Shown in pieces: positions 1 through 64,000 of a stretch of 64,000 bases of DNA. The DNA comes from an uncultured Acutalibacter sp. (GTDB taxonomy: Bacteria; Bacillota; Clostridia; Oscillospirales; Acutalibacteraceae), in the NCBI GenBank assembly GCA_964642055.1, contig CAZXLM010000002.1:3793-67792 (forward strand), given 5' to 3'. A program made the translations under genes and the position numbers. The notes beneath the pieces are model-generated. The model did not search any database and was not told the DNA's origin. It was given only the letters and a program-made list of their open reading frames with translations. How positions within the stretch are numbered: position 1 is the first letter of the stretch; the number at the start of each line of letters is the position of its first letter.

Positions 1-921
1 CTGCTTCACTGGGAAGAACTCCCCATTGCCCTTTACCCCGATATGCTCTACGAAAACGACGGCGGCTGTTTTTCCGGCTCCGCACTGGAAAGGGACGGCG
101 TTTTATACCTGATGTACACCTCTGTTTCCAAGGAGCATGGGCAGACCCAGTCCATTGCTACCAGCCGGGACGGGGTGCATTTTGAAAAATACCCAGGAAA
201 TCCGGTTATCGAAAAAAGCCCGCTGGACCCCTGCAACAAGGACTTTCGAGACCCAAAGTTCTTTGCCTACGGGGATGAATACCGTATGGTGTGCGGCGCA
301 GGACAGGACGGCCTTGGTTCCGTCCTGCTGTTCCGTTCCCGTGATCTGCTGCACTGGCAGTACATAGGGCCCCTTTTTCAAAGCCGGGAGTACGGCCCGG
401 TGCCGGAATGTCCCGACCTGTTCCCCCTTGGAGAAAAATGGGTGCTGATGTTCTCCCGCATGGACGAGACCCGCTCCGCACAATTTGTGATAGGAAACTT
501 TGACGGGGAGCACTTTTTCCCGGAAAGCTTTCAGCAGCCGGAAACGGGCACGGATTTTTATGCCCCCCAGACTTTTTTGGACCCCGCCGGCCGCCGGATC
601 GTTATCGGCTGGCTCTTTAACTGGAACCGTGCCGTGCCGGAAAACGCCCTGCGCGCCGGAGCTCTTTCCCTGCCGAGAGAGCTTTCCCTGAAAGAGGGAA
701 AGCTCCGCATGGCTCCCGTTTCGGAAGCCCAAGAGCTTATGACGGATACGGATCCCTGTGTCCGCCGGGAAAACGGCAGCGTGTTCGTTACAAACGGGAA
801 ACGCACCCTGCTGGAGCTTCCAGAAAGCGAAGTCCGCGACCTGAAAATTTTCACCGACACCCGCACCCGAGAGGTCTTCCTCAACGGCGGAGAGCTTTGT
901 TGCACCTTCTATCTGGAATAA
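1..921 (+). CDS. Glycoside hydrolase family 32 (sucrose-6-phosphate hydrolase / beta-fructofuranosidase type), 5' end cut by window edge
   Basis: Frame 1 is open from base 1. GH32 blocks FRDPKFF (RDP motif) and ECPDLF (EC motif) are present. The C-terminal beta-sandwich-like tail ends at TAA 919-921. Confidence 0.85.
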   Translation: MLHWEELPIALYPDMLYENDGGCFSGSALERDGVLYLMYTSVSKEHGQTQSIATSRDGVHFEKYPGNPVIEKSPLDPCNKDFRDPKFFAYGDEYRMVCGAGQDGLGSVLLFRSRDLLHWQYIGPLFQSREYGPVPECPDLFPLGEKWVLMFSRMDETRSAQFVIGNFDGEHFFPESFQQPETGTDFYAPQTFLDPAGRRIVIGWLFNWNRAVPENALRAGALSLPRELSLKEGKLRMAPVSEAQELMTDTDPCVRRENGSVFVTNGKRTLLELPESEVRDLKIFTDTRTREVFLNGGELCCTFYLE

Positions 922-1056
922 AAACCATAAAATGTCTGTTGACCGCAGATCTATAAAGCATCGTCCATGCGCAAAACCGGTCCGCGGCATGCTGACCGCA
1001 GGTCCGCCGACCGCAGGTCATAAAACCAGTATTGAACAAATATTTCTCTAAAAGCT

Positions 1057-1086
1057 CCCGGAAAGACTTCCTTTTCGGGGGTTTTT
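1057..1086 (+). terminator. Intrinsic terminator after the GH32 gene
   Basis: Stem CCCGGAAAG / CTTTTCGGG (one G-U pair), 5-nt loop, followed by GGTTTTTG. Confidence 0.6.
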
Positions 1087-1177
1087 GTGTTAAACTGTCG
1101 TTAAACCTATTTTCAACGCCAGATATTGAAAAGCGGCAGGCCTCCGGCTTCGCCTGCGAATGAAAGGAATATTCCTT

Positions 1178-2314
1178 ATGAAGGTTCTGATTCTCTCCTG
1201 CAATACGGGGCAGGGACACAACTCTGCCGGGCTGGCCGTGAAAGAAGAACTGGAACGCAGAAACATTCCCTGTGAAATGAAAGATGCCCTTTCCTTTGCC
1301 AAAGACCGCGCTTCCCGTACCATCAGCGGCGCGTATATCGGCATTGCCACCAGAAGTCCCGCCCTGTTCGGTGGAATTTACCGGCTGGGAAGCGCTATCA
1401 GCTCCAGCAGGCGAAAATCTCCGGTCTATTATGCCAACGCCCGATACGCGCAGCCCCTGAAAGCTTACATAGAGGAAACCGGCGTCACCGCGGTGGTAAC
1501 GCCGCACCTGTTCCCTGCTGAGACCTTGACCTGTCTGAAGCGCCGCGGTGAGCTTTCCGTTTCCACCTACGCCATCGCCACAGATTACACCTGCATTCCT
1601 TTCTGGGAGGAAACGGAGCTGGACGGTTACTTCATCCCCCACGAAGACCTGGCTCCCGAATTTGAAAAGAAGGGGATCCCTCAGGAAAAACTGATCTCCA
1701 CCGGTCTGCCGGTATCCAAGAGATTCAATTCCCATACAGATCAAGAGGAAGCCCGGCGCAAGCTGGGCCTTCCCGAGAACGCCCCGGTATTCCTTGTCAT
1801 GACGGGCAGCATGGGCTTTGGGGACATTTCTTCCTTTGCGCTGGATCTGCTGCTGACCTGTCCGAAGGCAGCCCAGATCGTGATCCTTACCGGCAACAAC
1901 GAGCCCCTGAAAGCCCGGATCGATAAGGACTTTGCCGGAGAGGCCCGGGTGCGCACCGTGCCCTTTACGCAGGAAGTCCCCCTGTACATGGACGCCTGCG
2001 ATGTGCTGCTCTCCAAGCCGGGTGGGCTTACCAGCACGGAGGCAGCCGTCAAAAACGTGCCGCTGATCCATACCCGGCCCATTCCCGGCTGCGAAACCTG
2101 CAACGCCCGGTTTTTCTCCTCCCGCGGTCTCTCCCTTTTTGCGGAGGATCCAAAGGAGGCGGCCAAAGCGGCGGCCCTACTGGCCGCAGACGAAACGCTG
2201 CGGCAGAGCATGCGCCGCCGCCAGCAGGAAGCGATCCCTGCCCGGGCCGCGGAGTCCATCGTTTCCTACCTTTTGGAGCACGAAAGAATCGGCGTCCCAC
2301 ATCAATCGGACTAA
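1178..2314 (+). CDS. Diacylglycerol glycosyltransferase (MGDG-synthase-like, GT28 family)
   Basis: N-terminus MKVLILSCNTGQGHNSAG is typical of processive diacylglycerol glycosyltransferases, and the C-terminal GT-B half contains SKPGGLTSTEA. An AAAGGA Shine-Dalgarno (SD) site precedes ATG 1178; ATG 1160 is an alternative start. Confidence 0.8.
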   Translation: MKVLILSCNTGQGHNSAGLAVKEELERRNIPCEMKDALSFAKDRASRTISGAYIGIATRSPALFGGIYRLGSAISSSRRKSPVYYANARYAQPLKAYIEETGVTAVVTPHLFPAETLTCLKRRGELSVSTYAIATDYTCIPFWEETELDGYFIPHEDLAPEFEKKGIPQEKLISTGLPVSKRFNSHTDQEEARRKLGLPENAPVFLVMTGSMGFGDISSFALDLLLTCPKAAQIVILTGNNEPLKARIDKDFAGEARVRTVPFTQEVPLYMDACDVLLSKPGGLTSTEAAVKNVPLIHTRPIPGCETCNARFFSSRGLSLFAEDPKEAAKAAALLAADETLRQSMRRRQQEAIPARAAESIVSYLLEHERIGVPHQSD

Positions 2315-2339
2315 AATCCGGCGAAAGGAGGCCCTTTTT

Positions 2340-2999
2340 ATGAATTTCCCCTATTGGCTCGGCGTGTTTCGGTATGTCGTCTACGCCTTTCTGGGCTTTT
2401 GTCTGGGCGGCGTGCTGTTCAGCTACCATCTGCCCAAGCTTCTAAAGGGTGTAGATGTTCGGGAAGCCAGTGAAGACCACAACCCCGGCACGGTAAACGC
2501 CTTTAAATATGCCGGCGTTTCCGTAGGTGTTTTGTGCCTGCTGTGCGACTTGTGCAAGGGATTCGTGCCCGTGTTTGCGGCCACGCATTTTCTGGATCCC
2601 TCGCGCCTGTGGTTCTCCATAGTCATCTGTGCCCCCGCCCTGGGCCATGCCATAGCCCCCTTGTACCGCCGGCAGGGTGGAAAGGCTATTGCGGCCACTT
2701 TCGGCGCTCTTCTCGGGCTGCTCCCCGGAAGTTTTTTGGTCTTTTTGCTGGCGGCGATCTACCTGTTTTTCTCCCTGGTCCGGGTGGTCAATCCCAATGA
2801 ACGCCGGACGGTAGTAACTTTCACGCTTTTTGCAGTCTTATCCCTGCTGTCCGCTTTTTACACCCATCGCTGGTCTTTTGCCTTGGGAACTGTGCTGCTG
2901 TCTGCTGTGGTCATTTTGAAAAATTATCGGGACGCAAAAATTCCTCTGCCTCAGCCGCCCGAGCAGGAGGAACCTCAGGTCAGCCGGCAAAATCCGTAG
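2340..2999 (+). CDS. plsY: Glycerol-3-phosphate acyltransferase PlsY
   Basis: Multi-TM protein with HNPGTVNAFK, DLCKGFVPV and GHAIAPLY..GGKAIAAT blocks. The start is taken at MNFPYW; the upstream part of the track ORF overlaps the previous gene. Confidence 0.85.
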   Translation: MNFPYWLGVFRYVVYAFLGFCLGGVLFSYHLPKLLKGVDVREASEDHNPGTVNAFKYAGVSVGVLCLLCDLCKGFVPVFAATHFLDPSRLWFSIVICAPALGHAIAPLYRRQGGKAIAATFGALLGLLPGSFLVFLLAAIYLFFSLVRVVNPNERRTVVTFTLFAVLSLLSAFYTHRWSFALGTVLLSAVVILKNYRDAKIPLPQPPEQEEPQVSRQNP

Positions 3000-3086
3000 T
3001 CATAACGTCTAAGGGCGCGTTTCAAAAGCATGGGATCTTCTCATCAAAAAGGGACTGCTGTAAGATCATTCTGCAGCAGTCCCTTT

Positions 3087-3932
3087 TCATGCGGGCAAAA
3101 CGGCCAGCGCCTGTTTCCCCAGCCCGCTATAGGCCCGCTCCACCGAAAACGCGGAATAGCGAACGTCCCGACCGGACAGCGGATCGTTGAAAAAATAGCC
3201 GCCGCTGTCCCAGCCTGTCAACAGCAGGCAGTGCATGGGATAGATCCACTGGAATTCCTCCCCGGTATCCTCCGTGAAAAAGATCACGTCGTCCTGGGGC
3301 TCTTCCATATCGATGGTGGCCCAAAGCAGAACCGGTACCCCGCTTGCCACATATTCCCCGCAAAGAGCTTCCAGACTTTCCCCCGACAGGTCTTTTACCG
3401 AGAGGAAGGATACCTCCCTCTCGCAGAGCAGCTGCTCCAAAGCCCGGAAAATTACCTGGCTGTAGCAGCCCCAGCCCAGTTTTGACCGAGGGTCCCCGGG
3501 GAATGCTTCCCGGGGATCACAGCCCACAAGCATTCCGTCCTGCTCATGAGGCGCGTTCCCCAAAGGGAGATATCCGTCGATAAATTCGTCTACGCCGATA
3601 TCCACGCCAAAATATTGCAGCGCCATGACCGTGCAGACGCTTTCACAGCCTGTGGGCCAGTTTTCCTCCTGGCTGATAAACGGGACTTCCAGCAGCATGG
3701 TTTCTTTTCCTCCGCGGGAGTCCGGATCCATTGCCCGTTGCGGGCCTGTCTCAAAAGCGCCTGTTCCATCTTCTGAAAACGCCCTTCCCCGAAGGAGTTT
3801 TCCAGAAGCAGACGGAGCGCTTCCCGTTTTCACCGTATGCGCAATGAGAGCTATCAGGCATAGAAAGCCCGCAAAAGCCATGAAATACGGTATGTATCCT
3901 TTTCTCCGTTTTTTCCGAATCCGGTTTTCCAT
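3087..3932 (-). CDS. Membrane-anchored C39-like cysteine peptidase domain protein (YvpB-like)
   Basis: N-terminal TM segment followed by PFISQEENWPTGCESVCTVMALQYFG (catalytic Cys context). A strong GGGGAGGA SD lies 8 nt before ATG 3932. Confidence 0.6.
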   Translation of the reverse strand: MENRIRKKRRKGYIPYFMAFAGFLCLIALIAHTVKTGSAPSASGKLLRGRAFSEDGTGAFETGPQRAMDPDSRGGKETMLLEVPFISQEENWPTGCESVCTVMALQYFGVDIGVDEFIDGYLPLGNAPHEQDGMLVGCDPREAFPGDPRSKLGWGCYSQVIFRALEQLLCEREVSFLSVKDLSGESLEALCGEYVASGVPVLLWATIDMEEPQDDVIFFTEDTGEEFQWIYPMHCLLLTGWDSGGYFFNDPLSGRDVRYSAFSVERAYSGLGKQALAVLPA

Positions 3933-4049
3933 TGAGACGCTCCTCCCCTTTCCCTTTGCAGAATAGATGAAGGAAAACGCCTGCATATAACCGAAAGACG
4001 CATAAAAAACTCCGGTCCGAATGGACCGGAGCGATTTCATATACAAAAA

Positions 4050-5249
4050 TTAAAGGAAGTTCATGGGGTCTACCCGATTACCGTTCTCGTATACCTCAAA
4101 GTGGAGGTGAGGACCGGTCACGTTGCCGGTAGCGCCCTCGTAGCCCACGATAGTCCCCTGCTCCACATACTGGCCGGTGGATACCGCCACAGAGCTCAGG
4201 TGAGCGTACCGGGTCGTGTATGTATCATTGTGGTAGATCAGCACATAATAGCCCCAGGACATGCCCCAGCTATCATAATTGTTGGCCTCGATCACCGTCC
4301 CGCTTTCCGCCGCCACCACAGGCGTTCCATAGGGTCCGGCAATATCCATTCCCCGGTGGCCCGCATAGCCGCCGTAATAGCAGGACACATAAGACACGCC
4401 GGGCAGGGGCCAGATGGGATGGAAGCCTTCCACGCCACCGCCGCCTGTGGGATAATTGTAATCTCCACTGCCACCGGCTGCTTCCTGCTGCCGCCGTTCT
4501 TCCTCGGCGGCCTTCTGCTGTTCGATAAGCTCTTTGATCCTCTGATCACAGGCTTCCCGTTCCTCGGCGTTCTTTTCCAGCTCTGACTGGGTAGCGCCTT
4601 CGGCCTCCTGCAGCGCCGCAATGGCGGCCTCGTTCTCCGCATACAGGTCGTTGAGTTCGTCCTGGTCGTTCTCAAGCTCCTTTTTCAGCTCCGCCACCTT
4701 TTGCTTGCTGGCCTCGCATTCCACGCGCTCCGCCTGAGTGCTGTCCATATATTCTTCGATCTTATCCATCAGCTTTTCATCATGGTCTGTCATGGCCTTG
4801 ACCATCTCGCTGCGCATGGTAAAATCGCTGAAGCTGTCAGAATTGAGGAGGATCTCCAAGGTGCTGATGTCGCCCGCCTTATACAGGGCCACGAGCCGGT
4901 CCTTGAACTGATCGATGGTATCCTGAATTTCCTTCTGGGACTGCTCGAGCTTCAAAGTCAGAACCGTGATATTGTCATTGAGCTTGTCGATATCGCTTCT
5001 GGCGTCGTCGATCTGCTGCTGGAGCAGATTGATCTTCTGCTGCAGCGTTTCCTGGTATTCCCGCTTTTGATTCTCATCGTTGCGCAGTCCCTCCAGCTTG
5101 GCTTCCAGGTCGTTGGCTTCCTGCTCCAGCTGGGCCTGCTTTGCTTCCATATCGCTGATCGAATCGGCGAGAGCGGTTCCCGGGACCATCGCAAAAACAC
5201 ACACGGCCAGCGCCCCGGCCATCAGGCGTTTTAAAAATTTCCGTTTCAT
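4050..5249 (-). CDS. M23 family metallopeptidase with long N-terminal coiled coil (EnvC-like)
   Basis: Signal peptide, about 250 aa of heptad-rich E/Q/L sequence, then HRGMDIAGPYGTPV ... GPHLHFEV (M23 HxxxD and HxH motifs). Confidence 0.85.
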   Translation of the reverse strand: MKRKFLKRLMAGALAVCVFAMVPGTALADSISDMEAKQAQLEQEANDLEAKLEGLRNDENQKREYQETLQQKINLLQQQIDDARSDIDKLNDNITVLTLKLEQSQKEIQDTIDQFKDRLVALYKAGDISTLEILLNSDSFSDFTMRSEMVKAMTDHDEKLMDKIEEYMDSTQAERVECEASKQKVAELKKELENDQDELNDLYAENEAAIAALQEAEGATQSELEKNAEEREACDQRIKELIEQQKAAEEERRQQEAAGGSGDYNYPTGGGGVEGFHPIWPLPGVSYVSCYYGGYAGHRGMDIAGPYGTPVVAAESGTVIEANNYDSWGMSWGYYVLIYHNDTYTTRYAHLSSVAVSTGQYVEQGTIVGYEGATGNVTGPHLHFEVYENGNRVDPMNFL

Positions 5250-5634
5250 AAAGCTTTTCCTCCTTCATTCACAAGGGCACATAATGTACCGGTGCTTTTG
5301 CGCGCTTGTGAATTTCGTGCACCCAATAGAGAAGCCGGAAGCTCAAAAAGCAACATGATTCGGGTGCATATAGACTGAAACTTTTTTCCGTTTCCCTTGA
5401 TTTACATAAATTCCTTGTTGATTCTACCCCATTCCTGCATCTTTATTTTTCCCAAATAGAATTAAAGAGTAAATTTATTTTGAAAATAGTGCCTTCCTGA
5501 CATATTCCTACTAGATATGGAGCTTTTTGCAGAAACGCGTCTCTTCTGCAGAAACATTTCCAAAAAAATTTCCGGGACCGGTGGGCGGCCCACCGGCTCC
5601 GGACACTTTAATCGCTTTTAAACTGTAAACCCGG

Positions 5635-5991
5635 CTACCGCCGCCGTTCAATATTCCGATGGTAACGGCGGGTAGGCGGCGGGGAATAAACGGACCGCAT
5701 CACTTTGTAGGGCGTTTTTGAAATGCTGGCAACCCGCACAGCTCTCCGTCTCTTTTTGGGAGCTTTGCAGCTGACGAATACGGTGAAGACCACGCCCAGG
5801 GAGCCTATGCCCACAATGGCCCAGCCCCAAATGCCAATGGCCTGTATTTCCGGCGCAGGAGCCGCTTGAATGGGCTCCGGCAGAGGCTCCTGCGTGGGAG
5901 CGGCATAGGTCACACCGATGCTGGCACACCACAGCACCAGAAAAGCTATGGCAACAAGCACCGCCCAAAAACGTGTATCCCGCAGCTTCAC
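5635..5991 (-). CDS. Hypothetical membrane protein (two TM segments, basic tail)
   Basis: GTG start preceded by GGGGAGGTG. Hydrophobic segments FWAVLVAIAFLVLW and IGIWGWAIVGIGSLGVVFTVFV. I recognise no family. Confidence 0.4.
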   Translation of the reverse strand: MKLRDTRFWAVLVAIAFLVLWCASIGVTYAAPTQEPLPEPIQAAPAPEIQAIGIWGWAIVGIGSLGVVFTVFVSCKAPKKRRRAVRVASISKTPYKVMRSVYSPPPTRRYHRNIERRR

Positions 5992-6038
5992 GCAGTCACC
6001 TCCCCACTTTATATAGTATATCGATTCTATTATAACAA

Positions 6039-6308
6039 CTAGCTGTGGGGAATACAACTAAAATCTAGAAATAATTTCCAAAATTTGTCGATTTCTGTGA
6101 TATCGACCTCTTTTTCCACCCCAAAAAGCTTAATTTTCAACTCTGTCCTTCCCTCAGGCATGTCCATCGTCTGCAAGGGCAGGTCGCTGTCTCCGAAGCT
6201 GAGCCGCCGGCCCTGGTAGTCCACCGCCACGAATCCGGCTGCCGCCATCAGAAGGAACAGAGATATGCCGAGAGAGAGCCAAAATGCCCGCCGCCCTTCT
6301 TTTTTCAT
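6039..6308 (-). CDS. Hypothetical small membrane-anchored protein downstream of spoIIP
   Basis: GGGGGA SD 6 nt before the ATG. N-terminal TM segment AFWLSLGISLFLLMAAAGFVAV. Confidence 0.45.
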   Translation of the reverse strand: MKKEGRRAFWLSLGISLFLLMAAAGFVAVDYQGRRLSFGDSDLPLQTMDMPEGRTELKIKLFGVEKEVDITEIDKFWKLFLDFSCIPHS

Positions 6309-6424
6309 ACCGGTCCCCCTTTTCAGCAGACAAATTCCGCATCATTTAGGATTGCCGGTTTTTCAGTGTTTAGACTGCTGCTTTTCGGAACAGCACAGGA
6401 AAAAAATACATTTTTGTGCGCGTA

Positions 6425-7564
6425 TCATCCCTCCTTTATGCGGGAAAAGGTCTCTGCCAAGATCTCTCCCAGCATTTTTCCGGAATATTTCGCTTCGGAA
6501 ACGGTGTTCACCTCCGTACCCACCTCAATGAGCATGGAACCTCTTGTAGCATTCATATTGTATTTGCTCTCTGAGAAGTCAAGGGGCCGCGCCAGCCCGG
6601 GATACAGCTGCTCCGCCGTCTGCTGCACCCGGAGAATCAGCCGGAGATTATCCCGCCAGTCCGGGAAATCCCCCCATTCCCCGCTGGCGTCACATCCGGC
6701 CAGCAGCATGACCTGCGCCGCTTTTCTGCCGTTTATCACTGCGGTAGGCTTATATTTCACTCCCTCCTGGGTAGTCATGGAATCCCTGTGCAGGTCAATG
6801 GTCACCTGAATGCCCGGGTATTCCTCCAGATTTTTCTGGATCACGTCCCAGGAACGGGAATAGGAGCCGTTATAGATGGCATCGTTTACCGTGGCGTCGT
6901 GTATCACCCCAAATCCCCGGGCCTCCAGTTCTTTTTTCAGCTCCTCCCCCACTGCCACGACGCTCATATCCTGATTCTGGGTACGGGTTTCCATATCCGT
7001 GTAATAAAATCCGGTATAATCCTTCGAGTAGGCCTCTGAGGTGTGGGTGTGATAGATCAGCACCTCCACACTGCCGTCCCCTTTCAGGCTGACCGCCGGG
7101 CTTTCCTGCAATTCTGCGTTCAGATCCGTGTCAGAGCCTGTGGTATCCCTTACAAAAAAATCGGCGATCTGCTCTCCGCCGTCCAACGCGATCTCCTCCA
7201 CCGGCGCGGAAACCCGCGCCGGGTCCGGGGTAACGGCCGCCCCCGGCAGCTCGTCATTGTGGAACGGGACAATGCCATCGTCTGCGAAAGCCTCCATGCG
7301 GCCTGCCAGAAACCCGGTTTCAGGCTGCGCAGGGGCTTCCGAAACAGCGGGCGTTCTTTCCGCCGGACTGCCGGGGCTTTCCACTGGAGCCGATTCTCCT
7401 TCGGAAGACTCCTCCCTGCGCATACCGGCAATAAAAAGCAGAGCATCCGTGCCGTTTTCCGCCGTCCAGCTGCCCAGCGCCGACGCCGCGCACCATACGC
7501 AGAGGGCGAGGCAGCCCCAAACTGCCAGATTTTTCATAGCCCGGAGGCAAAAGCTTTTTTTCAT
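6425..7564 (-). CDS. spoIIP: Stage II sporulation protein P
   Basis: VLIYHTHTSEAY, TIDLHRDS and LIEVGT blocks of the SpoIIP amidase-like family; N-terminal signal/anchor. Confidence 0.85.
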   Translation of the reverse strand: MKKSFCLRAMKNLAVWGCLALCVWCAASALGSWTAENGTDALLFIAGMRREESSEGESAPVESPGSPAERTPAVSEAPAQPETGFLAGRMEAFADDGIVPFHNDELPGAAVTPDPARVSAPVEEIALDGGEQIADFFVRDTTGSDTDLNAELQESPAVSLKGDGSVEVLIYHTHTSEAYSKDYTGFYYTDMETRTQNQDMSVVAVGEELKKELEARGFGVIHDATVNDAIYNGSYSRSWDVIQKNLEEYPGIQVTIDLHRDSMTTQEGVKYKPTAVINGRKAAQVMLLAGCDASGEWGDFPDWRDNLRLILRVQQTAEQLYPGLARPLDFSESKYNMNATRGSMLIEVGTEVNTVSEAKYSGKMLGEILAETFSRIKEG

Positions 7565-7626
7565 ACAGCAGCATGTTCCTTCCTGAAAAGTTTACAACTT
7601 TATATAAAAAATTTACAAATTTCCTC

Positions 7627-7655
7627 TTGCGGCAATCGGAGCGCTTCTTTATAAT
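7627..7655 (+). promoter_or_regulatory. Putative sigma-A promoter for citrate synthase
   Basis: TTGCGG, 17-nt spacer, TATAAT, about 90 nt upstream of ATG 7745. Confidence 0.45.
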
Positions 7656-7744
7656 TGAAACATTATACTTGACGATACCTGTTTGATGCAGACAAGGTTT
7701 CTATGGGAAAACGGAAGTTCTTGTGCAGGAAAGGAGTTTTACGA

Positions 7745-9091
7745 ATGTCGATCTATTCGGAAATCAAGCCGGAGGTCCGCAGGCTTGCGGACCTGTGCGT
7801 GGAAAACAGCCGTATTGACCCGGAGCTTTATACAAAATACGATGTAAAACGGGGGCTGCGGGATTTAAACGGCAAGGGCGTGCTCACCGGGCTCACCCAC
7901 ATCTCGGAGATCGTTTCCAGCAAAACGGTGGACGGCAAAAGCGTGCCCTGCGAGGGCGAGCTGTATTATCGGGGCTACAGTGTGGAGGATCTCGTCCGCA
8001 GCCAGCCCAAAGGGGACAATTTCGGCTACGAGCGAACCGCGTATCTGCTTCTGTTCGGCAAGCTTGCCACAGCGGAGGAGCTGGACGAATTCTGCCGGCT
8101 GCTGTCCTTTTACCGTACGCTGCCTACCAGCTTTGTGCGGGATATCATCATGAAAGCTCCCAGCAGCGATATGATGAACACCCTGGCCCGCAGTGTGCTC
8201 ACCCTCTATTCTTATGATGAAGATGCCGAGGATATTTCTGTCCCCAACGTCCTGCGTCAGTGTATGCAGCTGATCGCCCTGTTCCCTCTGCTGTCCGTGT
8301 ACGGCTATCAGGCGTACCGCCATTATCACGACGGTCAGAGTCTGTTTATCCACCAGCCGGATCCCGCCCTTTCCACAGCGGAAAATATCCTGCGGATCCT
8401 CCGGCCCGATTGCAAATACACGGAATTGGAGGCCAAAGTGCTGGATATCGCCCTTATCCTCCACGCCGATCACGGCGGCGGCAACAATTCCACCTTTACC
8501 ACCCATGTGGTAACTTCCTCCGGCACCGATACTTACTCCGCCATCGCGGCGGCCCTGGGCTCTCTAAAGGGCCCAAAGCACGGCGGCGCCAACATCAAGG
8601 TCGTGAAGATGTTCGATGATATTAAGACCCATGTGAAGGATTGGAACGATGACGATGAGATCACAGCTTATCTCCAAAAGCTTCTGCACAAAGAGGCCTT
8701 TGACCGCTCCGGACTTATTTATGGCATGGGCCACGCGGTCTATTCCATCTCCGATCCCAGGGCAAAGATCATGGCACGGTTCGTGGAGGGGCTTTCCCAG
8801 GAAAAGGGCCGCACGGACGAATATCGGCTGTATGCAAACGTGGAACGTCTGGCTGTAAAGCTGATCACTGAGGAACGGAAAATTTATAAGGGCGTTTCCG
8901 CCAATGTGGACTTCTACAGCGGCTTTATTTACAGCATGCTGGATCTGCCTATGGAACTGTACACCCCCATTTTTGCCATTTCCCGCATCGCGGGCTGGTC
9001 CGCTCACCGCATCGAAGAGCTGGTAGGCGGCGGCAAAATTATCCGTCCGGCGTATAAAGCGGTGCAGGAGCACCGAGAGCTGGGAGTTTAG
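7745..9091 (+). CDS. Citrate synthase
   Basis: GMGHAVYSISDPRA, HADHGGGNNSTF and FAISRIAGWSAH blocks (catalytic His/His/Asp contexts). An AGGAG-like SD precedes ATG 7745. Confidence 0.9.
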   Translation: MSIYSEIKPEVRRLADLCVENSRIDPELYTKYDVKRGLRDLNGKGVLTGLTHISEIVSSKTVDGKSVPCEGELYYRGYSVEDLVRSQPKGDNFGYERTAYLLLFGKLATAEELDEFCRLLSFYRTLPTSFVRDIIMKAPSSDMMNTLARSVLTLYSYDEDAEDISVPNVLRQCMQLIALFPLLSVYGYQAYRHYHDGQSLFIHQPDPALSTAENILRILRPDCKYTELEAKVLDIALILHADHGGGNNSTFTTHVVTSSGTDTYSAIAAALGSLKGPKHGGANIKVVKMFDDIKTHVKDWNDDDEITAYLQKLLHKEAFDRSGLIYGMGHAVYSISDPRAKIMARFVEGLSQEKGRTDEYRLYANVERLAVKLITEERKIYKGVSANVDFYSGFIYSMLDLPMELYTPIFAISRIAGWSAHRIEELVGGGKIIRPAYKAVQEHRELGV

Positions 9092-9478
9092 ATACTGGAT
9101 ACCGGATTCTGGATGCCGGAAAAGGACAATTGGAAAGGCAACGGGAAATTAGGGATAAGGGCACAGTGCGTTAAATTGGCTGCGTGCCGCTGCATCTACT
9201 TGTGAAGACAGCAGGCGGCGTTTGCAAGCATGGGCCTGATCGCAAGTAGTACTAACCCCCTTCTCTCACTGTCATTACTGAACAAAAGGCAAGGCAAGCC
9301 TGCTTTTACGAAGGATCTCGGTTATATCTCAGCCAGCGGGTACAAATTTCCTTTTCCGCACCGGTTTCTGCCAACCGAGATCCTTCGCCGTGAAGGCGTG
9401 AAGCACCTTTTATGTTCCTCAGGATAACAGTGGAGGGACTGGTGTGCCAAACAATCATTTATTCTCCTCATACAAGAA

Positions 9479-9503
9479 GCGGCTCCCCTATACGGGGAGC
9501 CGC
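9479..9503. terminator. GC-rich hairpin downstream of rpmB (possibly bidirectional)
   Basis: GCGGCTCCCC / GGGGAGCCGC with a 5-nt loop. It is followed by TTTGTTTCT on the plus strand and TTCTTGT on the minus strand. Confidence 0.55.
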
Positions 9504-9516
9504 TTTGTTTCTCCTT

Positions 9517-9738
9517 TTATCCCTGCTTGCGCAGGGTCCGCATACAGCGGGTGCATACGGTAAGCTTTTTTCTGCCCTGGGGCGTATTGATGTGCATGGT
9601 ATGCAGATTGGGTTTGATTTTTTTAGGCTTTCGCCCATTGATGTACATTCTGTCATGGGCCACCTTGTTTCCGAAAACCGTGGTTTTCCCGCAGATTTCA
9701 CAGCGCAAAAACGCCTTCCCTCCTTCTTTTTCCGGCAA
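9517..9738 (-). CDS. rpmB: 50S ribosomal protein L28
   Basis: CEICGKTTVFGNKVAHD ... KPNLHTMHI ... VCTRCMRT matches the L28 pattern. Confidence 0.85.
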   Translation of the reverse strand: MPEKEGGKAFLRCEICGKTTVFGNKVAHDRMYINGRKPKKIKPNLHTMHINTPQGRKKLTVCTRCMRTLRKQG

Positions 9739-10072
9739 AACAGCAGAGAGGCTGCTTCTTCCAGTCCAGTATATCCAGCCTGAATATCCTTTTACAAGCC
9801 TCTCTTCGCTACAGAATCGAGAAAGCGTCTATTTTAAGAACGAATTTTCTACAGAACCATGTTTGCGCTGGCAAAACTTCCTCCATTCTGCTATACTGAA
9901 CTTTGAAAAAGGCAAAACAGCAGAGGAGGAAAAGGGGGGAAAGGTATGACCCGAGACGTACAGCGTGCATAGCAGAGGCTATTGCACCGATCCGATAAAA
10001 AATGACGCGATAGCCTTTGCTCATCTTGAAGTCAGGAGATTTCAAATCCCCATGAAATTTAGGAGGAGCAAT

Positions 10073-10351
10073 ATGCGCTATGCACGAGCCCAGGATATTC
10101 TGCCTGCCCAGCTGCTAAGTCAGCTGCAGCAATATATCGACGGAGCATATCTTTACGTTCCCAGGAAAGAGGAAAACCGGCTGGCCTGGGGCGAGCGGAC
10201 TCACAGCAAAAAAGAGACTGCCGCCCGCAACCGCCTGATTTTTCTGGAAGCGAAGGCCGGAAAGGAAATTCCCGCTTTGGCTGAGACTTACTTTCTGACG
10301 GAAAAAACTATCCGCCGAATCCTCTTGGAGGAACGAAAAAAGCAGAAATAA
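10073..10351 (+). CDS. Small Mor/CD3324-like HTH protein
   Basis: AGGAGG SD before ATG 10073. MRYARAQDILPAQLL..YIDG..LYVPRKE resembles the CD3324/Mor-type family; this assignment is from memory. Confidence 0.5.
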   Translation: MRYARAQDILPAQLLSQLQQYIDGAYLYVPRKEENRLAWGERTHSKKETAARNRLIFLEAKAGKEIPALAETYFLTEKTIRRILLEERKKQK

Positions 10352-10427
10352 CTGAAAAGCCTCCCGGAAACTATGTTTCCGAGAGGCTTTCTAACAACTA
10401 AATTCCTAATCTCTAAAGACTGTCCTT

Positions 10428-11249
10428 TTACCAGCCCTGATCCTTCAGGTACTGGCGGCTCAGAGTGATAGCCTCAATAGGAGTGCGTCCGATGGACTGG
10501 TCCTGCTCCACCACCACCCATTTGGCGCCTGCTTCTACCGAGGCCTCCAAGATGGGCGCAAAGTTCTGGTCGCCGTAACCGACAGGACGGAATTCAAAGG
10601 TGCCGTGGCTTTCTTTTTCCTCCACGTCCGTGCCGATGAGCTGATACATATTGGCGGGGTTTCCTTCCTTGTGGAAGTCCTTCAGATGAACCACGGGCGC
10701 GCGGTTCGTATACTTTCTCACATAGGCGGCAGGATCTTCCCCGGCGACCTTGACCCAGCAGGTATCCAGCTCGGTCTGGAGCAGATCGGCAGGAATGGTG
10801 TCGTAGATGTAATCCAGGGCGTAGCGGCCGTCCGGCATCTTGGTAAACTCAAAGTCATGGTTGTGATACAGCGTCTGAATGCCATGCGCCTTGCAAGCCT
10901 TGGCGATCTCTTCAAACAGCTTTACGTTTCCTTCAAATTTGGGCGTACCGGGACGGTCTTCCTCCATCAGATAGGGAATGGCGATATATTTTACGCCGAT
11001 CTCCACATACTTCTGAATGGTGCCCTCCATGTCGGCCACCAGCTCCTGGAAGGGAACGTGGGCAGAAACAGCCACGAGCCCGGCTTCCTCAATGGCGGCT
11101 TTGATCTCCGCGGGAGCCAGTCCGTACAGACCGGCCAGCTCTACGCCTTCATAGCCGATCTCCTTGATTTTCTTCATCGTACCGCGAAAATCCTTCTCCG
11201 CGTCATCGCGGACAGAATAGACCTGAACAGCAACGGGCAGTGTTTTCAT
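10428..11249 (-). CDS. Sugar phosphate isomerase/epimerase (xylose isomerase-like TIM barrel)
   Basis: GYEGVELAG ... YHNHDFEF ... HLKD ... VVEQD metal-ligand pattern. A GGAGGAG SD precedes ATG 11249. Confidence 0.8.
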   Translation of the reverse strand: MKTLPVAVQVYSVRDDAEKDFRGTMKKIKEIGYEGVELAGLYGLAPAEIKAAIEEAGLVAVSAHVPFQELVADMEGTIQKYVEIGVKYIAIPYLMEEDRPGTPKFEGNVKLFEEIAKACKAHGIQTLYHNHDFEFTKMPDGRYALDYIYDTIPADLLQTELDTCWVKVAGEDPAAYVRKYTNRAPVVHLKDFHKEGNPANMYQLIGTDVEEKESHGTFEFRPVGYGDQNFAPILEASVEAGAKWVVVEQDQSIGRTPIEAITLSRQYLKDQGW

Positions 11250-11617
11250 GGGAAACTCCTCCAATAACAGTAAAGATTCTGCCCCTATCATATATCAAAT
11301 ACCGACAAACGTCAAGGGGAACTGAGGAAAATAATAAGTGATTCCGCCTTTCAAGCGCCGTTTGCTTTCCGGAGCGTTCAATGCTATAATGATTGCAAAG
11401 CAATAGCCGGGCCGCCCGCTTGCGCGTTGGAGCCGAGCAGGTTCCCGTATGCTCGCCGCAGGTGTGCCGTAATGACGATAAAGCAATCATTACGGGGAAA
11501 TCTCTGAAAAGAAGAAAGCCTTCGTCTTTCTTCGTGAAACGTTTTCTTTTTGCTTCGCAAAGTACCGGATTTCTCTAAAAAGATAAAATCTCGATCGAGC
11601 AAAGGAACAGGATATTT

Positions 11618-13048
11618 ATGAAAAGAAACCTCCGCTTCTACTTTTCGCTGTTTTTCGCTAAGGGGACCGCTCTGGTGCTTAAGCTCATCGGCAGAAAGGG
11701 TACTTCCATGCCGGGCTCCTGGGCCATCATTCTCTGCCCGGATTTTCTGGGCCGCATGCCCCGGCCTAAAACTGTCATCGGCATCACGGGCACCAACGGC
11801 AAAACCACCGTTTCCAACATGGTAGAGGACGTGCTCAAGGACCAGGGTTACGATTTCGTGTGCAACCGCTCCGGCACCAACGTGGCCACAGGCGTGGCCT
11901 CAGCCCTGATCGCCAATTCCACCTTTTGGGGGAAACCCAAAAAAGACCTGGCAGTTTTTGAGCTGGATGAGCGCAGTTCTCCGCGAATTCTCCCCTATCT
12001 CAAACCGGATCTGCTGCTGTGTACAAATATTTTCCGGGACTCCTACAAGCGCAATGCCCACATGGAATTTATCGTGGATATCCTTGACCGGTACATTCCC
12101 GACGGAACCCGTCTGGTTTTAAACGCGGACGACCTCCTCTGCGCCGGCCTGAAGCCTCAGAATCCCCGGGTATATTTTGGCATTGACAGGCTCCCCAGCG
12201 ACGGGACCGAGTGCCATAACATTGTCCGGGACGTAACGGTCTGCCCCAAATGCGGCACGAGGCTTTCCTGGGATTTTATCCGCTACCATCACATCGGCCG
12301 GGCCCGCTGCCCAAGCTGCGGCTTCTGTTCCCCTGAGGCCTCTTACCGTGTGGTTTCCACCGATGGGGAGAAGCGCCGCATGAAACTGAACATTCAGGGA
12401 CAAGAACGGGAATTTCCCCTTCCCAACCAGAGCACCATCAACGTGTATAACTCTCTTTCCGCCATTGCGCTGCTCTCGGAATTCGGCCTGCCGGAGGAAA
12501 AGATAGCGGCTTCCATGGACAAGCTCTCCATCAGCGAGACCCGGTACCACGAGGAAGAAGTCAACGGGAAAAAGGTCATTCTCCATCTGGCTAAGGGACA
12601 GAACCCCATCGCCTGCTCCCGGGCCTTTGAAAATATCCGGGACTATGGCAGGAGCGGCCCGGGGCCCGCCGTCAAAAAAGCTGTCATTCTGTTTCTGGAC
12701 GATTACTTCGACGCCGCTCATTCCGTGGAGAATACGGCCTGGCTTTACGACACGGATTTTGAGTTTTTAAACGATGAAAACATCACCCAGATCATCGCGG
12801 CCGGCGCCCGCCATTGGGACGTGTACCTGCGCCTCCTGATGGCGGATATTCCCAGGGAAAAGATCGATCATCTGGAAGACAACGAAAAGGCCGCCGCCCT
12901 GCTGGATCCCGCGAGGGCCGATTCCGTGTTCATCTTGTACGACGTATATACCATCGGCCTGGCCAACCGGGTAAAGGAGCAGGTGGAAGCGCTGCTGGAA
13001 AGCAGCCGGGAGCCTGAGGAAAAGGGGGCGGAAAGTCATGAAAATTGA
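11618..13048 (+). CDS. murT: Lipid II isoglutaminyl synthase subunit MurT (Mur ligase family)
   Basis: GITGTNGKTT P-loop, a Cys4 ribbon (CPKCG...CPSCG) and a DUF1727-like C-terminus. It overlaps the gatD partner by 11 nt. Confidence 0.85.
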   Translation: MKRNLRFYFSLFFAKGTALVLKLIGRKGTSMPGSWAIILCPDFLGRMPRPKTVIGITGTNGKTTVSNMVEDVLKDQGYDFVCNRSGTNVATGVASALIANSTFWGKPKKDLAVFELDERSSPRILPYLKPDLLLCTNIFRDSYKRNAHMEFIVDILDRYIPDGTRLVLNADDLLCAGLKPQNPRVYFGIDRLPSDGTECHNIVRDVTVCPKCGTRLSWDFIRYHHIGRARCPSCGFCSPEASYRVVSTDGEKRRMKLNIQGQEREFPLPNQSTINVYNSLSAIALLSEFGLPEEKIAASMDKLSISETRYHEEEVNGKKVILHLAKGQNPIACSRAFENIRDYGRSGPGPAVKKAVILFLDDYFDAAHSVENTAWLYDTDFEFLNDENITQIIAAGARHWDVYLRLLMADIPREKIDHLEDNEKAAALLDPARADSVFILYDVYTIGLANRVKEQVEALLESSREPEEKGAESHEN

Positions 13049-13736
13049 GATCCTGTTTCCGGAGTTCTGCAACCTGTTCGGGGACATGAGCAACATGCGG
13101 TACCTGAAAAAATGCCTGCCGGACGCGGAGTTTGCGGAAACGCCCTTCGATGCCGAGCCGCTGTTTCTCACAGAGCCCATAAGCCTTGTCTATCTTGGCC
13201 CCATGACCGAGCGGATCCAGGAGCGCGTCATCAAAAAGTTTCGGCCCTATCGGGAAAAGCTGCGGCAGCTTATCGACGGGGGGACCGTTTTCCTCTTTAC
13301 CGGCAACGCTCTGGAGGTGCTGGGCGACTACATTGAAAATGAGGACGGCAGCCGGATCGAAGCGCTGGGACTTTTTCCTCTTTATGCCGAACGCAGCATG
13401 ATGAATCGGCACAACAGCACCTTTTTGGGGACCTTTCAGGGAAAGGAGCTCATGGGCTTTAAATCCCAGTTCACCTTTGCCTATCCGGAAGGAGAAGTGG
13501 AAGGCCTTTTCAGGGTAAAAAAAGGGGTGGGACTCAACCGGAAATGCAAATTTGAAGGGATACGCTCTCACAACTTTTTCGGAACCTACCTGCTGGGGCC
13601 CGTTCTGCTCCTGAATCCTGATTTCACCCGGTATTTATTGACTTGTATGGGTGTGGAGATGCCCGTTCTTGCTTTCGCGGAGGACTTGGACGCCGCCTTT
13701 GATCAGCGGCTGAAGGATTTTCGGGAAAAAACCTGA
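13038..13736 (+). CDS. gatD: Lipid II isoglutaminyl synthase glutaminase subunit GatD (CobQ-type amidotransferase)
   Basis: Translationally coupled to murT. Its size and sequence (FTGNALEVLG, FFGTYLLGPVLLLNP) fit the GatD/CobQ-like GATase family. Confidence 0.75.
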   Translation: MKIEILFPEFCNLFGDMSNMRYLKKCLPDAEFAETPFDAEPLFLTEPISLVYLGPMTERIQERVIKKFRPYREKLRQLIDGGTVFLFTGNALEVLGDYIENEDGSRIEALGLFPLYAERSMMNRHNSTFLGTFQGKELMGFKSQFTFAYPEGEVEGLFRVKKGVGLNRKCKFEGIRSHNFFGTYLLGPVLLLNPDFTRYLLTCMGVEMPVLAFAEDLDAAFDQRLKDFREKT

Positions 13737-13785
13737 TTCTTTCGCGGTTTTAGACCTGACCGCACAATTTTAAAAGACACAAAAA

Positions 13786-13830
13786 GAGAAAGGCTTTCTC
13801 TCTCACAGAGAAAAGCCTTTCTCTTTTTTT
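13786..13830. terminator. Bidirectional terminator between gatD and the convergent XRE gene
   Basis: GAGAAAGGCTTTCTC / GAGAAAAGCCTTTCTC hairpin, flanked by AAAAA on one side and TTTTTTT on the other. It overlaps the last XRE codons. Confidence 0.65.
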
Positions 13831-14036
13831 CGGGGATAGGGGCGGCTGATATCCGTCAGCTCCAGAATATAATCAACGGAGGTGCCGTAGTATTCCGCCA
13901 GCCGAACCAGCAGGTCAATGGGGACCTGCCGCACGCCGTTTTCGTACTGAGAATAAGTATTTTGACTGATGGAAAGCTGTTTTGCCAGCTCTTTCTGAGT
14001 TAAATCCCGGTCTTCCCGCAAATCCCGCAGCCGCAT
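13803..14036 (-). CDS. XRE-family HTH transcriptional regulator
   Basis: MRLRDLREDRDLTQKELAKQLSISQNTYSQYENG is a classic Cro/C1 HTH. It is a close paralog of the gene at 62127-62357. Confidence 0.85.
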   Translation of the reverse strand: MRLRDLREDRDLTQKELAKQLSISQNTYSQYENGVRQVPIDLLVRLAEYYGTSVDYILELTDISRPYPRKKEKGFSL

Positions 14037-14083
14037 GGAACGCCCTCTCATATTTTATTCTTTTTCTGCTCTCATTTTATGAA

Positions 14084-14124
14084 ATCTCAAATTGAGATGT
14101 TGGCTTTTATCTCGTTTTGAGATA
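14084..14124. promoter_or_regulatory. Two related palindromes (candidate XRE operators)
   Basis: ATCTCAAATTGAGAT (14084-14098) and TATCTCGTTTTGAGATA (14108-14124). Both are ATCTC-N5-GAGAT, with centres 25 bp apart, and sit directly upstream of the XRE gene. Confidence 0.45.
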
Positions 14125-14318
14125 GAATTTTGTTATTCTATTCTGATGCGGGAGGCGGCGCCTTGATAAATCAGGAAATTTTTTTCCTTTGCGTGTGTTT
14201 GGCCATATTGCTGCTGATTCTTGCCGGCTCTTTTCTGCGCCTCTGCTTTCTCAGTATTCCCTACCAGGAGTGGGTAAAACACCGAAGATCGGAGAAGCTC
14301 AGAAAAGGAAAGCGAAAA

Positions 14319-14367
14319 TAAAAAACGCCGTCCCCGCTTCGGCAGCATTTCCGAAGCGGGGACGGCG
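14319..14367 (-). terminator. Intrinsic terminator of the beta-galactosidase gene
   Basis: 17-bp stem CGCCGTCCCCGCTTCGG / CCGAAGCGGGGACGGCG followed by a T-run on the minus strand. Confidence 0.75.
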
Positions 14368-14393
14368 AAATTTAATTTGCGGGATATATCCAG

Positions 14394-17522
<3,129 letters not shown>

Positions 17523-17542
17523 CTACTGTTAGATTACTCTGA

Positions 17543-20500
17543 ATGAAAGTAATAGTCAATCCGCTTTCGCAAAAAAATTTACCGGAAGGGAGGCGCTGTC
17601 CCCAGATGGGCGCTGAGATCATCATAACTGCTCTGTTCGGCGGGACGGTCCTGTTCCTTGCGGGACGAAGCTTTGAAAAAAAGGAGCTTAAGCCCTCCTT
17701 CTTCGCCGTTTGGGCCGGCCTTCTGCTGCTTTCGGCCCTTGCGCTGCGGCTTTTTTGGGGCTATTTTTCCCAGGGCTTTACATCGGACATAGACACCTTC
17801 AAAGCGTGGGCTTACGCCCTGGACCGCACCGGCCTTTCTCAGATATATGGCCGCAGCGACCTTTTCCTCGACTATCCTCCGGGCTATCTCTATATCCTTC
17901 TGCTGTCGGAAAAGCTCCGCCGCCTGCTGGATATCCCTTTCGATGCGGCTTCCTATACCCTGCTGCTCAAGCTGCCCTCGCTGCTGGCGGACCTCATCTG
18001 CGGCGCTCTGCTTTTGTGGCTTGGAAAAAGAAAGCTGGGAGAGAAACCGGCCCTGCTGCTTTCCGCAGCTTATCTGTTCTGCCCGGTGGCGCTGGTAAAC
18101 TCCGCCAGATGGGGCCAGGTGGATTCTTTCTGCACGGCTATCCTTTTCTGCTCCGTCCTGCTGTTGTATAAAGAATGGTACGTCCCCTCCGCGCTGCTGT
18201 ACGGTTTGAGCATCGCCTGCAAGCCTCAAATGCTGATCTTTGCTCCCATGTACCTGTTTTTTGCCATGAAACAGCGGAAATGGGGGAAGCTGGGGCTGGG
18301 CGTCCTTTGTACTGTAGGCGCGGTCTTACTGACGGCTCTCCCCTTTACGGAGGGCTTTGATTTCTGGTGGCTGCTGGAACGGTACCGGTCCACTATGGAT
18401 TATTACAATTACTATTCCGTCAACGCCTACAATTTCTGGACGTTCATCGGCCGGAACTGGCACGGTCTGCCGGAGGGTATCGCCCGGCAGCTGCTGACTC
18501 TGGCAGCGCCGGTCCTTGCCACCGCGCTGTGCGGCCTGTTCCTGTTCCGCGCAAAGCGGAAAGACGCAGTTTTTGCCTGCCCTGTCCTGCTGATGACGGT
18601 GATGTACCTCTTTGGCATCAAAATGCACGAGCGATATCTCTACCCCGTGTTTCTTTTCCTTCTGCTCTGCTTTCTGTTTACTCTGGACCGCCGTCTGCTG
18701 CGGGCCTTCGCCTTATCAGGAGCCGCCCACTATCTCAACGTGGCCCATGTGCTTTATCTGTTCCGGGAAAAGGGCGGAAATTACGACCCCAATGCCTTTC
18801 TGACCCGCTGCCTTGCAGGCGCGCAGATCCTCGCTCTATTGTACCTTTTGTATACGCTGGCAGCCGCGTACCTGCCGGGGCTTACCAAAGCCGCCGCCCC
18901 CAGACCTGTCCGAAGATGGTCCCGCCCCGCTCCGGAGTCCGGAAGCTTTGCGAAGACGGACTGGTTCGCCCTGATCGCTGTCACCGCGCTTTACGGCCTC
19001 GTGGCCTTCTGGAACCTGGGGAGCCATGAAACCGCGCTGACTTCCTGGACTCCTGAGGAAAATGACAGCGTGACCTTTCAGGCAGAATCGGACTGCGACG
19101 CCATCTACTATCTGCCAGGGCTGGCTCCCGACCAGGGCCATTACGCCGCCAGGACCGGGGCCAATATCCAGGTGGAGACCAGCGCGGACGGAAAAAGCTG
19201 GACCGACTGCGGCAGTCTCAGCGAAAGCGGAACGTATGTGTTTACCTGGTTCCGGCATACGCTGACAACGCCGGGAAGATATATCCGTCTGACGGCGGAG
19301 GACGGGGGTTCGGTCCTCAATGAGATCGGTCTCAAGGTCCGGGGGAGAAACGAATTGTCCCCCCTGCAGGAGCTGGGGACAGGCGGCGCGCTTCTGACGG
19401 ACGAACAGGAAACGGTCCCGTTTTACACCACCTATGAAAATTCCTCCTACTTCGACGAGATATACCATGCCCGCACCGCCTATGAGAACATTCTGGGGCT
19501 GGAACCCTATGAAAACACCCACCCCCCTCTTGGAAAATACTTGATCTCTCTTGGGATCCGGCTGTTCGGCATGAATCCCTTCGGCTGGCGGTTTATGGGG
19601 ACGCTGTTCGGCGTGCTGATGCTGCCTGTGCTGTACCATCTGCTCAAGCAGCTTTTTGGAAAGACATACTTTTGCTGCATTGGTACCCTGCTGTTCGCCT
19701 TTGACTTCATGCACTTTACCCAGACCCGGATCGCCACTATCGACACCTACGCCGTGTTTTTCCTTCTGCTGATGTACGACACTATGACGGTCTTTCTCCG
19801 CCGGGATCTGCAGCGAGACAGTATGAAGAAGCTGCTTCCCCCCCTGCTGCTCTGCGGCGTTTTTACGGGGCTCGGCATTGCCTCCAAATGGACGGCGGCT
19901 TACGGCGCGGCGGGGCTTGCGGTACTGTTCTTCGGCAAGTTGATCCTCTCCTTCCGGGACGCGGGAAGAGCGGGCGAAAATACCGCCGTCTTGAGGCGGA
20001 AGTCGCTTTCCCTGTGCCTGTGGTGCTGCCTGTTTTTCCTTGCGATCCCCTTTGGCCTCTATTTCGCAGCCTATCTGCCCCTCGCCACCCTGCCCCACAA
20101 CCGTTCCCATCTCTGGAGCTGCTTCTGCAATTACCAGGTCAACATGTTCCGGTATCATTCCCAGCTCGTGGCGGAGCACTATTTTGCCTCTCCCTGGTAT
20201 GAATGGCCCTTTGACGTGCGGCCCATCTGGTATTTCTCCGGCGATCCGGCAAACGCCCAGGGCAAATACAGCACCATCGCCGCTTTTGGAAATCCCCTTC
20301 TCTGGTGGGCGGGCGTCCCCGCGCTGGCCTGCGCCGCTCTGCTTTGGACGCGGGAGCGGAAAACCTTTTCCGCCGTGGTCCTCTGCGGCTTCCTATCCGT
20401 CTATCTGCCCTGGGTACTGGTCCCCCGTCTCACCTTTATCTACCACTATTTTACGGCGGTGCCCTTTTTCGTCATCGCCCTGACGGGGACCTTTTCCCGG

Positions 20501-20698
20501 CTGGAGGATACCCGGCTGGGCGGCCGACCGATCTTGAAGACCGGAACGGGAACGCTTTCCGCCGCCCAAGTGTTTTCGGCGGTCTTCACCGCCGGGTGTC
20601 TGTTGCTGTTCGCCGTCTATTTCCCGGTGATCTCCGGCGCCCCCACAGACAAGGCCTATTCCGACGCCCTGCGGCTATTCCCTACCTGGTATTTTTGA
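17543..20698 (+). CDS. Giant polytopic GT-C glycosyltransferase: N-terminal GT-C-like module + discoidin (F5/8 type C)-like domain + PMT/GT39-like module
   Basis: More than 20 predicted TM segments. N-terminal block TSDIDTFKAWAY...DYPPGYLYIL. The mid region ends in LNEIGL, which is discoidin-like. The C-terminal half starts YFDEIYHARTAYE...THPPLGKYLI, the PMT DE-motif context. ATG 17606 is an alternative start. Confidence 0.75.
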   Translation: MKVIVNPLSQKNLPEGRRCPQMGAEIIITALFGGTVLFLAGRSFEKKELKPSFFAVWAGLLLLSALALRLFWGYFSQGFTSDIDTFKAWAYALDRTGLSQIYGRSDLFLDYPPGYLYILLLSEKLRRLLDIPFDAASYTLLLKLPSLLADLICGALLLWLGKRKLGEKPALLLSAAYLFCPVALVNSARWGQVDSFCTAILFCSVLLLYKEWYVPSALLYGLSIACKPQMLIFAPMYLFFAMKQRKWGKLGLGVLCTVGAVLLTALPFTEGFDFWWLLERYRSTMDYYNYYSVNAYNFWTFIGRNWHGLPEGIARQLLTLAAPVLATALCGLFLFRAKRKDAVFACPVLLMTVMYLFGIKMHERYLYPVFLFLLLCFLFTLDRRLLRAFALSGAAHYLNVAHVLYLFREKGGNYDPNAFLTRCLAGAQILALLYLLYTLAAAYLPGLTKAAAPRPVRRWSRPAPESGSFAKTDWFALIAVTALYGLVAFWNLGSHETALTSWTPEENDSVTFQAESDCDAIYYLPGLAPDQGHYAARTGANIQVETSADGKSWTDCGSLSESGTYVFTWFRHTLTTPGRYIRLTAEDGGSVLNEIGLKVRGRNELSPLQELGTGGALLTDEQETVPFYTTYENSSYFDEIYHARTAYENILGLEPYENTHPPLGKYLISLGIRLFGMNPFGWRFMGTLFGVLMLPVLYHLLKQLFGKTYFCCIGTLLFAFDFMHFTQTRIATIDTYAVFFLLLMYDTMTVFLRRDLQRDSMKKLLPPLLLCGVFTGLGIASKWTAAYGAAGLAVLFFGKLILSFRDAGRAGENTAVLRRKSLSLCLWCCLFFLAIPFGLYFAAYLPLATLPHNRSHLWSCFCNYQVNMFRYHSQLVAEHYFASPWYEWPFDVRPIWYFSGDPANAQGKYSTIAAFGNPLLWWAGVPALACAALLWTRERKTFSAVVLCGFLSVYLPWVLVPRLTFIYHYFTAVPFFVIALTGTFSRLEDTRLGGRPILKTGTGTLSAAQVFSAVFTAGCLLLFAVYFPVISGAPTDKAYSDALRLFPTWYF

Positions 20699-20718
20699 AC
20701 ACATAAGGAGGTCTTTCC

Positions 20719-21504
20719 ATGATCCTTCACGTTTTAGGCAGCTGCTCCGGCACGGAGCCTCAGGCAGGATGCCACCACACCAGCGTCACGCTGGAGACCG
20801 GCGGAAACCTCTACTTTCTGGACGCCGGGGAAAACTGCGCCTATTCTTCCTATCTTCTGGGGATCGATCAGCTGAACACCCGGAAAGTATTTATTTCTCA
20901 CGCCCATATGGACCACGTGGGCGGCCTGCCCCATCTGCTCTGGAACCTGCGAAAGCTCTGCACACTTTCTCCGGAAAACGCCGAACGCATGGCGGGCAGG
21001 ACTGTGGAAGTCTACACGCCTGATCTGGACGCCTTTTCCGGCGTTATGAAAATGCTTTTGGGCAGCGAAGGAAATTACAAGACCGTTTTCAAGGTGGAGC
21101 CCCGCCTCATCGAAGACGGCACTCTCTGCTCCGGGGACCTTTCCGTGAAGGCCTTTCATAATTTCCACCTGGGAGAACCTGCGCCGGGAGAGCCGTGGAA
21201 AAGCTTTTCCTTCTCGGTAGAGGCGGAGCATAAAAAACTGTTTTATTCCGGGGATTTCCGGGACCTTTCCGAACTGCTCCCCCACGCGGCAGGCGCGGAA
21301 CTGCTCCTGCTGGAAACCGGGCACCACCGTGCGTTCCAGCTCTGTCGGGAACTTGTGGATTCCGGTATTTCCTTCGGCCGGGTGCTCTTCTTCCATCACG
21401 GCGTGGAAATTCTGCGAGACTTTGAGGGCGAGCTTTCTCTGGCAAAGCAGGTCCTTGGGGACCGGATTTCCTTTGCAAACGACGGTATGAAGCTGGTGCT
21501 TTAG
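20719..21504 (+). CDS. MBL-fold metallo-hydrolase
   Basis: HAHMDHVGG motif; AGGAGG SD upstream. Confidence 0.8.
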   Translation: MILHVLGSCSGTEPQAGCHHTSVTLETGGNLYFLDAGENCAYSSYLLGIDQLNTRKVFISHAHMDHVGGLPHLLWNLRKLCTLSPENAERMAGRTVEVYTPDLDAFSGVMKMLLGSEGNYKTVFKVEPRLIEDGTLCSGDLSVKAFHNFHLGEPAPGEPWKSFSFSVEAEHKKLFYSGDFRDLSELLPHAAGAELLLLETGHHRAFQLCRELVDSGISFGRVLFFHHGVEILRDFEGELSLAKQVLGDRISFANDGMKLVL

Positions 21505-21674
21505 AACTAGTTATCGACAAATGTATCTTTAAAAGCCATAAAATTCCAGCGAAAAAGTACGGTTTCGCGTCTGAAAGACGTAAAATGCGGGCCACGCTTA
21601 TGGCCCGCAGGTAATCTAGGTAGTCTTTTCAAAGGGCCGCCGCGAATGAACTATCCGCGGCAGCCCCTCTTCTT

Positions 21675-22337
21675 TTATTCTACACTTTTTGCAAGGCTCC
21701 GGCAGAGCGCCCCCAGCTCCTCTACAGTGGAAACGATATAGTCTGCTCCCGCTTCTTCCAGCTCGTTTTTCCCGGCATAGCCATAGCGCACGCCTATGCT
21801 CTCCACATTCTGCGCCTTCGCGCCCAGAATGTCGTGGAGCCGGTCGCCGGCCATAACTGCCTGCTCTTTGGGCGGGTCTCCCAGCCTGCGAAGCGCCTCC
21901 CCGATCACCTGGGCCTTATCGGTCATGGTGCCGTCCAGATTGGCCCCGACCATGTGGGTAAAATACCGCTCCACGCCCCGCAGCTCCAATATCTGCCGGG
22001 CAAAAACCAGCGGCTTGGAGGTGGCAAGGCAAATTTGGGCCTTTTGGGAAAGCTCCTCCAAAAGCTCTTTGATACCGGGATACAGCGGGCTTTCAAACAC
22101 GCCCTTTTCCCGGTAGCGCTCCCGGTACTTTTCCACAGCCTTCAGGGCCTGCTCCTGAGAAAGGCCGTAAAACTCCCGGAAGGAAGCGTCCAAAGGCGGA
22201 CCCACGAACCGGCGGAGATTTTCCTCCGGCTCGTTTTTGATACCGAAATCGTCCAGCGCGTACTGGGCGCTTTTCATAATGCCCTCCCCGGTATCGGTGA
22301 GAGTGCCGTCCAAATCAAAGAGAAAATACTTTTTCAC
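21675..22337 (-). CDS. HAD-family hydrolase (phosphoglycolate phosphatase-like)
   Basis: FDLDGTLTDT motif I, TSK motif II and GDRLHD motif IV. Confidence 0.85.
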   Translation of the reverse strand: MKKYFLFDLDGTLTDTGEGIMKSAQYALDDFGIKNEPEENLRRFVGPPLDASFREFYGLSQEQALKAVEKYRERYREKGVFESPLYPGIKELLEELSQKAQICLATSKPLVFARQILELRGVERYFTHMVGANLDGTMTDKAQVIGEALRRLGDPPKEQAVMAGDRLHDILGAKAQNVESIGVRYGYAGKNELEEAGADYIVSTVEELGALCRSLAKSVE

Positions 22338-22393
22338 AGGCTTTTTTCCTTCCTGAAAGATACGGAATCACCCCGGCTGCCATTCGGTTTTGT

Positions 22394-23374
22394 TCATCGG
22401 CGTCCCGCGCCGCCGCCCCGGGAACCGCCGCCCCCGTGGAAGCCGCCGGAACGTCCTCCTCCGGAGAAACCGCCCCGGGAACCGCCAAAGCCGCCGGAAC
22501 GCCCGCCTCCGGAAAAGCCGCCGAATCCTCCAAAGCCGCTGCCGCCTCTGGGAGGCCGGGGACCGGGGCCGAACCCGCCGGGAGGCGGGGGTGGAGGGGG
22601 CGCGCCGTACCAGCGCCTGCGCCGGCCGTTCAGCATACTGCCCCAGAACATGCCGCGCCAGAAGCCGCCGCCACCGCCGTTTCCGGGACCACCCCTGCCG
22701 CCGCCGGACAAAGCCCGGATCACGGCAATGATGACCACCACAACAACGATGAGCACCACAATGCGAATAACAAAGCTCACCAGCGTCATCAAAAAGCCGG
22801 TGCGCGAAGATCTATCGGAGAACTCATAACCATCGTCGTAGGCTTCCCCGGTATTATCGTACTCATCGTCATAGGAATAGGCGCTCAACTCGGAAAAAGC
22901 CGCGTCAAAGAACTTCTTCGCCCCGGCGTCGTAATTTCCCACGGCGAAATCCGGTTCCAGATACTCGTCCAGCAGGTCCTGTATTTTCCCGCCGTCGAAA
23001 TAGTCTTCTATCCCGTATCCTGATTGGGCGTAATAATTGTCCTCGCCAATGGCCATGACCAGCAGGATTCCGTTGTTCCGCTCCTCTGAGCCCACGCCCC
23101 AGGTGTTGAACATGTCATAGGCATAGTCTTCTATGCTTTCTCCGTCCAGGAAATCCACGGCGGCAATGACAATTTCCCCGCCGGTCTTTTCAAACAGCCT
23201 CTGGTTTTGGGAAACGATATCCCGCTCCGTGGCGTCTGACAGCACTCCGGCCTGGTCCAGCACATATTTGTTGTCCGGACGGTTCGGCACGACAGCCAGG
23301 GCGGGCATGGAAACAGCCGCGAAAAGCGCCGCCGTCAGGCACAGGGCAAAAAGACGGGAAAGATATTTTTTCAT
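22394..23374 (-). CDS. TPM-domain protein (YgcG-like) with Gly/Arg/Phe-rich tail
   Basis: Signal peptide, then TPM block VLDQAGVLSDATERDIV...GGEIVIAAVDFLDG, a TM segment, and about 100 aa of GGF/RGG/PPPPPPP low complexity. Confidence 0.8.
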   Translation of the reverse strand: MKKYLSRLFALCLTAALFAAVSMPALAVVPNRPDNKYVLDQAGVLSDATERDIVSQNQRLFEKTGGEIVIAAVDFLDGESIEDYAYDMFNTWGVGSEERNNGILLVMAIGEDNYYAQSGYGIEDYFDGGKIQDLLDEYLEPDFAVGNYDAGAKKFFDAAFSELSAYSYDDEYDNTGEAYDDGYEFSDRSSRTGFLMTLVSFVIRIVVLIVVVVVIIAVIRALSGGGRGGPGNGGGGGFWRGMFWGSMLNGRRRRWYGAPPPPPPPGGFGPGPRPPRGGSGFGGFGGFSGGGRSGGFGGSRGGFSGGGRSGGFHGGGGSRGGGAGRR

Positions 23375-23460
23375 TACGCAGCCCCCTAAAAAATCAAGGC
23401 CGGATCGCTCCGGCTTTGATAAATTTTTCATTGCTTCGTGAAACGAGCAAACTCTGTCCT

Positions 23461-24015
23461 TTACTCGAAAACGCCCATAGGCTCTGCGCCGGTAAGCTCT
23501 GCAAGGAACCCGGCGGGAATGCTTTGCAGCTTTGCGTTGTACTCCCGGGCCCCATCGTTGTAGCTGCTGCGCATGAGTTTATCCTGCTCGGATTCCAGTT
23601 CGGCGATCAGCTGCCGGGGATATTTTGCGTCCTTTTCGTCCAGCTCCACCTTCTCCAGCTGCTCATAAAGCGCCTGGGAAGCCTCTGCCAAAAGGCGATA
23701 GGATTCCACCTCTTTCAGCTCTCCGGGCCCATAAAAATTTTCGCAGAACTCCGCCCGATAGGAAAGCTCGGTGATATAAGGATCCAGCTCCGGAAAGCGC
23801 TCCACATAGCGCTCTGCCAGGGTAAGAAAATTCTGGGCGGTTCCCAGCTGCTTCTCCAACCCCTCGTAAATCGCATAGCCGGTGCTATCGTAATAATAAG
23901 CATCCTCCAGCGTTTCTTCCCGCAGGCGGTCAAAGGAACGGTTCGCCCCCAGCGGCAGGGAAAGGACAATGGCCGCCGCCATGATAAAGGCTCCGATCAC
24001 ATTTTTCTTTTTCAT
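23461..24015 (-). CDS. LemA-like membrane-anchored protein (tentative)
   Basis: N-terminal anchor, helical body, and a C-terminus (GAREYNAKLQSIPAGFLAELTG) resembling the LemA C-terminal block. Its position next to the TPM gene fits LemA-TPM pairs. Confidence 0.45.
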   Translation of the reverse strand: MKKKNVIGAFIMAAAIVLSLPLGANRSFDRLREETLEDAYYYDSTGYAIYEGLEKQLGTAQNFLTLAERYVERFPELDPYITELSYRAEFCENFYGPGELKEVESYRLLAEASQALYEQLEKVELDEKDAKYPRQLIAELESEQDKLMRSSYNDGAREYNAKLQSIPAGFLAELTGAEPMGVFE

Positions 24016-24113
24016 AGCTTCCAAGGCTCCTTCAAGGCAGCGCGCCGCGCCAGCAGAAACCCAGCGCTCTTGCCCTTATCTAACAACTAACAACTAAAAG
24101 CTAACAACTAACT

Positions 24114-25286
24114 TCACTGGTGGATATCCAGAAGCTTCTGCTTCAGTTCGCCCTCCAGTTTGCCGATTTCCTGCTCCGCGGCACGGCGCTTGGCTCTGCC
24201 CTCGTCCTGGATCTTTACCACCTCGTCCAGGGTTTGGATCAAAGACTGGTTTGTGATGCGCAGCGTTTCCATATCCACCACGCCCCGCTCAGATTCCTTG
24301 GCAGTCTCGATAGTGCTCATCTTCAGCTTCTCCGCGTTCTTGCGCAGGAGCTGATTGGTCATATCCGACACCTCCCGCTGGGCCTTCACGGCCTGGGCGG
24401 AATGGGCCACGCCCAAAGCCAGCACCATTTGGCTCTTCCAGAGGGGAATGGTGTTTACCAGGGTGGACTGTATCTTTTCCGTCATCAGCTTGTCGTTGTT
24501 CTGCACCAGACGGATCTGGGGGGACATTTGAACGCTGACCATGCGGGTCAGCTCCAAATCGTGCAGCTTTTTCTCAAAATTATCGCACAGCTGAGCAAAA
24601 TCGTTGGCGGCCTGAGCGTCCTCCGCAAGACCTGTCTGCTTTGCCTTATTTTGCAGCTCCACCAGTGTGGTGGTCCGCTCCTGCTGCAATTTCTTTTTGC
24701 CCGCGATGATGTACATGGAAAGCTCTTTGTGATAGTTCAGGTTCATCTCATAGAGCTTGTCGAGCATGACCACGTCTTTCATCAGCTGTACCTGATGGTT
24801 TTCCAGGGCGGCGGCGATCTTATCCACGTTGGCTTCGGCGCTGTCGTACTTCGCCTTCATAGCGGTGATTTTATTGCCGGTGTTCTTGAACCAGCCGAAC
24901 AGGCCCTTTTTTTCCTCCTCGTCAATGTCAAAGCCCTTGAGCTCCACCACCAGACTGGAGATTTCGTCCCCGATCTCTCCCAGGTCTTTGGTGCGCACTT
25001 TATCCAGAGCCGTGTCTGAAAAGGAAGCTATCTTCTTCTGGGCGGCAGAACCGTATTGCAGCACCAGCGTGCTGTTAGTCAGGTCAATTTTCTGGGAAAA
25101 TTCGTCTACAACCTTCCGCTCCTCCGGCGTCAGGCTGGATTCGTCCAGCACCACCGGCTCCACTTTCTGCTCCTCCGGCTTTTCCTCGGGTGTCAGAGTA
25201 AGGGCGGGGCTTTGGGCGCCCTCCAAAGTCAAAGACGGGGCCTTGGGCTCCTCCGCTTCCAATGTCAATTTGATCTCGTCGCTCAT
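24114..25286 (-). CDS. telA: Toxic anion resistance protein (TelA/YaaN family)
   Basis: TelA-type N-terminal region (LTPEERKVVDEFSQKIDLTNS..LQYGSAAQKKIASFSD) followed by a long helical body. Confidence 0.85.
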   Translation of the reverse strand: MSDEIKLTLEAEEPKAPSLTLEGAQSPALTLTPEEKPEEQKVEPVVLDESSLTPEERKVVDEFSQKIDLTNSTLVLQYGSAAQKKIASFSDTALDKVRTKDLGEIGDEISSLVVELKGFDIDEEEKKGLFGWFKNTGNKITAMKAKYDSAEANVDKIAAALENHQVQLMKDVVMLDKLYEMNLNYHKELSMYIIAGKKKLQQERTTTLVELQNKAKQTGLAEDAQAANDFAQLCDNFEKKLHDLELTRMVSVQMSPQIRLVQNNDKLMTEKIQSTLVNTIPLWKSQMVLALGVAHSAQAVKAQREVSDMTNQLLRKNAEKLKMSTIETAKESERGVVDMETLRITNQSLIQTLDEVVKIQDEGRAKRRAAEQEIGKLEGELKQKLLDIHQ

Positions 25287-25342
25287 GCTGCTTCTTCCTT
25301 TCCTCACCGTTCCTCAGATTTTCAGTGCCGTGCTTTTCGGGC

Positions 25343-26449
25343 TTACTTTTTTTCCTCCACGAACCCTTCCTGCTTCAAGAGCGTTTCAAACACGGAAATG
25401 TCCGCGGAGATATCCATGGCCTCGTCGGTAAACAGGGAATCCAGCTGCTTTTCAAAGGCGTCCGCCACTGTGTGCATCATGCCTGCAATATTGAACATGG
25501 AGGAGGTAATGTTCTCTCCCTTGACCGACTGGGCGGAAAGCCGCTGATAGCTGTTCAAAAGCTTCAGGGTGGTGGGCAGATAGTAATTCATGAATTTCCG
25601 TATCTGCGGGGCCTTTCCCGGGTGTTCTCCGATATACCGGAAAATATCGGCGGCAGCCTTTTCCATGCGGCTGATATCCTCGGTAAGCGTCTCGTCGGGG
25701 ATAGCAGCGTTGGCGGCCCGCAGCTTTTTCAGGTATTCGTTGCCCTCGTCGATAATTTTATCCACTTCAGGATTTCCTGTTTTGGAGGGCTTTTCCTCCG
25801 GCTGCTTCGGCGCTTCTTCCTTTTTAGCTTTCGGCTTTTCAGGCTCTATGGGAACAAATTCCTTTTTGCCCCGGAACAGCTTTCCGGAAAGCAGGAAAAC
25901 GCCGGTCAGCACCAGCGCGAATACGATAAAATGGGAGACTTCATATAGGGGAAAATTCAATGCGTAGATCAGCGCCGCGGCGCCCGTAATATAAAATTTT
26001 GCCGGGCTTCCCTTATGCACCAGCTTCATCTGAGGCATCTGCGGAGCCGGCGCGGGATTGACCCCCGCAGGCTTCCGGCCGGGGTGAACGGTCTGCGCCC
26101 CGGGCGTCTGCGCTCTGGGGGGACGTGTCCCGGCAGTCTGTGTCCCGGCAGTCTGCGGTCCTGTGGGGCGGGGGCTGCCATATTGATATTGATAGGAATA
26201 TTCTCCTTTGGGCGTTTTAGCAGTTTGAACGTTCGGCGGCGGCGCAGTCCGGCCCATCTGCTGGGCTCGGCGAACCGACCGTTTCATCACAGGGGAAATT
26301 TCTTCCAGAGCGATGTTTAATCCGTCGGCGGCTTTTCCCAGCCCTTCGGCGATCTTATCCGCCACAGGAGCGCCTGTGCTCTGCAACGTTCTATATATCT
26401 GAGAGGAACGGAACTCCTCTTCCACAGTCCTTTTGCCGTTGTTGTTCAT
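25343..26449 (-). CDS. xpaC: XpaC-like (5-bromo-4-chloroindolyl phosphate hydrolysis protein family) membrane protein
   Basis: Two central TM segments and a C-terminal helical domain. It sits immediately upstream of telA, as in the B. subtilis xpaC-yaaN pair. The N-terminal half is a low-complexity P/G/T/Q repeat. Confidence 0.65.
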   Translation of the reverse strand: MNNNGKRTVEEEFRSSQIYRTLQSTGAPVADKIAEGLGKAADGLNIALEEISPVMKRSVRRAQQMGRTAPPPNVQTAKTPKGEYSYQYQYGSPRPTGPQTAGTQTAGTRPPRAQTPGAQTVHPGRKPAGVNPAPAPQMPQMKLVHKGSPAKFYITGAAALIYALNFPLYEVSHFIVFALVLTGVFLLSGKLFRGKKEFVPIEPEKPKAKKEEAPKQPEEKPSKTGNPEVDKIIDEGNEYLKKLRAANAAIPDETLTEDISRMEKAAADIFRYIGEHPGKAPQIRKFMNYYLPTTLKLLNSYQRLSAQSVKGENITSSMFNIAGMMHTVADAFEKQLDSLFTDEAMDISADISVFETLLKQEGFVEEKK

Positions 26450-26564
26450 TGCGTCTCCTTCGCCTTGTCGGGACCATGGTCCCGCAAAAAGAATCTATAC
26501 AAACTTATTGTACGTTGAAACCGGCCTCGTGTCAACTGAAATCTGAACGGGAAAAGCCCTCCGT

Positions 26565-27488
26565 TCAATGGATATCCTCTATTCGGGAAACCATTTGCCG
26601 CACCATCTCTCCGGTGGCGATCCCGTTGGAAAACGCGGTGGCCGCTCCCGCCGCCACGCCCCAGCGCAGGGCGTCCTCCGGCGTGTTGCAACGCGCCCAG
26701 CCGTACAGGAACCCGGCTACAAGGGAATCTCCCGCGCCCACAGTGGATACGGCTTTTCCCTTTACCGTCCCGCAGAACAGGCTCCTGCCATCTTCGCTCA
26801 CCAGAAGCGCTCCCTTTTCCCCCATCGAGACGACAATATTCCGGGCTCCTTTTTCCTGCAGGATCCGAGCATATTCCTCTGCCTCGGCCATATCCTTTAT
26901 CTCCGTCTGGAACAGCTCTCCCAGCTCCTCCAGATTCGGCTTGATCAGAAATGGCCGCAGGGGCAGGACGGCACGGAGTGCCTCACCGGTGGTATCCACC
27001 ACGGTGAGAAGGTCCTTACCTTCCGCCTGATTCAGCAGCCGGGCGTAAACGTCCTGTGAAAGGGAGGGCGGAACGCTGCCCGCCAACACCAGACTGCCGC
27101 CCGGCTTCAACTGGGCCAGCCTTTCGCCCAGCCGGTCCACCGCTTCCTGAGAAATGACCGGGCCGCTTCCGTTAAGATCCGTTTCTTCGCCGCCGGGGAG
27201 ACATATCTTCAAGTTGATCCGAGAATGGGCGCCCTCCAAAAACAGGAAATCTGTTTTGCACCCGGCTTCCTCCATCAGTCTGACGAGCTCCCGGCCGGTA
27301 AACCCGGCCGCAATGCCCAGCGCCGTACTTTCCACGCCCAGAGATGTAAGCAGCAGGGAAACATTGACTCCTTTTCCTCCCGGCCTGAAGAAACAGCTTT
27401 TATAGCCGTTGATCTTCCCTTTTTCAAGCCGCTCCGGGAATACGATATAGTCGATAGCGGGGTTCAGGGTTACGGTGCTTACCAGCAT
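26565..27488 (-). CDS. 1-phosphofructokinase family hexose-phosphate kinase (PfkB family)
   Basis: TLNPAIDY N-terminus, GGKGVNVS, and C-terminal GAGDSLVAGF. Confidence 0.85.
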   Translation of the reverse strand: MLVSTVTLNPAIDYIVFPERLEKGKINGYKSCFFRPGGKGVNVSLLLTSLGVESTALGIAAGFTGRELVRLMEEAGCKTDFLFLEGAHSRINLKICLPGGEETDLNGSGPVISQEAVDRLGERLAQLKPGGSLVLAGSVPPSLSQDVYARLLNQAEGKDLLTVVDTTGEALRAVLPLRPFLIKPNLEELGELFQTEIKDMAEAEEYARILQEKGARNIVVSMGEKGALLVSEDGRSLFCGTVKGKAVSTVGAGDSLVAGFLYGWARCNTPEDALRWGVAAGAATAFSNGIATGEMVRQMVSRIEDIH

Positions 27489-27680
27489 ACTCTCACAACC
27501 TTACAATATTCTTAAAAGATTCTATCACTTTAGAAAAATTTTTTCAAACCCAGCCGTCCGCGTATTTTCCCAGCCGGACCGGGAACGCTACCTAATGCTT
27601 TCAACAAAACCGGCGACCGCCGGGAAGATTCCGTCCCGCTGCTTAGAGACGGGAAAATTCAAAGAAAGGGTGCTTTATTC

Positions 27681-28001
27681 ATGATAAGAAAAAGACTTTT
27701 AGTGTTCACCGCGTGCTGCGTCCTGTCCCTTCTGCTGTCAGGCTGCGCGAACAACGCCCGGGAAACGGTCTCCGAGGCGGCCTCCAAGGTCGGAGAAGCC
27801 GTATCCCGCGTAGGCGAAGACGTCAGCGAGACCATGAGCCGGGCTGAGTCCTTCCTGGAGGGCAGTCATTCCCGCACGGAAAGCTCCCGGCTGGACAACG
27901 ACACCGATTCCTCCCGGCTGGGCGACGACTTGAACGGTTCTTCCTATCTTCCGGAAGGCAGCTCCCATATGGGCAGCGAAGCTTCCTCCGGCCTGTCCTG
28001 A
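27681..28001 (+). CDS. Small lipoprotein, Ser/Glu-rich and probably disordered
   Basis: Lipobox LLLSGC after a hydrophobic signal. A terminator hairpin follows (CCGCCGCCGC..GCGGCGG plus a T-run). Confidence 0.6.
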   Translation: MIRKRLLVFTACCVLSLLLSGCANNARETVSEAASKVGEAVSRVGEDVSETMSRAESFLEGSHSRTESSRLDNDTDSSRLGDDLNGSSYLPEGSSHMGSEASSGLS

Positions 28002-28151
28002 ACCCGGATCGCGATCCATCAGAATACCGCCGCCGCATTTTCCGCGGCGGTTTTTTCTTTGCCAAAATATAAGGGGAAACGCATTGAAAGCCCCGGCGGC
28101 TTGTGCTATACTAAGACGTAGTTTTCAGAATTTTAGAAAAGGATCTTTCAC

Positions 28152-28862
28152 ATGGTAAAATGCGCCATTTTCGATGCGGACGGCACGCTGCTGGACTCCA
28201 TGCCCATGTGGCGGGACATTACCTATGAATACCCCGATTCCAAAGGTATTTCCGTACCGGAGGGGCTGCACAAAACCATGAACCGCATGAGCCTGGAGCA
28301 GTGCGCCGCGCTTTACCGGCAGCTGGGCGTGCCCGGCTCTGCCGCAGAAGTGGAGGGCGAGCTTGCCGCGTGGGCACTTATGGGCTACCGGGAGCGAGTG
28401 GGGGAAAAGCCCCGGGCCGGAGATTTTTTAAAGCTGCTGCACAAAAACGGCATAAAAATTGCCGTCGCCACCGCGTCCAATGAGGAAGGCGTCCGGGCTG
28501 CTTTAGACCGCCTGAACATGCTCCCTTTTGTAGACTGCCTTTTTACCTGCGCCCAGGTGGGAAAATCTAAGGATGAGCCCGATATTTTTTTACGCTGCGC
28601 AGAAGAATTCGGCGCGGCTTCGAGGGAATGCGTCGTCTTTGAGGATTCCTTTTACGCCCTGCGCACGGCAAAAGCCGCCGGTTTTCCTACTGTGGCCGTG
28701 GAAGACGGCATTTCCGGCGACGGTGGCGTGGAGGAAGAAACCCCTGCGGGGATCGCCGCTTTGGCGGACCGCTATATCAAAAGCTACGGAGAGCTTATTG
28801 AAGAACTGACACCGTCGGAGGACGATTTTCCCGGCGCTCTGTCACAAAGCCTGGGAAAATAG
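28152..28862 (+). CDS. HAD-family phosphatase (beta-phosphoglucomutase-like subfamily)
   Basis: FDADGTLLDS motif I, ATAS motif II and a C-terminal FEDS motif. Confidence 0.85.
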   Translation: MVKCAIFDADGTLLDSMPMWRDITYEYPDSKGISVPEGLHKTMNRMSLEQCAALYRQLGVPGSAAEVEGELAAWALMGYRERVGEKPRAGDFLKLLHKNGIKIAVATASNEEGVRAALDRLNMLPFVDCLFTCAQVGKSKDEPDIFLRCAEEFGAASRECVVFEDSFYALRTAKAAGFPTVAVEDGISGDGGVEEETPAGIAALADRYIKSYGELIEELTPSEDDFPGALSQSLGK

Positions 28863-28913
28863 CTTTTCCGTTTCAGGACACAATAAAACACCATGTTAGG
28901 AGCGAACCTTTTT

Positions 28914-30311
28914 ATGTCGCGTTTCCGCGAAAAATACATAGGAAACAGGGCTTTCTACGCCACGGTCATGCACCTGGTGCTGCCCATGATCGTTCAGCAG
29001 GGCATCACCCAGTTTGTAAATCTGCTGGATAATGTGATGGTGGGCAGGCTTGGCACGAACCCCATGTCCGGCGTGGCCATCGTCAACCAGATCGTGTTCA
29101 TTTTCAACCTGACCATTTTCGGCGGGTTGTCCGGGGCTTCTATTTTCGGCGCCCAGTTCTTCGGCAAGAAAGACAATAACGGCGTGCGGGACACCTTCCG
29201 TTTCCGTATGCTGTTCTCTGCTGCGGTTTTGTTGCTGGGCATTGGCATTTTCCTGCTGTTCGGCCAGCAGCTGTTCGGTCTGTATCTCAACGAGGGAGCT
29301 TCCAGCCCGGCGGATATCGCCGCCACCATGGCATACGCTAAAAGCTATATGTATGTCATTCTGTGGGGCCTGCTTCCCTTTGTGGCTGTGCAGTGCTTTT
29401 CCAGCGTCCTGCGGGACGCCGGGGAAACGGTTTCCCCCATGATCGCCAGCGTCATTGCCATTCTGGTGAACCTGGTCTTAAACTACCTGCTGATTTTCGG
29501 CAGCTTCGGCTTCCCCAAAATGGGCGTGGCCGGCGCGGCCCTGGCTACGGTGATCGCCCGATACCTGGAGGCCTTCTACCTGATCTTCCGCACCTACCGG
29601 CACAGGGAGAGGTTCCCTTTCTTAAAGGGCGCTTTCCGCAGCCTGCGGGTGCCTCTGTCCCTGTGTAAACGCATTGCCGTCACCGGCACGCCCCTGCTGC
29701 TCAACGAGTTTTTGTGGTCCCTAGGCATGGCGGCAATCCAGGTGTGCTACGCCACCCGGGGCCTTACGGCTGTGGCCGCGGTCAACATTGAATCCACCGT
29801 ATACAATCTCTTTTCCATTTTGATTATGGCATCGGGAAACGCCGTGGGCATTCTTTCCGGCCAGCTTTTAGGGGCTAACGACATCGAAGGCGCCAAAGAC
29901 GCTGTGCGCAAGCTCCTGTTTCTTACGGTGGCCGCCAACACGGTGGTAGGGCTGATCATCATCGGCGCTTCCCCCTTTATCCCTTATATTTACAATACCG
30001 AACCCATCGTGCGGGAGACCGCCACCCGGCTGCTCATGGTGATCGGCTGCTTCATGCCCCTGATGTCCTATATCAACGGCTGCTATTTTACCATTCGATC
30101 CGGAGGGAAGACCTTTATCACTTTCCTGTTCGACTGTGTGTTCACCTGGGTGGTCTGTCTGCCCATTGCCTATCTCAGCTGCACCTATACCGGCCTGTCC
30201 GTAGTGGGGGTCTTCTTCTGCGTACAGTGCGCGGATATCATTAAGGTCATCATCGGCGCCGTTATGCTCCATTCCGGCATCTGGGCCAACAATGTGGTCA
30301 ACGAACCGTAG
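28914..30311 (+). CDS. MATE family efflux transporter
   Basis: 12-TM protein whose N-terminus (P.IVQQGITQFVNLLDNVMVGRLG) is typical of MATE/NorM. An AGGAG SD precedes ATG 28914. Confidence 0.85.
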   Translation: MSRFREKYIGNRAFYATVMHLVLPMIVQQGITQFVNLLDNVMVGRLGTNPMSGVAIVNQIVFIFNLTIFGGLSGASIFGAQFFGKKDNNGVRDTFRFRMLFSAAVLLLGIGIFLLFGQQLFGLYLNEGASSPADIAATMAYAKSYMYVILWGLLPFVAVQCFSSVLRDAGETVSPMIASVIAILVNLVLNYLLIFGSFGFPKMGVAGAALATVIARYLEAFYLIFRTYRHRERFPFLKGAFRSLRVPLSLCKRIAVTGTPLLLNEFLWSLGMAAIQVCYATRGLTAVAAVNIESTVYNLFSILIMASGNAVGILSGQLLGANDIEGAKDAVRKLLFLTVAANTVVGLIIIGASPFIPYIYNTEPIVRETATRLLMVIGCFMPLMSYINGCYFTIRSGGKTFITFLFDCVFTWVVCLPIAYLSCTYTGLSVVGVFFCVQCADIIKVIIGAVMLHSGIWANNVVNEP

Positions 30312-30374
30312 AACGATATAAACGCTTCTGCGTTTATTTTACACTTGAATTTTGCGAAAGGAAGCGTGTAAGTT

Positions 30375-31088
30375 TTGAGGAATACGGAAGGCTATCAGTA
30401 TCGGTATGAAATGCACTGCCACACCAGCTGGTGCAGCGGCTGCGCTCACAGTACGCCAACGGAAATGGCGGCGGCCTATTATAAAAAGGGATATGCCGGC
30501 ATGGTGATAACGGATCATTTTCTCCGGGGAAACAGCGCGGTAGACAGGACCCTTCCCTGGGAAGAAAAGATGAAGCGGTATTACGAAGCCTATGAAGCCG
30601 CCAGAGACTGGGCGGAGGGAAAGGATTTCCACGTACTGTTCGGCCTGGAGCACGCCTACGGCGGCGGCAAGGAGGTGCTGACTTACGGTATCGATCTGCC
30701 CTTCCTGCTGGAGCATGTAAATCTGCACATGTATCCCCTGGAAGACTACGCTAGGTTTGTCCACGAGGCGGGAGGCTTCCTCTCCATGGCCCACCCCTTC
30801 CGGGAGCGGGACTATATCGACCCCAATATAAAACCCCAGCCCAAATACCTGGACGGGGCGGAGATATTCAATTTTTACAACCACGGAAACGAAAATAAGC
30901 GGGCCGCCGTATTTGCGGAAAAATACGGCCTTCTGCCCACCTCCGGCGGGGACGAACACATCGATACCGGCGCTTCCATCGGCATGGCCGGCATCGCCCT
31001 CAAAGCTCCCGTCGATACGGGAAAAGAACTGGTAGAGGTCCTCAAGAGCGGAGATTACCGGCTGGTCATCAACGGAGAGCTCGTGTAA
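30375..31088 (+). CDS. PHP-domain metal-dependent phosphoesterase
   Basis: EMHCHTSWCS N-terminal His motif, HPFRE, and GGDEH near the C-terminus. TTG start as given in the track. Confidence 0.7.
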   Translation: MRNTEGYQYRYEMHCHTSWCSGCAHSTPTEMAAAYYKKGYAGMVITDHFLRGNSAVDRTLPWEEKMKRYYEAYEAARDWAEGKDFHVLFGLEHAYGGGKEVLTYGIDLPFLLEHVNLHMYPLEDYARFVHEAGGFLSMAHPFRERDYIDPNIKPQPKYLDGAEIFNFYNHGNENKRAAVFAEKYGLLPTSGGDEHIDTGASIGMAGIALKAPVDTGKELVEVLKSGDYRLVINGELV

Positions 31089-31130
31089 ATGAAAGATGCT
31101 CCCTGCCTTACAGCATAGGAATTCAAAAAA

Positions 31131-31176
31131 AGAAAGTCCCGCTTGTTCTGTTTAGGGAGAACAAGCGGGGCTTTCT
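31131..31176. terminator. Bidirectional terminator between the PHP gene and the SLH gene
   Basis: 19-bp stem AGAAAGTCCCGCTTGTTCT / AGAACAAGCGGGGCTTTCT, flanked by an A-run and a T-run. Confidence 0.75.
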
Positions 31177-31186
31177 TTATCTTTTT

Positions 31187-33640
31187 TTATCTGCTCCGAT
31201 ATAGGAATGTGACGATCTGTGCTCTTGTGCACCTGTCGTTCGGGCTGAACGCTGTATCGCTGGTACCGGCGGTAATGTTGTTCCGCACCGCCCAGGTGAC
31301 CGCCTCCGCGTAATAGGCGCTGGAATATACGTCCCAGAAAGCGTTGGAACCTCCCGTGGCGGGCTCCCCGGCGGCGCCCATGGAAGGAGAACCCGCCGAC
31401 CGGTACAGGAACGAGACAATCTGCGCCCGGGTGCATTTGGCATTGGGGCTGAATTTCGTGGCGCTGGTGCCGGCAGTAACGCCGTTTTCCACCGCCCAGC
31501 GCACAGCTTTTTCGTAATACGCCCCCGCTTTCACATCGGTAAAACCGGTGTTTCCACCCGCAGGCTCCGGCTCTCCGGCGGCACGCCACAGGAACGTCAC
31601 CGCCTGGGCACGGGTGCAGCTTTGCTCGGGGCTGAACGCCGTCGCGCTGGTACCGCTGGTAATGCCGTTATCCACCGCCCAGGCGACCGCATCGTAATAG
31701 TATTGCCCCACCTTCACATCGGCAAATTTGGAATCGCCGAAAGAGGTCGTAAAGGGAACCACTTCGCCCCGGTATTCCTTGCCTCCTACTTTCGCATAGA
31801 CCTGGAAATAATAAGTTGTGCCTTCTGTCAGAGGCTGGCCGTTCTTACCCACGGTATATTCCAGCGTTACAGCGTTCTCACCAGTGGTCCTGTTGGAACC
31901 AAGGAGGGAAAGATTGTCCCGGGAGGTCCCGAAATACATTCCGGCTTCGTCAATCGTACCGTATTCGGAATAAGCCATTCCATGCAGTGTCGCACTGGTT
32001 TTAGTAATGTCGGCCACATTTTGAGTGTACACTTCAGGAGTTTCATCTGCGGTGATCGTCACCGTACAGGAAGCAGTCACTTCCTTGGATTGATAGGTCA
32101 TCTTCGCGGTGACCGTTACCGTGCCTGGCCGCAAAGCAATAATATCTCCGTTGTTTACCACTGCTGTGGTAGTGTCGCTGCTGACCCAGGTAACGCCTTG
32201 AGCGGCAGGAGTGGTTGTTGCTGTCAGTTTTTCTGTGCTCCCCGCTTCCATAGAAAGGTTTGTCTTGCTGAGCTTAATATTTACACATTGGGAGCAGGAC
32301 GTGACAACTACAGTACTGTTATCCGTAAACTTTGCTCCGCATACGGCGCAGGTATAGTAGTTTTTATGGGGGTGAGCCGCTTCATAGAAAAGGAAGGTTC
32401 CTTTCTGGTGCTGGGTACAGGTTGGTGTCGTGCCCCGGGTTTTAAAAGATTTAATCGTTCCCCAAACGGTCTGTCCGCTTACCACCGCATAGGCCTGATA
32501 ATAGTAGTAGGTTCCCGGCTTCAGCGTCTTGTTCTGCTTGGCAGTCCTGTAATAATACTTCCAGGGGGAACCACCTGAGGTTCCTTCGGAGCCCAGCTCT
32601 GACATGCTGTTAGATGAGGTGCCAAAGTACATGCCAACCTTGGAGGGTTTTGTATTGCCTGTCACTGTAGCACGAACCAGCGCGCTGGTCTCGGTAATCT
32701 CTTCCGCCGCACCGGTTGTGACTACTGTGCTGGAAGGACGGGTTTTGAAACTTTTGGTATCTCCCCATACAGTCCCGCTGGAAAACTTTGCATATGCACG
32801 GTAGTAATAGGTCGTGCCAGGGGTAAGCGAACGCTTTCCAGCTGTGCGATAGTAGAATTTCCAAGGGGAACCGCCCGAAGTGGAATCAGACCCCAGGAAG
32901 GTCATATTGCTTTCCGAAGTGCCGAGATACATGCCGACCTCGCTGGGCTTGGTGCTGCCGGTAACAGTGCCCCGCAGCAACGCGCTGTTTGTGGTGATTT
33001 CCTCTGCCCCGCCGGTGGCGACGGTGCTGGGAGGGGGATTTGTAGTGCCGGAACCACCGCCAATGGAGGTTGTGGAAATATCTTTTTTGCAGCGATACAA
33101 GGAAAGACCTTGATTTGGGCCATCAAAAGTACCGCCAAAAGAAGCGAAGTTGTTCCACCTCTTCAATTCCTTGTGCGTTATTCCGGCGCCAGCAGATCCG
33201 TAAATAGTAAATCCTGTACTATCTTTCGAATAAATGAATCCTGTATGCTGTGGGTATGTGTTCTTTTCCAATTGTGAACATCTTGTTTGATATATGTCTC
33301 CCGATCTGGCTTTATCTTGCAGAAGTTTCTTTACTCCATCGGTTGTAGTAGCGTAACCAACCAGATACCATTGCCCCAAGTCGCCAGTGAATTTGTAATT
33401 ATTTGGACCTTGCGGAGCACTTGTCCCAAAAAGAAGCTGAGAAATTGTATTTACAAACCTCCAACAGCCGTTATATCCGCAACCGTTCGAGCCTCCTTCA
33501 GGATAATTGTTTGTTCTAATTTGGTTTAGTCGTGATAGTATTTTATCTTCAGATGACTCTGCGCTTGCCGCCATAGGCAGACAGCCCAGCACAAAAACCA
33601 GCGCTAGAGCAAAACTTAACATTTTCTTTCCAATTTTCAT
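31187..33640 (-). CDS. Multidomain SLH-anchored wall protein: CHAP/NlpC-like Cys-His domain, three Fn3-like repeats, Cys-rich insert, Big_2 domain, three C-terminal SLH repeats
   Basis: Signal peptide. NGCWRFVNTI ... YPQHTGFIY is a Cys/His papain-like context. There are two ~100-aa repeats (ITxxSALLRGTVTG..GMYxGTS..YYYxAYA) plus a divergent third. The Big_2 block reads KLTATTTPAAQGVTWVSSD. Three SLH units follow the pattern FxDV..YY..AV.WAV..GIT.GTS...FSP...CTRAQ.VTFL.R. Confidence 0.85.
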   Translation of the reverse strand: MKIGKKMLSFALALVFVLGCLPMAASAESSEDKILSRLNQIRTNNYPEGGSNGCGYNGCWRFVNTISQLLFGTSAPQGPNNYKFTGDLGQWYLVGYATTTDGVKKLLQDKARSGDIYQTRCSQLEKNTYPQHTGFIYSKDSTGFTIYGSAGAGITHKELKRWNNFASFGGTFDGPNQGLSLYRCKKDISTTSIGGGSGTTNPPPSTVATGGAEEITTNSALLRGTVTGSTKPSEVGMYLGTSESNMTFLGSDSTSGGSPWKFYYRTAGKRSLTPGTTYYYRAYAKFSSGTVWGDTKSFKTRPSSTVVTTGAAEEITETSALVRATVTGNTKPSKVGMYFGTSSNSMSELGSEGTSGGSPWKYYYRTAKQNKTLKPGTYYYYQAYAVVSGQTVWGTIKSFKTRGTTPTCTQHQKGTFLFYEAAHPHKNYYTCAVCGAKFTDNSTVVVTSCSQCVNIKLSKTNLSMEAGSTEKLTATTTPAAQGVTWVSSDTTTAVVNNGDIIALRPGTVTVTAKMTYQSKEVTASCTVTITADETPEVYTQNVADITKTSATLHGMAYSEYGTIDEAGMYFGTSRDNLSLLGSNRTTGENAVTLEYTVGKNGQPLTEGTTYYFQVYAKVGGKEYRGEVVPFTTSFGDSKFADVKVGQYYYDAVAWAVDNGITSGTSATAFSPEQSCTRAQAVTFLWRAAGEPEPAGGNTGFTDVKAGAYYEKAVRWAVENGVTAGTSATKFSPNAKCTRAQIVSFLYRSAGSPSMGAAGEPATGGSNAFWDVYSSAYYAEAVTWAVRNNITAGTSDTAFSPNDRCTRAQIVTFLYRSR

Positions 33641-33706
33641 GTTTGTTCCTCCTCCAAAATAGTAATCAATCGTTTTGTGCGCATTCAGCTCGAGCTGAAA
33701 CCGTTA

Positions 33707-34906
33707 TCAGCCCGTCGTTTTGCTGCCTGTACTAACGGCGAGATTCGCCGCACAAATCATAGGTTCTTTGACGTGCCAGCCCCAGCCATAAGACCAGATG
33801 CCCAATATGGCGATTTTCAACACCATAACATCTGAAATATCCACATTGATTTCCACGGGCTTTATGGTTCCCTTACGAAAATCAGGAGCAGTATACAATA
33901 ATTTGCCATCGCCGTAAACTTTGAAAAGAGAGGGAACAGTCGGTTCTTCCACGGCACGGCATTCGTAAGGCAAATAGAGAGTTCCCGTTAAGGTTTTGTA
34001 TTCTCCGTTCAAAAGATATTCAATTTCCCCGTCTCTTTCGTTGGTAGCATGATCCATAATGAGACCATCTCCTGTCGGATAGAGGATTTTACAGGAATAG
34101 GTGTTTCCGAGGACATCTTTGTTGTAGGCACTGGTATTCTCAAACGCAACATATTCGTCCTTGGAGTAGTAATCCATATCTTCCAAAAATGTAACCGCGT
34201 GATCATTTTTGTGATTCTGTGCATCTCGATACATGAAAGAGACAATCTGAGCACGGGTGCAGGCGGCGTTAGGGCTGAACCGGGTGGCGCTGGTGCCGGA
34301 GGTAATGCCCTGTTCTACTGCCCAGGCCACGGCGTTTGCATAATAATCGTTGGAAGACACATCCCAGAAGGAGCTTGCTGCGCCTGTGGAGGGGAAGCCT
34401 GCCGCCCGCCACTGGAAGGTGACGATCTGCGCACGGGTGCAGGTGGCATCGGGGCTGAACCGGGTAGCGCTGGTACCGCTGGTGATGCCCTTTTCCACGG
34501 CCCACGCCACGGCTTTTTCATAGTAAGACCCTGTTTTCACATCGCTGAAACTCCTCGTGCTGCCTGACGGTGCGGGTTTCCCGGCAGCACGCCACAAGAA
34601 GGTCACCGCCTGCGCACGGGTGCAGGAAGTGTTGGGACTAAAAACGGTGGCGCTTATGCCGGCAGTAATACCGTTTTCCACCGCCCACTGCACGGCTTTT
34701 TCATAATAAGCGCCAGATTTCACATCAGTGAAAGAATGGGAACTTGAGTACTCACCCGAAATGTTTTCACCCTGTACCCATGACTGATATTCTTCTGTTT
34801 CTGTCTTATAATTTTTTTCAGATAAATCTTCCGCACTCGCCGATAAGGACAAACACCCCAGCAGCAGGACAACGGCCAAAATCAAGCTTAGAATTCTCTT
34901 TTTCAT
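33707..34906 (-). CDS. SLH-domain wall protein with C-terminal NPCBM-like beta-sandwich
   Basis: Signal peptide, three SLH repeats nearly identical in pattern to those of the neighbouring gene, then GEIEYLLNGEYKTLTGTLY...KVYGDGKLLYTAP...VLKIA. An AAGGAG SD precedes ATG 34906. Confidence 0.8.
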   Translation of the reverse strand: MKKRILSLILAVVLLLGCLSLSASAEDLSEKNYKTETEEYQSWVQGENISGEYSSSHSFTDVKSGAYYEKAVQWAVENGITAGISATVFSPNTSCTRAQAVTFLWRAAGKPAPSGSTRSFSDVKTGSYYEKAVAWAVEKGITSGTSATRFSPDATCTRAQIVTFQWRAAGFPSTGAASSFWDVSSNDYYANAVAWAVEQGITSGTSATRFSPNAACTRAQIVSFMYRDAQNHKNDHAVTFLEDMDYYSKDEYVAFENTSAYNKDVLGNTYSCKILYPTGDGLIMDHATNERDGEIEYLLNGEYKTLTGTLYLPYECRAVEEPTVPSLFKVYGDGKLLYTAPDFRKGTIKPVEINVDISDVMVLKIAILGIWSYGWGWHVKEPMICAANLAVSTGSKTTG

Positions 34907-35105
34907 GTTATAACTCCTTTGCATTTGTCAGATACGTGTAAACGAAGGAAAAACTTCACGTTAGCTCTCCTTTTACCTCCCACGTCTGTTTTTTATTCGT
35001 TGCAGCCCTTATGTGCTTTTCGTCAAACGTTCCGCACATTGTACAGTGCTTATTTGAACAGGCCTGTACTCCCGGGCGAACAGCTAATTCTGTAATAATC
35101 CAATC

Positions 35106-35972
35106 CTACAAATAAAAAAGCAGATCTCTCAAAGCCGATTCCAAAGAACCCTCTATATCTAAAATTGCGAGATCAATTTTCACTAAGACAGAAAACCCTA
35201 CGATGACAAAAACAAGCAATAATACAAAATAGGATAACCATAATTTTCCGCTGTCAGGAGAATCTTCGTCTCGGTCTGGCAGGAGAGACATAACGGCAGG
35301 AATGCCCATAATCCACCAGGAAATCTGGGAAATGGCATATATAACCAGAGACCATTTGGGAATGAACAAATCAAAGATAATCCCCAAGAACAAAATTGCA
35401 GTAGGAATCACTGTGGTCCCAACTGCTGCGCCTATTGCATGAGAGAAGCCTATCCATGCTTTGTGCAGCTTTGCCACAACAAAATACACCACAGCGCTGA
35501 ACAGGACTGTGAGCAAACTACCAATCAAACCGCAAGCCACGAATCCCATTGTCACACTACCGTCCATCGGCTCACTGTAACCAAAAATCGCTTGGGTGAC
35601 CTTACTTACTGTCAGTGGGTAAAAAATACAAGTGGCAATGGCGTATACGATCAAAATAATAGCTGTAAATACCCGGTTATTAGAGCTTAAAAATTCCTCC
35701 AGGGTTGAAATAGGTGCGCTGCAGTAGCTCCTCGCATAATTCATTAAGTCGATCGGAGAACGGGAGTATTCGAACTTGTTTACTGCCGGATGCTCCTTTT
35801 GCACTGGTGAATGGATTACTGGCTCACCACATTCAGCGCAGAATTGTACCCCATTCTCCAGCTTGGCGCCGCATTTGGCGCAGGTTCCTGGCTGAGATTC
35901 GTTTTTTGCCCCGCAATGTGGACAGAATTTCGTTGTGTCATAGAGATAGTGTCCACATTTTTTACACAACAT
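35106..35972 (-). CDS. Double zinc-ribbon membrane protein
   Basis: CKKCG..CPHCG and CAKCG..CAECG ribbons, followed by 5-6 TM segments. Confidence 0.7.
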   Translation of the reverse strand: MLCKKCGHYLYDTTKFCPHCGAKNESQPGTCAKCGAKLENGVQFCAECGEPVIHSPVQKEHPAVNKFEYSRSPIDLMNYARSYCSAPISTLEEFLSSNNRVFTAIILIVYAIATCIFYPLTVSKVTQAIFGYSEPMDGSVTMGFVACGLIGSLLTVLFSAVVYFVVAKLHKAWIGFSHAIGAAVGTTVIPTAILFLGIIFDLFIPKWSLVIYAISQISWWIMGIPAVMSLLPDRDEDSPDSGKLWLSYFVLLLVFVIVGFSVLVKIDLAILDIEGSLESALRDLLFYL

Positions 35973-36120
35973 AATGATCTTTCCTTTCCGAAAAATAAAC
36001 TGAAACCTGCAATTTTAATTAATACGTATGAAATTATATATTATAAAAGTTTTTGCGAAATTTGCGCATCTCAAAATTCTCTCTTTCATATTTTTCCCCC
36101 TTTGCAAGCAATGTTATCGT

Positions 36121-36169
36121 ATATCCTAATCGGATATTTACTATATTTTATCATGTCCGAATCGGATAT
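36121..36169. promoter_or_regulatory. Two ATATCC-N5-GGATAT palindromes (candidate operators) upstream of the XRE gene
   Basis: ATATCCTAATCGGATAT (36121-36137, perfect) and ATGTCCGAATCGGATAT (36153-36169). The centres are 32 bp apart, and a TATAAT lies at 36179-36184. Confidence 0.45.
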
Positions 36170-36204
36170 ACAATACTTTATAATGGAAAAAAGAGGTGGA
36201 AAAA

Positions 36205-36564
36205 ATGGAGCTCGACTATCAGGCAATCGGCATGCGTGTGCGCCAGTACCGAAAAGCACAGGGATTGACCCAGCAAACCTTGGCCGAGCTATCCAATCAG
36301 GAGCCCTCCAATATTTCTCATATCGAGCGGGGAGCAACCAAGCTGAGCCTTCCCACGCTGGTAAGCATTGCAAATGTTCTCGGCGTGACCGCAGACGACT
36401 TATTGTGCGACAGTCTCGGAAAAGTGCGGGAATCCTTTGCCAGAGAGGCGACCGAAATTCTGTCAGACTGCTCCCATGCAGAACTGCGGTTTCTCACCGG
36501 AACGTTGCGTTCTTTAAAAGAAAATCTCAGAAAGTGTGGATTTCAGAACAGCTCTAAAACGTAG
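36205..36564 (+). CDS. XRE-family HTH transcriptional regulator
   Basis: IGMRVRQYRKAQGLTQQTLAELSNQEPSNISHIERG is an HTH_3 pattern. An AGAGGTGG SD precedes ATG 36205. Confidence 0.8.
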   Translation: MELDYQAIGMRVRQYRKAQGLTQQTLAELSNQEPSNISHIERGATKLSLPTLVSIANVLGVTADDLLCDSLGKVRESFAREATEILSDCSHAELRFLTGTLRSLKENLRKCGFQNSSKT

Positions 36565-36655
36565 CGGGGAAAGCTTTTGCCTTCCCCCTTGATTTTCTGC
36601 TCCTTCTGTGGCAAGATAACATAGACAGAATGTAGCTGAGGAATGAGGAAAAGTC

Positions 36656-37858
36656 ATGGAATCTTTGCAGGAGCTGTACCGTATCGGCCGGGGGCCGTCC
36701 AGCTCGCACACCATGGGCCCGGCCCACGCCGCCGTCCTGTTTCGGGAAGCTTTCCCCGAAGCCGACAGTTTTCAGGTCACGCTCTACGGTTCTCTGGCAA
36801 AAACAGGCCGTGGGCATTTGACCGATGTGGCAGTACGGGACGCATTTGCGCCCCTTTCCGCCCAGGTCATTTTCCACCCGGAGGACGATGTGGAGCTTCG
36901 CCACCCCAACACCATGGAGCTGGAAGCCTTTCAAAAGGGAGAGCGGCCCGGATTCTGGCGGGTATACAGCGTAGGCGGCGGGAAAATTGAAATTGAGGGA
37001 AAAAGCGCCGTGGCCCCGCAGAACGTATACGCGCTTTCCACTTTTTCCGAAATCAAGGATCACTGCCGGCAGAAGCGGATCCGGCTCTGGCAGTTTGTGG
37101 AAGAAAACGAGAGTCCGGAAATCTGGAGCTACCTCTCCGACGTCTGGAAAGCCATGAAAACCGCTGTGTGGCGGGGCCTGGACGCGGAAGGCGTGTTACA
37201 GGGCGGACTGGAGGTCCAGCGGAAGGCAAAATATCTGTTCCGCCAGCATCACATCGACGAAAGCGCCGAAACCCGGCAGAACCGGCTGGTCTGCTCTTAC
37301 GCCTACGCCGTCAGCGAGGAAAACGCCGGGGGTGGGATCATTGTCACAGCCCCCACCTGCGGCGCCTGCGGCGTGCTTCCCGCCGTTATGCTCTATGAGC
37401 AGGAGCAGCACGGATTTTCCGATACAGATATCATACGTGCGCTGGCTGCGGCCGGCGTTGTTGGCAATATCATCAAAACGAACGCCTCCATCTCCGGCGC
37501 GGAATGCGGCTGTCAGGCGGAGATAGGCAGCGCCTGTTCCATGGCCTCCGCCGGACTGGCAGAGCTGTTTGGAATGGACCTGGACCAGATCGAATACGCT
37601 GCGGAAGTGGCCATGGAGCACCACCTGGGCCTGACCTGCGACCCCATTGGGGGGCTAGTGCAGATCCCCTGCATCGAACGCAACGCTGTAGCCGCCATGC
37701 GGGCCATCAACGCCCTGAGCCTGGCGAACTTTCTCACCTACACCCGGAAGATCAGCTTCGACATGGTGGTCAAGACCATGTATGAAACGGGTCGGGACCT
37801 TTTCAGTAAATACCGGGAGACCAGCGAGGGAGGCCTGGCCAAAATGTACGGCGCGTAA
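36656..37858 (+). CDS. L-serine ammonia-lyase, iron-sulfur dependent, single chain (beta + alpha domains)
   Basis: N-terminal RIGRGPSSSHTMGP, and alpha-domain Cys ligand contexts (APTCGACG, GAECGCQAEIG). Confidence 0.85.
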   Translation: MESLQELYRIGRGPSSSHTMGPAHAAVLFREAFPEADSFQVTLYGSLAKTGRGHLTDVAVRDAFAPLSAQVIFHPEDDVELRHPNTMELEAFQKGERPGFWRVYSVGGGKIEIEGKSAVAPQNVYALSTFSEIKDHCRQKRIRLWQFVEENESPEIWSYLSDVWKAMKTAVWRGLDAEGVLQGGLEVQRKAKYLFRQHHIDESAETRQNRLVCSYAYAVSEENAGGGIIVTAPTCGACGVLPAVMLYEQEQHGFSDTDIIRALAAAGVVGNIIKTNASISGAECGCQAEIGSACSMASAGLAELFGMDLDQIEYAAEVAMEHHLGLTCDPIGGLVQIPCIERNAVAAMRAINALSLANFLTYTRKISFDMVVKTMYETGRDLFSKYRETSEGGLAKMYGA

Positions 37859-38005
37859 GCGGCGGCTCAAGAAGAACTTTCCCTCCCTTTTTTGACAACT
37901 AATTCTTATGGGTAAATACTAAGCCCTTGAAATTCCCATTGGGAAATGATATGATGACAAAATAGATGAAAGCAGTCGGATCGGTCTGCTGAAAGGAAGT
38001 GCAGC

Positions 38006-38590
38006 ATGATGCAGGACGCCTTTACCGGCGGCGTGGAGCCGGGCGGCCTCTGGAACCGGAACGATATCCGCATTCTGCTGTGCTACATTCTCAGCAGCGT
38101 GAATGGACCGCTTTCGGCGGAAAGCCTTTCCCAGATCGTGCAGGGAGAGGCGCTGGCCAATTATTTTGAGACCGGCGATGCGCTGGCCTCCCTTTTGCGG
38201 CAGGGAAACGTGGTAACGGACCGCGAGGGGCTGTACACCGTGACCGAGGCAGGCCGTGAGATCGCCGAAAGCCTTGACGCCACCCTCCCCCTTTCCGTCC
38301 GTGATAAGGCACTGGAAGCGGCCGTGCGGCTCATGGCAGACGCCAAAGCCCGTCGGGAAAACCATGTGGAAATTGAGGAAATGGAAAACGGCTTTCGGGT
38401 CGTCTGTCACATTTCTGACGGCAGACTGGACCTGATGGCCATCTCCCTGTATGTGCCGGACCGGGCCCAGGCAAAGCTGGTGGAACGAAATTTCTACCGG
38501 GACCCTGCAGGTGTCTACAAGCTCCTGCTTTCCTCCCTCACCGGGGACAGGACCTTTATTAAATCGTTTTTTGAAGAATCTGGTGAATAA
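38006..38590 (+). CDS. DUF4364-family protein
   Basis: Size and N-terminal block (IRILLCYILSSVNGPLS) resemble the Clostridia DUF4364 family; this assignment is from memory. Confidence 0.55.
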   Translation: MMQDAFTGGVEPGGLWNRNDIRILLCYILSSVNGPLSAESLSQIVQGEALANYFETGDALASLLRQGNVVTDREGLYTVTEAGREIAESLDATLPLSVRDKALEAAVRLMADAKARRENHVEIEEMENGFRVVCHISDGRLDLMAISLYVPDRAQAKLVERNFYRDPAGVYKLLLSSLTGDRTFIKSFFEESGE

Positions 38591-38593
38591 GCG

Positions 38594-39949
38594 ATGGGCC
38601 TCGCCAAAAACAGGAAAAAGAAACATGCCGCAGCCGCGGTACTGTTTCTTTTTGCTTTTCTGTCTCTCTTTTTCCTTTTGCGGGGCGGCGCAGGCGAGGA
38701 ACCGCTGCAGGGCACGCCGGTTTTGGAAAACGCCGGGGAAAATATTGTCCCGCTGCTGCTGGCGGAGCAGGACGGCAGCGCGCTGTTCGTCTGCGGCACT
38801 GGCGACACCTCATGGCTCCTACGCCTGGACGCCGTTACGGGCGAGACGGAAGCCAAGCTCACCATAGACGCGCCCCTGTATTGGGCGGCATTTCGGAATG
38901 AAACGCTGTTTCTGCGGGAGGATCCCGGCGGCAGGGCGGTCCTGATTTCCTGTCATTCCAGAACGCTGGAAGAAATTTCCCGGAGAGAATTGGACTGTTC
39001 ACCGGACAGCATCGCTTTTTTCGACTGCGACAGCCGGGGAAACGCCGCCTATGTGCTTGCCGGATCCCGCAGCCTTTTACAGCTGTTTCCCGCTGACGGC
39101 GAAAAGACCGTCCGGGAATTTCCCGGCCCAATAGAATTTCTGGAAGCAGCAGACGATGGCAGGCTTTGGGTCTATGCGGGAAAAGCTTTGTACATAGGGT
39201 CGGCAGACGGGACATTTCAGGAAATCTCCTGCCTGGGCGAGCCTTATCATCTGCTGGGAAACCGCCGGCTTATAGACCGGGCCGGAACTGTATACCGGCT
39301 GGAAGGTACGGCGCTCGAACCGCTGTTCCGGTGCCCAAACGCCCTTCCCGACCGGTTTTCTTTTTGCCTGGACCGCGAAAATTGTCTAATCGTGTCGAAA
39401 GCCGGCGGCGGCATTTCCCGCTACAGCCCGGACGGGGATATTCTCGGCGGCTGCCGGCTGGAAAGCACCGCTTTAGCCCTGTGCGCGGCAGGCGGCGTTT
39501 ATCGCAGGGGCGGCAGCCTTTTTTACAGCCCGTTCTCCTTTTCTTCACCGTCGCCGGAGCCTTCCCTCTCTCCCTCACCTTCGCCCGAACCCGAAGACCC
39601 GCCGGTCAGGACGGAAGGAACCTTTATTTTGATACCGGCGGGCACTACCGCCGATGATCTGCGGGAGCTGTTCAAACCCGAGGCAGTAGCCATTCGGGAC
39701 CTGAATGGAAACATGGTTCTGCACAGCCGCCTGGCCACGGGCATGACCGCCGGGGACTGGGTCCTGGTGGTGGAAGGAGACTGCAACCGGACCGGGACTG
39801 TCAATTCCGCCGATTTGCGGGAAGCCCTTTCCTTGAGCCTGAGGTCCCCGAAGCCGGAAGACCCTTGTTTTCGAGCGGCAGACATCAATAACGACGGGCT
39901 TGTAGACACGGCGGATCTGGTCCTGCTCAGCGCCATGCTTTCCAAGTAG
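38594..39949 (+). CDS. Secreted/anchored hypothetical protein with a Ser/Pro linker and C-terminal dockerin-like repeats
   Basis: N-terminal anchor, a repetitive beta-rich body, an SPSPEPSLSPSPSPEPEDPP linker, then GDCNRTGTVNSADL ... ADINNDGLVDTADLVLL (a calcium-binding dockerin-type pair). Confidence 0.55.
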   Translation: MGLAKNRKKKHAAAAVLFLFAFLSLFFLLRGGAGEEPLQGTPVLENAGENIVPLLLAEQDGSALFVCGTGDTSWLLRLDAVTGETEAKLTIDAPLYWAAFRNETLFLREDPGGRAVLISCHSRTLEEISRRELDCSPDSIAFFDCDSRGNAAYVLAGSRSLLQLFPADGEKTVREFPGPIEFLEAADDGRLWVYAGKALYIGSADGTFQEISCLGEPYHLLGNRRLIDRAGTVYRLEGTALEPLFRCPNALPDRFSFCLDRENCLIVSKAGGGISRYSPDGDILGGCRLESTALALCAAGGVYRRGGSLFYSPFSFSSPSPEPSLSPSPSPEPEDPPVRTEGTFILIPAGTTADDLRELFKPEAVAIRDLNGNMVLHSRLATGMTAGDWVLVVEGDCNRTGTVNSADLREALSLSLRSPKPEDPCFRAADINNDGLVDTADLVLLSAMLSK

Positions 39950-40065
39950 CAGCTCCTCTCCGCATTTCTCTTTGAAACCTGCAAAAAGGCGCTTGCCCCC
40001 GGGTCCCCTTTGTGCTAGAATGAAGCCGTCAAAATTATTGCCGCCAGACGAGAAAGGGGTTTTCC

Positions 40066-42246
40066 ATGCCGATCAGCTTTGACGAAAAAACAAATATTTT
40101 TAAACTGGATACCAAAACCTCCACTTACGCCTTTCTGGTGTTCGAGAAGGGGTTTCTGGTCCATCTCTATTACGGCGCGAGACTTCCGGATTCCAATTTA
40201 AAGCACATGATGTACCGGGGCTGGTTCGATTCTCTCAGCCCCCGTGCGGCCGGCGTGGAGGACCCGCTTTTTTCCGCGGACATCGCGCCTATGGAATACC
40301 CCGGAAACGGCGCGGGTGATTTCCGCATTTCCGCCCTGTCGGTCCGCGGCCCGGCCGGGGACACGGTAACGGACATGCGCTATGTGTCCCACAAGATCAC
40401 AAAGGGCAAGCCGAAGCTGCCCGGTCTGCCCGCCTCCTTTGCCGGAGAAGGGCAGGCGGAAACGCTGGAGTTGGAAACGGTGGACGCCGTCACAGGCGTA
40501 AAGGCTTTCCTTCTCTATACCGTCTTTGAGGACTGCGGCGTCATGACCCGCAGCGTGCGGATCGAAAACGGCGGCCAGTCTCCTGTGGAGCTGGAACGTG
40601 TCTATTCCGCCTGTTTGGAGCTGCCCGGTATGGACATGGATATGGTCCACCTGTACGGCAAGTGGGCCAAGGAAAACACCACAGTCCGCCACCCCCTGCA
40701 GCACGGCATTCAGTCCATTCGCTCCAAGCGCGGCATGACCGGGCCCAATCACAATCCCTTTGTGGCCCTGATGAGCTCCGGCGCCACGGAGGAAATCGGC
40801 AGCGTTTATGGCATGAATTTCATCTACAGCGGCAATTTCGCCATCGATATCGAGGTCGATACCCGGGGCTGTCCCCGGGTCCTCATGGGGATCAACCCCG
40901 ACGATTTCCGCTGGCGGTTGGAGCCCGGCGAGAGCTTCACTTCCCCGGAAGCCGTACTGGTCTATTCCGAAAACGGCCTGGGCGGTATGAGCCGCACCTT
41001 CCACCGCTTTTATCTGGATCATCTAATAAGGGGCCGGTGGGCAAAAAGGAAACGCCCCCTGCTGATCAACAGCTGGGAGGCCGCCTACTTCGACTTCGAC
41101 GGCGACAAGCTGGTGGAATTTGCCAGAGAGGCCAAAAAGCTGGGCATTGAAATGCTGGTCATGGACGATGGGTGGTTCGGAAACCGCTGCGACGACCATC
41201 GGGCTCTGGGCGACTGGCAGGTCAACGAGGAAAAGCTGGGCGGCACACTGGCCAAGCTGGTGGAACGCGTCAACGCGGAGGGCGTCAAATTCGGCATCTG
41301 GTACGAACCGGAAATGATCAGCCCCGACAGCGACCTGTACCGGGCCCACCCAGACTGGGCCATTTGCGCGCCCGGCCGCGAAAAATCCATTTCACGCTAC
41401 CAGTGCGTTCTGGATATGACCCGCCAGGACGTCCGGGAGCATATTTTCCGGCAGATGTACGACGTTATTTCCAAATGCAATATCGAATATATCAAATGGG
41501 ACTGCAACCGCCACATCACTGAAGCGGCCAGCTTGGCGCTGCCGCCGGAGCGGCAGGGAGAATTTTTCCACCGCTATGTGCTGGGCGTTTACGACCTGAT
41601 GGACCGCGTCACCTCCGCTTTTCCCCATATTCTTTTGGAAAACTGCTCTTCCGGCGGGGGCCGCTTTGACGCCGGCATGCTGTACTATTCCCCGCAGATC
41701 TGGACCAGCGACAACACCGATCCCATCGAGCGGCTCACTATTCAGTTCGGCGCGTCCCTGTGTTACCCCATTTCTTCCCTGGGCGCCCATGTTTCCGCCA
41801 GCCCTCGGACGGATATCGTCACCCGGGGCCGGGTGGCCATGTGCGGCACCTTCGGCTATGAGCTGGATCCCCGAAAGCTGACGGAGGAAGAAAAGGAGAC
41901 TGTTAAAAAGCAGGTGGCCGATTACCACAAATATTACGACCTCATTCATTACGGCGATTTTTACCGGATCACCGCTCCTACGGAAGACCCCTTCCTCTGC
42001 GACTGGGAATTTGTCAGCCCGGACAAATCCGAAGCGCTGTTTACCCGCGTGATCATGCGCCGTCCTGACAACCTGTTCCAGGCCCAGCGTCTGCGGGGGC
42101 TGGACCCCGATAAAATGTATACGGACGAGGAAACCGGGGAAATCTATTCCGGGGCGCTGCTGATGCATGCCGGCATCTATCTTTCCCCTGCCCAGCGCTG
42201 GCAGGAGGACGGCTCCAGTATCGTCAAGCATTTTGTGGCCCGGTGA
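40066..42246 (+). CDS. Alpha-galactosidase, GH36
   Basis: GIEMLVMDDGWF, YIKWDCNR and ENCSSGGGRFD blocks (GH36 catalytic Asp contexts). Confidence 0.9.
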   Translation: MPISFDEKTNIFKLDTKTSTYAFLVFEKGFLVHLYYGARLPDSNLKHMMYRGWFDSLSPRAAGVEDPLFSADIAPMEYPGNGAGDFRISALSVRGPAGDTVTDMRYVSHKITKGKPKLPGLPASFAGEGQAETLELETVDAVTGVKAFLLYTVFEDCGVMTRSVRIENGGQSPVELERVYSACLELPGMDMDMVHLYGKWAKENTTVRHPLQHGIQSIRSKRGMTGPNHNPFVALMSSGATEEIGSVYGMNFIYSGNFAIDIEVDTRGCPRVLMGINPDDFRWRLEPGESFTSPEAVLVYSENGLGGMSRTFHRFYLDHLIRGRWAKRKRPLLINSWEAAYFDFDGDKLVEFAREAKKLGIEMLVMDDGWFGNRCDDHRALGDWQVNEEKLGGTLAKLVERVNAEGVKFGIWYEPEMISPDSDLYRAHPDWAICAPGREKSISRYQCVLDMTRQDVREHIFRQMYDVISKCNIEYIKWDCNRHITEAASLALPPERQGEFFHRYVLGVYDLMDRVTSAFPHILLENCSSGGGRFDAGMLYYSPQIWTSDNTDPIERLTIQFGASLCYPISSLGAHVSASPRTDIVTRGRVAMCGTFGYELDPRKLTEEEKETVKKQVADYHKYYDLIHYGDFYRITAPTEDPFLCDWEFVSPDKSEALFTRVIMRRPDNLFQAQRLRGLDPDKMYTDEETGEIYSGALLMHAGIYLSPAQRWQEDGSSIVKHFVAR

Positions 42247-42350
42247 CGGGAGAGTCTTCTCCCACGGAATTTTGGGTTGACAGCCCAATTTTTCCCTGAT
42301 ATAATAATAAAGCTGTCCGCCGCCTTAAAACAAGGCCGGACAGCCGGTCT

Positions 42351-42426
42351 GACTCATTAGCTCAGTTGGCAGAGCACTTGACTTTTAATCAAGGTGTCCG
42401 GGGTTCGAATCCCCGATGGGTCACCA
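42351..42426 (+). tRNA. tRNA-Lys (anticodon UUU), CCA encoded
   Basis: Acceptor stem GACTCAT/ATGGGTC, D-arm AGCTCAGTTGGCAGAGC, anticodon loop CTTTTAA, T-arm GGGGTTCGAATCCCC, 3' CCA. Confidence 0.9.
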
Positions 42427-42657
42427 ATGGGGAGCCGGACGAACTCACCCGTTTTGACACCGTTTACATGGTAGACGGAATCTTTGTACGGGTGTGTCCG
42501 CTTCAGGCTCCATAAGAAAAGCGGGGCTATCCTTTTGTGGATAACCTCGTTTTTTCGTCTTGTATTCATTCTAGATAAAATACATCGAAATACGATAATC
42601 TCCATCATAATACAGCAGAATTTTAGAATAGACGGTAGAATTCACTGTAAAGGAGCA

Positions 42658-42918
42658 ATGGCTATGGTACGAATTTTACTGTCTACCCTGCTTGGCGCGC
42701 GGAGGATGACACAGTCCGAACTCTCCAGAAAAACAGGAATCAGGCTGAACACGATCAATGACATGTATCACGAAATGTGCGAAAGCGTAAAGTTGGAACA
42801 TATTACGCTGATATGCGAAGCATTGAACTGTGATCTAACTGATCTCTTGATTTTGGAGCCTGGGGATCAAAAGGAGCATAAGAGCCTCCCGGCTATACCC
42901 AGAAGCAAAAAAGAATAG
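42658..42918 (+). CDS. Small XRE/Cro-type HTH protein
   Basis: AAGGAG SD before ATG 42658. LGARRMTQSELSRKTGIRLNTINDMYH is an HTH pattern. Confidence 0.7.
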   Translation: MAMVRILLSTLLGARRMTQSELSRKTGIRLNTINDMYHEMCESVKLEHITLICEALNCDLTDLLILEPGDQKEHKSLPAIPRSKKE

Positions 42919-43290
42919 CTCTGCTCTTTGCCCTGGCACACAAGCTAGGGCAATTTTTTGCCGTGCTGCTATACCTGCTCTCCATCACTTGTGGTAAAGA
43001 GGGTCTCAACATTACGGTCGAGGGCTTCTGCCAATTCTGCAATATCTTTTTCAGTGAAGTTTTTGGATTTTCTAGCGGCGACCGGCTTTTTCTCCGGTGA
43101 CACTACCGCAGAATTTTCTGTCCCCTTTCCGTGGAGGACTGAAACCTTCTGCTTTGCCGGCGCATTCCAGGGCGCGGACATATTTTTGCAAAGATCCCCG
43201 CATTTCACAGATTTTCGGCTCCCCGGCCCTCTCGAAATCGAGAAAACAGGAGCCGGAAATGTGAAAAATATAAAATCTTTATAAAAATTC

Positions 43291-43320
43291 TTGACAAATT
43301 TATAAACTAGGGCGTATCAT
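43291..43320 (+). promoter_or_regulatory. Putative sigma-A promoter of the amino-acid ABC transporter operon
   Basis: TTGACA, 18-nt spacer, TATCAT, about 105 nt upstream of the permease start. Confidence 0.45.
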
Positions 43321-43426
43321 AAGCATGCGGCTATAAAAAAGCCGGATTTTCCCATCTGTTTTGACAGTTTGATCCGGAGGGATCCATTTTCTGGCCCCTT
43401 CTATTTTGAAAGGCAGTGACAGCACA

Positions 43427-44101
43427 ATGACAGAACGCTTGTGGAGCCTTGTGGCGGACTCCTTTTGGAAGATCCTTTTACCCGGCCTCACCACTACCAT
43501 TCCGCTGACCGTGATCGCTTTCTCCATCGCAATGGTGATCGCCATCGCAATGGCAATGGTGCAGTTTGCGAATATCCAGGGGCTCAAGCAGTTTTCCCGG
43601 TTTTACATCTGGGTGTTCCGAGGCACGCCCCTGCTGGTCCAGCTTTTCGTGGTGTTTTACGGCCTGCCCAAACTCGGCCTGCTCATTGAGCCCTTCCCGG
43701 CGGCGGTGCTGGTCTTCTCCCTGAACGAGGGAGCCTACTGTGCGGAGATCGTCCGCGCGGCGCTGGAGTCCGTCCCCAAAGGGCAGCTGGAGGCCGGTTA
43801 CTGCACGGGTATGACCTACACACAGACCATGCGGCGGATCATTCTGCCCCAGGCCATGCGCACGGCCTTCCCCTCCCTTGCAAATTCCGTGATCGCTATG
43901 GTAAAGGACACCTCCCTTGCCGCCAACATCACAGTGACGGAAATGTTCATGGCCACCCAGCGCATCAACGCCAGGGTATATGAACCGCTGGTGCTTTACA
44001 TCGAGGTCGGCGTGATCTATCTGATTTTCTCCACCGTACTGACCAAGCTGCAGGCCATCGGCGAAAAGAAGCTGAGCGGCTATATGAAGCAGGAGGATTG
44101 A
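43427..44101 (+). CDS. Amino acid ABC transporter permease (His/Glu/Gln/Arg/opine family)
   Basis: Polar-amino-acid permease EAA-like loop (NEGAYCAEIVRAALESVPKGQLEAG). The start is uncertain; the track gives TTG 43406. Confidence 0.85.
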   Translation: MTERLWSLVADSFWKILLPGLTTTIPLTVIAFSIAMVIAIAMAMVQFANIQGLKQFSRFYIWVFRGTPLLVQLFVVFYGLPKLGLLIEPFPAAVLVFSLNEGAYCAEIVRAALESVPKGQLEAGYCTGMTYTQTMRRIILPQAMRTAFPSLANSVIAMVKDTSLAANITVTEMFMATQRINARVYEPLVLYIEVGVIYLIFSTVLTKLQAIGEKKLSGYMKQED

Positions 44102-44107
44102 TGGACT

Positions 44108-44863
44108 ATGGCAATGCTGGAAATAAAAGGGATCCAAAAATCCTTCGGAAAGCTGGAAGTTCTCAAGGGCGTGGACCTGAAGGTAAACAAAGGCGACGTG
44201 GTGGCGATCCTGGGACCCAGCGGCTCCGGAAAAACCACTCTGCTGCGCTGCATCAATTTTCTGGAAACGGCAACCGGCGGCACGCTGACCTTTGACGGAG
44301 AGGAATTCCGCTTCGGGCACATTTCCAAAAAGGATATCGCCCGGCTTCGGAAAAAGACCGCATTCGTCTTTCAGAGCTACAACCTGTTTCTGAACAAGAC
44401 TGCTTTGCAGAACGTGACAGAGGGCCTGATCGTGGCTCGGAAGATCCCCAAAGCCCAGGCGGAGGAAACCGGCAGGCGCTGTCTTGACAAGGTGGGGCTT
44501 TCGGACCGGTACGATTACTACCCCAGCCAGCTTTCCGGCGGGCAGCAGCAGCGGGTGGCCATTGCCCGGGCCCTTGCCGCCGACCCGGAAATCATCTATT
44601 TTGACGAGCCCACCTCCGCCCTTGATCCGGAACTTACGGGAGAAGTGCTTGCCGTCATGCGGCAGCTGGCGCTTGAGGGCATGACGATGCTGGTAGTCAC
44701 CCATGAAATGGGCTTTGCCAGGACCGTATCCAGCCAGGTCGTTTTCATGGAAGACGGCGTGGTGGTGGAGGCCGGTGCGTCCAAAGAGATTTTTGAAGCG
44801 CCCAAAGAAGAGCGCACGAAAGCGTTTTTAAAAACGGTGGGCGAATTCGCCGCCGGAGAATAA
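44108..44863 (+). CDS. Amino acid ABC transporter ATP-binding protein
   Basis: Walker [10 protein letters not shown], signature LSGGQQQR and Walker [13 protein letters not shown]. Confidence 0.9.
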
Positions 44864-44896
44864 ATATATATTAAAACTGACAAAGGAGACGGTTTT

Positions 44897-45733
44897 ATGA
44901 AAATGAGTAAACTTTCCGCCTTTCTGCTTGCCGCACTGCTCGTCTGCGTCACCGCGTTTTCCGGCTGCTCTGAGAGCGAAAGCAGCGCCGGAAACGCCGG
45001 AAGCGGCACGGAGACCGGCGATCTGCTGGCTCAGATCAAATCGAAGGGCGAGATCACAATCGCCATGGAAGGCACCTGGGCGCCCTGGACCTATCACGAC
45101 GAGACCGACGTTCTGGTGGGGTACGATGTGGAGATCGGCCAGTACATCGCCGACTATCTGGGCGTAAAGGCGACCTTTGTGGAAGGTGAATGGGACGGCC
45201 TGCTGGCCGGTCTGGAATCCGGCCGGTACGACGTGATGATCAACGGCATGACCGTTGATGACAGCCGCCGGGAAAAGTACCGCCTTTCCACTCCCTATGC
45301 TTACGACCATACCGCCGTGGTGGTGAAGGCGGAAAACAACGATATCCAGTCTCTGGACGATTTGAGCGGCAAAAAGACCGCCAACACCCTGAGCAGCATT
45401 TATGCCGCCATCGCCACAGAGCACGGGGCGGAGGTCACCGGCGTGGACGACCTGAACCAAACCTTTGAACTGCTGCTCAGCGGCCGCATCGACGCCACTC
45501 TTAATTCGGAGCTGACCTACGCCGACTATATGAAAGCTCACCCGGATGCCCCGCTGAAAATCGCGGTGATGACAGAGGAGGCCGATGAAACGGCTATCCC
45601 CGTGCGCAAGGGCGACGATACCGCCGCGCTGATGGAAGAGATCGACGCCGCGCTGGAAGAAATGCGGCAGAATGGGAAGCTCAGCGAGCTTTCTGAAAAG
45701 TATTTCGGCACGGATATCACCAAAGCGTCCTGA
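44897..45733 (+). CDS. Amino acid ABC transporter substrate-binding lipoprotein
   Basis: Lipobox AFSGC, and a family-3 SBP pattern (GYDVEIGQYIADYLG, WDGLLAGLESGRYDVMINGM). AAGGAG SD upstream. Confidence 0.85.
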   Translation: MKMSKLSAFLLAALLVCVTAFSGCSESESSAGNAGSGTETGDLLAQIKSKGEITIAMEGTWAPWTYHDETDVLVGYDVEIGQYIADYLGVKATFVEGEWDGLLAGLESGRYDVMINGMTVDDSRREKYRLSTPYAYDHTAVVVKAENNDIQSLDDLSGKKTANTLSSIYAAIATEHGAEVTGVDDLNQTFELLLSGRIDATLNSELTYADYMKAHPDAPLKIAVMTEEADETAIPVRKGDDTAALMEEIDAALEEMRQNGKLSELSEKYFGTDITKAS

Positions 45734-45917
45734 AAAAATGGAATCTCTTTCGGAATTCCGGTAACCGCACAAACCGGCAGGTTTCGGAAAGGAGAAGAAT
45801 TGTGAGTCGGCCGGGGCTTGAAATCCTGTTTGAAATATGATATTTTACAGGTAATCGAACCTGTCTCCGTTTTCGTGCCACGCGCCGCGGAGACGGAAAA
45901 ACCAGGGAGGTCGTTTT

Positions 45918-46808
45918 ATGCAGATCGGTATCGGTACATATTCCTTCGGTGGCATTGCCAGCTATCTGGGTCTGGGGCCCACCCTGCTGGAAAAGTTCAA
46001 AACCATTCGGGCCCTGGGTTTTGACAGCGTAGAGCTTCTGCCTGTGGACCTGGATAACGATGTGGAGGACATCAAAAAGTGGCTGGACGAAACCGGCCTG
46101 AAAGTCACTTCCGTCCACGCAGAGCCCACGGAGGAGATCGTAAAGAAAATAGCCGCCCTGGGCGGCAAGGCCGTCATTTGGGCCGGCACGCCCTTCTGCA
46201 ATAAGGAGGAAGCCGTAGAAGTGGCGCACCTGCTGGACGAAATGGCGGAGATGGCGGAGCCCTACGGCATCAAGATCGGCTATCACAACCACAGCCAGGA
46301 ATTTTATTTCGACCAGGGAAAATGCCTGCTGGAGCACCTGCTGGATAACAGCTCCAAGTGCTTCTCCCAGTTGGACTGCGGCTGGGCCATGAACGGCGGC
46401 ATGTACCCCCCCTATTTTATCCGCAAGTACAGAAACCGCATCGTTTCCATTCACGTCAAAGAAAACAGCCGTGTGGCAGGACCTGGGGAAAAGCCCGAGT
46501 CCCGGCATCAGGAAGGCGGCCCAAAGGGTTCTCCCTTTGCTAATGTGAAAGAGCTTCCCCTGGAAAAGCGCCAGGAAATTCTGGACGGCTTCAACGCCCA
46601 GCAGAACAGCCCGGAAGGTAAGCTGCGCTTCGCCGTGCAGTGCAAAATGGGCGCGCCGGAATCCAACATCGACTGGAAGGAGATCAAAAAGGCGCTGGAC
46701 GAGCAGGATTTTGAGGCGTTCTGGGTCGTGGAGCGCGAGGGCTTTTACGACGAGCACGACAAATGCATCGCGGACGACTGCGCCTGGCTGACGGAGCACA
46801 TCAAATAA
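45918..46808 (+). CDS. Sugar phosphate isomerase/epimerase family TIM-barrel protein (with an ~70-aa insertion)
   Basis: GFDSVEL, GYHNHSQEF, CGW and IHVKE blocks. GGGAGG SD upstream. Confidence 0.7.
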   Translation: MQIGIGTYSFGGIASYLGLGPTLLEKFKTIRALGFDSVELLPVDLDNDVEDIKKWLDETGLKVTSVHAEPTEEIVKKIAALGGKAVIWAGTPFCNKEEAVEVAHLLDEMAEMAEPYGIKIGYHNHSQEFYFDQGKCLLEHLLDNSSKCFSQLDCGWAMNGGMYPPYFIRKYRNRIVSIHVKENSRVAGPGEKPESRHQEGGPKGSPFANVKELPLEKRQEILDGFNAQQNSPEGKLRFAVQCKMGAPESNIDWKEIKKALDEQDFEAFWVVEREGFYDEHDKCIADDCAWLTEHIK

Positions 46809-46875
46809 AAAACGAAAAGGAAGCGCCGGGCTGCGGCGTTTCCTTTTTTGCCTGGAAACCGAGGGATCACGAAGC

Positions 46876-48111
46876 ATGGATAAACTTTTACGCAGAGATG
46901 CGGAACAGATCCTTTCCACCAGCCTGAAAGCCGTCCTGCCGGACAACGCGGTACAGCGGGCCTTGACAGAATACCGGCCCCGGGGCGGGAAAACGCTGCT
47001 GGTGGCGGTGGGAAAAGCCGCCTGGCAGATGGCAGCGGCGGCGGTAAAGGCCCTGGGACAGGTAGACGGTGGCATCGTCATCACCAAATACGGCCACACA
47101 GGCGGGGAAATCCCCGGCGTAAAATGTCTGGAAGCAGGTCACCCCGTCCCCGATGAAAACAGCTTTTCCGCTACCGCTTGTGCCCTCGAGCTGGTCCAGG
47201 GCCTTACGGAAAAAGATACCGTGCTGTTCCTGCTTTCCGGGGGCGGCAGCGCGCTGTTTGAGCAGCCCCTTACCGACGGTGAAGAGCTGCAGGAGATCAC
47301 CCGGCAGCTGCTGGCCTGCGGCGCGGACATTGTGGAAATGAATACCGTCCGGAAACGGCTCAGCAGGGTGAAGGGCGGACGCTTTGCCCAGGCCTGCGCC
47401 CCGGCTCAAGTGTTCAGCGTAGTGCTCAGCGACATTTTGGGAGACCCGCTGGATATGATCGCCAGCGGTCCTGCCTGCCCCGATGCTTCCACCTGTTCTC
47501 AGGCCCTGTCGGTGGTGAAAAAATACGGACTAAAGCTGTCCCGAGCGGCGCAGGAGCTTTTGAACCGGGAAACGCCCAAAGCTCTTCCGAACGTCACCAC
47601 CCACATCACCGGCAGCGTCCGCGAGCTGTGCGCCGCCGCTGCCACGCAATGCCGCGCTTTGGGTTATGAGCCCGTCCTTCTCACCGACCGGCTCTGCTGC
47701 GAGGCCCGAGAAGCCGGCAGCTTTCTCGCCAGCATTTTGAAGACCCATGCCGGGACCGGCCGCAGCCTGGCTTTTCTCGCCGGGGGAGAAACCGTTGTAC
47801 ACCTGACGGGAAATGGGCTGGGCGGCCGGAATCAGGAGCTTGCCCTTGCCGCCGCGCCCGGCATCGCCGGGCTGAAAAACGCCACCGTGTTCAGCTTTGG
47901 AAGCGACGGCACAGACGGTCCTACGGACGCAGCAGGCGGCTATGTGGACGGCGATACGCAGGCCGTCCTGAACGCTCAGGGCTTCGACGTGTTTTCCGTC
48001 CTGCGGAACAATGATTCCTACTCCGCCCTGCGGGCAGTAAATGGGCTGCTGTTTACAGGCCCCACCGGCACCAACGTCAACGATGTATCTATCGCTCTGC
48101 TTCGCAGATAA
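46876..48111 (+). CDS. Glycerate 2-kinase / hydroxypyruvate reductase-like protein (DUF4147 + MOFRL)
   Basis: VAVGKAAWQMA, LLSGGGSALFE, GGETVVHL and GSDGTDGPTDAAG blocks, which are typical of the MOFRL family. Confidence 0.8.
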   Translation: MDKLLRRDAEQILSTSLKAVLPDNAVQRALTEYRPRGGKTLLVAVGKAAWQMAAAAVKALGQVDGGIVITKYGHTGGEIPGVKCLEAGHPVPDENSFSATACALELVQGLTEKDTVLFLLSGGGSALFEQPLTDGEELQEITRQLLACGADIVEMNTVRKRLSRVKGGRFAQACAPAQVFSVVLSDILGDPLDMIASGPACPDASTCSQALSVVKKYGLKLSRAAQELLNRETPKALPNVTTHITGSVRELCAAAATQCRALGYEPVLLTDRLCCEAREAGSFLASILKTHAGTGRSLAFLAGGETVVHLTGNGLGGRNQELALAAAPGIAGLKNATVFSFGSDGTDGPTDAAGGYVDGDTQAVLNAQGFDVFSVLRNNDSYSALRAVNGLLFTGPTGTNVNDVSIALLRR

Positions 48112-48147
48112 GGCTGCTCCACACAAAGAAAGGAAGAGAAACGCAAA

Positions 48148-49749
48148 GTGAAGGAATATGATATCAAAGCCGCTATCGAGCGGGGGGAAACCGCGCTGGG
48201 CATGGAGCTTGGCTCCACCCGCATCAAGGCGGTGCTTGTGGGGCCGGACTGCGCTCCCATTGCCGCAGGCGCTTACGACTGGGAAAACAGGCTGGAAAAC
48301 GGCCTGTGGACCTACCGTCTGGACGACGTATGGACGGGGCTTCAGGCCGCTTTCCAATCACTATCGGAGGAAGTGCGGGAAAAATACGGGACCGTTCTCA
48401 AAAAGCCGGGAGTCATGGGCGTTTCCGCCATGATGCACGGCTATCTGCCCTTTGACAAAGCGGGAAATCAGCTCTGCGAATTCTGTACCTGGCGCAACAC
48501 CGTGACGCAGCGGGAAGCCGCCGAGCTTACGGAGCTGTTCCAATTCAATATTCCCCAGCGGTGGAGCATTGCCCACCTGTGGCGGGCCGTGAAAAACGGG
48601 GAGCCCCATGTGCAAAAGCTTGCCTTTCTCACCACGCTGGCAGGGTACGTCCACTGGCGGCTCACCGGCGAAAAAGCGCTGGGCGTGGGCGACGCCTCCG
48701 GCATGTTCCCCATCGACGGCAGAACCGTCAGCTTCAACGCCCGAATGGCCGGGCAGTTTAACCTTCTCTTACAGGAGCGGGGCATTGCGTGGAAGCTGGA
48801 AGACGTGCTGCCGCAGGTGCTTTCTGCCGGAGAGCCTGCCGGTACGCTGACGGCGGAGGGCGCAAAGCTTCTGGATCCCACCGGCACGCTGGAAGCCGGC
48901 GTTCCCCTCTGTCCTCCGGAGGGAGACGCGGGAACGGGCATGACCGCCACCAACAGCGTGTCCGTCCGCACGGGAAATGTGTCCGCCGGGACCTCTATTT
49001 TTGCTATGGCTGTGCTGGAAAAGGAGCTGTCCAAAGTCCATCCGGAGATCGACATGGTGACCACCCCCGCCGGCCTGCCGGTGGCGATGGTACACTGCAA
49101 CACCTGCACCTCCGAGCTGGACGCATGGGTCAGGCTTTTCGGACAGCTCCTGTCCGCGGCAGGCGCAAAACTGCCGAAAGCCCAACTCTATGAACTGCTC
49201 TACCGACAGGCTTTGCAGAGCACGCCGGACTGCGGCGGGCTGCTGGCCTATAACTGCTATTCCGGAGAGCCCGTGACCGGGCTCACGGACGGCAGGCCCA
49301 TGTTCGTTCGCAGGCCCGACGATCCGCTGGCCCTGCCTGACTTTATGCGGGCCCAGCTCTACGCTGCCATAGCGACCCTGCAGATCGGCATGGATATCCT
49401 CTTTGAGGAAGAACATGTAGCGCTGGAAAAGCTGTACGGCCACGGGGGACTGTTCAAGACAAAGGACGTAGGCCAAAGGCTGCTGGCTGGTGCGCTGAAT
49501 GTGCCGGTAGCCGTGATGGAGACCGCCGGAGAGGGCGGACCCTGGGGCATGGCGCTGCTGGCCATGTACCGGAAAAGCCGCCGCCCGGGAGAAGCGCTGG
49601 AAACCTGGCTGGAACAGCAGGTCTTCCGCGACTCCACAGGAAGCTGCGTGACGCCCGATCCCAAAGACGCGGAGGGCTTCCGGCAGTATATCAAGCGGTA
49701 TAAAGCCGGTCTAAAGCTGGAAAAGGCGGCAGCGGAAATTCTCCGCTGA
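48148..49749 (+). CDS. FGGY-family carbohydrate kinase (xylulokinase-like)
   Basis: LGMELGSTRIKAVLV N-terminal ATPase motif, EGDAGTGM and GHGGLFK. GTG start as in the track. Confidence 0.8.
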   Translation: MKEYDIKAAIERGETALGMELGSTRIKAVLVGPDCAPIAAGAYDWENRLENGLWTYRLDDVWTGLQAAFQSLSEEVREKYGTVLKKPGVMGVSAMMHGYLPFDKAGNQLCEFCTWRNTVTQREAAELTELFQFNIPQRWSIAHLWRAVKNGEPHVQKLAFLTTLAGYVHWRLTGEKALGVGDASGMFPIDGRTVSFNARMAGQFNLLLQERGIAWKLEDVLPQVLSAGEPAGTLTAEGAKLLDPTGTLEAGVPLCPPEGDAGTGMTATNSVSVRTGNVSAGTSIFAMAVLEKELSKVHPEIDMVTTPAGLPVAMVHCNTCTSELDAWVRLFGQLLSAAGAKLPKAQLYELLYRQALQSTPDCGGLLAYNCYSGEPVTGLTDGRPMFVRRPDDPLALPDFMRAQLYAAIATLQIGMDILFEEEHVALEKLYGHGGLFKTKDVGQRLLAGALNVPVAVMETAGEGGPWGMALLAMYRKSRRPGEALETWLEQQVFRDSTGSCVTPDPKDAEGFRQYIKRYKAGLKLEKAAAEILR

Positions 49750-49819
49750 AGCTTCACTTTCTCATTTTCCAGAGAAAAGGGACTGCTGCAAAAGCAACAG
49801 TCCCTTTTCTTTTCGCCGC

Positions 49820-50209
49820 TTATTTATTCAGGTCTTTTTTGATCTGGGTCGTGGAGATCTCCGGGGTGCGGGGCAGATACACCACCTCGCACTGCTCCTT
49901 CAGGAAATCGAATTTTCCCTCCCAGTCATCGCCCATGACAAAGGTATCCACATGGTATTCCTTTACGTCGGTGCGTTTCTGATCCCAGTTTTCCTCCGGG
50001 ATCACCAGGTCCACATAGCGAATGGCCTCCAAAAGCTGCTTGCGCTTTTCATAGTCAAAGTAACATTTCTTCCGCTTTTCATTCCAGTTGAACTCATCGG
50101 TGGAAAGCGCCACAATGAGATAATCGCCGTACTGCTTTGCCCGGCGCAGAAGGTTGATGTGCCCATAATGGAGCAGATCAAAGGTGCCGTAAGTGATAAC
50201 GCGTTTCAC
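49820..50209 (-). CDS. tagD: Glycerol-3-phosphate cytidylyltransferase
   Basis: YGTFDLLHYGHINLLRRAK (HxGH) and the RTPEISTT motif. It overlaps the upstream tagF-like gene by 4 nt. Confidence 0.9.
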   Translation of the reverse strand: MKRVITYGTFDLLHYGHINLLRRAKQYGDYLIVALSTDEFNWNEKRKKCYFDYEKRKQLLEAIRYVDLVIPEENWDQKRTDVKEYHVDTFVMGDDWEGKFDFLKEQCEVVYLPRTPEISTTQIKKDLNK

Positions 50210-51345
50210 AGGGAATTCCTCCTTTGTTCCACATAATCTATGGTTTTTCGGGCAGCGTCCCCGGTGTTTTCCACCATGCCGAATTCCTGCCGGAACTGCT
50301 GCACCTTTTCCGCCTGCTGTTCCTCCTGAAACGCCAGAATGGTCTGTTCCAGCTCCGTGTTGTTTTCGGCGAGGGAGAACGGGAGACGGGTCAGGTCAAA
50401 GGTAAAGTTGCGGTCGTTTGCATAAGCCGCCACATCGTTTACATACAGGAAGCAGGGCTTCCCGGTATTCATGAAGTCGAACATGGAGGAAGAGTAGTCG
50501 GTGAGCAGGGCGCCGCATGCCAGATACAGCTCCTGAATGTCCGGGTAGTCGGAGGCGTTTTTCACATAGCGGGGATCAAGCTTCAGCTCGGAAGCCTTGT
50601 CCGCCACGTTGGGGTGCAGCCGGGCGAGGATCAGCCATTCCCCGCCGAAGCGCCGCTCCAGCGCCTTGACGCATTTTTCATAGTCCACATCGTATACGGA
50701 AAGCCCTTTGTCCTTCCGATAGGTGGGGGCGTACAGCAGAAGCTTTTGTTCCGGCTTTACGCCCAGCGTCTTTCGCACCTTTTCCACCAGTTCCGGGTGT
50801 TCACCGAAGAGAATGTCGTTCCGGGGAAAGCCGCATTCCAAAATTTCGCCGTCGTACCAGAAAGCCCGGCGGTAAATATCCGTTAAAAATCTGCTGTCGG
50901 AAAGGAACAGGTCCGCCAACCGGGAATCCATTTTGGCAGTCGCTACATATTCCGGGTCAAGGGCTTCCACAGCGTCCCCCTCAATGCGCTTTAAAGGAAA
51001 TCCGTGCCAGGTCTGGACGTAAAACTGGTTCTTCCGTTTAAACAGCCGCCCCCATTTCCGGCAGTTGTCCACCCATAGGCCGGCCGTGCCCCGATGGAAG
51101 GCTTCCGCCGCGCTGCCGATTTTTACCGGATAAATTCCCTTCGGCAGAGAAGCGGCTTCGGTCTCACCCTTTACCGCCCAATAGACCTTCCAGCCCCGGT
51201 GCAGCAGCTCCTGGGCGATAGGCTTTGGGTTATCGGAAAAGCCCCTCCCGATAAAGCTTTGGCAGAAAGCTTTTTTCTGGTCCTTGGGCAGCAGGGAGCA
51301 GAACAGGGAAACCCCATTTCTCCAGATTTTTTCCAGCAGCGCCAT
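50206..51345 (-). CDS. CDP-glycerol glycerophosphotransferase family protein (TagB/TagF-like)
   Basis: TWHGFPLKRIEGD, LYAPTYR and DYSSSMFDF blocks of the Glyphos_transf family. Confidence 0.85.
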   Translation of the reverse strand: MALLEKIWRNGVSLFCSLLPKDQKKAFCQSFIGRGFSDNPKPIAQELLHRGWKVYWAVKGETEAASLPKGIYPVKIGSAAEAFHRGTAGLWVDNCRKWGRLFKRKNQFYVQTWHGFPLKRIEGDAVEALDPEYVATAKMDSRLADLFLSDSRFLTDIYRRAFWYDGEILECGFPRNDILFGEHPELVEKVRKTLGVKPEQKLLLYAPTYRKDKGLSVYDVDYEKCVKALERRFGGEWLILARLHPNVADKASELKLDPRYVKNASDYPDIQELYLACGALLTDYSSSMFDFMNTGKPCFLYVNDVAAYANDRNFTFDLTRLPFSLAENNTELEQTILAFQEEQQAEKVQQFRQEFGMVENTGDAARKTIDYVEQRRNSL

Positions 51346-51371
51346 GACGACCGCCGTCCTTTCTCAGGTTT

Positions 51372-52652
51372 TTATTTTCCCGGCACAGGGGCTTCCTCTG
51401 ACCGCATCAAATGACGGTTCCTGAAAATGACCACCAGCCGGAACGCTAGGATCGAAAAATCCGTCAGCGAGGTGAGCACGCACAGGGAAACCAGATTGAT
51501 CCCGCAGGTGAAATAGGCAACCCCTGCGCCGATCAAATAGACCGCCGTGCCAAAAGCTACGGAAATATTGGCAAATTTAGCAAGTCCCATGGCTCCCAGC
51601 GTGGGATACCCCAGAATGTAGTTGGGGAAGGTAAACACCGCCGCGGGGATCAGCAGCCGCAGAGGGAGCACCACCTGCGCGCCGACCTCCTCGCCCAGCC
51701 ACAGCACCAGCATGGGGCGGGCAAAGACGAACACAAAGGCGCACCCGGCAAGGATAATGGGATAGCCATACAACATGGTCTTTTTGATGAGCTTAAAGTT
51801 TTTGTGCTTCATCATGTGGGGATACAGGCTGTCCCCAATGGGGGACATGCCGTTCCTAGCGGTGCTGATGACCTTATCGGCATTGGTGTAAAGCCCGGTC
51901 GCCACAGGACCGGCGACATTTTTCAGCAGAATGCCGTTCAGATTGGAATTGATGGACGCCGCCACCTTGGAAAGGAAAAACTGGGCAGCGTCCCGGATCT
52001 CCTTCCAGACGTCCCGGAAGGATACCTTTGCAAACCGCAGCCCGATTTTTGCGAACAGGTGCCAGTATACGAACAGGGTGGCTCCGGCGTTGCCGATGGC
52101 GGAGATCAGCGGCACGAGGTAGTAGTCCTCCGGCTTTTTTACAAATACAAAGACCATAGAGGTGGCAAATATTTTGACCAGCACCGCCCGCGCGGTAATG
52201 GCGGACATCTTTTCCAGGCCCCGGTATATAAAGTCCGGCAGCAGAGCCACCATACACACATAGAGCAGATAGAACACGTAAGCCAGCAGCTCTCCCGGCT
52301 CCTTAAGAGTGGGACGGACAAAAAGCATCAAAACCAAAAAAGAAACTACCATGAACAGACATTTGGCTGACACCACACAGGTAAGGGTGCGGTTCAAATA
52401 TTCCTTGTCCTCCCGGTGGCGGGAGATCTTGGCGGTTGCGGACATGATAAAGCCAAAATCAATGAAGATCTGGAAAAAGTTGGTGGTGTACTGAGCGGCA
52501 CCCAGCAGACCGATATTCGCGGTACCCAGCACTCTGGTCTGATATCCTTGGGTGATAAGCCCCAGAAAGGCATTGGAAAAGGTAAGGATATAAAGCATGA
52601 TCGTATTTTCCAGCAGGACGTGCCCCCGCAGCGGCTTCTTGAAAAGCTTCAT
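51372..52652 (-). CDS. Oligosaccharide flippase (Wzx/polysaccharide biosynthesis protein family)
   Basis: 12-14 TM segments with a typical MOP-flippase N-terminus. Confidence 0.8.
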   Translation of the reverse strand: MKLFKKPLRGHVLLENTIMLYILTFSNAFLGLITQGYQTRVLGTANIGLLGAAQYTTNFFQIFIDFGFIMSATAKISRHREDKEYLNRTLTCVVSAKCLFMVVSFLVLMLFVRPTLKEPGELLAYVFYLLYVCMVALLPDFIYRGLEKMSAITARAVLVKIFATSMVFVFVKKPEDYYLVPLISAIGNAGATLFVYWHLFAKIGLRFAKVSFRDVWKEIRDAAQFFLSKVAASINSNLNGILLKNVAGPVATGLYTNADKVISTARNGMSPIGDSLYPHMMKHKNFKLIKKTMLYGYPIILAGCAFVFVFARPMLVLWLGEEVGAQVVLPLRLLIPAAVFTFPNYILGYPTLGAMGLAKFANISVAFGTAVYLIGAGVAYFTCGINLVSLCVLTSLTDFSILAFRLVVIFRNRHLMRSEEAPVPGK

Positions 52653-52758
52653 GTCGGTTCTCCTTAGAAATACTGATTTTGTCTTGTGCGGCGATGCTCC
52701 AAAAGTAGGCTTTTATACAGCGGCTGCCGAATACCGTTTCCTTTGGATACGGGGTTTG

Positions 52759-53730
52759 TCAGCTCTTGACCCGGAACAGCAGCGAAGCGGGAAAATACCA
52801 TTTCCGTTCCAGCAGAAAAAGCACCAGCTTCTGATTTCTGGATATCCTGACCATATACTTGTTCCTGCGGTATTGGGGGAAGTGTTCCATAAGGTATCCT
52901 TGGAGCTTCGGAAGCAGCGGGTGCCGCCGGTCCTCGCGCAGGACCCGCACCGCTGCCTGATAGAGATGAGAGAAGGTGAAATAGCACAGCTCCTCCTCAT
53001 ATTCCTCATACAGCCCCTTTTCTCGGAAATAATCGAGAATACTGTCCGTCACGAGAAGAATTTCCCCGTTGCGGTCAACATTGGAATTGCGCATGGTCGA
53101 GCCGGAGCGCAGCAGGTAATTGTACCCGGCGCCGCTCAAAAATACCACGGAGCGGGCGGAGACCACCAGCTTTGGGAACAGCTCGGCGTCCTCGTACCAT
53201 ATCCCTGTGGGATATTCCGCGCCCACTCTGGAAAACAGCTCTCTGCGGTACAGCTTTGTGGGACCCGGCACCGTCAAAAGCAGTTCCTTGTATTCCCGGG
53301 GAGAAAGCCCCATATCCTTGGGAAGACCGGGTTCCGTAAACACACTGAGGACCTTGCCGTTCTCGTCTACAAAGCGTATCCCAAATATGATGAGGTCGGC
53401 ATTTTCCCTCTCCCCGGCTTCTATAGTCCTTTCCAGCAGATCGGGTTCGATCCAGTCGTCGCTATCCACCTGAAGCAGCCATTTCCCCACAGCTTCCCGG
53501 ACCCCGGTATTCCGGGCGGCGCCCGGTCCGCCGTTTTCCTGGTGGACGACCCGTATCCGCCCGTCCTGTTCAGCCAGGGTATCGCAAAGCGCCCCGCTGC
53601 CGTCGGTAGAGCCGTCGTCTATGAGCAGAAGCTCAAAATCCCGCTCTGTCTGCGCGAGAATGGAATCAACGCATTTTTCCAAATAGTCTCTTACGTTATA
53701 CACGGGTACGATTACACTTGCCTTTGGCAT
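52759..53730 (-). CDS. Glycosyltransferase family 2 (paralog 1)
   Basis: VIVPVYNV...LLIDDGSTDGS...VDSDDW (DxD) pattern. Confidence 0.85.
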   Translation of the reverse strand: MPKASVIVPVYNVRDYLEKCVDSILAQTERDFELLLIDDGSTDGSGALCDTLAEQDGRIRVVHQENGGPGAARNTGVREAVGKWLLQVDSDDWIEPDLLERTIEAGERENADLIIFGIRFVDENGKVLSVFTEPGLPKDMGLSPREYKELLLTVPGPTKLYRRELFSRVGAEYPTGIWYEDAELFPKLVVSARSVVFLSGAGYNYLLRSGSTMRNSNVDRNGEILLVTDSILDYFREKGLYEEYEEELCYFTFSHLYQAAVRVLREDRRHPLLPKLQGYLMEHFPQYRRNKYMVRISRNQKLVLFLLERKWYFPASLLFRVKS

Positions 53731-53857
53731 AGGATACTCCTCCCGGGAAAATCAAAAATCAATAGATCTCATTATACACCGCTTTTATGCCTTTGGCAAA
53801 TAAAGGAGCCGGCAGGCGCGAAAACCCGCTGTGCCTAAAGACGGCGCATGGAAAAAC

Positions 53858-54829
53858 TTACTTGATCTTGAAAATCAGGGCAATGAGAAAGGTGAGCTTC
53901 TTTTCCAGCAGGGACAAAATGATTTTCTGATTTCGGGTGAGGGTCGCTCGATATTTATTCCGCCGGTAGTCTGGGAAATTTTCCCTGAGATATGCGGCAA
54001 ATTTTGGCAGCAGGCCGCTGTGCCTGTCCAGCCGGATCACCCGGACGGAAGCGGTGAGGTAAACATGGAACAGGGTCATAAAGCACAACTCGTCCCGGTA
54101 TTCCTCAAAGAGTCCCTGCTCCCGGAAATAGGCGAGGATATCGTCAAAGGCGTCCATAATCTCCGTATTCCGCTCCACATTGATGCTTTGTATGATGGAG
54201 CCGGGGCGCTGCAGATAATTATAGCCCACATAGTCTATGGCCATGAGGGATCTTGCCTCCGCCACCAGCTTGACCGTAGTGCGGACATCTTCATACCAGA
54301 CCCTTGGGGGGAACAGCACGCCGGTTCGCAGGAACAGTTCTCTGGAAAACAGCTTGTTACAGGCGCAGGGATAGGAAAGGAACACGTCCTTCTGTGTTTT
54401 TGCGGTGAAGCTTGTCCCGATGGGCAGCGCGTCCTTCAGAACGCTCAGCTCTTTTCCAGCAAGGTCTACCGAGCGGAGGGAAAAATAAACGATTTCCGCG
54501 CGGCTGCTTTCTCCGGCCGCCAGCGTTTTTTCCAGCAGCGCGGGTTCGATCCAGTCATCACTGTCCACAAACAGCAGCCAGTCTCCCTCTGCGGCCCGGA
54601 TCCCCGTGTTTCTGGCGCCGCCAAGCCCCTGGTTCTCCTGGTGAATGACCCGTATCCGGCTGTCCTGTTCGGCAAGGGTGTCGCAAAGCGCCCCGCTTCC
54701 ATCGGTAGAGCCGTCGTCTATGAGCAGAAGCTCAAAATCCCGTTCCGTCTGAGCCAAAATGGAATCTACGCATTGACTCAAAAAATCCTTTACATTATAG
54801 ACCGGCACAACAATACTGGCCTTCGGCAT
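53858..54829 (-). CDS. Glycosyltransferase family 2 (paralog 2)
   Basis: Same length (323 aa) as paralog 1. Its first ~75 aa are nearly identical to paralog 1. Confidence 0.85.
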   Translation of the reverse strand: MPKASIVVPVYNVKDFLSQCVDSILAQTERDFELLLIDDGSTDGSGALCDTLAEQDSRIRVIHQENQGLGGARNTGIRAAEGDWLLFVDSDDWIEPALLEKTLAAGESSRAEIVYFSLRSVDLAGKELSVLKDALPIGTSFTAKTQKDVFLSYPCACNKLFSRELFLRTGVLFPPRVWYEDVRTTVKLVAEARSLMAIDYVGYNYLQRPGSIIQSINVERNTEIMDAFDDILAYFREQGLFEEYRDELCFMTLFHVYLTASVRVIRLDRHSGLLPKFAAYLRENFPDYRRNKYRATLTRNQKIILSLLEKKLTFLIALIFKIK

Positions 54830-55025
54830 AAAAGCACCTCCAGAGTACGGCGCTGCTCAAAAGCAGAGTCCTTACCGCTTATTATACACGTTCTGGGCGG
54901 ATTTGGCAAATTGCCGCAGCTTTCCCGGCAGCGGAAAACCGCACAGTCCTAGTATGCCAAAAATCCCCTGCCCTTTGCACGGTATCAGTGCTTCCGCGCA
55001 GAGGACAGGGAACTTTTTCCCAAGG

Positions 55026-55862
55026 CTATGAGTTTTTCATATAGTCTACATATTCTTCCAGACACATGTTCAGTTCTTCCATTTTCTGCGCGTGTTCCGC
55101 TCCCACATAGCGGTAATGCCAGCTTTCGTTGTCGATGCCTGTGACCTCTATTTTGCTCTGCTTATAGCGCTGGACAAAGCCGTATTCCGCCGCGTGCTGG
55201 GAAAGCCAGTAGTAGGCTTCCGTCTCCTCAAAGCCGCTGTCAACATCGTTAAAATCCACGGCAAGCCCGGTGTGGTGCTCGCTGTGGCCGGGCCGGTTGA
55301 TGGTTCGCAGAGCATCCTCCACAGCTTCTTCCTCCGTCATGCCGTCCGCCACATTCTGCTGAACCGCCCGGTCTAAAATGGCTTCCTGCAATTCTACGCT
55401 GCGGTAGCCGGAAGCGATCCAAAGCGTCACCCCGTCCTCCTGGGCCGCGCGCAATAAAGCGTTGAGATCATCATAGACACGGCTGTCTACCTGCTCTCCG
55501 GTTTCCCCGCCTCCAATAGTCTCCAGCGTAACCTGCCAATCCTCCGGCAGGGGCGTCGTGTCGTTTACCAGCACCAGCAGCGGGTCGGAAAGCTGCGTGC
55601 CGGCCGGCGGCTGCGAAGCCACGCTCACGCCGGTCCCGCCGGCATTTACGACGATATCCGGCACGCTTTCAGCCCCGGAGCTCACCCCGCTTTCCGGCTT
55701 TGAGCTGTTTTCCGGAGCAAAGAGCTTTGACACAGCGGAGATGATCCACACAACGACGGCTACGACCAGCAGGGCCCCGCACAAAAGCTTTGCCAGCTTC
55801 AGGCGGCGCAGCCGCAGCTGCTCTCTGTACATGCGGTTCCTTTCCCGTTCTATTCTGCTCAT
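55026..55862 (-). CDS. D-alanyl-D-alanine carboxypeptidase, VanY/M15B family
   Basis: TM anchor followed by SGYRSVELQ ... GHSEHHTGLAVD ... ESWHYRYVG zinc-ligand motifs. Confidence 0.85.
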   Translation of the reverse strand: MSRIERERNRMYREQLRLRRLKLAKLLCGALLVVAVVVWIISAVSKLFAPENSSKPESGVSSGAESVPDIVVNAGGTGVSVASQPPAGTQLSDPLLVLVNDTTPLPEDWQVTLETIGGGETGEQVDSRVYDDLNALLRAAQEDGVTLWIASGYRSVELQEAILDRAVQQNVADGMTEEEAVEDALRTINRPGHSEHHTGLAVDFNDVDSGFEETEAYYWLSQHAAEYGFVQRYKQSKIEVTGIDNESWHYRYVGAEHAQKMEELNMCLEEYVDYMKNS

Positions 55863-55947
55863 AAATCACTTTCCAACCCATTTCCTGTTTTTCACGTCCA
55901 GACATTAAACAATTTTACTCCCCGAAATGTGACATGTCAAAACATTT

Positions 55948-57018
55948 TTATGATTCTTTCGGCGCTTCGCCTGCCGAAGGTGATGGGGAAGGAAAGAAAT
56001 GATTTTTCGGTATCTCTTCCCGATACGCCTGCGTCCGGCTCCACTCCTTGGTGGCGTCGTCCCGCCGGACCTCGCTCTGGCGGCGCTGAAGCAGGCAGCA
56101 CAAAGCGTATACGTCCACCCATATTTCGCTGGGGCCTTCCTTTTGAGATTCATCGAAAATCAGCTGCAAGCCGTAATGCAGATGGCTGACATTGATATTG
56201 TTGGTGTTTTCCTTTGTGCTGTAGCCCGTTCTTCCCACATAGCCGATGACGTCTCCCGCCATGACAGTCTGGCCCGTCTCAAGGCCTTGGGCATAGGGCC
56301 GGTTCTGCCGGAGGTGAGCGTAATAGTGATACCGTTTCCCGTCAAAGCTGCGGATCCCAATGCGCCAGCCGCCGTACTGGTTCCACCCCAAGGCCTCCAC
56401 CACCCCGGATTCCACGGCGATGACCGGCGTGCCTACGGCGGCCATCATGTCGTGGCCCAGGTGCTTTCTCTTGTAGCCGTAACTGCGGCCAGCCCCGAAA
56501 TCATCGTAATCGCTGTAGGGAAAGGTTTTGGCAATGGGGGAATATCCCTTCAGGCCGTACCGCTTTTCCCAGCCGTTTTCCGTTTCAAGCTCATACTCGC
56601 CCACCAGGTTTCCCAGCACAGCGCCGTAGGCCTCCCGGTAGTATCCGTAATACTTCATGTCCTGCGCAAGAGAAGTTATATCCTCTCCGCTTTCAACTTT
56701 TTGGGCCAGGTCGTTTAAATCCTTTCGCTGATACAGGGAAAAGTCCCCGCCGTATTTCGCGCCCAGATAGGCAAGACATTCGACCCAGTCGAGATGGGAC
56801 CGGCCGGGGTCCTCATAGGTTTCCAGGTCCAGGTCAAGAGCCGCTTCAAGCAGGCTTTCGGGAACATTGAAGTCCACCCATTTGATATAATCCTTCCGCT
56901 CGGGCTCCGCGTCTGCCGGCAGGGCCCCTTTCAGCACAGGAAAAACGGCAGCCAGCAAAAGGCCGGCTGTCAGCGCAAAAAGCAAAACTTTTTTGCGGAT
57001 CCGAAGGGTCAGAAACAT
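55948..57018 (-). CDS. M23 family metallopeptidase
   Basis: HLGHDMMAAVGTPV ... SHLHYGLQ motifs, with an N-terminal anchor. Confidence 0.8.
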   Translation of the reverse strand: MFLTLRIRKKVLLFALTAGLLLAAVFPVLKGALPADAEPERKDYIKWVDFNVPESLLEAALDLDLETYEDPGRSHLDWVECLAYLGAKYGGDFSLYQRKDLNDLAQKVESGEDITSLAQDMKYYGYYREAYGAVLGNLVGEYELETENGWEKRYGLKGYSPIAKTFPYSDYDDFGAGRSYGYKRKHLGHDMMAAVGTPVIAVESGVVEALGWNQYGGWRIGIRSFDGKRYHYYAHLRQNRPYAQGLETGQTVMAGDVIGYVGRTGYSTKENTNNINVSHLHYGLQLIFDESQKEGPSEIWVDVYALCCLLQRRQSEVRRDDATKEWSRTQAYREEIPKNHFFPSPSPSAGEAPKES

Positions 57019-57142
57019 GGAAAATCACCCGGTTTTATGCTATGCCGGGAGAAACCTTTTTTAGAACAGGCGAGCCGCGAAATCCAAACGCGGAACTGCC
57101 ACGGCGAAAGGCATGGCGCCGCGCATCTTTACCTGGGACAGC

Positions 57143-57172
57143 AAAAAAGCTCCCCTTGAAAACAAGGGGAGC
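57143..57172 (-). terminator. Intrinsic terminator after the XRE gene
   Basis: Minus-strand GCTCCCCTTG-TTTT-CAAGGGGAGC followed by TTTTTT. Confidence 0.75.
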
Positions 57173-57193
57173 CCAGCTTGTGAGCCAAAATTA

Positions 57194-57508
57194 TCAGGAA
57201 TCCTTTTTCGCATCCTGGGAACGCTTCCGCACTCTTTTGGTCTCCGGGTGCAGATCGGCTATGGCGCCCGGGACAAAAAACACATCGGGAGAGACGCCGT
57301 AAAACTGCGAAAGCCTGTACAGCGTAGAAGAGCTGGGCGACGTGGTCCCCAGCTCGTAGTAGGTGTATGCAGGGCGCGATATTCCCAGGAAATCTGCCAC
57401 GGCTTCCTGGGTCAGGCCCCGGTTCACCCGCAGGGCCTTCAGGGCCGTGCGCACCTGCAGAGACATCTCTTTTTCGGAATGTGTTTCTTTTCCCTTTGAC
57501 CTTGCCAC
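57194..57508 (-). CDS. XRE-family HTH transcriptional regulator
   Basis: LRVNRGLTQEAVADFLGISRPAYTYYELG is an HTH. GTG 57508 has a GGAGGG SD 7 nt upstream; ATG 57466 is an alternative start. There is no room for its own promoter, because RNA cassette A's terminator ends 7 nt before the SD. Confidence 0.75.
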   Translation of the reverse strand: MARSKGKETHSEKEMSLQVRTALKALRVNRGLTQEAVADFLGISRPAYTYYELGTTSPSSSTLYRLSQFYGVSPDVFFVPGAIADLHPETKRVRKRSQDAKKDS

Positions 57509-57527
57509 AGCGATTCCCTCCAAAAAC

Positions 57528-57690
57528 AAAAAAGTGCGCAGCCGAAGCCGCGCACCGAAAAACGCACGGCTCCTCTGGTTACCACGCCAAGTTTTCGATA
57601 CAACACAGGTATGCGAAAAATGAAGCCTGCATTTTTACCAAAAAGGTAAAATGCACACCTGTGTCTATCAATATTCACTTGACGTGGTAG
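57528..57690 (-). ncRNA. Structured RNA cassette A (about 163 nt), unclassified; also the only possible 5' leader of the XRE gene
   Basis: Promoter TTGAAA (57723-57718), 17-nt spacer, TGaTAAGAT (-10 at 57700-57695). Stems: P1 UACCACGUCAAGU/ACUUGGCGUGGUA, P2 ACACAGGUGUGC/GCAUACCUGUGU, P3 AUUUUACC/GGUAAAAAU. Terminator GUGCGCGGC-UUCG-GCUGCGCAC plus U6 (57555-57528). Confidence 0.7.
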
Positions 57691-57810
57691 TTTCATCTTA
57701 TCATTAATTTCACATTTTTTCAAGGGTCAAGTAATATTCCCCATAAAAATGGCCTGAGCCTACCTTCTATCGAAAACCGGGCGGCTTTTCTATGACAAAC
57801 TTCCCCAAAC

Positions 57811-57978
57811 AAAAAAGTGCGCAGCCGAAGCCACGCACCGAAAAACGCATGGCTCCATTGCTGCGACACAATTCTTTTTTGCAGTTCATTTAACGCACAA
57901 AAAAGCAGAGCCTGCATTTTTACCCATAGGGTAAAATGTGCGTTAATGAACTTAAATATACTTATTGAATTGTGCCGC
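57811..57978 (-). ncRNA. Structured RNA cassette B (about 168 nt), unclassified
   Basis: Promoter TTTACT (58013-58008), 17-nt spacer, TGgTATTGT (-10 at 57990-57985). Stems: P1 GCGGCACAAUUC/GAAUUGUGUCGC, P2 AGUUCAUUAACGCAC/GUGCGUUAAAUGAACU, P3 AUUUUACCC/GGGUAAAAAU. UUCG-loop terminator plus U6 (57838-57811). Confidence 0.7.
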
Positions 57979-58025
57979 AAATTTACAATACCATATTTGA
58001 CCTGAAAAGTAAAGCGCTCCAAAAC

Positions 58026-58191
58026 AAAAAAGTGCGCAGCCGAGGCCGCGCACCGAAAAACGCACGGCTCCATTGCTGCGACACAATCACTTTTGGCAGT
58101 TGCTATACTGTATGCAAAAGTTTGAGCCTGCATTTTTACCAAAGCAAAAATGCACACAGTATAGTATCCCACCCATATTCGATTGTGTCGC
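58026..58191 (-). ncRNA. Structured RNA cassette C (about 166 nt), unclassified
   Basis: Promoter identical to B (-35 at 58226-58221, -10 at 58203-58198). Stems: P1 GCGACACAAUC/GAUUGUGUCGC, P2 CUAUACUGUGUGC/GCAUACAGUAUAG, P3 AUUUUUGC/GUAAAAAU. Terminator hairpin plus U6 (58053-58026). Confidence 0.7.
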
Positions 58192-58245
58192 AAATTTACA
58201 ATACCATATTTGACCTGAAAAGTAAAGTATAATAAACAAAAACGC

Positions 58246-58550
58246 AAAAAATCTGTCCCAGCTTGGGACAGATTCAAAGCAGAAAGAAGTACATTCTCTT
58301 TGCGAAAAGCAGAAAAAGCTGTTATGATAGCATCGTGCAGAAATGCACAGAAAGGTCTGCCATAACGGTAGGCGGTTTGGCTACACCACCCGAAAGGGGG
58401 TGATGCCATGCGAGTTACGTTACATACCGGGCCTTTTACGGTTACGATTCTTGTAAAACGCAGAAACCGCCACTCGGCCAAGTGACGGTTTCTTTGAAAA
58501 AATAAAGAAACTCAACTGAGCCAAACCGTCTATCGGCAGACCCTTTCTTT
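58246..58550 (-). ncRNA. Structured RNA D (about 305 nt), unclassified
   Basis: Starts about 7 nt after a consensus promoter. A ~30-bp closing helix joins 58548-58519 with 58382-58349, enclosing several hairpins. It ends at the AUCUGUCCCA-AGC-UGGGACAGAU plus U-run terminator (58273-58246). No conserved or SD-preceded ORF is present. Confidence 0.65.
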
Positions 58551-58556
58551 ATTTTT

Positions 58557-58585
58557 ATTATAATGGCTGCCTTGCGATTTGTCAA
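58557..58585 (-). promoter_or_regulatory. Perfect consensus sigma-A promoter driving RNA D
   Basis: Minus strand reads TTGACA (58585-58580), an exactly 17-nt spacer, then TATAAT (58562-58557). Confidence 0.75.
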
Positions 58586-58641
58586 GCGCAGGTCTGCTGT
58601 TGAAAACCGTCCCAACTTGGGACAGATTCAAAGCGAAAAGG

Positions 58642-58673
58642 AAAAAAGCCTCCCCTTGATTTTCAAGGGGAGG
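58642..58673 (-). terminator. Intrinsic terminator of the ATP-grasp gene
   Basis: Minus-strand CCTCCCCTTG-AAAAT-CAAGGGGAGG followed by CTTTTTT. Confidence 0.75.
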
Positions 58674-58801
58674 TGGCATGGCGTAAGCCATGACGGAGGG
58701 ATTGTTTGAAACGGCAGGAACTTCTGAGCAAGCCTTAACACGTCAATCCCTCAACCTGCTATGCAGGCAGTTTCTGCCGCTCATCTTCTCCACCAGCAGG
58801 A

Positions 58802-59842
58802 CTACAGCTCCGGGATAAGCTTTTTATAGGTGGGCCATAAACCGATGCGGTCCGGCGTATGTTCAGGCTGCTGCCAGAAATCGTAGCCGGGATAATCGTT
58901 GCCCTCAATGATGGCCGGGCCGGTGGGAGTAATGGCACAGTCCCAGCCTACAAAGCGCATGCCCGGTTCTTCCAGAGCCGCTTTTTTGCAAAGCTCAATG
59001 GCCTCTTTTACATAGGGGATCCGATAACCCATCAGCTCTATGCCGGTCTCCGGGTGATGGGTCAGCGTAGTCAGGGCAGAGGTGTGCCCCACGCCGGTAA
59101 TTTCTCCGGTTTCATAATCAATCGGGCAGAACATGCCGCCGTTTTCCAGATTATCCACATATTTACCACCGGCGCCTATTTTTACCACAGCGTAAATGAG
59201 CTGCGGCTCCCAATGCTCTGGGGAACCTGTGAGCAAGGTGACGATGCGCAAAGTATTCACCGCGCTGGGATAAAGCCTGCTCATGGCTTCGTGCTGAATG
59301 ATCATTTCCCCGATCACGCCAAAGCCCTGGGCTTTGATATAGCGATACATTTCCTCCACGCTTTCAAAATCCGCCTTTTTGAGTCTCTCGATCCCCTTAC
59401 CGCTTTCCCCCACGTCCGGCTTTGCGAAAATGCGCTCCTTGTCTTTTACAAATTCGGTAAACTGTTCCAGGGTCATTTCATCTACCACTAGAAAATCCCG
59501 GCCCAGGTAGTCTCGAAAACGGGGGTTAAATTTTGTCTTGTGGTCGAATATTTCCGCCGTTTCCGGATCGTTCAGCAGAGTGATCATCTTTTTGTTGCGG
59601 ACCCGGGTCACATAAGTATCTCGATGTTTGCCGTCCATATTGTAAAATCCGAACATGACATAATCGTGGTAACCCGCGCCATATCGAACGGAACACCATA
59701 GCATATCCAAAAAAATACCGGCCCTGCTTCTGCCGGAGCGTTCCTTCGCCCTGCCAATAGAGCGAGACAATTCTTCCAGACGTACGCCACTGAGGACTCT
59801 CCCGAGGTAACCCACCCGGGAGAGCAAATTCATCTTTTTCAT
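58802..59842 (-). CDS. ATP-grasp protein of the sugar-transfer-associated (ATPgrasp_ST-like) family
   Basis: Size and blocks (FAKPDVGESGKGIE, NTLRIVT, VGWDCAITPTGPAIIEGN) match the family usually found in capsule or glycopolymer loci; assignment from memory. Confidence 0.65.
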   Translation of the reverse strand: MKKMNLLSRVGYLGRVLSGVRLEELSRSIGRAKERSGRSRAGIFLDMLWCSVRYGAGYHDYVMFGFYNMDGKHRDTYVTRVRNKKMITLLNDPETAEIFDHKTKFNPRFRDYLGRDFLVVDEMTLEQFTEFVKDKERIFAKPDVGESGKGIERLKKADFESVEEMYRYIKAQGFGVIGEMIIQHEAMSRLYPSAVNTLRIVTLLTGSPEHWEPQLIYAVVKIGAGGKYVDNLENGGMFCPIDYETGEITGVGHTSALTTLTHHPETGIELMGYRIPYVKEAIELCKKAALEEPGMRFVGWDCAITPTGPAIIEGNDYPGYDFWQQPEHTPDRIGLWPTYKKLIPEL

Positions 59843-60088
59843 TTCCCTATTCCTCTTCTTTGCTGTATGCGCCCGCCGTCATTTCCCGGCGGTGGGCATG
59901 TGCGGAGCAGTTTCCCGTATGGCCGGAGAGAAAACCTCACACCGTCCGCTTACTAAATAATCATACTACAAATAATTTCCATTTTCAATCTTGCCCGACC
60001 ATTTGTATGAGACTTGTAAGGATTTCTGCCTTTTAAGAAAAAAGCGCCTTCCGAAGCCTGTCTCCTTCCAATAAACGGTTTAAAAGGG

Positions 60089-60127
60089 AAAAAAGTGACA
60101 GCCGGAATTCCGGCCGTCACTTTTTTA
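60089..60127. terminator. Bidirectional terminator downstream of pck
   Basis: GTGACAGCCGGAATTCCGGCCGTCAC hairpin flanked by AAAAAA and TTTTTT. Confidence 0.75.
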
Positions 60128-60178
60128 CTTATAAAGAGGGTTAAACATGAAACCACGGGATACGCAACAGAAACGTCT

Positions 60179-61951
60179 TTACTGGCAATTCTTTTTGAGG
60201 ATCTCCAGCTGGTGGCGCAGTTCTTCGGGCAGTTTGTCGCCGAAGCGGGTGTAGAATTCTTCCACGCCGTCGGCTTCCTTAGCCCATTTCGCTTTGTCCA
60301 CCTCCAGAATGGATTCCAGGGTCTCCTTGGAGAAGTCCAGGCCCTCCAGATTGATGTCGTCGGCATAGGGCACATAGCCGATGGCAGTCTCTCTGGCGTC
60401 CACCTTACCCTCGCAGCGCTTGATGATCCACTCCAGAACGCGAAGGTTGTCGCCGAAGCCGGGCCAGATGAAGTGGCCGTCCTTGTCTACGCGGAACCAG
60501 TTGACGTTGAAGATCTTGGGAGCCTTGTCGCCCAGAACCTTGCCCATGTCGATCCAATGCTGGAAATAGTCGCCCATATGATAGCCGCAGAAGGGCAGCA
60601 TAGCCATAGGATCGCGGCGGACCACGCCTACGGCGCCGGCGGCGGCAGCGGTGGTCTCAGAGCCCACTACAGAGCCGATGAACACGCCGTTGTTCCAGTC
60701 GCGGGACTGATAGACCAGCGGCACGGTATCAGGACGGCGGCCGCCGAACACGATAGCGGAAACCGGCACGCCCTTGGGATTCTCAAATTCGCTGGAGAGA
60801 CAGGGGCAGTTCTTGGTGGGGGCGGTGAAACGGCTGTTGGGGTGCGCCAGCTTGTTGCCCTCGGCGATAAACTCGGGGCCGTTCACATGCTTGCCTGTCC
60901 ACTCCTCGGCGTTGACGGGAGGATTCTTATCGAGAGACTCCCACCAAACGGTGTTATCGTCCAGATTCCGGGCAACGTTCGTAAAGATGGTGCCCTTCTG
61001 GGTGGAGATCAGAGCGTTGGGGTTAGACTTCATATTGGTGCCGGGAGCCACACCGAAGAAACCGTTCTCCGGATTGATGGCGTACAGCCGGCCGTCCTCG
61101 CCGGGACGCATCCAGGCAATGTCGTCGCCCACGGTCCATACCTTGTAGCCCTTCTTCTTATAGCCCTCCGGCGGAATGAGCATGGCAAGGTTGGTCTTGC
61201 CGCAGGCGGAGGGGAACGCGGCGCAGATATACTTTACTTCGCCCTGGGGATTTTCCAGACCCAGGATCAGCATATGCTCGGCCATCCAGCCCTCGTTCTT
61301 GGCCTGGTAGGAGGCGATGCGCAGAGCAAAGCATTTTTTGCCCAGCAGCACGTTGCCGCCGTAAGCGGAGTTCACGGAAATGATGGTGTCGTCCTCGGGG
61401 AACTGGCAGATCCAGCGTTTCTCAGGATCCACGTCACATTTGGCGTGCAGGCCCTTCACCCACTCATCGCTGTCGCCCAGCACGTCCAGCACCTTCTGGC
61501 CCACCCGGGTCATAATGGCCATATTGAGGACCACATAGATGGAATCGGTGACTTCAATACCGATCTTGGCAAGAGGAGAACCCACGGGACCCATGGAATA
61601 GGGGATCACATACATGGTGCGGCCCTTGTAGGTGCCGCGGGCAATATCATAAAGCATTTTATAGGCTTTCTGCGGCTCCATCCAATGGTTGGTGGGACCG
61701 GCGTCTTCTTCCCTGCGGGAGCAGATGAGGGTGCGGTCCTCCACCCGGGCCACATCGTTTACGGCGGTGCGGTGATAATAACAGCCGGGCAGCTTCTCCT
61801 CGTTGAGCTTGATCATTTCGCCGGTCTGGCAGGCCTCTTTGCGTAGCTCTTCCAGCTGTTCCTCGGAGCCGTCGATCCACACCACTTTATCGGGGGTGAC
61901 CAGCGCTTTCATTTCCTCCAGCCAGGAGAGGACGGATTTGTTGTTGGTCAT
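60179..61951 (-). CDS. pck: Phosphoenolpyruvate carboxykinase (GTP)
   Basis: 590 aa, with GTP-PEPCK blocks (FPSACGKTNLAM kinase-1a, WMRPGEDGRLYAINPE, FGGRRPD). AGGAG SD upstream. Confidence 0.9.
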   Translation of the reverse strand: MTNNKSVLSWLEEMKALVTPDKVVWIDGSEEQLEELRKEACQTGEMIKLNEEKLPGCYYHRTAVNDVARVEDRTLICSRREEDAGPTNHWMEPQKAYKMLYDIARGTYKGRTMYVIPYSMGPVGSPLAKIGIEVTDSIYVVLNMAIMTRVGQKVLDVLGDSDEWVKGLHAKCDVDPEKRWICQFPEDDTIISVNSAYGGNVLLGKKCFALRIASYQAKNEGWMAEHMLILGLENPQGEVKYICAAFPSACGKTNLAMLIPPEGYKKKGYKVWTVGDDIAWMRPGEDGRLYAINPENGFFGVAPGTNMKSNPNALISTQKGTIFTNVARNLDDNTVWWESLDKNPPVNAEEWTGKHVNGPEFIAEGNKLAHPNSRFTAPTKNCPCLSSEFENPKGVPVSAIVFGGRRPDTVPLVYQSRDWNNGVFIGSVVGSETTAAAAGAVGVVRRDPMAMLPFCGYHMGDYFQHWIDMGKVLGDKAPKIFNVNWFRVDKDGHFIWPGFGDNLRVLEWIIKRCEGKVDARETAIGYVPYADDINLEGLDFSKETLESILEVDKAKWAKEADGVEEFYTRFGDKLPEELRHQLEILKKNCQ

Positions 61952-62126
61952 TTTCTATTTCTCCTTTCGCCACATGGCAAATCAATACATTGTTTCGGGC
62001 CCTTGTTGCCCAGTTTTATTCTAACACAGTGCGGGAAAATAATCAATGACCAAATTGTTAAATTCTTCCGCCGCCGGAAAGGCGGGACAAAAAGCGGGGG
62101 CTTCAAAATCAAAAGCGGCGGGCCGG

Positions 62127-62357
62127 TCACAGCTGCTTTTCGGCAGGGGAATACGCCCGCTTTTCGTTTGTCCGGCCCAAAAGATAATCCACGCTGGTAT
62201 CATAAATTTCAGCCAGCGCCAGAAGGACCCGGGTCGGAATGTCGTTTTCTCCGGTTTCATATTTGGAATATCCCGTCTGGGACATATTTAAAAGCTTTGC
62301 CAGTTCCTTTTGGGACATATCGCGGTCTTCCCGTAAATCCCGAAGCCTTGGATACAT
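62127..62357 (-). CDS. XRE-family HTH transcriptional regulator (paralog of 13803-14036)
   Basis: PRLRDLREDRDMSQKELAKLLNMSQTGYSKYETG ... YDTSVDYLLGRT. Confidence 0.85.
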   Translation of the reverse strand: MYPRLRDLREDRDMSQKELAKLLNMSQTGYSKYETGENDIPTRVLLALAEIYDTSVDYLLGRTNEKRAYSPAEKQL

Positions 62358-62385
62358 AAGCAGACACCCCGGGATTATTCTATGC

Positions 62386-62427
62386 TAACCTGTTTCAGAG
62401 TATTGACTTTTAATCTGAAACAGGTTA
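62386..62427. promoter_or_regulatory. 14-bp perfect inverted repeat (candidate operator) upstream of the XRE gene
   Basis: TAACCTGTTTCAGA - 14 nt - TCTGAAACAGGTTA. A plus-strand TTGACT-17-TAATAT promoter-like element is embedded at 62403-62431. Confidence 0.5.
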
Positions 62428-62520
62428 ATATTAAAACAATGCGATGGCCCAAAATGATTTGAGGCACGCAAAAAAAAGATAAGGAGGGGTATGAAAGCAA
62501 AAACAACATTTCCCAAAAAA

Positions 62521-63018
62521 TCACTCTTTTACCAGCACAACAGCCCCGCTTTCCCGGGTTTTTTTCATGTCGATAAACCGCTGGTTCTCGCTGCCCCGGA
62601 ACAGGAGCTCCAGATTCTTCTGCGCTTCGATAAAGGGACCATCGATGAGAACGTCCGTTTCGGCCAGCAGAGCATCTATGGCGGGATCGTGCTTCTCCAC
62701 GAGCTGCTCATAGACATAGCCCGTGTATACCGTTACGTCCTTTCCGACGCTGTGGACCAGCTCCGCAAGCTCTGTTAAGGGTTCCGGCTGGCAGAAGGGC
62801 TCTCCACCGCTGAAGGTGATGCCTTTCAGCAGGGGATTTTTTCGGAAGTCCTCAAAAATCTCTCGGGGCGTGTGGGTCTCCCCGCCTTCGAATGGCCAGG
62901 TCTGGGGATTGTGGCACCCCGGGCAGTGGTGCGGGCAGCCCTGGGTAAACACGGTATAGCGAATGCCCTTCCCATCTACAATGGATTCCTTCACGATACC
63001 GGCAAGCTGCAGTTTCAT
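62521..63018 (-). CDS. nrdG: Anaerobic ribonucleoside-triphosphate reductase activating protein (radical SAM)
   Basis: GIRYTVFTQGCPHHCPGCHNPQTW (CxxxCxxC) and GITFSGGEP. Confidence 0.85.
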   Translation of the reverse strand: MKLQLAGIVKESIVDGKGIRYTVFTQGCPHHCPGCHNPQTWPFEGGETHTPREIFEDFRKNPLLKGITFSGGEPFCQPEPLTELAELVHSVGKDVTVYTGYVYEQLVEKHDPAIDALLAETDVLIDGPFIEAQKNLELLFRGSENQRFIDMKKTRESGAVVLVKE

Positions 63019-63075
63019 ATCAATGTTCCTTTCTTTGATAAAAAAGGAGCGGTCGCGCCGCTCCTTTTTGGGTTT

Positions 63076-63816
63076 TTAAAGCGTAAATTTTTTTTTTCCA
63101 AATCCATCGTTGTCGGTCAGATCGAAACTCAACGGGGTCAGGGAAACATATCCTTCCTGCACGGCGTAGGAATCAGTCTGGGCCGGGGGAATGCGGCTTT
63201 CCTCACCGTTGATCCAATAATAATCCTGCCCACCGGGAGACCGGCGGTGCTCATAGCGGTCCGTCCACTGATGGAACAGTCCCTGCCGTACCCATTGAAC
63301 ACCTTTGATTCTCTCCCTTGGCAGCGCCGGGATATTGATATTCAGCACCTGACGGATATCCTTTTCCGCATCCAGCTGCTCTAAAAGGCTCAGGAAAATG
63401 CCAACCACTTCTTCCGTATCCGCCTGCGGCGGAGCGGAAACGGCAACAGCCTTCATGCCCCACATGGCCGCCTCCAAAGCTCCGGCAGCCGTACCGGAAT
63501 AGAGGATATCAAAGCTGACGTTCAGCCCCACGTTAGGCCCGGAAATCACCAGATCGATGGGGGCCTCCATCAGACCGTCCCGCCCCAGCCGGGTGCAATC
63601 AGCCGGGTTGCCGGAAATGGCGTAAGCCTTTTCGCAGCCCGCTAAGCTTTCCTCCCGAACCAGCAGGGGGACCCGCATGGTGATGCCGTGACTGACTGCG
63701 CTGCGGTTGCCGTCGGGCGCGACTGCCACCACCGTGTGGCTTTTTCCCAGCTCCTTTGCCAGGAGCCTGAAGCCCTGGGACTGTATCCCATCGTCGTTGA
63801 TGAGCAGGATACGCAT
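63076..63816 (-). CDS. surE: 5'/3'-nucleotidase SurE
   Basis: MRILLINDDGIQSQG N-terminus and the SGPNVGLN motif. Confidence 0.9.
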   Translation of the reverse strand: MRILLINDDGIQSQGFRLLAKELGKSHTVVAVAPDGNRSAVSHGITMRVPLLVREESLAGCEKAYAISGNPADCTRLGRDGLMEAPIDLVISGPNVGLNVSFDILYSGTAAGALEAAMWGMKAVAVSAPPQADTEEVVGIFLSLLEQLDAEKDIRQVLNINIPALPRERIKGVQWVRQGLFHQWTDRYEHRRSPGGQDYYWINGEESRIPPAQTDSYAVQEGYVSLTPLSFDLTDNDGFGKKKFTL

Positions 63817-63819
63817 CTC

Positions 63820-64000
63820 TTACAGAGTTCCCATGGTGTGCTTGACCCGGTCCTTTTCCTCGGCGCGCTTGGCATTGTTCCAGCGGTCCATGGTGCCTAC
63901 CAAATAGCCGGTAATGCGGCGGATCCGGTCAAAATCACGGCCCTCGCCTACCAGAACTTCCTTCTTCGCGGTTTTTGCGGTTTTCTTCGTTGCAGTCTTG
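63820..64000 (-). CDS. nrdD: C-terminal glycyl-radical segment of an anaerobic ribonucleotide reductase-like protein (partial, runs off the window)
   Basis: My translation of the minus strand is KTATKKTAKTAKKEVLVGEGRDFDRIRRITGYLVGTMDRWNNAKRAEEKDRVKHTMGTL*. RITGYL...WN.AK..E...RV.H matches the NrdD glycyl-radical C-terminus. The stop lies 3 nt before the surE ATG. Confidence 0.6.
   Translation of the reverse strand, partial: KTATKKTAKTAKKEVLVGEGRDFDRIRRITGYLVGTMDRWNNAKRAEEKDRVKHTMGTL

Follow-up and report, generated by a model that had tools for sequence, protein, structure and literature searches.

Three tandem members of an uncatalogued leader family of gut Clostridia and phages, probably inversion switches, upstream of an XRE regulator gene

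The AT-rich interval between an ATP-grasp gene and an XRE regulator gene carries three tandem copies (cassettes A, B and C) of a conserved non-coding family which, judging from sequence comparison, is widespread in gut Clostridia and phages and is uncatalogued in Rfam 15. We think that the three cassettes are probably, though far from certainly, copies of a conserved phase-variation switch in which a DNA inversion is read out at the RNA level. On this model, a very short flippable segment, with a promoter on one side and a terminator on the other that both stay in place, would probably determine whether or not the next gene is transcribed.

Layout of the island

The island occupies positions 57509-58801 of the window (the whole 64-kb stretch of DNA that was analysed). 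As the first-pass annotation had described, it is AT-rich and free of genes: its GC content is 0.35-0.46 over 57500-58700 compared with 0.52-0.60 in the adjoining genes, and its sole long ORF (57720-58481, 253 aa, TTG start) spans two cassettes together with their terminators. The product of this ORF is repeat-derived nonsense with no Pfam match; the ORF is mechanical, and the island contains no credible gene. Regulatory signals, by contrast with shuffled sequences, are abundant in the surrounding region (57000-59300), with 13 terminator-like sites versus 3.5 +/- 2.1 and seven promoter-like sites versus 2.2 +/- 1.5 in the shuffles. The four promoter-to-terminator units listed in the first-pass annotation (RNA D, followed by cassettes C, B and A) are real, in that their signals were either scanned or read directly and their predicted RNAs fold far better than shuffles (for the cassettes, z = -8.0 for A, -7.4 for B and -6.2 for C). 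The features, all on the minus strand, are as follows.

58802-59842, minus: ATP-grasp gene (ATPgrasp_ST), neighbour of the island
58649-58673, minus: intrinsic terminator of the ATP-grasp gene; 11-bp stem with seven GC pairs, then CUUUUUU
58603-58640, minus: first copy of a 38-nt repeat, with a palindromic hairpin at 58604-58628; 87% identical to 58249-58286
58557-58585, minus: RNA D promoter, TTGACA-17-TATAAT, 12/12 consensus matches
58249-58550, minus: RNA D, predicted transcript of ~300 nt, promoter to terminator
58275-58249, minus: RNA D terminator, which is the second copy of the 38-nt repeat
58198-58226, minus: cassette C promoter, TTTACT-17-TGgTATTGT, read from the sequence
58181-58192, minus: cassette C left inverted repeat, TGCGACACAATC, 5' strand of stem P1, from the repeat search
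58089-58180, minus: cassette C putative invertible segment, 92 nt, between the repeats
58122-58140, minus: cassette C linker-complementary element of ~18 nt, GGUAAAAAUGCAGGCUCA, inside the invertible segment
58077-58088, minus: cassette C right inverted repeat, GATTGTGTCGCA, from the repeat search
58031-58071, minus: cassette C fixed 3' module, linker plus terminator
58053-58071, minus: cassette C linker, GGAGCCGUGCGUUUUUCGG
58031-58054, minus: cassette C terminator, CUCG loop and U6, from the signal scan
57816-58013, minus: cassette B, whole unit, 156 bits with the covariance model
57985-58013, minus: cassette B promoter
57967-57979 and 57862-57874, minus: cassette B left and right repeats
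57875-57966, minus: cassette B putative invertible segment, with the linker-complementary element at 57906-57924
57838-57856 and 57816-57839, minus: cassette B linker and terminator
57533-57723, minus: cassette A, whole unit, 153 bits with the covariance model
57695-57723, minus: cassette A promoter, TTGAAA-17-TAAGAT with an upstream TG, from the signal scan
57677-57689 and 57580-57592, minus: cassette A diverged left repeat, TACCACGTCAAGT, and right repeat
57593-57676, minus: cassette A putative invertible segment, with the linker-complementary element at 57621-57639
57555-57573 and 57533-57556, minus: cassette A linker and terminator
57194-57508, minus: XRE gene (HTH_3, E = 5.9e-17), GTG start
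57174-57147, minus: the XRE gene's own terminator, from the signal scan

Each cassette has an extended -10 promoter of its own, as had been claimed. That of A was recovered by the scan, and those of B and C, whose promoter blocks are 94% identical, were read directly, the shared TTTACT-17-TGgTATTGT having 8/12 matches plus the extended -10 and falling under the scan threshold. The three cassette terminators (58054-58031, 57839-57816 and 57556-57533) are near-identical; their loops read CUCG or UUCG, and each ends in a U6 tail. A GGAGGG ribosome-binding site, followed by the GTG at 57508, lies directly 3' of the U-tract of cassette A, which agrees with the earlier description of the XRE gene start. 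The weaker terminator-like hairpin reported ahead of RNA D is present at 58628-58604 and turned out to be a copy of the RNA D terminator. At the other side, the 3' UTR of the ATP-grasp gene is also better folded than shuffles (z = -4.4).

The island is missing downstream of ATP-grasp orthologues at 61-83% identity. All Logan contigs encoding an identical ATP-grasp protein stop at its terminator (58649-58673). The XRE protein falls into a single 90% cluster with four sequences in 5.8 billion; exact-protein look-ups for the XRE and M23 proteins mostly returned no record, and two short strain contigs were recovered. Cassette A is near-identical in the strains represented by L046 and L051.

The family and DNA inversion between its stem arms

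Sequence and covariance comparisons place A, B and C in one conserved family, as tandem paralogous copies. A covariance model built from 16 sequences scored 132-175 bits on those sequences, compared with 15-35 bits on their reverse strands, and 111-175 bits on 22 other aligned members, most of which come from Oscillospiraceae-type genomes. Loci found without the motif that had been forced into the first search pattern (L043, L044 and L047-L050) scored 111-161 bits, and 46-141 bits were obtained in 78 of the 80 IMG/VR loci picked by their repeat arms alone in an orientation-agnostic repeat scan. The family is conserved in Oscillospiraceae and Acutalibacteraceae as well as in more than 100 phage contigs. 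All members are predicted to fold as a rod of 112-133 nt, in which the loops are kept in sequence and the stems vary and covary; compensatory double changes occur in 15 of 34 predicted pairs, mostly in P1. The arms of P1 (12-14 bp) share the conserved core T-GC[C/G]ACACAAT, and in all relatives an extended -10 promoter lies at the same distance from the first arm.

Searched with gathering thresholds, Rfam 15 has no family for the island and gave nothing in the window except tRNA-Lys. Permissive scans of sub-regions likewise yielded no match above threshold. The best sub-threshold scores were 21.6 bits against a threshold of 59 for the trpB motif and 21.2 against 44.2 for DUF3800-I; the weak resemblance to the trpB motif was checked against its description and dropped. 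The rod shape also called for comparison with 6S, SRP, T-box, Y RNA, retron and bridge RNA, none of which gave a model match, and a defining motif (the T-box sequence, the central bubble) or neighbour gene (reverse transcriptase, recombinase) was missing. A small ORF starting at the invariant AUG of the apical motif was likewise rejected, its lengths and frames not being conserved. The proposal of an undescribed RNA-based system survives in so far as the island is non-coding and has no Rfam family, but not as a set of four independent RNA genes: A, B and C are paralogues, their stem arms have the character of recombination inverted repeats, and inverted relatives exist.

The family does not behave as a dispersed repeat. 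The GTDB scan yielded one pattern match per species genome, and the covariance model detected no second match, either within the 8-kb genome loci or elsewhere in the window; several paralogues are found in the window only, the other loci being single copies. The many dispersed copies per genome typical of MITE, REP or BOX-like elements were not observed, so that a known mobile or repeat element, which the first-pass annotation had named as the outcome opposed to its proposal, is not what the island is. No family match was found in the plasmid collection, and two unannotated faecal scaffolds in the phage GenBank collection are members. Synteny comparison revealed no conserved neighbours of the genome copies.

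Two independent pairs of contigs differ by an inversion delimited by the P1 arms; L125 is IMGVR_UViG_3300000357_000047 and L112 is 3300045988_101111. Between L125 and L078, a 113-bp block is 100% identical as the reverse complement within 2.3 kb of collinear sequence; between L112 and L055, 101 bp are 99% identical as the reverse complement within 1.9 kb of collinear sequence. In both pairs the inverted part between the arms measures 81-95 nt and the flanks are collinear, whereas the inner segments compared in the same direction are only 63-65% identical. We interpret the P1 arms, on this comparative basis, as the inverted repeats at which DNA inversion takes place site-specifically in the relatives. 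The core of the left repeat of cassette C is the same as that of the repeats bounding the inverted segments in L112 and L125, and the window's own three copies may invert as well. The repeats of cassette A stray from the consensus, and this cassette may be a locked copy.

A motif-based orientation census of 112 IMG/VR copies counted 106 forward, two reverse and four unclear (forward-looking by eye); energy-based calling proved noisy, misclassified L095 and L115, and was dropped. All three cassettes of the window are in the common orientation. No flipped member came to light in the subfamily to which the window's cassettes belong: a search for one in IMG/VR gave only a chance match, and the first search pattern was blind to such members. 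No recombinase motif was detected in ORFs of at least 100 aa across the 64-kb window, and no conserved recombinase within 4 kb of the phage copies; recombinases do occur near some genome copies (L001, L023, L043, L048 and L015). By analogy with RecV, the enzyme may be encoded elsewhere. Two features count against a switch: an inversion of ~90 bp is unusually short for DNA looping, and the flippable segment is itself a quasi-palindromic hairpin.

Leader position and RNA read-out

The first-pass annotation had presented the units as independent, a view that does not fit the position of A, B and C and their relatives. In 78 of the 112 phage copies, no more than 40 nt separate the terminator from a ribosome-binding site with its start codon, and a start codon is found after the T-run in 107 of them (median 33 nt); in most genome copies the start codon lies no more than ~31 nt past the modelled end. 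By position, the family behaves as a cis-acting leader. The genes downstream include typical phase-variable cargo, namely genes for BspA-LRR proteins, lipoproteins, an SLH protein, ECF sigma fusions and regulators (XRE), besides unknowns. A promoter inside the flippable segment was seen as a single 9/12 match in cassette C, and it is not conserved.

The orientation of the segment matters for its pairing with the fixed linker. Duplexes between the inner segment and the linker comprise 15-17 bp and have a mean energy of -18.0 kcal/mol as found compared with -12.6 flipped, the as-found state being better in 38 of 42 cases; in the two natural inversions the preference is turned round. For the cassettes of the window, the values as found and flipped are -19.2 and -14.5 kcal/mol (A), -21.0 and -10.5 (B) and -21.4 and -11.6 (C). 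Only the common orientation contains the 15-17 bp that complement the antiterminator strand. The rod, too, is usually ~8 kcal/mol stabler in this orientation, because G.U pairs would turn into C.A upon flipping. Bulge, linker and terminator arm show a three-way co-variation between subfamilies, reading GGCUCU / GGAGCC / GGCUUC on one side and UCUCUC / GAGGGA / UCUCUC on the other. In the antiterminator helix 90.5% of cells are paired, with double changes in three pairs (for example, A-U in cassette B versus G-C in cassettes A and C), and in the linker-to-bulge helix 96.4% are paired, although few independent lineages stand behind either helix and the shuffle control does not amount to a probability. 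The 3' module is bistable, with terminator and extended antiterminator predicted to be nearly isoenergetic; thermodynamics of nested structures predict that the terminator is equally probable whichever way the segment points. The rod is ~35-40 bp long and has the linker-complementary element at its tip, and the linker begins 3-8 nt past its base, so that pairing in cis, which we assume in the model, would need a sharply bent rod or else be replaced by an interaction in trans.

These features bear on a different reading, in which the cassettes are stand-alone trans-acting sRNA genes in several copies, the ~165-nt rod is the product, acting via its conserved exposed bulge or its linker, and inversion is rare or irrelevant. 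We regard it as unlikely. Natural inversions occur exactly at the conserved arms, a conserved antiterminator alternative would be superfluous for a plain sRNA 3' end, and in most copies the start codon comes so soon after the terminator (~40 nt at most) that no space is left for another promoter. Nor was a target found, the variable arms giving only chance matches within the window. An sRNA would nevertheless account for the strong promoter and strong terminator of every copy, for the tandem array of three paralogues (hardly sensible for a purely cis element), for a rod selected for RNA stability in the common orientation, for the convergent gene downstream of two of the 13 genome copies and for an exposed bulge complementary to the Shine-Dalgarno-like GGAG. 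It is also compatible with a dual role and not strictly exclusive of a switch.

Still less probable, in our estimate, is a riboswitch-like attenuator responding to a ligand or protein, with the rod and apical motif as sensor, an effector choosing between linker-to-bulge pairing and antiterminator, and DNA orientation playing no regular role. Leader position, a conserved 3' module with predicted mutually exclusive terminator and antiterminator, conserved loops on covarying stems, and an enrichment of envelope proteins, secreted proteins and ECF sigma factors among the downstream genes would all suit such a device. Yet the stems are so long and stable that ligand control of P1 is implausible, the downstream genes share no pathway, no Rfam riboswitch matches, and inverted variants exist; moreover, P1 is kept in sequence and not in pairing alone, which fits protein recognition of DNA repeats. 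Finally, the idea that terminators and promoters were merely duplicated in some strains without organised function, the family being a neutral or selfish repeat and its inversions assembly artefacts at the hairpin, is very improbable and largely refuted by the comparative data, for although the island is missing downstream of the 61-83% ATP-grasp orthologues, copy number or arrangement seems to differ between strains and assemblies break in the array, the family shows strong covariation and is conserved in more than 100 phage contigs besides Oscillospiraceae and Acutalibacteraceae, with a single copy per 8-kb genome locus, its junctions need reads across a 12-bp repeat that is shorter than assembler k-mers, and the two inversion cases come from different contigs or datasets and differ by SNPs.

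Proposed switch, known systems and RNA D

The phase-variation switch that we favour would be built, in order, of a fixed sigma-A extended -10 promoter, an inverted repeat of 12-14 bp, a segment of 84-92 bp, the second repeat, a fixed linker, a fixed strong terminator and, almost at once, the next gene's ribosome-binding site. The segment would be flipped by a site-specific recombinase whose gene lies elsewhere. An antiterminator could form by pairing of the linker (GGAGCC-A-UGCGUUUUUCGG) with the terminator's 5' arm and loop. While the flippable segment has the common orientation, it would supply an 18-nt complement of the linker (GGUAAAAAUGCAGGCUCU); with the linker sequestered, the terminator would form, a stable rod RNA of ~165 nt would be released and the downstream gene would be OFF. 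In the flipped orientation this complement would be lost and an extra linker-like copy gained, the antiterminator would form, and polymerase would enter the downstream gene (ON). Which orientation is ON follows from the model, and on it all three copies of the window are predicted to be OFF. Cassette A would gate the XRE regulator, while B and C, stacked upstream with their own promoters, would add graded input only if the switches below them were also ON. The fuller interpretation, that mini-invertons of 81-105 bp in gut Clostridia and phages flip an 18-nt anti-antiterminator and that three of them in series before the XRE gene make a multi-bit, heritable, graded circuit, is held tentatively, our doubts slightly outweighing our confidence. 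Through the same complementarity of 16 bp, the abundant OFF-state rod RNA may also influence sister switches in trans.

By analogy, the nearest described system is the cwpV-type switch of Clostridioides difficile. In cwpV (Cdi1), inverted by RecV, the invertible segment is situated in the 5' leader between imperfect inverted repeats and does not include the promoter, which is found upstream of it, and the leader transcript reports the orientation through intrinsic termination; the gene encodes a surface protein, is OFF in most cells and relies on a recombinase encoded elsewhere (Emerson et al. 2009, PMC2784873). The present family has in common with it the fixed promoter, inverted repeats, terminator and surface-protein cargo, with two of 112 copies flipped here; the likeness is one of layout. 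The two differ in size (21-bp repeats and a 195-bp segment in cwpV, 12-14 bp and 81-105 bp here) and in the terminator, which in the OFF state of cwpV arises at the repeat/segment junction and here is fixed outside the segment. Furthermore, the segment of the present family is a hairpin, and what flips is predicted to be the 18-nt complement of the antiterminator strand, giving a three-part logic. A tandem stack of three switches is not known to have been described for cwpV.

Among invertons, the classical promoter type (E. coli fimS, Bacteroides capsule promoters and those in PhaseFinder catalogues, PMC11892184) likewise has short inverted repeats around a small segment in the intergenic region ahead of genes for surface proteins or regulators. 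Such invertons occur in both orientations in natural populations and often depend on a recombinase in trans. They flip a promoter, however, and typically measure 150-700 bp, whereas the promoter of the present family is fixed and no conserved internal one was found. At the RNA level, S-box leaders and the antisense-RNA-controlled leaders of plasmids pT181 and pIP501 are three-part attenuators, with anti-antiterminator, antiterminator and terminator. They share with the present family mutually exclusive terminator and antiterminator and a third strand that sequesters the antiterminator strand (predicted here); this strand would be supplied or withdrawn by DNA inversion here, and by a metabolite, tRNA, ribosome or antisense RNA in the known attenuators. 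Tandem multicopy sRNA loci such as Listeria LhrC1-4 are trans-acting and work by seed pairing. They too consist of paralogous units of ~110-170 nt in one intergenic region with their own promoters and terminators but, unlike the present family, are not known to have inverted-repeat recombination sites or a gene abutting the terminator.

If the switch model is correct, it represents a compact and widespread coupling of heritable DNA inversion to transcription attenuation, of which the single-locus mechanism proposed for cwpV would be one case. Its signature (the T-GC[C/G]ACACAAT core, a hairpin of ~90 bp and a terminator) could then reveal hundreds of phase-variable genes in gut metagenomes, phage-borne lipoprotein cargo genes among them. 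A seemingly perfect small-RNA gene would be explained as a DNA switch, and combinatorial phase variation could be studied in the triple array as a natural test case. Because the segment is so short and resembles an sRNA gene, the family may escape repeat-based tools and RNA catalogues.

RNA D is predicted from its sequence to be separate from the A, B and C switches and strongly promoted, its promoter being the perfect consensus noted in the first-pass annotation. It is flanked by 26-bp palindromes. It has no Rfam match, and none of the fetched loci, phage records and IMG/VR contigs contained a homologue. This well-folded orphan is the sole remaining candidate for a stand-alone RNA in the island: its MFE is -119.6 kcal/mol (z = -7.4 versus shuffles), and its predicted core is a multi-branch structure of ~190 nt closed by GGGUCUGCC...GGCAGACC.

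Composition and signals of the island

The interval 57509-58801, flanked by a sugar-transfer ATP-grasp gene and an XRE/HTH_3 gene, has a GC content of 0.35-0.46, as against 0.52-0.60 in the genes on either side. It had been described in the first-pass annotation as an AT-rich island lacking a credible ORF and holding consecutive promoter-to-terminator units on the minus strand, and both parts of this description held. The only long ORF, a 253-codon stop-free frame (57720-58481, minus strand), spans the 3' half of RNA D together with cassettes C and B. We rejected it as a real gene, because it is a mechanical ORF crossing two cassettes, its translation is repeat-derived nonsense and a Pfam search with it returned no match. 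Frames across the terminator module are open in several relatives too. A consensus scan of the minus strand detected 13 terminator-like sites (3.5 expected) and seven promoter-like sites (2.2 expected). The TTTACT-17-TGgTATTGT promoters that belong to cassettes B and C score slightly below the threshold of the scan and were read straight from the sequence. All predicted RNAs fold strongly, with z-scores of -4.4 to -8.0 relative to shuffled sequences. The flanking genes and the signals located by the scan are as follows:

58802-59842, minus: sugar-transfer ATP-grasp gene
58673-58649, minus: ATP-grasp terminator
58585-58557, minus: perfect TTGACA-17-TATAAT promoter
58275-58249, minus: RNA D terminator
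58054-58031, 57839-57816 and 57556-57533, minus: three near-identical terminators with UUCG/CUCG loops and U6 tails
57194-57508, minus: XRE/HTH_3 gene

Rfam 15 matched neither the island nor its cassettes even at permissive settings. The sole Rfam/ARAGORN match in the 64-kb window is a tRNA-Lys (UUU) at 42351-42426.

The cassette family and its genomic settings

Cassettes A, B and C can be aligned with each other; the 16-mer GGTAAAAATGCAGGCT is invariant among them, and all three have a common 3' module of ~45 nt. Their internal stem arms differ and yet stay complementary. When one genome of each GTDB species was scanned with a sequence pattern, 13 true relatives emerged, hosted by Dysosmobacter, Faecousia, Neopoerus, Ructibacterium, Acutalibacteraceae and unnamed Oscillospiraceae. 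The alignment of 16 sequences has 34 consensus pairs; double changes that compensate each other occur in 15 of them, for the most part in P1, the basal stem. The covariance model built from this alignment scores its members at 132-175 bits and their reverse strands at just 15-35 bits; two faecal scaffolds found by plain BLAST score 161 and 142 bits, and four IMG/VR contigs obtained by loosening the search pattern score 111-123 bits. Every member is predicted to fold into a rod of 112-133 nt, composed from base to tip of P1 (13-15 bp with a conserved sequence), a 5' AAUAU loop, variable stems and an AU-rich apical hairpin, with a conserved bulge of ~13 nt on the 3' side. When IMG/VR was scanned with the P1 arms alone (TTGCSACACAA, 75-105 nt, TTGTGTSGC), at least 120 contigs matched. 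Among the matches listed, 78 of the 80 loci tested score 46-141 bits, and the major phage subfamily differs in the apical motif, linker and terminator arm. Our confidence that the cassette family is real is high.

No conserved neighbours were found for the genome copies. A co-directional gene typically begins no more than ~30 nt past their modelled end, leaving no space for a further promoter. The genes in this position encode two BspA-LRR proteins, an SLH protein, a Listeria-Bacteroides-repeat protein, lipoproteins, small membrane proteins and two ECF sigma fusions, in addition to the XRE gene of the window. Of the 112 phage copies among the matches listed, 107 are followed by an ORF of at least 60 aa with a ribosome-binding site, the start codon lying a median of 33 nt past the T-run. 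The neighbourhood in the phage loci L052-L171 is conserved and consists of a ThyX-like gene, the switch, a variable first gene, a VRR-NUC-like gene, a ~185-aa gene and a ~900-aa gene. The variable first gene belongs to one of about five unrelated families (e.g. lipoprotein phrog_29396), which makes its position resemble a cargo-gene slot. In four loci from related genomes (L001, L017, L023 and L043) homology ends within ~20 nt beyond the switch terminator, and the switch forms the border of variable DNA rich in mobile elements; all except L017 have tyrosine integrases within 3 kb.

Inversion of the inner segment and its proposed read-out

Two pairs of IMG/VR contigs differ in the orientation of the segment between the P1 arms. 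In L125 and L078 a 113-bp block is 100% identical when inverted, within 2.3 kb of collinear sequence, and in L112 and L055 the same holds for 101 bp (99% identical) within 1.9 kb. Without inversion, the identity of the inner segments is just 63-65% across the two pairs. On this comparative evidence we regard the P1 arms as recombination repeats, and take L125 and L112 to be real site-specific inversions because the 12-bp repeat is shorter than assembler k-mers and the two cases come from separate contigs or datasets. Recombination at the arms would account for the conservation of P1 in sequence, beyond pairing, for cargo of a typically phase-variable kind and for the recombinases scattered near several genome copies. 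Our confidence that the family inverts is good. Among the matches listed, 106 of the 112 complete phage copies are oriented as in the window, two are flipped and four are ambiguous by motif, the last appearing forward by eye. The search of IMG/VR revealed no flipped copy belonging to the subfamily of the window, and the first (GTDB) pattern was blind to the flipped form. The repeats of cassette A, TACCACGTCAAGT, depart from the consensus. Motif scanning of the 64-kb window revealed no candidate recombinase, and none is conserved beside the phage copies. At one genome locus (L015:1639-3727), the switch is immediately preceded by a large serine recombinase and then a 124-aa sigma-factor-like fragment, an arrangement that recalls a skin-like intervening element or could represent a candidate invertase.

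Taken by itself, the 3' module is bistable: its terminator differs by no more than a few kcal/mol from an extended antiterminator hairpin, in which the linker pairs with the terminator 5' arm and loop, and roughly half of the members favour the antiterminator. Across 23 sequences the helix of the antiterminator is 90.5% paired, with double changes in three pairs, one of them A-U in cassette B and G-C in cassettes A and C. The linker is also complementary to the invariant apical motif (core helix 96.4% paired, full duplex 15-17 bp). For 42 representatives, pairing between inner segment and linker averages -18.0 kcal/mol as found versus -12.6 kcal/mol when flipped in silico; the as-found orientation pairs better in 38 of them, and the two natural inversions show the opposite preference. 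Moreover, the bulge, linker and terminator arm vary jointly between subfamilies, being GGCUCU, GGAGCC and GGCUUC in that of the window and UCUCUC, GAGGGA and UCUCUC in the major phage subfamily. From the bistability, the complementarity, the orientation preference and the joint variation we infer a three-part attenuator whose first strand would be carried on invertible DNA. In the common orientation the linker would be sequestered, allowing the terminator to form and a short RNA to be released (OFF), whereas in the flipped orientation the antiterminator would form and permit read-through (ON). That the window copies invert and are read out in this way is proposed with moderate confidence. Nested folding predicts no effect of orientation on the terminator, as the folding of the rod is not coupled to that of the 3' module. 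The complementary element lies ~35-40 bp from the rod base, beside which the linker emerges, so that pairing would require either a sharp bend at the internal loops, if in cis, or an interaction in trans. The common orientation also stabilises the segment hairpin at the RNA level by ~8 kcal/mol; the model does not explain the reason for the hairpin form.

The nearest described system is the cwpV switch of Clostridioides difficile, in which the promoter lies outside a 195-bp segment flanked by 21-bp repeats, an intrinsic terminator forms in the OFF orientation alone and inversion is carried out in trans by the recombinase RecV (PMC2784873). The cassette family differs from it in size, in that its segment is a hairpin, in combining a fixed external terminator with a proposed invertible anti-antiterminator, and in the tandem stacking of several switches. 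Inverton surveys have reported Clostridia groups, without this mechanism (PMC5903667, PMC11892184). The family repeat core is absent from the supplementary text searched (PMC11892184), and the apical motif does not occur in the full-text literature searched.

The triple array, the XRE gene and RNA D

Cassettes C and B have promoters that are 94% identical and nearly identical 3' modules, together with unrelated internal arms. In a contig from another strain (L051:1-170), the cassette preceding A joins a C-type 3' module to a B-type downstream spacer, which suggests unequal crossing-over between cassettes or a change in copy number. A further strain contig (L046) has one SNP in the linker, which strengthens its pairing with the bulge (U.G to U-A), and another in the -35 element. 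The array edges are break points of short-read assemblies. In the Logan contigs concerned (L027-L036, L046 and L051), those with an identical ATP-grasp protein all stop ~131 nt past the stop codon, at the terminator 58649-58673, and those with the XRE gene begin within the terminator of the preceding cassette. Between the B terminator and the A promoter, the spacer contains a 19-nt stretch (57765-57783) with 84% complementarity to the A 3' arm (57585-57603). It fits that arm better than A's own 5' arm does there, so the stretch may be left over from a former arm or from a rearrangement.

The XRE gene is followed by its own terminator (57174-57147) and lacks a dedicated promoter, so its expression should require that transcription reads through cassette A; B and C would contribute only when the switches downstream of each are open too. 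The XRE protein cluster comprises just four sequences, and the island is absent downstream of ATP-grasp orthologues at 61-83% identity. Next to the nearest of these orthologues (83% identity), the intergenic region on its downstream side (L038:7060-7350) has in place of the island an unrelated promoter-to-terminator leader of ~230 nt, which precedes an ABC-F-type ATPase.

RNA D, a predicted transcript of ~300 nt from the perfect promoter, has a multi-branch core of ~190 nt (fold z = -7.4). It has no Rfam match and no relative among the fetched loci, phage records and IMG/VR contigs. Its promoter and transcript are bracketed by a 38-nt direct repeat (58249-58286 and 58603-58640; 87% identical), each copy of which holds a perfect palindrome of ~26 bp. 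This repeat could be a duplicated terminator, or the copies could be hix-like recombination sites around a 329-bp promoter-bearing segment.

What the first reader, a model, noticed from the sequence alone, without database searches (positions are those of the whole stretch)
57528..58191. Three tandem paralogous ~165-nt RNAs: fully compensated stems, conserved self-complementary single-stranded blocks and a possible antiterminator
All three copies fold into the same P1-P2-P3 stack plus tail and terminator, yet the P1 and P2 sequences are almost entirely different.
- P1: A UACCACGUCAAGU/ACUUGGCGUGGUA; B GCGGCACAAUUC/GAAUUGUGUCGC; C GCGACACAAUC/GAUUGUGUCGC.
- P2: A ACACAGGUGUGC/GCAUACCUGUGU; B AGUUCAUUAACGCAC/GUGCGUUAAAUGAACU; C CUAUACUGUGUGC/GCAUACAGUAUAG.
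Pairing is kept throughout, with only G-U wobbles and one bulge. That is strong covariation support from within a single locus.
What is conserved is the apical hairpin with its 3' flank GGUAAAAAUGCAGGCU, and the tail GGAGCC(G/A)UGCGUUUUUCG followed by the terminator.
The block AUGCAGGCUC is complementary to the tail GAGCC-G-UGCGU (about 10 bp with one bulge). The tail segment GCCGUGC can alternatively pair with GCGCGGC, the 5' arm of the terminator. This is the anti-antiterminator / antiterminator / terminator logic of a riboswitch-like or protein-controlled attenuator.
Cassette A is the only possible leader of the XRE gene. B and C are orphan copies in series upstream. Variable stems with a small conserved core argue against a classical metabolite aptamer. 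A protein- or RNA-sensed element, or trans-acting sRNAs, seem more likely.
Basis: partly seen in the sequence, partly recalled or inferred. Interest (0 to 1): 0.85.

Follow-up and report, generated by a model that had tools for sequence, protein, structure and literature searches.

The report
Tandem terminator-switch leader RNAs, new family
The three repeats are copies of an undescribed leader RNA, common in human-gut Clostridia and on their predicted phage contigs, that sits in front of surface-protein and regulator genes and appears to decide, by refolding, whether transcription stops or reads through.

Summary
Window 57528-58195 (minus strand) holds three units of about 165 nt. Each has its own extended -10 promoter, a long P1-P2-P3 hairpin and an intrinsic terminator.

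No Rfam 15 family matches. Pattern scans followed by a covariance model recovered about 130 homologs (74 distinct sequences) from Oscillospiraceae and Ruminococcaceae MAGs, gut metagenomes and IMG/VR contigs.

Covariation supports four structures:
- the P1, P2 and P3 stems;
- a pseudoknot between the 3' bulge (GGCUCU) and the tail (GGAGCC);
- an antiterminator formed by the tail and the terminator 5' arm;
- the terminator.

A divergent member changes bulge, tail and terminator arm together.

In 28 of 73 loci an SD and ORF start within 40 nt of the U-tract. The window's XRE gene starts 19 nt after unit A. This points to a cis-acting attenuator rather than a free sRNA.

Downstream genes encode dockerin, BspA-LRR, SLH, lipoprotein, zinc-ribbon, ECF-sigma and XRE proteins.

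The effector is unknown. Units B and C have no ORF behind them.

P1 and P2 are private to each copy. Natural hybrids show that modules are exchanged at the conserved core.

Verdict: a new riboswitch-like attenuator family.

The parts
58198..58226 (-). Promoter of unit C: -35 TTTACT (58221-58226) and extended -10 TGGTATTGT (58198-58206).
   Evidence: Read. An extended -10 lies just upstream in 67 of 73 family members.
58026..58195 (-). Unit C, with no ORF behind it. P1 58181-58191 / 58078-58088. P2 58152-58164 / 58103-58115. P3 5' arm 58144-58151. P3 3' arm plus core 58123-58140. Tail 58056-58071. Terminator 58021-58054.
   Evidence: (137 bits).
57985..58013 (-). Promoter of unit B: -35 TTTACT (58008-58013) and extended -10 TGGTATTGT (57985-57993).
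   Evidence: (a 52-nt repeat shared with C).
57811..57982 (-). Unit B, with no ORF behind it. P1 57967-57978 / 57863-57874. J1/2 57953-57966. P2 57938-57952 / 57883-57898. P3 5' arm 57929-57937. Core 57907-57925. Tail 57841-57856. Terminator 57807-57839.
   Evidence: (143.7 bits). The MFE structure shows the antiterminator (tail paired with the terminator 5' arm).
57695..57723 (-). Promoter of unit A: TTGAAA-17-TAAGAT, with TG before the -10.
57528..57691 (-). Unit A, the leader of the XRE gene. P1 57677-57689 / 57580-57592. J1/2 57672-57676. P2 57653-57671 / 57595-57614. P3 5' arm 57645-57652. Core 57622-57639. Tail 57558-57573. Terminator 57522-57556.
   Evidence: (141.4 bits).
57194..57521 (-). 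SD GGAGGG (57516-57521), GTG start (57508) and the XRE/HTH_3 gene, ending at the stop codon 57194-57196. This is the regulated gene.
   Evidence: (PF01381, E = 5e-17). The gap from the U-tract to the start codon is 19 nt.

Best explanation
Each unit is a self-promoted 5' leader RNA that works as a transcription attenuator, that is, a riboswitch-like terminator/antiterminator switch.

Five consecutive segments can pair in alternative ways:
1. the P3 5' arm (GCAUUUUUACC);
2. the core, made of the P3 3' arm plus the bulge (GGUAAAAAUGCA-GGCUCU);
3. the tail (GGAGCC-A-UGCGUUUUU);
4. the terminator 5' arm (UGCGUGGCUUC);
5. the terminator 3' arm.

If the tail pairs with the terminator 5' arm (3:4), the terminator cannot form and RNA polymerase reads into the downstream gene.

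If the tail is captured by the core (2:3), the terminator (4:5) forms and a roughly 165-nt RNA is released. Capture would start at the single-stranded GGCUCU bulge and could extend into P3 by strand displacement.

The long, copy-specific P1-P2 hairpin holds the core. Together with the conserved 5'-side AAUAU bulge, it probably sets whether the tail can reach the core.

An unidentified effector (small molecule, protein or RNA) is inferred to bias this choice. In the window, unit A controls the XRE gene. Units C and B are upstream copies in series that end in terminators with no ORF behind them.

Shown here: the structures, their covariation, the promoters, the terminators, and the position in front of ORFs.
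Inferred: the direction of the switch, the fold-back geometry, and the existence and nature of an effector.
For: - Stable folds in all three units.
- No Rfam match.
- A covariance model recovers about 130 homologs, 74 of them distinct.
- Covariation supports P1, P2, P3, the pseudoknot and the terminator: 93.5% paired against 85.4% in shuffles and at most 52% when the partner is slid, with 33 of 44 pairs showing double changes.
- Covariation supports the antiterminator: 90.8% paired, with double changes in 5 of 11 pairs.
- Covariation is compatible with the extended core-tail helix: 96.1% paired.
- A divergent member retrieved without fixing the core changes three segments in step: bulge UCUCUC, tail GAGAGA..CGCUUUUU and terminator arm GUCUCUUC.
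- G-U pairs number 390 against 31 A-C, so the structure belongs to this strand.
- An extended -10 lies just upstream in 67 of 73 members. An SD and ORF start within 40 nt of the terminator in 28 of 73, often at 17-22 nt.
- The alternative helices are nearly isoenergetic: P3 -8 to -10, core:tail about -19 to -20.5, tail:terminator arm -16.6 to -20.6, terminator -16 to -20 kcal/mol.
- P1 (13-16 bp) and P2 (12-21 bp) are similar in length, on either side of an asymmetric AAUAU bulge.
Against: - No effector has been identified, and no conditional read-through has been shown.
- Units B and C, and about 13 of 73 other members, have no ORF within 300 nt. These could act as stand-alone RNAs.
- The tail begins only 3-7 nt after P1, yet it must reach a bulge about 30 bp away. 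The pseudoknot therefore needs an untested fold-back.
- All but a few homologs were retrieved with patterns that fixed GGTAAAAATGCAGG. Conservation of the core is therefore overstated, and double changes there could not be seen, except in L118 copy 2, L216, L217 and L218.
- Some members have a mismatch in the pseudoknot (GGCCCU with GGAGCU).
- An abundant hybrid lineage lacks P1/P2 pairing yet persists.
Confidence: 0.72

Rival explanations
1. The units are independent trans-acting small RNA genes, a tandem paralog cluster like Qrr or LhrC. The conserved single-stranded core or tail would be a seed for target mRNAs or a binding site for a protein. Proximity to downstream genes would be incidental.
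For: - Every unit has its own promoter and a strong terminator.
- B and C have no ORF behind them.
- About 13 of 73 members have no ORF within 300 nt.
- The core and tail are conserved across paralogs and complementary to each other, so terminated RNAs could also act in trans on nascent leaders.
Against: - In 28 of 73 loci the next ORF's SD and start lie within 40 nt of the U-tract, leaving no room for a promoter. Those genes must be transcribed through the element.
- The downstream gene is on the same strand in most loci.
- A covarying antiterminator that competes with the terminator has no purpose in a plain sRNA gene.
Confidence: 0.15
2. It is primarily a DNA-level element. The palindromes would be recombination sites (an att site, an attC-like site or an invertible phase-variation switch) or a MITE-like mobile repeat. 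The RNA fold would be a by-product.
For: - Integrase or recombinase genes lie near several copies: L010, L024, L037, L071, L091.
- Nine of 26 IMG/VR hits are real members.
- Natural hybrids exist whose 5' and 3' halves come from different copies, joined at the conserved core: L109/L116/L004, L215, L187.
- P3 is an 11-N(3-7)-11 inverted repeat.
Against: - There are 390 G-U pairs against 31 A-C, so only one strand folds. That strand runs from the promoter to the terminator.
- The stems are private to each copy rather than near-identical, unlike a MITE.
- The P3 loop varies in length and sequence, unlike a recombinase crossover region.
- The pseudoknot and antiterminator covariation involve sequences outside the palindrome.
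- A search for inverted-core variants found only a chance match.
- No integrase lies within about 10 kb in the window.
- The hybrids fit homologous exchange at the roughly 30-nt identical core and at the promoter.
Confidence: 0.06
3. The region encodes a protein: the mechanical 253-aa ORF at 57720-58481, or small peptides starting at the conserved AUG in the core.
For: An open frame spans units C and B. An AUG is conserved in AAAAAUGCAGG.
Against: - The ORF crosses two promoters and two terminators, and its repeats simply mirror the RNA repeats.
- Forty-nine of 74 members have stops in all three frames.
- The peptides that would start at the core AUG differ in length and sequence among A, B and C (read).
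- The substitutions preserve base pairs, not codons.
Confidence: 0.01

Closest known systems
Riboswitches whose 3' tail forms a pseudoknot with an internal loop and competes with an expression platform (for example ZTP/pfl, preQ1-II, SAM-II, fluoride)
   Same: It is a 5' leader with its own promoter. It has a conserved structured domain and a 3' tail that pairs either with an internal single-stranded block or with the terminator 5' arm. An intrinsic terminator sits directly before the SD and ORF. Stems covary while loops and bulges are conserved.
   Different: There is no sequence or model match to any Rfam class. The ligand is unknown. The helices are very long, nearly perfect and variable in length. 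The downstream genes are not a metabolic pathway but heterogeneous surface and regulator genes. The tail can also invade P3.
Classical multi-segment attenuators (trp-type 1:2 / 2:3 / 3:4 relay) and protein-dependent antitermination leaders (PyrR, LicT/RAT, ANTAR targets, LoaP leaders)
   Same: It uses a relay of mutually exclusive helices that ends in an intrinsic terminator. The same leader sits in front of many unlinked genes, like a regulon served by one trans factor.
   Different: There is no conserved leader peptide. There is no RAT, ANTAR two-hexaloop or PyrR motif (recalled from memory, not tested with models). No partner protein gene recurs nearby.
c-di-GMP riboswitches (GEMM-I/II) of Clostridia and their phages
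   Same: By function they are the nearest analog. They are leaders with terminators upstream of surface-protein, adhesin and regulator genes, they also occur on phages, and they are sometimes found in tandem.
   Different: There is no Rfam hit to RF01051 or RF01786, even at E up to 10. The architecture and the conserved nucleotides differ. Ligand sensing is untested.
C. difficile cwpV (Cdi1) switch, where DNA inversion decides whether a leader terminator forms upstream of a surface-protein gene
   Same: An inverted-repeat-rich leader with an intrinsic terminator controls a cell-surface gene. Hybrid variants here also change the leader fold heritably.
   Different: No inverted-orientation variants were found. 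The pairing is RNA-specific, being rich in G-U. No recombinase is linked in the window.
Tandem sRNA paralog clusters (LhrC1-4, Qrr1-5)
   Same: Several copies lie head to tail, each with its own promoter and terminator, and share conserved single-stranded motifs.
   Different: Most family members directly precede an ORF. Only two tandem arrays were seen among the loci examined: the window and L118.

Membership tests
Any Rfam 15 family | A covariance-model score at or above the family's gathering threshold. | tested here: not met
   At gathering thresholds the window gave only a tRNA at 42351-42423. A permissive scan of 56900-58900 gave nothing below E = 0.25, and no hit had a relevant architecture. 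Fourteen homolog loci gave only one tRNA.
Terminator/antiterminator leader (riboswitch-like attenuator), as a kind | It lies in the 5' UTR, with its own promoter, on the same strand as the downstream ORF, and with no room for another promoter. | tested here: met
   An extended -10 is present in 67 of 73 members. An SD and ORF start within 40 nt of the U-tract in 28 of 73. In the window, A to XRE is 19 nt.
Terminator/antiterminator leader (riboswitch-like attenuator), as a kind | An intrinsic terminator, plus a mutually exclusive antiterminator conserved by covariation. | tested here: met
   Terminator: 98% paired, and all 9 pairs show double changes. Antiterminator: 90.8% paired, for example 229:260 U-A 31 / C-G 19 / U-G 12. 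Three-way compensation is seen in L218.
Terminator/antiterminator leader (riboswitch-like attenuator), as a kind | A conserved sensor domain whose folding sequesters the switching sequence. | tested here: met
   The bulge-tail pseudoknot is 96% paired, with compensatory C-G to U-A and U-G to A-U or C-G changes.
Terminator/antiterminator leader (riboswitch-like attenuator), as a kind | Read-through depends on a defined effector. | not testable with these tools
   This needs transcription assays, Term-seq or ligand and protein screens.
Trans-acting sRNA paralog cluster | A stand-alone transcription unit whose function does not depend on the downstream gene. | tested here: inconclusive
   The feature is met for B, C and about 13 of 73 members. 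It is contradicted for the 28 of 73 members whose ORFs abut the terminator.
MITE / REP-like mobile repeat | Copies are near-identical over their whole length and are bounded by terminal inverted repeats and target duplications. | tested here: not met
   The stems are private. Cognate halves give a median of -37 kcal/mol, against -17 +/- 6.6 for non-cognate halves. Only the loops, tail and terminator are shared. The structure is strand-specific.
Integron attC site | R''/R' boxes (RYYYAAC ... GTTRRRY), promoterless cassettes, and a linked IntI gene. | tested here: not met
   The P1 arms read GCGACACAA / TTGTGTCGC. Every unit has a promoter and a terminator. No integrase lies in 44-64 kb of the window. 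The box consensus is recalled from memory.
Invertible phase-variation switch | Both orientations of the segment between the inverted repeats are found in populations. | tested here: not met
   A pattern for the inverted core followed by the tail gave one chance match in IMG/VR and none in the other 226 fetched loci.

The most novel reading that the evidence does not exclude
This is a new riboswitch class, or a new class of leader sensed by a dedicated factor. It would govern a regulon of cell-surface, cellulosome-type and regulator genes in abundant human-gut Oscillospiraceae and Ruminococcaceae and their prophages. It would work by toehold-style capture of the tail across a hinged hairpin. 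ORF-less tandem copies would act as extra checkpoints or decoys. Recombination at the conserved core would create broken-hairpin hybrids that fix the switch in one state, a heritable form of phase variation.
Probability: 0.25. Interest if true: 0.85.

Novelty: new variant of a known kind. Interest (0 to 1): 0.68.

Why it matters
Oscillospiraceae and Ruminococcaceae are major, poorly tractable members of the human gut. Almost nothing is known about how they control surface proteins, dockerin proteins and ECF-sigma regulators.

A single, strongly covarying leader in front of many such genes, and on predicted phage contigs, defines a candidate regulon. It also defines a candidate signal that can be sought directly by ligand or protein screens on a 165-nt RNA.

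The element is not in Rfam, so genome annotation currently misses it and can call spurious ORFs across it, such as the 253-aa ORF here.

Its design may be of use for RNA engineering: near-isoenergetic alternative helices, a single-stranded toehold next to an invadable helix, and copy-specific stems.

Tried and rejected
- **Rfam.** Gathering and permissive scans of the window and of 14 homolog loci gave no family.
- **Exact-protein look-ups.** Three start variants of XRE and the M23 peptidase were not on record. ATP-grasp look-ups returned only short Logan contigs. These all end about 130 nt after the gene, near window 58671, at the duplicated terminator, so they were uninformative.
- **Tail pattern in IMG/VR.** GGAGCCRTGCGTTTTTCGG gave 0 hits.
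- **Integrase att-site idea.** Integrases lie near some copies, but the P3 loop varies from 3 to 7 nt. The hybrids fit homologous exchange at the identical core and promoter. I rejected this as the primary explanation.
- **Inversion idea.** A scan for the inverted core gave one chance match.
- **Weak second model hits.** L025 2165-2315 and L010 7980-8130 are not members.
- **GenBank phages and plasmids.** There were two unannotated gut 'Bacteriophage sp.' records, both real members, and no plasmid hit.
- **Literature.** Searches for the core sequence and for related motif descriptions found nothing.
- **Coding potential.** Rejected.
- **NusG pause motif.** I considered one in GUUUUUCG. The TTNTTT consensus (recalled from memory) is not matched exactly, so I make no claim.

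Full report
**What is in the window**

On the minus strand, between an ATP-grasp gene (58802-59842) and a small XRE/HTH_3 gene (57194-57508), lie three head-to-tail units: C 58026-58195, B 57811-57982 and A 57528-57691.

Each unit starts a few bases after an extended -10 promoter and ends in a 10-bp G+C-rich hairpin followed by a U-tract. The promoters are TGGTATTGT for C and B, and TTGAAA-17-TGATAAGAT for A.

Each unit folds into one long hairpin with three stems:
- P1, 12-14 bp;
- a 5'-side bulge containing AAUA(U);
- P2, 13-19 bp;
- P3, an A+U-rich apical hairpin;
- a 3'-side bulge AGGCUCU... between P3 and the P2 3' arm.

The folds score -69 to -74 kcal/mol, z = -6.7 to -8.0.

P1 and P2 differ almost completely between A and B/C, and P2 differs between B and C. 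The core, tail and terminator are identical.

**Not a known family**

Rfam 15 gives nothing at gathering thresholds and nothing meaningful at E up to 10. This holds for the window and for 14 homolog loci. Full-text searches for the core sequence and for related descriptions found no paper.

**Homologs**

Three searches recovered homologs:
- A two-block pattern found 14 real copies among GTDB species representatives, all in Oscillospiraceae, Ruminococcaceae, Acutalibacteraceae, Dysosmobacter, Faecousia or Neopoerus. The rest of the 59 hits were chance matches, for example in trpS coding sequence.
- A covariance model built from 17 sequences scored these at 106-156 bits. It also recognised 9 of 26 IMG/VR contigs that carry the 16-mer.
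About 105 are real, mostly from human gut.

Together these give 129 hits and 74 distinct sequences. Two unannotated gut 'Bacteriophage sp.' GenBank records also carry the element.

One caveat applies. Nearly all of these were retrieved with patterns that fix GGTAAAAATGCAGG, so conservation of the core is overstated.

**Structure is under selection as RNA on this strand**

On the model-based alignment A3, I counted P1, P2-top, P3, the bulge-tail pseudoknot and the terminator together:

| Measure | Value |
|---|---|
| Cells paired | 93.5% |
| Paired in shuffles | 85.4% |
| Paired with partner slid | at most 52% |
| Pairs with changes on both sides | 33 of 44 |

The lower part of P2 cannot be aligned because it is unrelated between copies, so I tested it another way. 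The 5' and 3' halves of the same copy pair at a median of -37 kcal/mol. Non-cognate halves pair at -17 +/- 6.6. Almost every 5' half prefers its own 3' half.

G-U pairs outnumber A-C by 390 to 31. The fold therefore exists only on the strand that runs from promoter to terminator. This rules out a cruciform, MITE or operator reading of the stems.

Forty-nine of 74 members have stops in all three frames. The 253-aa ORF listed across B and C is an artefact.

**The switch**

The hexamer after AAAAAUGCA (the bulge) is complementary to the hexamer that begins the tail, and the two change together:

| Bulge | Tail |
|---|---|
| GGCUCU | GGAGCC, GGAGCU, AGGGCU, GGGGCU or GGAGUC |
| GGCUUC | GAAGCU, GAGGUC or GAGGCC |
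| GGCUUU | AAAGCU |
| GGCUCA | UGAGCC or UGAGCU |

The tail continues as (A)UGCGUUUUU. This copies the P3 5' arm and can pair with AAAAAUGCA of the P3 3' arm, so the full core:tail helix is about 15 bp (96.1% paired). Its 5' partner was fixed by my search patterns, so double changes there could not be seen in this set.

The same tail is also complementary to the terminator 5' arm over 11 bp. That pairing is 90.8% paired and covaries, for example GGAGCU with GUAGCUUC, GGGGCU with GUAGCCCC, and AAAGCUAUGUA with UGCGUAGCUU.

The cleanest test is a divergent member found with a pattern that did not fix the core (L218, L219, L225). It has:
- P3 AAUGCUUU / AAAGCGUU;
- bulge UCUCUC;
- tail GAGAGAGCCGCUUUUU;
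- terminator arm GUGCGUCUCUUC.

All three partners have changed together.

In the window units the competing helices are nearly isoenergetic:

| Helix | Energy (kcal/mol) |
|---|---|
| P3 | -8 to -10 |
| core:tail | -19 to -20.5 |
| tail:terminator arm | -16.6 to -20.6 |
| terminator | -16 to -20 |

**Cis-acting rather than free sRNA**

An extended -10 sits just upstream in 67 of 73 members.

Downstream, an SD and an ORF of at least 60 aa begin within 40 nt of the U-tract in 28 of 73 members, often at 17-22 nt. They begin at 41-150 nt in 24 more. At 17-22 nt there is no room for a promoter, so those genes must be transcribed through the terminator.

In the window the XRE GTG start lies 19 nt after unit A's U-tract and is preceded by GGAGGG.

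The downstream products are heterogeneous:
- dockerin plus Ig-like proteins;
- BspA-type LRR proteins;
- an SLH/transglutaminase protein;
- a PASTA lipoprotein and other lipoproteins;
- zinc-ribbon membrane proteins;
- an ECF-sigma fusion of about 555 aa;
- XRE, in the window and in L088.

No neighbouring gene recurs that could name the effector.

**Geometry (inference)**

The tail starts 3-7 nt after P1, yet it must reach a bulge on top of P2. P1 (13-16 bp) and P2 (12-21 bp) are similar in length. They are separated by an asymmetric bulge, with 3-9 nt on the 5' side, usually containing AAUA, and 0-3 nt opposite.

A fold-back at this bulge would bring the tail next to the core. This is a natural place for an effector to act. 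It could not be tested here.

**Mobility and mosaicism**

Some copies lie near integrase or recombinase genes or on IMG/VR contigs. The window copy has no such neighbour.

Several sequences are hybrids:
- The most abundant metagenomic form (L109, L116, L004 and others) occurs in more than 30 contigs as 12 sequence variants. It joins a 5' half 'X' to the 3' half of the intact type seen in L104. Its P1/P2 pairing is broken (-8.4 kcal/mol).
- L215 joins X to the 3' half of the L102 type.
- L187 joins the L096 5' half to the L157 3' half.

Aligning the alleles shows that the 3' half travels with the downstream gene and the 5' half travels with the promoter. The breakpoints lie in the identical core and promoter blocks.

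I read this as homologous exchange between alleles or paralogs, not site-specific recombination. The P3 loop varies from 3 to 7 nt, and a scan for inverted-core variants found only a chance match.

In the hybrids the predicted fold is core:tail plus the terminator, which would lock termination. This is a prediction only.

**The tandem array**

Only the window (three copies) and L118 (two copies) show full tandem copies. L218 carries a 3' fragment of a second leader before its ORF.

B and C each keep an SD-like GGAG or GGGGAAG after the terminator but have no ORF. They may be serial checkpoints for transcripts heading to XRE, decoys for the effector, or relics of deleted cassettes. Nothing here decides between these.

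**Verdict**

It generalises to a large, undescribed family of self-promoted attenuator leaders in gut Clostridia and on their predicted phage contigs.

The mechanism at the level of alternative pairing is well supported by covariation. Three things remain unknown: the direction of the switch, the effector, and the role of the orphan copies.

I rate it as a new variant of a known kind, a riboswitch-like terminator/antiterminator leader. I put confidence in the cis-attenuator reading at about 0.72.

Noticed in passing
window 58243-58585 (-): A second, unrelated candidate RNA of about 300 nt lies just upstream of unit C. It has a perfect TTGACA-17-TATAAT promoter (58557-58585) and an intrinsic terminator (58246-58275). 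A long closing stem encloses three hairpins (MFE -118.5 kcal/mol, z = -7.0). It has no Rfam match and no similar DNA in any fetched locus.
   Followed up: partly
window 57147-57174 and 58649-58673; 58249-58286 and 58603-58640: Two pairs of near-duplicate terminator-like hairpins. One pair brackets the whole 1.5-kb block of RNAs plus XRE. The other pair brackets the 300-nt RNA. This suggests modular insertion or duplication. All Logan contigs that carry the ATP-grasp gene end near 58671, at the first of these hairpins.
   Followed up: partly
window 57720-58481 (-): A mechanical 253-aa ORF runs through units C and B and into the 300-nt RNA. Its internal repeats mirror the RNA repeats. An annotation pipeline could call it as a gene by mistake.
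   Followed up: yes
L109, L116, L004, L021, L173 and others; L215; L187: Natural hybrid leaders whose 5' and 3' halves come from different copies, joined at the conserved core. The X-Y' form, upstream of an ECF-sigma fusion gene, is the most abundant sequence type recovered. The cognate 3' half of X was not found.
   Followed up: partly
L218 2965-3123 (also L219, L225), and about 100 nt downstream: A divergent family member with a different core, tail and terminator arm that still pair with one another. A 3' fragment of a second leader (AGTTGTGTGGCAGCAATGCGGAAG...) lies directly before the downstream ORF.
   Followed up: partly
L071 about 1326-3414 of the oriented stretch: A large serine recombinase is followed by a sigma-factor C-terminal fragment. 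By recollection this resembles a sigK gene interrupted by a skin-like element. It lies immediately upstream of a leader copy.
   Followed up: no
L010 (oriented): int 6-716, tRNA 991-1064, leader 1427-1587, lipoprotein 1786-2565: On this IMG/VR contig the leader and its lipoprotein gene follow a tyrosine integrase and a tRNA gene. This looks like the edge of an integrated element.
   Followed up: no
window 42351-42423 (+): A tRNA gene, the only Rfam hit in the 64-kb window.
   Followed up: no

Follow-up and report, generated by a model that had tools for sequence, protein, structure and literature searches.

[quoted passage not shown] An earlier note on the window had described RNA D as a structured RNA with an architecture reminiscent of 6S RNA. 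Our analysis recovered a conserved structured unit with a promoter and an end-to-end helix, but the stand-alone 6S-like RNA of that reading did not hold. Given a small ORF on the plus strand, sibling cassettes that encode Hol_Tox peptides and the lack of an Rfam match, it explains more to see RNA D as an antisense RNA paired with the mRNA of a small peptide, and our best reading of RNA D itself is a strongly expressed cis-antisense RNA. The elements of the minus strand, the helices and the second copy of a duplicated hairpin element are as follows:

58246 to 58550, minus strand: RNA D, long form of about 305 nt, from the fold, a covariance-model match and the terminator; both ends are predicted.
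58557 to 58585, minus strand: sigma-A-type promoter of RNA D, TTGACA-17-TATAAT, 12/12, with a predicted start near 58550.
58453 to 58550, minus strand: putative short form of RNA D, about 95 nt, from a terminator-like call at 58479-58465 and the fold.
58249 to 58275, minus strand: intrinsic terminator of RNA D, 12 pairs and a U-run, inside repeat copy 1.
58519 to 58550, unstranded: closing-helix arm 1, which forms the 5' end of RNA D and, on the plus strand, the mRNA 3' UTR.
58349 to 58382, unstranded: closing-helix arm 2, which forms the mRNA 5' UTR on the plus strand and, on the minus strand, the 3' portion of the RNA D core.
58463 to 58492, unstranded: hairpin 1, GAAACCGYCAC-8 nt-GUGRCGGUUUC, from the consensus fold, with a loop-closing pair that is CG in 47 and UA in 40 sequences.
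58607 to 58634, minus strand: second copy of the hairpin element, which differs at 2 positions and is followed by a weak U4 tail.

The promoter of RNA D was found exactly as the earlier note had described it, and among 89 distinct family members its equivalent was perfect (12/12) in 64 and reached 10/12 or better in 82. The strong terminator claimed at the other end was likewise present. The long form of RNA D is the full complement of the plus-strand peptide mRNA and of the promoter of that mRNA. In the putative short form the 5' helix arm is joined by a variable linker to hairpin 1, and a UGCGUUUU tail follows; this form would span the mRNA 3' UTR and the last ~11 codons.

The MFE of the minus strand from 58550 to 58246 was -116.5 kcal/mol (z = -7.2 relative to dinucleotide shuffles), and 0/100 shuffles folded as well. 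The plus strand folded equally well (MFE -117.7, z = -6.6), and this equality was a first hint that both strands may matter. The MFE and consensus folds of RNA D agreed on the multi-branched interior that had been proposed, with three hairpins and a variable linker, and the interrupted closing helix of about 30 bp was part of the MFE fold. Two of the enclosed hairpins named before, GAAACCGUCAC/GUGGCGGUUUC and CACCCCC-UUUC-GGGUGGUG, were present in both the MFE and the family consensus folds, and both displayed compensatory changes. The third, UUUUAC-13 nt-GUAAAA, gained no separate support: the consensus fold pairs UUAC with a distal GUAA instead, and the bases are near-invariant, so that there is no covariation to test.

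The search of relatives by homology and the covariation test that the earlier note had suggested were both carried out. A covariance model (R1) built from 11 sequences found ~125 full-length copies, and the window copy scored 185 bits over 58348-58550. In an alignment of 90 sequences 94.8% of cells were paired, vs. 35-50% when the partners were slid, and compensatory changes were seen in 30 of 50 pairs across ~90 relatives; no shuffle attained the observed values. An independent MAFFT alignment of the plus strand gave 94% paired cells vs. 39-50% with slid partners. The covariation and the excess of pairing indicate that the fold drawn in the earlier note has been maintained by evolution.

The closing helix, which joins 58550-58519 to 58382-58349, was itself conserved. 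Compensatory changes were seen in 8/8 outer pairs in the independent MAFFT alignment and in 12/18 pairs in the model-fitted alignment. Its non-Watson-Crick cells were balanced (73 G.U vs. 58 A.C), suggesting that the helix is tolerated on both strands. The covariation of the helix fits base pairing and concerted evolution of an inverted repeat alike.

Hairpin 1 and the inner helices (helices 7-9) displayed a different balance, with G.U far in excess of A.C on the RNA D strand, and the structure of RNA D may thus be selected for itself. Part of this excess follows from coding needs. One arm of hairpin 1 contains the TGA stop of the plus-strand ORF, and a near-invariant U.G wobble of the hairpin (86/89) gives the A of that stop.

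The strand-specific G.U excess, together with the consensus promoter, the strong fold and the high conservation of the core, is what speaks for RNA D as a stand-alone minus-strand ncRNA, 6S-like or otherwise protein-binding, with the plus-strand ORF an accident of strong nucleotide conservation. We consider this very unlikely. With Rfam 15, cmscan at gathering thresholds over the whole window gave nothing but a tRNA (42351-42423). At E<=10 over 57800-59000 RF00013 was absent and nothing credible was found, the best minus-strand matches having E>=0.4; the earlier remark that signatures of SRP RNA, RNase P, tmRNA and T-box are lacking thus agrees with the Rfam scans. Y RNA-like families and antitoxin RNAs likewise gave no credible match. 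The best match overall, ctRNA_pND324 on the plus strand, scored 24.1 bits vs. a gathering score of 45 and was treated as chance. The likeness to 6S RNA failed also on the branched interior, on copy number and on the presence of a conserved ORF on the opposite strand.

That ORF had been overlooked. The earlier note stated that no ORF lies behind the promoter of RNA D, and for the minus strand this is correct, since only a mechanical ORF of 253 aa (57720-58481, minus strand) is found there; it had no Pfam match and a composition that is not protein-like. Judged by eye, the frame of the ORFs in the RNA D sense was not conserved between the window and Vescimonas, and the start was missing in Yanshouia. 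The plus strand, in contrast, contains a conserved ORF of 25 codons with the signals of a small mRNA:

58300 to 58328, plus strand: promoter of the peptide mRNA, convergent to that of RNA D, TTGCGA-17-TATGAT with an extended -10 TG, 9/12, and a predicted start at ~58335.
58335 to 58348, plus strand: 5' stem-loop of the mRNA (GUGCAGAAAUGCAC), from the predicted fold of the putative transcript.
58384 to 58402, plus strand: SD-sequestering hairpin, CACCACCC-GAAA-GGGGGUG, from the fold and covariation.
58396 to 58402, plus strand: Shine-Dalgarno sequence, 5 nt ahead of the ATG.
58408 to 58485, plus strand: small ORF of 25 codons and TGA, encoding MRVTLHTGPFTVTILVKRRNRHSAK, from conservation and pN/pS.

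The ORF was present in 83/89 distinct members, starting with ATG in 70 and GTG in 13, and ending with TGA in all. The starts are preceded, 5-9 nt upstream, by GGGGGUG or GGAGG. The peptides are 20, 25, 26 or 27 aa long, hence indels preserve the frame, and they share the consensus MRITLHIG(P/A)(F/Y)TVTIIVKRRNRHxx(K/R). For pN/pS we aligned the sequences with the peptides as a guide; being related, these sequences are not independent. The value for the ORF frame was 0.32 with 0 stops, the lowest of the six frames; the other plus-strand frames gave 1.45 and 1.64, and the opposite-strand frames 0.95, 0.42 (with 20 stops) and 3.09. A small ORF (<60 aa) under purifying selection, complete with SD, start, stop and in-frame indels, argues against an accident of nucleotide conservation.

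The same holds for the structure around the ribosome binding site. The hairpin CACCCCC-UUUC-GGGUGGUG of RNA D, read on the plus strand, has the SD as its 3' arm. In the independent MAFFT alignment 89% of the cells of this hairpin were paired on the plus strand, with 36 G.U cells; on the RNA D strand the corresponding cells are C.A mismatches (31 vs. 2 G.U). Wobble pairs on the plus strand and mismatches on the RNA D strand identify the hairpin as an SD-sequestering structure of the plus-strand mRNA, which speaks against a stand-alone RNA D. Stem variants remain SD-like (GGAGG, GGGGG), and the loop is a GNRA in 69/83 members. The model of the mRNA from 58335 to 58556 folded with -89.9 kcal/mol (z = -7.6); besides the end-to-end helix it formed the 5' stem-loop and the hairpin around the SD. 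In the plus-strand alignment a GGCGG of the 5' UTR can pair alternatively with the anti-SD CCACC; more speculatively, this pairing might act as a switch that frees the SD upon loss of the long-range helix. The mRNA promoter sits just past the 3' arm of the closing helix and faces into the unit. A promoter in the same place and orientation scored at least 10/12 in 50/88 members, 17 of them perfect.

The window peptide is polar and basic, with a GRAVY of -0.4, a net charge of +6 and a best 11-residue hydropathy window of 1.1, and no transmembrane segment was found in it. Its C-terminal tail, KRRNRHxxK/R, is conserved and charged. A relative of 32 aa was predicted by AlphaFold2 to form a beta-hairpin, not a helix (pLDDT ~80). 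Searches of Pfam and NCBIfam with the window peptide and four type-A variants gave no family, the peptide family search yielding only a sub-threshold similarity to YrzI (E = 0.2-0.3), and the matches in a large protein database were limited to 22 unnamed, over-extended ORF calls. By its sequence the peptide appears to be a cargo without known family in a known kind of system. The window peptide is atypical as a type I toxin and the window mRNA promoter reaches only 9/12, and both count against the cassette reading.

These properties allow a reading in which the locus is a small-protein gene under cis-antisense control and not a toxin-antitoxin system: the basic beta-hairpin peptide would be regulatory or would bind nucleic acid or ribosomes, and RNA D would tune its expression. 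A peptide with neither a hydrophobic transmembrane segment nor a family match suits such a gene, which could equally possess the ORF with its SD hairpin and an antisense promoter. We nevertheless regard it as rather unlikely, since the same framework carries Hol_Tox peptides in siblings within the same arrays, and since the units are multi-copy, tandem, variable in position and accompanied by decayed or orphan copies, like selfish toxin-antitoxin loci.

The siblings are best seen in locus L009 (Ca. Pseudobutyricicoccus), an array of four units. Units 1-2 encode a peptide of the window type. In units 3-4 the promoters, the helix arms, the SD hairpin and the convergent promoter are near-identical, and the interior is different and encodes MVTYSELFQLLMFLVAFAGLILQLSKRK or MITYSELFAYTLVIIGIVGLMLQIANKK. 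Related units adjoin type-A units in four other contigs and were also found elsewhere. Three sibling peptides passed the Pfam model PF16935 Hol_Tox with 33.1, 31.3, and 24.6 bits (cutoff 23.3); the framework of the window unit is thus homologous to that of Hol_Tox cassettes. The Hol_Tox sibling peptides have a best 11-residue hydropathy window of 2.8-3.3, and they show a sub-threshold similarity to PepG1, a type I toxin of S. aureus. MWGDRGKQFLRFLVWTVILTCILSIKAR and its relatives form a third cargo, which has no family. In the sibling cassettes the position of hairpin 1 is the site of a bidirectional terminator: in the Hol_Tox units the hairpin there is followed by a good U-run on the strand equivalent to RNA D, which suggests a terminator common to both convergent genes. 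Siblings that keep the flanks and replace the 'core' by toxin ORFs are difficult to reconcile with a stand-alone ncRNA.

So are the 'orphan' units, in which the promoter, the 5' arm, the linker and hairpin 1 are retained and nothing else, that is, the 5' half alone. They were found in five loci and as one of the copies of Vescimonas fastidiosa MM35, and they look like free-standing short antisense RNAs. The 860-kb replicon of V. fastidiosa MM35 harbors two tandem full copies, each with a perfect promoter, and a third copy that is truncated and on the opposite strand. None of the three is annotated: in PLSDB the gene table for this plasmid record, itself incomplete, has no feature at their positions. 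By BLAST, plasmids gave no match to the unit DNA beyond this Vescimonas chromid, and phage genomes matched neither the unit DNA nor the peptide.

A pattern of the conserved core detected 9 loci in a set of species-representative genomes, all of them from Oscillospiraceae or Oscillospiraceae-like bacteria: Yanshouia hominis, Ca. Pseudobutyricicoccus, Ruminococcaceae D5, bacterium 1XD42-1, and MAGs. In Yanshouia one cassette adjoins a phage tail-sheath gene. A second, partly independent pattern was found on at least 120 human-gut metagenome contigs, and 28 contigs of IMG/VR carry a match to the family. Oscillospiraceae genomes and human-gut metagenomes together hold more than 120 copies of the family. 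The units are often tandem, as in L009 and two further loci. No entry of Rfam 15, Pfam or NCBIfam matched the RNA or the peptide of the family, and our search of the literature for a description of an Oscillospiraceae ncRNA of this kind found none.

The window unit sits in an intergenic stretch of 1.27 kb. An ATP-grasp gene (59842-58802) borders this stretch on one side and the gene of an XRE-type regulator (57529-57194) on the other, with PEPCK upstream and M23 and VanY peptidases downstream. Prophage signs were sought in this region of the window and none were found. A conserved protein partner was likewise sought among 146 neighbouring ORFs; these fell into 100 clusters, mostly of housekeeping genes, and no conserved partner was found. 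The lack of a conserved protein-coding neighbour indicates that the unit is self-contained. In 6 loci a small tandem-RHH protein is encoded upstream, which probably reflects orthologous context. A link to the three tandem units downstream was rejected, since neither the related loci nor the plasmid collection contained their motifs.

Both copies of the 28-nt element reported before, at 58253-58280 and 58607-58634, were confirmed, with exactly two mismatches between them; the extended repeat covers 58249-58286. There is no third copy in the window, where 0 are expected by chance, and the element was absent from all related loci. Copy 2 lies just upstream of the RNA D promoter, after the terminator of the ATP-grasp gene (58673-58649), and may be a remnant, namely the terminator of a tandem unit that once lay upstream and was lost.

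A direct repeat of 28-38 nt that flanks the unit, the many copies with variable neighbours, the equal folding of both strands and the breaks of metagenome assemblies beside the locus would also be expected of a repeated DNA element, a MITE-like sequence or a recombination relic, whose inverted repeat and spread reflect mobility and not RNA function. We give this explanation hardly any credence. Conservation at the outer ends is confined to the promoter hexamers, and in both promoters the spacers are not conserved; neither target duplications nor terminal repeats common to the copies were seen, and the 28-nt repeat is unique to the window. Mobility alone would also leave the coding and SD signals unexplained. 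The combination by which MITEs are recognized, terminal inverted repeats and a target-site duplication with no internal genes, was not found here. MITE, retron, riboswitch-leader and Y-RNA were all rejected as assignments: there was no RT or Ro gene, downstream gene or conserved termini, and a conserved ORF was present.

Under the preferred reading, a type I toxin-antitoxin-like cassette, the locus could work as follows. The plus-strand promoter (58300-58328) would drive an mRNA of ~215 nt, from ~58335 to 58555, whose 5' and 3' ends would pair through the ~30-bp closing helix. The SD (58396-58402) would be locked in its GNRA-capped hairpin, and the 5'-3' pairing together with this hairpin would leave the full-length mRNA translationally inert. 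Translation of the 25-codon ORF would yield a basic, beta-hairpin-prone peptide. The minus-strand promoter (58585-58557) would drive RNA D, a perfect complement of the mRNA. If it stopped at hairpin 1, RNA D would have its short form and pair with the mRNA 3' UTR and the last part of the ORF; in its long form, reaching the terminator (58275-58249), it would also overlap the start codon with its SD and the promoter of the mRNA. A duplex of RNA D with the mRNA would block translation and/or invite cleavage of the RNase III type, leaving the peptide unexpressed, and convergent transcription would add interference against the mRNA promoter. The transcripts, their ends, the translation, the repression and the toxicity of the peptide are inferred from sequence in this scheme. 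Cultured carriers exist (Vescimonas fastidiosa MM35 and Yanshouia hominis BX1), making the model directly testable.

A bolder extension of the cassette reading is possible, and we offer it tentatively. The MRITLHIGPFTVTIIVKRRNRH-type peptide might represent a new class of type I toxin, a polybasic beta-hairpin in place of a membrane helix, which acts on nucleic acids or ribosomes or by aggregation. The RNA would then be a modular chassis (convergent consensus promoters, 5'-3' helix, GNRA-capped SD hairpin) with at least three interchangeable cargos in gut Oscillospiraceae, and the conserved internal fold of RNA D would add a function beyond complementarity.

If the cassette reading is correct, antisense-controlled small-peptide cassettes are abundant and unannotated in dominant, poorly studied bacteria of the human gut (Oscillospiraceae). 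It would further mean that one regulatory RNA framework hosts different peptides, one of them non-hydrophobic, and the concept of a type I toxin would be widened. A strong 'orphan' promoter followed by a well-folded RNA is a reason to search the opposite strand for tiny ORFs.

Among known systems, RNA D resembles 6S RNA (RF00013) in being ~200 nt long, in its strong promoter and in the long helix that closes its 5' and 3' ends. 6S RNA is, however, a rod-like helix with one large bubble that resembles an open promoter, whereas the interior of RNA D is branched, and the element of RNA D is multi-copy, tandem, found in truncated variants and opposed by a conserved ORF.

Type I toxin-antitoxin systems offer a closer comparison. 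Their peptides are shorter than 60 aa and usually hydrophobic, with a charged C-terminus, and in the Gram-positive families the antisense RNA overlaps the ORF from its 3' side (PMC6563280, PMC8594479). SD/anti-SD stem-loops, long-distance 5'-3' pairing, terminator stem-loops and tandem repetition are described as well (PMC6563280, PMC8594479). The window cassette has every RNA-level feature listed and departs at the peptide. It contains an overlapping antisense gene with its own promoter (12/12 for RNA D; 9/12 and TG for the mRNA), both predicted to be transcribed. The hairpin at 58384-58402 corresponds to the SD/anti-SD stem-loop (PMC8594479), and the closing helix to the 5'-3' long-distance interaction (PMC8594479), pairing and concerted evolution of an inverted repeat being indistinguishable for this helix. 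The hydrophobic or transmembrane toxin (PMC6563280) has no counterpart in the window peptide, which does share the charged C-terminus (PMC6563280).

The Ibs/Sib loci of E. coli (PMC8594479 for part of the comparison) resemble the cassette in their very small ORF, in the complete or near-complete overlap of the two RNAs, and in repeated intergenic units with their own promoters. The Ibs peptides are strongly hydrophobic, whereas the window peptide is basic and polar with no profile match, and the host phylum is different.

AapA1/IsoA1 of Helicobacter and hok/sok combine an end-to-end mRNA helix with a local anti-SD/SD stem-loop (PMC8594479 for the logic), and both elements covary here; the loci are also multi-copy and tandem. 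There is no sequence relationship, the promoter arrangement is different, and the hosts are Proteobacteria or Campylobacterota, unlike that of the window.

TxpA/RatA and SprG/SprF, Gram-positive systems with Hol_Tox toxins, likewise pair a toxin mRNA with a convergent antisense RNA, which comes from the 3' side and extends into the end of the ORF, with a central hairpin or terminator common to both RNAs (PMC8594479). Sibling peptides of the window cassette pass PF16935, and the C-terminal tail of the window peptide is basic. The window peptide, however, has neither a Hol_Tox match nor a transmembrane segment; RNA D has no match to an Rfam antitoxin, and its long form would span the whole mRNA and not the 3' end alone. 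On its sequence the window cassette is not placed in the Hol_Tox/TxpA/SprG family. Its RNA-level features and its polar, basic peptide lead us to class it as a type I toxin-antitoxin-like module whose cargo is of a new kind.

Cassettes with different peptides occur side by side in mixed arrays, one of them the four-unit array of Ca. Pseudobutyricicoccus (L009), and some related loci, including the Vescimonas locus L001, hold truncated "orphan" units:

L009 6180-7410; L031 3964-4577; L060, L073, L076, L091 and L128: arrays mixing cassettes with different peptides
L062 2440-2570; L001 3662-3560 (minus strand); L025 1575-1680; L090 1718-1830; L020; L028: truncated orphan units

Within the mixed arrays the promoters, helix arms and SD hairpin are common to the cassettes, while the peptides differ. 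Three cargo types were distinguished: the basic beta-type, the Hol_Tox-like type, and a MWGDRGKQ…/MGKNRRGK… type that was assigned to no family. The arrays point to an exchange of cargos, which would proceed by recombination within the conserved flanks. The orphan units lack the ORF half and comprise no more than the consensus promoter, the 5' helix arm, the linker and hairpin 1. They could be decay products, or else antisense RNAs that stand on their own.

The genomic setting of the family was also inspected. A phage tail-sheath gene (L003 2038-3138, L007 1774-2874; phrog_1480, E = 5e-126) is separated from the cassette by about 44 nt in Yanshouia hominis and Ruminococcaceae D5, and the hairpin-1 pattern is carried by 28 IMG/VR viral contigs. 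Given the adjoining tail-sheath gene and these viral contigs, some cassette copies may be carried by prophages. A gene for a small protein of 127-176 aa was found upstream in six loci (L030, L036, L042, L098, L118, and L124), on the same strand as the cassette and ending about 30-40 nt before it. These proteins share 35-75% mutual identity and show weak similarity to ribbon-helix-helix/TacA-like antitoxins, and their position may mean either that the context is orthologous or that protein and cassette are functionally linked. All 20 public contigs encoding an ATP-grasp protein identical to that of the window are shorter than 5 kb, and the six of them that were listed (L159-L164) all stop about 130 nt past the ATP-grasp stop codon, just before the cassette. 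Such contig ends are what one would expect if a repeated or variable element interrupts assembly there.

Further features of the window itself are as follows:

57530-58240, minus strand: three tandem units of about 215-285 nt each, directly downstream of RNA D, the antisense RNA of the cassette
58054-58031, 57839-57816 and 57556-57533, minus strand: near-identical terminators, GGUGCG(C/U)GGC(U/C)UCGGCUGCGCAC-U6, one at the end of each unit
57720-58481, minus strand: mechanical ORF of 253 aa spanning the RNA D core, the RNA D terminator and two of the three units
42351-42423, plus strand: tRNA gene (Rfam, 71 bits)
58371-58375 with 58386-58390, plus strand: GGCGG/CCACC alternative pairing (columns 32-36 with 53-57 of A9, the plus-strand cassette alignment)
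58453-58471: overlap of basic tail and hairpin 1, family-wide

Each tandem unit contains long inverted repeats and a conserved hairpin (…UGCAUUUUUACC…GGUAAAAAUGCAGGCU), and an XRE regulator gene lies just downstream of the third. No conserved small ORF was found in the units, Rfam gave no match for them (the tRNA gene is its sole match within the 64-kb window), and their motifs were not found in any related locus or in the plasmid collection. The units look like another sRNA family. An open frame of 253 aa is unusually long for an AT-rich intergenic stretch. Its composition is unlike that of a protein and Pfam returned no match, so this ORF is probably not a gene.

In A9, the 5' UTR GGCGG is able to pair with the anti-SD CCACC in place of the 3' UTR; many of the aligned cells are then G.U. 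Should the long-range helix be removed, the SD could be freed by this pairing. On the RNA D strand, the 3' arm of hairpin 1 and the U-rich tract that comes after it are complementary to the codons for the peptide's basic tail, V-K-R-R-N-R-H. In the Hol_Tox siblings, which carry a different peptide in the same framework, the C-terminal lysines too correspond to the complement of the terminator U-run of the antisense RNA. Charged peptide tail and shared terminator are mutually constraining.
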